Part shown: positions 1-5,396 of the stretch, piece by piece
Position numbering within the stretch: the first letter of the stretch is position 1
Layout of the letters: each line of letters begins with the position of its first letter
DNA from: a virus
Virus record (IMG/VR): IMGVR_UViG_3300045988_015739
Strand: one strand, 5' to 3'
Length of the DNA stretch: 5,396 nt
Position numbers and translations under genes: made by a program
Notes under the pieces: generated by a model
Databases searched by the model: none
What the model was told of the DNA's origin: nothing
What the model saw: only the letters and a program-made list of their open reading frames with translations

Positions 1-55
1 GGGAGCATAACTATCCTTGCTTGTACCTTGGAGGTTATCTATATTATAGCACTTT
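1..55. repeat. Terminal direct repeat, copy 1. It is identical to 5342..5396 and marks the overlap of a circular genome linearised by assembly; the unit length is 5341 nt.
   Basis: Positions 1-55 (gggagcataactatccttgcttgtaccttggaggttatctatattatagcacttt) are identical base-for-base to 5342-5396. VP4 reads continuously through this junction on the minus strand. Confidence 0.95.
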
Positions 56-603
56 GACCACGTTTTTGCAATACTTTTTGATGTAAAAAGTTGAAAATTA
101 CCGCTCTTTTTATAAGGCTCAATATCGAAAATTGGTAGACCAAATAGAATTGCATGGTAATGTGGCCTTAAAGTTTCAGAACCATACTCACCAGCGGCAA
201 AAAAACGAATCTTGTTTTCCGGGAAATGGCGGCGAAGACGTTTCATCCACAGTTGAAAGTCACGCTTCCTCAAGGTCAAGGCCGGAGCCTGCTTACCAGT
301 ATCAGGGTCGGATGACATAACACGAGGAACATACTTGTCATTATATGTGATGGTCGCAAACCACACCTGGTCCGGGGGATAATACTGAGCCTCAAGCATA
401 CAACGATTGGCCCATTGGCGGGAGTAGTCCAGGCGACAGCCTATACACTTGCCGCAAGGGATTTTAACGGCAGGACCTTGCAACGGAGGACGAATCTGCA
501 AATCTTCCCACACAGAGTCCTTAAAAGGTCGGATAACATAGTGGGTTTTTCCGTTAGGATTCACACCATTGGGGATTCCAATGAGAGGGTAATAGCAAGA
601 CAA
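1..603 (-). CDS. VP4: Replication initiation protein VP4, a rolling-circle HUH endonuclease. This is the N-terminal 201 codons. The protein continues across the circular junction into 5341..4856, giving 362 aa in total.
   Basis: Manual minus-strand translation from the TTG start at 603 gives MSCYYPLIGIPNGVNPNGKTHYVIRPF...KIPCGKCIGCRLDYSRQWANRCMLEAQYYPPDQVWFATITYNDKY...FFAAGEYGSETLRPHYHAILFGLPIFDIEPY... A Shine-Dalgarno GGAGA lies 6 nt upstream, inside the end of the preceding small ORF. The sequence contains a CxxCxxC Zn-finger-like N-terminus, RCR motif 1 (FATITY) and motif 2 HUH (HYHAILF), as in the Microviridae VP4 / phiX174 A family. The frame ends at position 1 with codon CCC and continues in frame with 5341. 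Confidence 0.9.
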   Translation of the reverse strand, partial: MSCYYPLIGIPNGVNPNGKTHYVIRPFKDSVWEDLQIRPPLQGPAVKIPCGKCIGCRLDYSRQWANRCMLEAQYYPPDQVWFATITYNDKYVPRVMSSDPDTGKQAPALTLRKRDFQLWMKRLRRHFPENKIRFFAAGEYGSETLRPHYHAILFGLPIFDIEPYKKSGNFQLFTSKSIAKTWSKCYNIDNLQGTSKDSYAP

Positions 604-606
604 GAG

Positions 607-714
607 TTATCTCCTTCCAAAAATATCACGCAGAAAATCAATCGCTTTCCAAAGAACGTTCTTTGTCAACCAGAGCAAACCAAACATGAGGGCAACCACA
701 AGTAGAGATTCCAT
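607..714 (-). CDS. 35-aa hydrophobic or transmembrane peptide (MESLLVVALMFGLLWLTKNVLWKAIDFLRDIFGRR). It is a candidate lysis or membrane-active protein and may also act as a leader peptide coupled to VP4 translation.
   Basis: The ATG at 714 is preceded by a consensus Shine-Dalgarno, AGGAGGTGAGAAT-ATG. A near-consensus sigma70 promoter lies about 20 nt upstream. The N-terminal 15 residues are uniformly hydrophobic (one TM helix) and are followed by a basic amphipathic tail. The TAA stop at 607-609 is 3 nt before the VP4 TTG start, and the last codons of this ORF (GGA AGG AGA) form the VP4 Shine-Dalgarno. The longer 88-aa version (start 873) in the ORF track lacks a Shine-Dalgarno and would overlap the VP2 3' end and the promoter. 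Confidence 0.55.
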   Translation of the reverse strand: MESLLVVALMFGLLWLTKNVLWKAIDFLRDIFGRR

Positions 715-736
715 ATTCTCACCTCCTCTCAGGTCC

Positions 737-765
737 ATTATACCATACTCTAGGTATGGTGTCAC
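737..765 (-). promoter_or_regulatory. Sigma70-type promoter with extended -10. The -35 GTGACA is at 765..760, the -10 TATAAT is at 742..737, and a TGG sits immediately upstream of the -10. It drives the small-peptide and VP4 transcription unit.
   Basis: Minus-strand sequence cccgaGTGACAccatacctagagtatggTATAATggacctgagaggaggtgagaatATG. The -35 matches 5 of 6 positions, the spacer is 17 nt, the -10 is a perfect TATAAT, and TGn is present upstream. It is correctly placed 14-20 nt upstream of the Shine-Dalgarno and ATG of the 35-aa ORF. Confidence 0.6.
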
Positions 766-799
766 TCGGGCCCTATACATCAAGGAGATAGGGCCCGAG
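765..799. other. Perfect 12-bp GC-rich inverted repeat with an 11-nt loop (CTCGGGCCCTAT-acatcaaggag-ATAGGGCCCGAG) in the VP2-to-VP4 intergenic region. A second 7-bp hairpin (ACCATAC-tctag-GTATGGT, 742..760) is adjacent.
   Basis: Read directly from the sequence. The stem has 12 Watson-Crick pairs with no mismatch. It is not followed by a U-tract on the mRNA strand, so it is not a canonical intrinsic terminator. Candidate roles are a complementary-strand origin hairpin on the ssDNA virion strand, an mRNA 3'-end stabiliser, or an operator. Confidence 0.6.
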
Positions 800-805
800 C
801 GGCTA

Positions 806-1711
806 TCATTTGTACTTCGATAGAACGGCATCCATAGTTTCGTCCCAGCGACCAAAGGAGGAATTCCAAGCACCTTTAGCGCGATCTAAAAGCTTCTTAC
901 CAGAACTAGCTACATCATCAACAACGTCTCCGACATTCTCAGCAATAGCGCCGGGATAATTCCAAACGGAACCAGGGTACATCTTCTTCATATCAAACTC
1001 AGCATCTATACCCATCTGCTTGAGTTCCTTGTTAATCTCACCATTGATACGAGCAACTTCCGTAGAAGTCCAGGACTGGAGCTGATAGCCATACCGCTGA
1101 GCGGCGGCGGCAACCTGAGCATTGATTTTACTGGCCGCAACCTGGGCTTGAGTGTTACTGATGGACGTAGTGGCCTGGAGCTGGGCAATCCAACGACTAG
1201 TAGCGGCGGAGATATTGGCGGTACTGAGCTGAGTCTGGCTATTCAGCTCGGCGGTATATTTAGACATGGCGTTGTACTTCTCAGCGACCGCAAGATTAGT
1301 CTGAGCAGACAAGCGCTGATTCTCCAAGCTCACCTGAGATTGGAGAATGGAACCAAGGATTCCAGCAATGGCGGAGTTAGCAGACGTATCCGTGGACGCA
1401 GTAGCGCCGGAGGTAGTGGCGGCCCCTTGGCCACCGTTTACAGAGAGGACAGGGTTGAGGCCGGCTTTCTTCAAATCAGCAACCTCACGCTGGTGGGCAG
1501 TGCTGGACATACGCTCTTGCCAATCACGGTTAATCTGAGCTTGCTGAGCAGACCAGGCATTGTTTTCGGCGGCGTTCTCTTTGATCATAGCGGCGTACTT
1601 ATCGAACATATCCGACACAGAGGAGCCAGCAGAAGAAGAGCCGCCGGAGCTCCAATTAGGGTTAGAACGACCTCCAATGTCCTGAGAGACTTTTTGAGCG
1701 GAGCTAGGCAT
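806..1711 (-). CDS. VP2: VP2 minor capsid / DNA pilot protein, 301 aa from the ATG at 1711. An in-frame GTG at 1717 gives the 303-aa version shown in the ORF track.
   Basis: Shine-Dalgarno AAGGA lies 9 nt before the ATG at 1711 and only 3 nt before the GTG at 1717. The product has a Ser/Gly-rich N-terminus, a conserved ...REVADLKKAGLNPVLS... motif typical of gokushovirus VP2, and a long Q/A/S/T-rich predicted coiled-coil central region like a pilot protein. It sits immediately downstream of VP1. TGA stop at 806-808. Confidence 0.8.
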   Translation of the reverse strand: MPSSAQKVSQDIGGRSNPNWSSGGSSSAGSSVSDMFDKYAAMIKENAAENNAWSAQQAQINRDWQERMSSTAHQREVADLKKAGLNPVLSVNGGQGAATTSGATASTDTSANSAIAGILGSILQSQVSLENQRLSAQTNLAVAEKYNAMSKYTAELNSQTQLSTANISAATSRWIAQLQATTSISNTQAQVAASKINAQVAAAAQRYGYQLQSWTSTEVARINGEINKELKQMGIDAEFDMKKMYPGSVWNYPGAIAENVGDVVDDVASSGKKLLDRAKGAWNSSFGRWDETMDAVLSKYK

Positions 1712-1729
1712 ATGCACTCATCCTTTCTT

Positions 1730-1758
1730 AAAACGCCCCCTGGAAGCTTCCAGGGGGC
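1730..1758 (-). terminator. Rho-independent terminator or attenuator-like element between VP1 and VP2. A perfect 24-nt palindrome GCCCCCTGGAAG/CTTCCAGGGGGC (1735..1758) is followed on the mRNA strand by GUUUU.
   Basis: Read directly from the sequence. The element begins 12 nt after the VP1 TAA stop. The GC-rich stem is about 10-12 bp with an AGCU loop. The U-tract is short (4 U), consistent with a leaky terminator that would lower VP2 expression relative to VP1, or with an mRNA-stabilising hairpin as in phiX174 intergenic regions. Confidence 0.55.
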
Positions 1759-1770
1759 TTTATGGCAGTT

Positions 1771-3456
1771 TTAATGGTGGTCAATCAGACCGGGGATAGA
1801 ATACAGCGGCATATTACGAGTAGAATAGTTCTGCACGTAAATATCGCAGAAAAACTGGTTAGCGAGATTGTCAGAAACAGCGAGGACACGGTTGATAGTG
1901 GCGGGGTCCTCGTGAATCCAGGCATCAGACAAAGCGGGCATCTTAGAATAATCATCAGCCAAGTGCCAAACATCCAGGGACTGGGCGTAGCTCGAACGCA
2001 TTTCACCAGAAACTCGGGAAGGCTTATAGCGGTAATCAGCCCAAGCTTCCTGATAGCCAAAAACCTCATCGTCCTGAGCATTGCCTTGAGCGTAAATTTC
2101 CTTATTCAACACAGCTTGCTCACCGATATTGGCGAACTCAGGCCAGTAATAGTCAAACATGGACTTACGGGACCAAAAACGCTCAATGCCCTGCTGATAA
2201 GTATGGTCATAACGAGCAACCATAACGCCAATCACAAAACCATGCTCAACAAAGCTTTTAGTGAAATCAGAGTGAACGTCGGTAGTAAGAGACATAGCAC
2301 CAGTATCACCGAGAGGCGTAGAACCGGAAACGGTCCCGGAATTTTGAATAACCTGATTAATACTGACAGGAATACGATTGCCACCAAGATACTCAGGACG
2401 TTGAAGACGAGCATCCGGGGAAGTAACTCCAAAATGGGCCTTAAGGGTCTCAATGTACCGGGAACCACCTCTAGCGCTCCTTTCATAAAATTTTTGGATC
2501 TGGAATGCAGTACGAAGCTGATTGATAGTAGCAACAGAAACAGTGTTATCAAACTGAGCCCAAAGGTTAGCAGGATAACCGACAACGCCATTATCAATGG
2601 TCGGGTCCAAATCGCTATTACCATCTTTCGCAAGCCAATACGCACCACCGAACGCATTCTGATAAACAGAGCCAGCATGATAGCCAGCACCAAAATTGCT
2701 ATTACCATTAGGGATATAAACATTGTACGGATAATTAAGCAAATCCTTAGGAACAGGCTTATCCATCGGTACAACCGGCGCATTGCCAAGCTGGGCAGTA
2801 TTGATGGTCACATCAGGACCTTTCTGAGGAGAAGGGAGACAGGATGTAAAATAATCCCGGAACTTATTTGCAACAAAAGGCTTACCACCTTTGGCAACGT
2901 CAGAGACATAGTTACCAGTATTCACGCCTTGGACAGTAGCATCATCCACGGGGATATTGAGAGGGTCGGTAAGATTCTCAGAGCGAAACCACTCATTCAT
3001 AATAAGGGCGTAAGCTCGGAAGGGGAGAGCGGAAACAGAGAGGCCTTTCACACCAGTAGGGACACCCATATAGTCAGCCAAAGTGCCGACTTCCCAACCA
3101 TTAGCGGGAGCAGTCAGCTGGGGGACCTCATACTCAACCTGGGGAATCCAAGCAGATTCAGTGTTCTCACCCATAAACTGTTTCCAATGTTCCCATACCA
3201 GGCGGTTTGGAACAAAGAAATAATACGTATCAAGATAGACGTTATCCATGACAGGAGTCAAAAGGGTCTGCATACGGACAACTTTGGAAGTACGAACCTG
3301 AAAAGTATCGCCAGGAAGAACCTCATCAACGTAGAAGGGAATCACCTGGCCAGCATTAAAAGTAGTCTTGTGAGAAAAATTGCGAGGAAACTTGGAACGA
3401 GACATATCCAAACGAACAGGGTTAGTAGCAAAACGAGAGTTAGCGTTTCTACTCAT
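1771..3456 (-). CDS. VP1: VP1 major capsid protein (Microviridae F-like, gokushovirus type), 561 aa.
   Basis: The N-terminus is MSRNANSRFATNPVRLDMSRSKFPRNFSHKTTFNAGQVIPFYVDEVLPGDTFQVRTSKVVRMQTLLTPVMDNVYLDTYYFFVPNRLVWEHW..., which is characteristic of Microviridae VP1. The length is typical of gokushovirus VP1 with its large insertion loop. Shine-Dalgarno GAGG lies 8 nt upstream. The ATG overlaps the VP3 stop (TAATG). TAA stop at 1771-1773. Confidence 0.93.
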   Translation of the reverse strand: MSRNANSRFATNPVRLDMSRSKFPRNFSHKTTFNAGQVIPFYVDEVLPGDTFQVRTSKVVRMQTLLTPVMDNVYLDTYYFFVPNRLVWEHWKQFMGENTESAWIPQVEYEVPQLTAPANGWEVGTLADYMGVPTGVKGLSVSALPFRAYALIMNEWFRSENLTDPLNIPVDDATVQGVNTGNYVSDVAKGGKPFVANKFRDYFTSCLPSPQKGPDVTINTAQLGNAPVVPMDKPVPKDLLNYPYNVYIPNGNSNFGAGYHAGSVYQNAFGGAYWLAKDGNSDLDPTIDNGVVGYPANLWAQFDNTVSVATINQLRTAFQIQKFYERSARGGSRYIETLKAHFGVTSPDARLQRPEYLGGNRIPVSINQVIQNSGTVSGSTPLGDTGAMSLTTDVHSDFTKSFVEHGFVIGVMVARYDHTYQQGIERFWSRKSMFDYYWPEFANIGEQAVLNKEIYAQGNAQDDEVFGYQEAWADYRYKPSRVSGEMRSSYAQSLDVWHLADDYSKMPALSDAWIHEDPATINRVLAVSDNLANQFFCDIYVQNYSTRNMPLYSIPGLIDHH

Positions 3457-3989
3457 TATTTGACCTCACTTTCTGCGGGGCTAGCGGTCTGTACCTCCGG
3501 GGGCTTCTGGTCAGGCGTCGAAGGCTTGGTGGGGAGTTGTTCAGGAGATATTGGACTCTGAGAACTGACAATCCCAAGATCTACAAGGGTCTGAGGATTA
3601 TCCAGAGAGGCGAGGAACTTATTGAAATCATGACCGAACTTGGCACGGACCTCAACAGGGAGATGGGTGAAATAGTCCTCAGCACCATGCATGGTATTAA
3701 CCACATCAGCATAGGTGGTAGGAAACTCGGTCAGATCCGCATAGAACATCTGACGCTTTGCAAGAGCAGTCGTATCACCAGCGGCGAAGCGGGCAAGGAT
3801 AACATGGATGTCGGTACTCTCCTTGTGAGACTGGATAAACTGATAAAGAGACTCCTTACCAACCTCTTTGAGCTCCATGTGACCGGAGGAATCAAAGGAA
3901 GGGGAGTAGAGAACCTTATCAGGGTCCCCAGGGTTAATATTAACCCTGGGGTGATCCTCGATGGCCTGAGAAACGGTACGGAACATCAT
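3456..3989 (-). CDS. VP3: VP3 internal scaffolding protein, 177 aa from the ATG at 3989. A TTG at 3992 would add one residue.
   Basis: The position is immediately upstream of VP1 with an overlapping stop and start. The conserved C-proximal pattern ...YADLTEFPTTYADVVNTMHGAEDYFTHLPVEVRAKFGHDFNKFLASLDNPQTLVDLGIV... resembles gokushovirus VP3. The C-terminal tail is Pro/Ser/Thr-rich and low in complexity. Shine-Dalgarno AAGGAGA lies upstream. The ATG is overlapped by the TGA stop of the preceding 44-aa ORF (TGATG). Confidence 0.7.
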   Translation of the reverse strand: MMFRTVSQAIEDHPRVNINPGDPDKVLYSPSFDSSGHMELKEVGKESLYQFIQSHKESTDIHVILARFAAGDTTALAKRQMFYADLTEFPTTYADVVNTMHGAEDYFTHLPVEVRAKFGHDFNKFLASLDNPQTLVDLGIVSSQSPISPEQLPTKPSTPDQKPPEVQTASPAESEVK

Positions 3990-4123
3990 CAAAAATCAAT
4001 CTCCTTTACGACTCGAATATACTCATCAGAGGTAACAACCAACTCCTGGACAGCAACAGCGGTGCGCTTAGCTTCAGGAAGGGTCTTACAAGGGAAAGAA
4101 GCACGGTTACGGCCCTCTTTCAT
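3989..4123 (-). CDS. Hypothetical 44-aa protein (MKEGRNRASFPCKTLPEAKRTAVAVQELVVTSDEYIRVVKEIDF). It is absent from the supplied ORF track.
   Basis: The ATG at 4123 lies 20 nt after the stop of the 81-aa ORF. The open frame exactly fills the 148-nt gap and ends in a TGA that overlaps the VP3 ATG (TGATG), a coupling arrangement that recurs along this operon. The Shine-Dalgarno is weak (GAGA), hence the lower confidence. Confidence 0.4.
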   Translation of the reverse strand: MKEGRNRASFPCKTLPEAKRTAVAVQELVVTSDEYIRVVKEIDF

Positions 4124-4140
4124 AATCTCAACGTAATACA

Positions 4141-4386
4141 TCAGCCTACAACATCCTTTCCGTCCTTGATAAGAACAGGCAACTTTTCAGGGGTCAAAAC
4201 GCCTGTATCAGTATCGAAAGAACCAATACGGAAAAGCTGAAAATCAGAGCGATGCGTAAATAACACATCATGCGACTGCTCAATAGCTGACTCAAAATTA
4301 CGCATAGCAACAGCATCATTACTGCTATAGGTAGGAGCCATAAAGTCAGACTTAATATCACGCATAGAGTAGACAAAAACATTCAT
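4141..4386 (-). CDS. Hypothetical 81-aa non-structural protein. It is the type of small conserved microvirus ORF found between VP4 and the structural genes; a VP5/C-like role is possible.
   Basis: Strong Shine-Dalgarno GGAGGT lies 7 nt before the ATG. The start overlaps the stop of the upstream 71-aa ORF (ATGA). The sequence MNVFVYSMRDIKSDFMAPTYSSNDAVAMRNFESAIEQ...FQLFRIGSFDTDTGVL resembles, from my recollection, small conserved proteins of gokushovirus-like genomes. This is not verified. Confidence 0.6.
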   Translation of the reverse strand: MNVFVYSMRDIKSDFMAPTYSSNDAVAMRNFESAIEQSHDVLFTHRSDFQLFRIGSFDTDTGVLTPEKLPVLIKDGKDVVG

Positions 4387-4598
4387 TTAATATACCTCCA
4401 AAAAATATCACTGGCATGAGTAATGCTCCGAATATCCTCAACAGTATAAGCGCGACAAAAATTATAACAGTCTATCGGGTCATAAGCAGTAACAACAAAC
4501 ATACCGGGAACATCCTTAGACTGTTTAATGGACGGGGACTGAAAACCAAGACGGCGCAAAAGAGCACGCATAGAACGACAAGGAGAAGGCTCTTTCAT
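4383..4598 (-). CDS. Hypothetical 71-aa protein with a basic N-terminal half and a C-terminal half weakly similar to the N-terminus of the 81-aa ORF.
   Basis: Shine-Dalgarno GAGGTGG lies 9 nt before the ATG. The ATG overlaps the stop of the basic 36-aa ORF (ATGA), and the stop overlaps the start of the 81-aa ORF (ATGA). The sequence is MKEPSPCRSMRALLRRLGFQSPSIKQSKDVPGMFVVTAYDPIDCYNFCRAYTVEDIRSITHASDIFWRYIK. Confidence 0.5.
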   Translation of the reverse strand: MKEPSPCRSMRALLRRLGFQSPSIKQSKDVPGMFVVTAYDPIDCYNFCRAYTVEDIRSITHASDIFWRYIK

Positions 4599-4705
4599 AG
4601 CGAAATACCACCTCTAGGAATATACGGGTCAATGTTAATCTTCTTGGCCTTCACGGCAGTGCGGCGGAACTTGGCCTTATCACCTTTACCGGCTCTCTTT
4701 CTCAT
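4595..4705 (-). CDS. 36-aa highly basic protein (MRKRAGKGDKAKFRRTAVKAKKINIDPYIPRGGISL). It is the likely DNA-binding or packaging protein, analogous to phiX174 J or gokushovirus ORF8. It is absent from the supplied ORF track.
   Basis: The ATG at 4705 is preceded by Shine-Dalgarno AGGAGA at 9 nt (gagAGGAGAttgagttttATG). Of the first 22 residues, 10 are K or R. The size and charge match the small basic DNA-condensing proteins of Microviridae. The stop overlaps the next ORF's ATG (ATGA). Confidence 0.6.
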   Translation of the reverse strand: MRKRAGKGDKAKFRRTAVKAKKINIDPYIPRGGISL

Positions 4706-4746
4706 AAAACTCAATCTCCTCTCTTAACCACATAGCGGCAAATCTA

Positions 4747-4798
4747 TAAGCCGAAGCCTTACCGCTTGCATACAGCGAACCTTCGGACGCAAGCTTAT
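4747..4798. other. Dyad-symmetry-rich block in the VP4-to-basic-protein intergenic region, with ATAAGC..GCTTAT, GCTTGC..GCAAGC and CCGAAG..CTTCGG pairs.
   Basis: Forward sequence ATAAGCcgaagccttaccGCTTGCatacagcgaaCCTTCGGacGCAAGCTTAT. Three mutually complementary 6-mers could form alternative or branched stem-loops. No clean -35/-10 was identified nearby. Candidate roles are a regulatory element for the late operon or a transcript-processing site. Confidence 0.35.
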
Positions 4799-4855
4799 CC
4801 TGATGGTCCGCACACTCCAAAAGAGTTTTCACCAGCGTATCAAAACCTAAAATAC

Positions 4856-5341
4856 TCAAACTGAAGACCTCCTTAACATCTTAGCAACTGCTTCTTTCTG
4901 ACGGGCTTCTACTTCCAAACGATTTTTTGTGCCATACGTTGTCTTTGTGTCCTTCTCCTTGTCCAGCTCAGTTACAATCTTCTGACGAATCTCCTTCATG
5001 CGCGCCAGCGCCTCGGGATCTTCTTTTTCGAGGAGTCGGTCAAAGTATCGAGGGACTGTAAACTTAATGCCTCCTTCCTGGCCTGGGATATTGATATAGC
5101 GATAATCGTAGACCTCCGGATGGTCCTGGTAGTATCGGCCAGCTATACCAGGTTTACGGGACATGAGGGTAAACGGAGCTTCGAGTCCAAACGACTCGAA
5201 AAACTGAGGGAAGAAGGTATTGGATTTCTTGGCAGTGTAGCGGGCAGTATAGGCGCAGGTTTCCCAACTGCAAGGGGATAATACAATTCTTCCATACGGC
5301 TCATAGATAACTCCGTTCTCCTCGAAGCTTTCTTCTGCAAG
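4856..5341 (-). CDS. VP4: Replication initiation protein VP4, C-terminal 161 codons plus TGA stop. This is contiguous with 603..1 across the circular junction.
   Basis: The frame read in from position 1 continues ...DSYAP|LAEESFEENGVIYEPYGRIVLSPCSWETCAYTARYTAKKSNTFFPQFFESFGLEAPFTLMSRKPGIAGRYYQDHPEVYDY...KMLRRSSV*. It contains RCR motif 3 with a paired Tyr (AYTARYTAKK), like phiX174 YVAKYVNKK. The supplied 102-aa ORF 4856..5164 is the tail of this same frame. The supplied 68-aa ORF 5143..5349 is a different frame and was rejected. Confidence 0.9.
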   Translation of the reverse strand, partial: LAEESFEENGVIYEPYGRIVLSPCSWETCAYTARYTAKKSNTFFPQFFESFGLEAPFTLMSRKPGIAGRYYQDHPEVYDYRYINIPGQEGGIKFTVPRYFDRLLEKEDPEALARMKEIRQKIVTELDKEKDTKTTYGTKNRLEVEARQKEAVAKMLRRSSV

Positions 5342-5396
5342 GGGAGCATAACTATCCTTGCTTGTACCTTGGAGGTTATCTATATTATAGCACTTT
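5342..5396. repeat. Terminal direct repeat, copy 2. This is the redundant end of the circular genome.
   Basis: Exact 55-nt match to positions 1-55. Confidence 0.95.

Follow-up and report, generated by a model that had tools for sequence, protein, structure and literature searches.

The DNA analysed here, referred to as the window (5396 nt), consists of a circular gokushovirus genome of 5341 nt plus 55 nt of terminal redundancy, and the coding strand for all of its genes is the minus strand. A 108-nt open reading frame (ORF) lies between the genes for the DNA pilot protein VP2 and the replication protein VP4 (Rep) and forms the first cistron of the Rep unit. The genes and features of the locus are listed below.

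3456..1771, minus strand: VP1 (Pfam Phage_F, E = 7e-165)
1717..806, minus strand: VP2, the DNA pilot protein (PHROG pilot-protein families)
806..1070, minus strand: the exchanged C-terminal ~85 codons of VP2, which travel with the peptide as one recombination module (~570-1070)
763..801, minus strand: stem-loop, a candidate Rep nick site or origin, with a GC-rich stem of 12-14 bp, the loop CTCCTTGATGT and then TGACACC (DNA fold z = -5.6)
737..765, minus strand: predicted sigma-70/sigma-A-type promoter-like site, with GTGACA (765-760), a 17-nt spacer and the extended -10 TGgTATAAT (745-737)
742..760, minus strand: 7-bp hairpin in the promoter spacer
719..727, minus strand: Shine-Dalgarno (SD) sequence of the peptide, AGGAGGTGA, 7 nt before the ATG, with the core AGGAGG at 727-722
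607..714, minus strand: peptide ORF (type A), 35 codons plus a TAA stop (609-607); sense part 714..610
610..618, minus strand: SD sequence of VP4, GGAAGGAGA, made up of the final three sense codons of the peptide
603 across the circular junction to 4856, minus strand: VP4/Rep, 362 aa
1..603, minus strand: N-terminal part of VP4 (Pfam REP_ORF2-G2P), from the TTG start at 603-601 and running over the circular junction
4856..5341, minus strand: C-terminal part of VP4, bearing the ARYTAKK tyrosine motif and split from the N-terminal part in prophages
4..20, with a second copy at 5345-5361 in the 55-nt terminal redundancy, minus strand: attachment-site core GCAAGGATAGTTATGCT within VP4, placed by the junctions of one prophage contig (L016) and by right junctions in at least 15 contigs

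Downstream of VP4 come four small ORFs as well as VP5 and VP3. Among annotated relatives, Gokushovirus WZ-2015a (KT264754) is nearest, with 88% identity, followed by MG945855 and MG945869 at ~80%. VP4 of the window is 92% identical to that of KT264754 across all 362 aa (tblastn). In all three GenBank records the peptide ORF is unannotated and VP4 is annotated from an internal ATG; its real start lies 68 codons upstream of that ATG.

Read on the minus strand, positions 714..610 encode MESLLVVALMFGLLWLTKNVLWKAIDFLRDIFGRR, with an ATG start and 35 codons. The preliminary description had emphasized a 15-residue hydrophobic N-terminus and a cationic amphipathic tail, and both are present. More specifically, residues 3-17 form an uninterrupted apolar run of 15, which on hydropathy is bordered by E2 and K18 and is short for a membrane-spanning helix, while residues 18-35 carry a net charge of +3, with a hydrophobic moment of 0.63 over residues 19-32. 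AlphaFold, given the single sequence as input, predicts a single helix spanning residues 2-33 (pLDDT 93.6). The peptide would sit in the cytoplasmic membrane, and the positive-inside rule suggests that its N-terminus faces outward and its amphipathic +3 tail the cytoplasm. Hydrophobicity by itself is weak evidence for a membrane-peptide gene, because 5 of the 33 small coding-strand ORFs, a background of 15%, are as hydrophobic as this one. The coding strand is T-rich, and hydrophobic small ORFs are common on it.

To place the ORF among its relatives, the slot upstream of VP4 was gathered from 25 genomes in which the VP4 N-terminus is at least 90% identical. A 35-aa hydrophobic ORF occupies the slot in 24 of them, belonging to the family of the window (type A) in 13 and to an unrelated family of 35-aa hydrophobic peptides (type B, MKLWKLLVLVFFAWFLFGNGWAMILGFIAVLLGGA) in 11. 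The one genome lacking the ORF, L003 (MG945869), is complete, and its promoter and SD run straight into the VP4 TTG. The 13 type A loci are 51-100% identical and share the invariant residues M1, S3, L4, M10, L14-W15-L16, I25, D26, L28-R29-D30 and R34-R35. Within type A and within type B, the length, the ATG and the SD do not change; the frame, length, start and SD of the ORF in the window are preserved in 12 other loci. The preliminary description had held that a lack of conservation in relatives would count against the ORF, which is instead conserved by both position and composition.

Furthermore, the substitutions among close variants follow the reading frame. Pooled pN/pS is 0.16 for type A and 0.13 for type B in frame, compared with 1.0-1.6 in both other frames, and third positions account for 8 of 11 variable columns in type A (P = 0.009) and 15 of 20 in type B (P = 0.0002). 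Since Rep gives a benchmark pN/pS of 0.09 in the same type A genomes, against 0.16 for the peptide, the substitution pattern indicates that the amino-acid sequence of the peptide is constrained almost as strongly as that of an essential enzyme. These frame-specific patterns show the 108-nt ORF to be a real protein-coding gene, with a 35-residue hydrophobic peptide predicted to form a single helix as its product. The earlier identification of a membrane-peptide gene is very probably correct, as the ORF is genuine, conserved and previously unannotated.

The two families appear in few public records. A tblastn search of 50,697 phage records found type A in MG945855 only and type B in KT264754 only, and a search of 5.8 billion proteins, queried with the peptide plus five in-frame upstream residues as padding, returned two clusters, both of the same peptide. 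No homology was found between types A and B, with 100 of 500 DNA shuffles and 852 of 1000 protein shuffles scoring as high. Neither type matched a family in Pfam, PHROGs, NCBIfam or PADLOC, and relaxing the threshold to E ≤ 0.1 in Pfam and PHROGs gave just a sub-threshold match to DUF2628. The absence of a phiX174 E homologue, as claimed before, holds for the peptide in that no E family matched it in these four collections. Families A and B are thus new and previously unannotated, while the small phage membrane peptide as a kind is known.

Beyond the close relatives, the slot has further occupants. The Muriventricola aceti prophage L020, whose VP4 is 50% identical, carries a third unrelated transmembrane (TM) peptide, type C (MKWTERLAKLIFFVIVLQIALLLLNMCVGGFR), the end of which falls precisely on the VP4 ATG. 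In the more distant L091, a 37-aa peptide, type E, is situated between VP8 and VP4 and combines an apolar segment at its N-terminus with a basic tail. Of these peptides, A, B and C directly adjoin the VP4 start; type E is parted from VP4 by a hairpin and by VP4's own SD. Four independent hydrophobic occupants of one slot (A, B, C and E) are unlikely to be an accident, because only 5 of the 33 small coding-strand ORFs are as hydrophobic as type A. In the sister clade, the slot holds a conserved soluble ORF of 57-59 aa that overlaps the VP4 start (ATGA or GTGA), and no free-standing TM ORF was found in L003 or in the sister-clade genomes L013-L015. There is no ORF upstream of VP4 in L018, L081 and L087, and in distant gokushoviruses a basic protein, VP8, adjoins VP4.

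The expression signals of the peptide had been described as a near-consensus sigma70 promoter with an extended -10 and the best Shine-Dalgarno in the genome, and both descriptions hold. The SD is the longest anti-SD match before any gene start, its AGGAGG core being one of only three on the coding strand, and it is kept as (A)AGGAGGT in every type A and type B locus. The promoter-like site matches the consensus at 11/12 positions with an upstream TG and ranks first among the 11 matches in the window, a total that is itself not significant (7.0 ± 2.8 in shuffles). Its -10 (TGnTATAAT) is present in 25/25 members of the clade, including the peptide-less L003, and the hairpin in its spacer shows compensatory changes among relatives (CCATAC/GTATGG, CCACGT/ACGTGG, CCACAC/GTGTGG).

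The -35 hexamer lies in TGACACC, the 3' flank of the stem-loop, which is conserved across gokushoviruses. Conservation of the loop CTTGAYGT and of the flank extends over ~45 gokushovirus loci, representing many host phyla, in which the stems covary. In 21 representatives the perfect stems, 8-15 bp long, are built from 21 different arm sequences; shuffled controls reach 4.1 bp on average and 9 bp at most. The -10 is missing behind TGACACC in most gokushoviruses that bear the stem-loop, and there is none in L020. Because most gokushoviruses with the TGACACC motif lack a following -10, the dedicated promoter predicted before the peptide is specific to this clade.

The protein search also led to the peptide on a 46-kb contig (L016), in which an aromatic amino-acid (aro) operon is followed by a whole phage genome and an SLH-domain gene. 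The prophage is collinear with the window at 98.5% identity. Its left end is the C-terminal part of Rep, and its right end carries the promoter, the peptide and Rep residues 1-199 with two extra codons (202 aa). Integration therefore splits Rep at about residue 200 and leaves the promoter-like site and the peptide unbroken at the right end. At the junctions, attL ends in GCAAGGGGCGTTATGCT followed by CCCCTTGCAG, and attR ends in GCAAGGATAGTTATGCT followed by TTCCTATGACC; the core, GCAAGGnnnGTTATGCT, lies at window positions 20..4. At least 15 contigs, bearing either type A or type B, share this right junction and the host gene downstream of it, and L016 and at least 15 prophage contigs preserve the promoter-like site, the SD and the ORF intact. 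The peptide ORF is also present in free virome genomes. No tRNA gene was found at the integration site. A canonical dif site at the junction was considered and rejected, the only candidate being a XerD-arm-like sequence (TTATGTTAAAT) that one of the three flank variants carries ~30 nt beyond attR, on its right side.

The phage is therefore a temperate gokushovirus with relatives integrated in gut Oscillospiraceae. In the prophage, the N-terminal fragment of Rep retains the HUH motif and the ARYTAKK tyrosine motif lies at the opposite end, and since integration separates the two, Rep should be inactive until excision. Relatives lie on long contigs of Oscillibacter sp. PC13, Muriventricola aceti and other Clostridia, and the closest named protein to the flanking chorismate synthase comes from Pseudoflavonifractor phocaeensis (73-74% identity). 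Judged from these contigs and from the chorismate synthase match, the host is an uncultured member of the Oscillospiraceae, a monoderm. E. coli is accordingly the wrong type of host in which to assay the peptide, because the host is a monoderm Oscillospiraceae.

Comparison of close relatives revealed how the two peptide types are distributed. L069 is 98-100% identical to the window over VP2 codons 1 to ~220 and over Rep, and only 41-49% identical over ~500 nt that run from the last ~85 codons of VP2 through the intergenic region to the peptide, in L069 one of type B. L073 shows the reverse pattern. The comparisons show types A and B being swapped together with the VP2 C-terminus, as a module of ~500 nt, between genomes that are otherwise 98-100% identical and occupy the same host site. 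Types A and B share one attB and are both found in each of the host-flank identity groups (~98%, 92% and 82%) and in one metagenome (3300045988). Because each host-flank group and this metagenome hold both, the difference between A and B does not track host lineage and behaves, by its distribution, like a pair of alleles that circulate side by side within one host population. In enterogokushoviruses, the VP2 C-terminus is known to be hypervariable (PMC7062461).

With respect to function, we favor, at a probability of roughly 0.35, a membrane factor expressed early or from the prophage and used in competition between phages, as in superinfection exclusion. The sigma-A-type promoter would drive its synthesis early in infection and, in the prophage, constitutively, and the peptide would most likely act as an "exclusion-type" determinant that matches the pilot-protein C-terminus linked to it, not as a lysis trigger. 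Two observations point this way: the promoter-like site and the peptide are retained at the prophage end while Rep is disabled, and the peptide is swapped in an allele-like manner with the C-terminus of the DNA pilot protein between near-identical phages. Moreover, carriage of gokushovirus DNA confers superinfection immunity to which no gene has been assigned (PMC7062461). Known exclusion factors such as T4 Imm and HK97 gp15 are likewise small membrane-anchored products with strong constitutive or early signals, and the peptide shares with this type of system its retention in prophages, its variability between close relatives and its link to a DNA-delivery protein. The comparison is one of analogy, since the peptide has no sequence or structural relationship to T4 Imm or HK97 gp15, and we know of no membrane superinfection-exclusion protein in the Microviridae.

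Several points weigh against superinfection exclusion. The peptide may merely hitch-hike with the hypervariable VP2 C-terminus, and the promoter may be inactive in lysogens. The predicted topologies differ, with charges C-terminal in type A and N-terminal in type B, which is awkward if the same kind of partner is recognized. No similarity to known exclusion proteins was found, and 15 apolar residues are short for a transmembrane span. Finally, with no other recognizable lysis gene in the genome, the lysis role is conspicuously vacant.

That the peptide fills this vacancy, as a single-gene lysis (Sgl) or holin-like protein, we consider somewhat less probable than exclusion. The peptide would rise with the copy number of the replicative form and cause membrane damage or depolarization, or block cell-wall precursors, with host autolysins finishing the process; in the prophage, single-copy dosage would stay below the threshold. 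The earlier claim of a lysis protein stands insofar as size, start and SD are concerned, given that the ORF, with 35 codons and an ATG, exceeds the 25 codons asked of an Sgl candidate by Chamakura et al. 2020 and has a legitimate SD. Its hydrophobic segment, taken from hydropathy only, consists of 15 apolar residues and is short for the TM span that the same authors ask for. Gokushoviruses are without a known lysis gene (PMC7062461), and no peptidase, endolysin, muralytic domain or E homologue was recognized in any ORF of the genome by Pfam or PHROGs. The slot is filled by a peptide in nearly the whole clade (24/25), and the turnover of unrelated TM peptides in near-identical genomes, changing with a host-entry protein, mirrors that of Sgl genes in ssRNA phages.

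The genomic context, in contrast, disfavors lysis: the phage is temperate, and the ORF stands intact behind its promoter in many stable prophages, in which a strongly lytic protein would hardly be tolerated, and is absent from L003, just as L013-L015 lack a free-standing TM ORF. With the strongest promoter and ribosome-binding site (RBS) in the genome and as first cistron of the early unit, a lysis protein would be made first and most abundantly. Types A and B share host backgrounds, giving no sign of a host shift driving the replacement, and they move, in the manner of alleles, as one module with the VP2 C-terminus. Among holin traits, a charged C-terminal flank is present in types A and E (net +3 to +5), whereas type B ends in LLGGA, without the charged C-terminal domain typical of holins, and linkage to an endolysin is absent, as none of the genome's ORFs contains a muralytic or peptidase domain. 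The base rate is also low: among Sgl candidates in E. coli, ~22 of 158 qualifying were inhibitory and 7 of 293 tested caused overt lysis (PMC7693330). Taken together, exclusion or competition fits the facts somewhat better than a lysis protein.

The known single-gene lysis proteins offer instructive parallels. The 37-aa LysM/Sgl-M of levivirus M, a MurJ inhibitor (PMC12506998), and the de novo Sgl genes of ssRNA phages (PMC7693330) resemble the peptide in size and in having a single hydrophobic helix. The ssRNA-phage genes also show unrelated TM peptides in close genomes, with a turnover tied to variation of the host-entry protein. They differ in their Gram-negative hosts, their usually embedded and varied genome positions and their demonstrated lysis, whereas the alleles described here occupy one fixed slot, are exchanged by recombination and are known from sequence alone. 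Within the Microviridae, the single-gene lysis protein is phiX174 E, an MraY inhibitor of 91 aa that is overprinted within gene D and acts in a Gram-negative host. Like the peptide, E is small and has an N-terminal hydrophobic helix in a microvirus without a holin-endolysin pair. The peptide, unlike E, is free-standing, measures 35 aa, precedes Rep and belongs to a temperate phage with a monoderm host, and it has no sequence similarity to it (Pfam). A 62-aa hydrophobic ORF overprinted on VP5 (4382..4194) was considered as an E-like lysis gene and rejected, as in L002 and L003 it is without a start codon and has a stop after 9 codons.

A further alternative, which we regard as doubtful, is that the ORF is a regulatory leader in which translation itself matters: ribosomes ending 0-4 nt from the VP4 start would re-initiate and set a low, fixed level of Rep, and the hydrophobic segment may in addition tether the translating mRNA to the membrane, where the cis-acting Rep is made. 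The arrangement invites such a reading. As previously noted, 3 nt separate the TAA stop from the VP4 TTG (603-601), and the closing codons, GGA AGG AGA (618-610), spell the VP4 SD. The arrangement is similar in type B (GGAGGTGCATGA) and type C (GGAGGGTTTCGTTAA), and the stop-to-start distance stays within -4 to +4 nt across peptide types. The VP4 start, TTG in the window, is ATG in about half of the close relatives and toggles between very close ones, as if start strength counted little; VP8 abuts VP4 in the same way in distant gokushoviruses.

The earlier suggestion that the peptide gates Rep translation was nevertheless not borne out. The leader mRNA is no more stable than shuffled sequences (z = +0.6 and +1.15), leaving no structure that would mask the VP4 RBS; VP4 has an SD of its own and an ATG in half of the relatives, and in the ORF-less L003 it stands directly behind the promoter and uses what is the SD region of the peptide in L002. 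L018, L081 and L087 likewise do without an upstream ORF, and an amino-acid constraint near that of Rep (0.13-0.16 in frame) would be needless for a pure leader. The MifM and SecM leader peptides share with the peptide a hydrophobic N-terminus, a constrained C-terminal segment and a downstream SD at the 3' end of the leader; here, unlike in those systems, there is neither an RBS-masking structure nor a known arrest motif, and unrelated sequences interchange. VP4 would thus be translated from its own SD inside the last codons of the peptide, and physical coupling between the two is plausible as a mechanical consequence of their spacing, though not required. Fusion of peptide and VP4 by read-through or frameshifting was also rejected: the two ORFs are in frame in the window, yet the gap ranges from 0 to 4 nt among relatives.

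A type I toxin-like or addiction peptide that stabilizes the prophage or an episome is very improbable. The size and composition of the peptide are like those of type I toxins and it sits in a prophage with constitutive signals, but the opposite strand shows no promoter-like site near 600-730, neither an antitoxin nor any other Rfam family was found at the locus, the ORF is co-oriented with and adjoins an essential phage gene, and it is present in free virome genomes too. Least tenable of all is a chance ORF with no protein function, which the commonness of hydrophobic small ORFs on this T-rich strand (5/33) might suggest and which frame-specific purifying selection in two independent allele families, with start, SD and length kept in 24/25 genomes, effectively refutes. 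What probability remains beyond these readings falls to something else.

Returning to superinfection exclusion, a more specific and decidedly tentative version, drawn by analogy, treats the peptide and the VP2 C-terminus as an "exclusion type" module, a counterpart of heteroimmunity for ssDNA temperate phages that lack a repressor. Lysogeny would be enforced by the splitting of Rep at attP, in a Rep linker specific to the clade, and the constitutive 35-aa membrane peptide would block DNA delivery by phages with a matching pilot-protein C-terminus. A swap of the whole module from A to B would let a phage evade resident prophages. The imm434/imm21 swaps of lambdoid phages similarly involve near-identical temperate phages that exchange one cassette and co-circulate in the same host population. 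Lambdoid cassettes consist of a repressor and its operators, whereas the module here combines a pilot-protein C-terminus with a 35-aa peptide and contains no repressor.

Gokushoviruses are among the most abundant phages in mammalian guts, and to our knowledge microviruses of monoderm Clostridia are barely documented. Similar small genes may have been missed systematically, because the ORF, at 108 nt, falls below the gene-calling cut-off of 110 bp used in a gokushovirus survey (PMC7062461) and is unannotated in the GenBank relatives. The locus provides a candidate gene for gokushovirus lysis or superinfection immunity, two phenotypes without a known gene (PMC7062461). With two alleles in near-identical backbones and the deletion variant L003, nature supplies controls that make both the lysis and the immunity question testable.

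In the GenBank records of the relatives KT264754, MG945855 and MG945869 (L001-L003), VP4 (L001 2871-3956 and the VP4 features of L002 and L003) is annotated from an internal ATG (885 nt). tblastn searches and conservation of the N-terminus (MSCYYPLIG...) show that the true start is a TTG or ATG located 68 codons upstream of the annotated ATG. Other small open reading frames were found near this start and elsewhere in the genomes:

Just upstream of VP4 in L013-L015, L021, L080, L082-L086, L088 and L089 (sister clade): ORF of 57-59 aa
L091 (distant gokushovirus) 1335-1448, between VP8 and VP4: 37-aa ORF starting at TTG, (M)DIEGITLVATALITFIQVVASAAKKLKETIKAVKTK
Window 4194-4382, minus strand: very hydrophobic 62-aa ORF, overprinted on VP5 in the +1 frame

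The sister-clade ORF encodes a conserved soluble protein, for example MLFRDLVVCNKDW...RQVLWFRDCVVMLL, for which no database match was found; its stop codon shares bases with the start codon of VP4 (ATGA or GTGA). The 37-aa ORF of L091 has the architecture of the type A peptide, the 35-aa hydrophobic peptide encoded upstream of VP4 in the window, with an apolar N-terminus and a basic tail; a GC-rich hairpin comes after it. The ORF overprinted on VP5 is open in the closest relatives, but in L002 and L003 its start codon is missing and its frame is broken, and it probably arises as a by-product of base composition.

Two further structured elements were identified on the minus strand:

Window 763-801, minus strand: stem-loop with loop CTTGAYGT and 3' flank TGACACC, found in about 45 loci (L022-L066 and L081-L091 among them)
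Window 742-760, minus strand: 7-bp hairpin filling the spacer between the -35 and -10 elements

The loop and the 3' flank of the stem-loop are conserved, while its stems of 8-15 bp covary freely, with 21 different arm sequences among 21 representatives. The element is common to gokushoviruses on contigs assigned to many bacterial phyla. Its likeness to the phiX174 origin nick region makes it a candidate for the site nicked by Rep, or for the origin. No paper in the library searched mentions Gokushovirinae, a stem-loop and an origin of replication together. The spacer hairpin shows compensatory changes across relatives (CCATAC/GTATGG, CCACGT/ACGTGG and CCACAC/GTGTGG).

The phage lives in a monoderm host lineage of the Clostridia (Oscillospiraceae), as indicated by the GC content of the flanks, a neighbouring gene, a chorismate synthase match and related prophages in isolates. 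The loci concerned are positions 1-5179 and 10858-11178 of L016, a 46-kb contig with the whole integrated phage; L006 3723-6575; L018; and L020, the Muriventricola aceti prophage. More specifically, the bacterial flanks have 58-66% GC, a gene for an SLH-domain surface protein adjoins the right prophage end (attR), the closest chorismate synthase with a name is that of Pseudoflavonifractor phocaeensis, and the isolate genomes of Oscillibacter sp. PC13 and Muriventricola aceti contain related prophages. The first cases of microviruses in Gram-positive hosts were reported only in 2022 (PMC9239249). Two database entries (loci L017 and L019) carry other bacterial names. An Acinetobacter lwoffii assembly includes a 784-nt scaffold that matches part of the window phage at 94% identity and probably represents contamination, and a Collinsella-binned contig (UMGS1339), with the same attR flank of the Oscillospiraceae type, was probably mis-binned.

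The phage attachment site lies within the Rep (VP4) gene itself, at about residue 200 (window; L016 prophage, 5377-10735):

Window 4-20, with a second copy at 5345-5361: att core GCAAGGnnnGTTATGCT
Window 43-71, minus strand: promoter-like site TTGCAA-17-TATAAT with TG, score 10/12

An identical right junction was found in at least 15 contigs. Between attR and conserved host sequence lie 70-90 nt in three unrelated variants (L005-L011 and L069-L079), one of which contains an exact XerD-arm-like TTATGTTAAAT. Neither an integrase gene nor a tRNA gene is present for this phage. The promoter-like site, the second good one, falls within VP4, a short way upstream of the att core. Transcription from it in lysogens would cross attR toward the host SLH-domain gene, and in the free genome would cover the C-terminal part of Rep.

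The att core falls in the Rep stretch between the HUH and tyrosine motifs (window 1-130 and 5200-5341; VP4 residues ~183-225). This stretch differs between close relatives and is about 27 residues longer in the window's clade than in the Rep proteins of Oscillibacter PC13 and the sister clade (comparison including L018 VP4), as if the linker had been enlarged to house attP. Because the attachment site is inside the gene, the half of Rep with the HUH motif and the half with the catalytic tyrosine lie at opposite ends of the prophage, and they are rejoined only upon excision.
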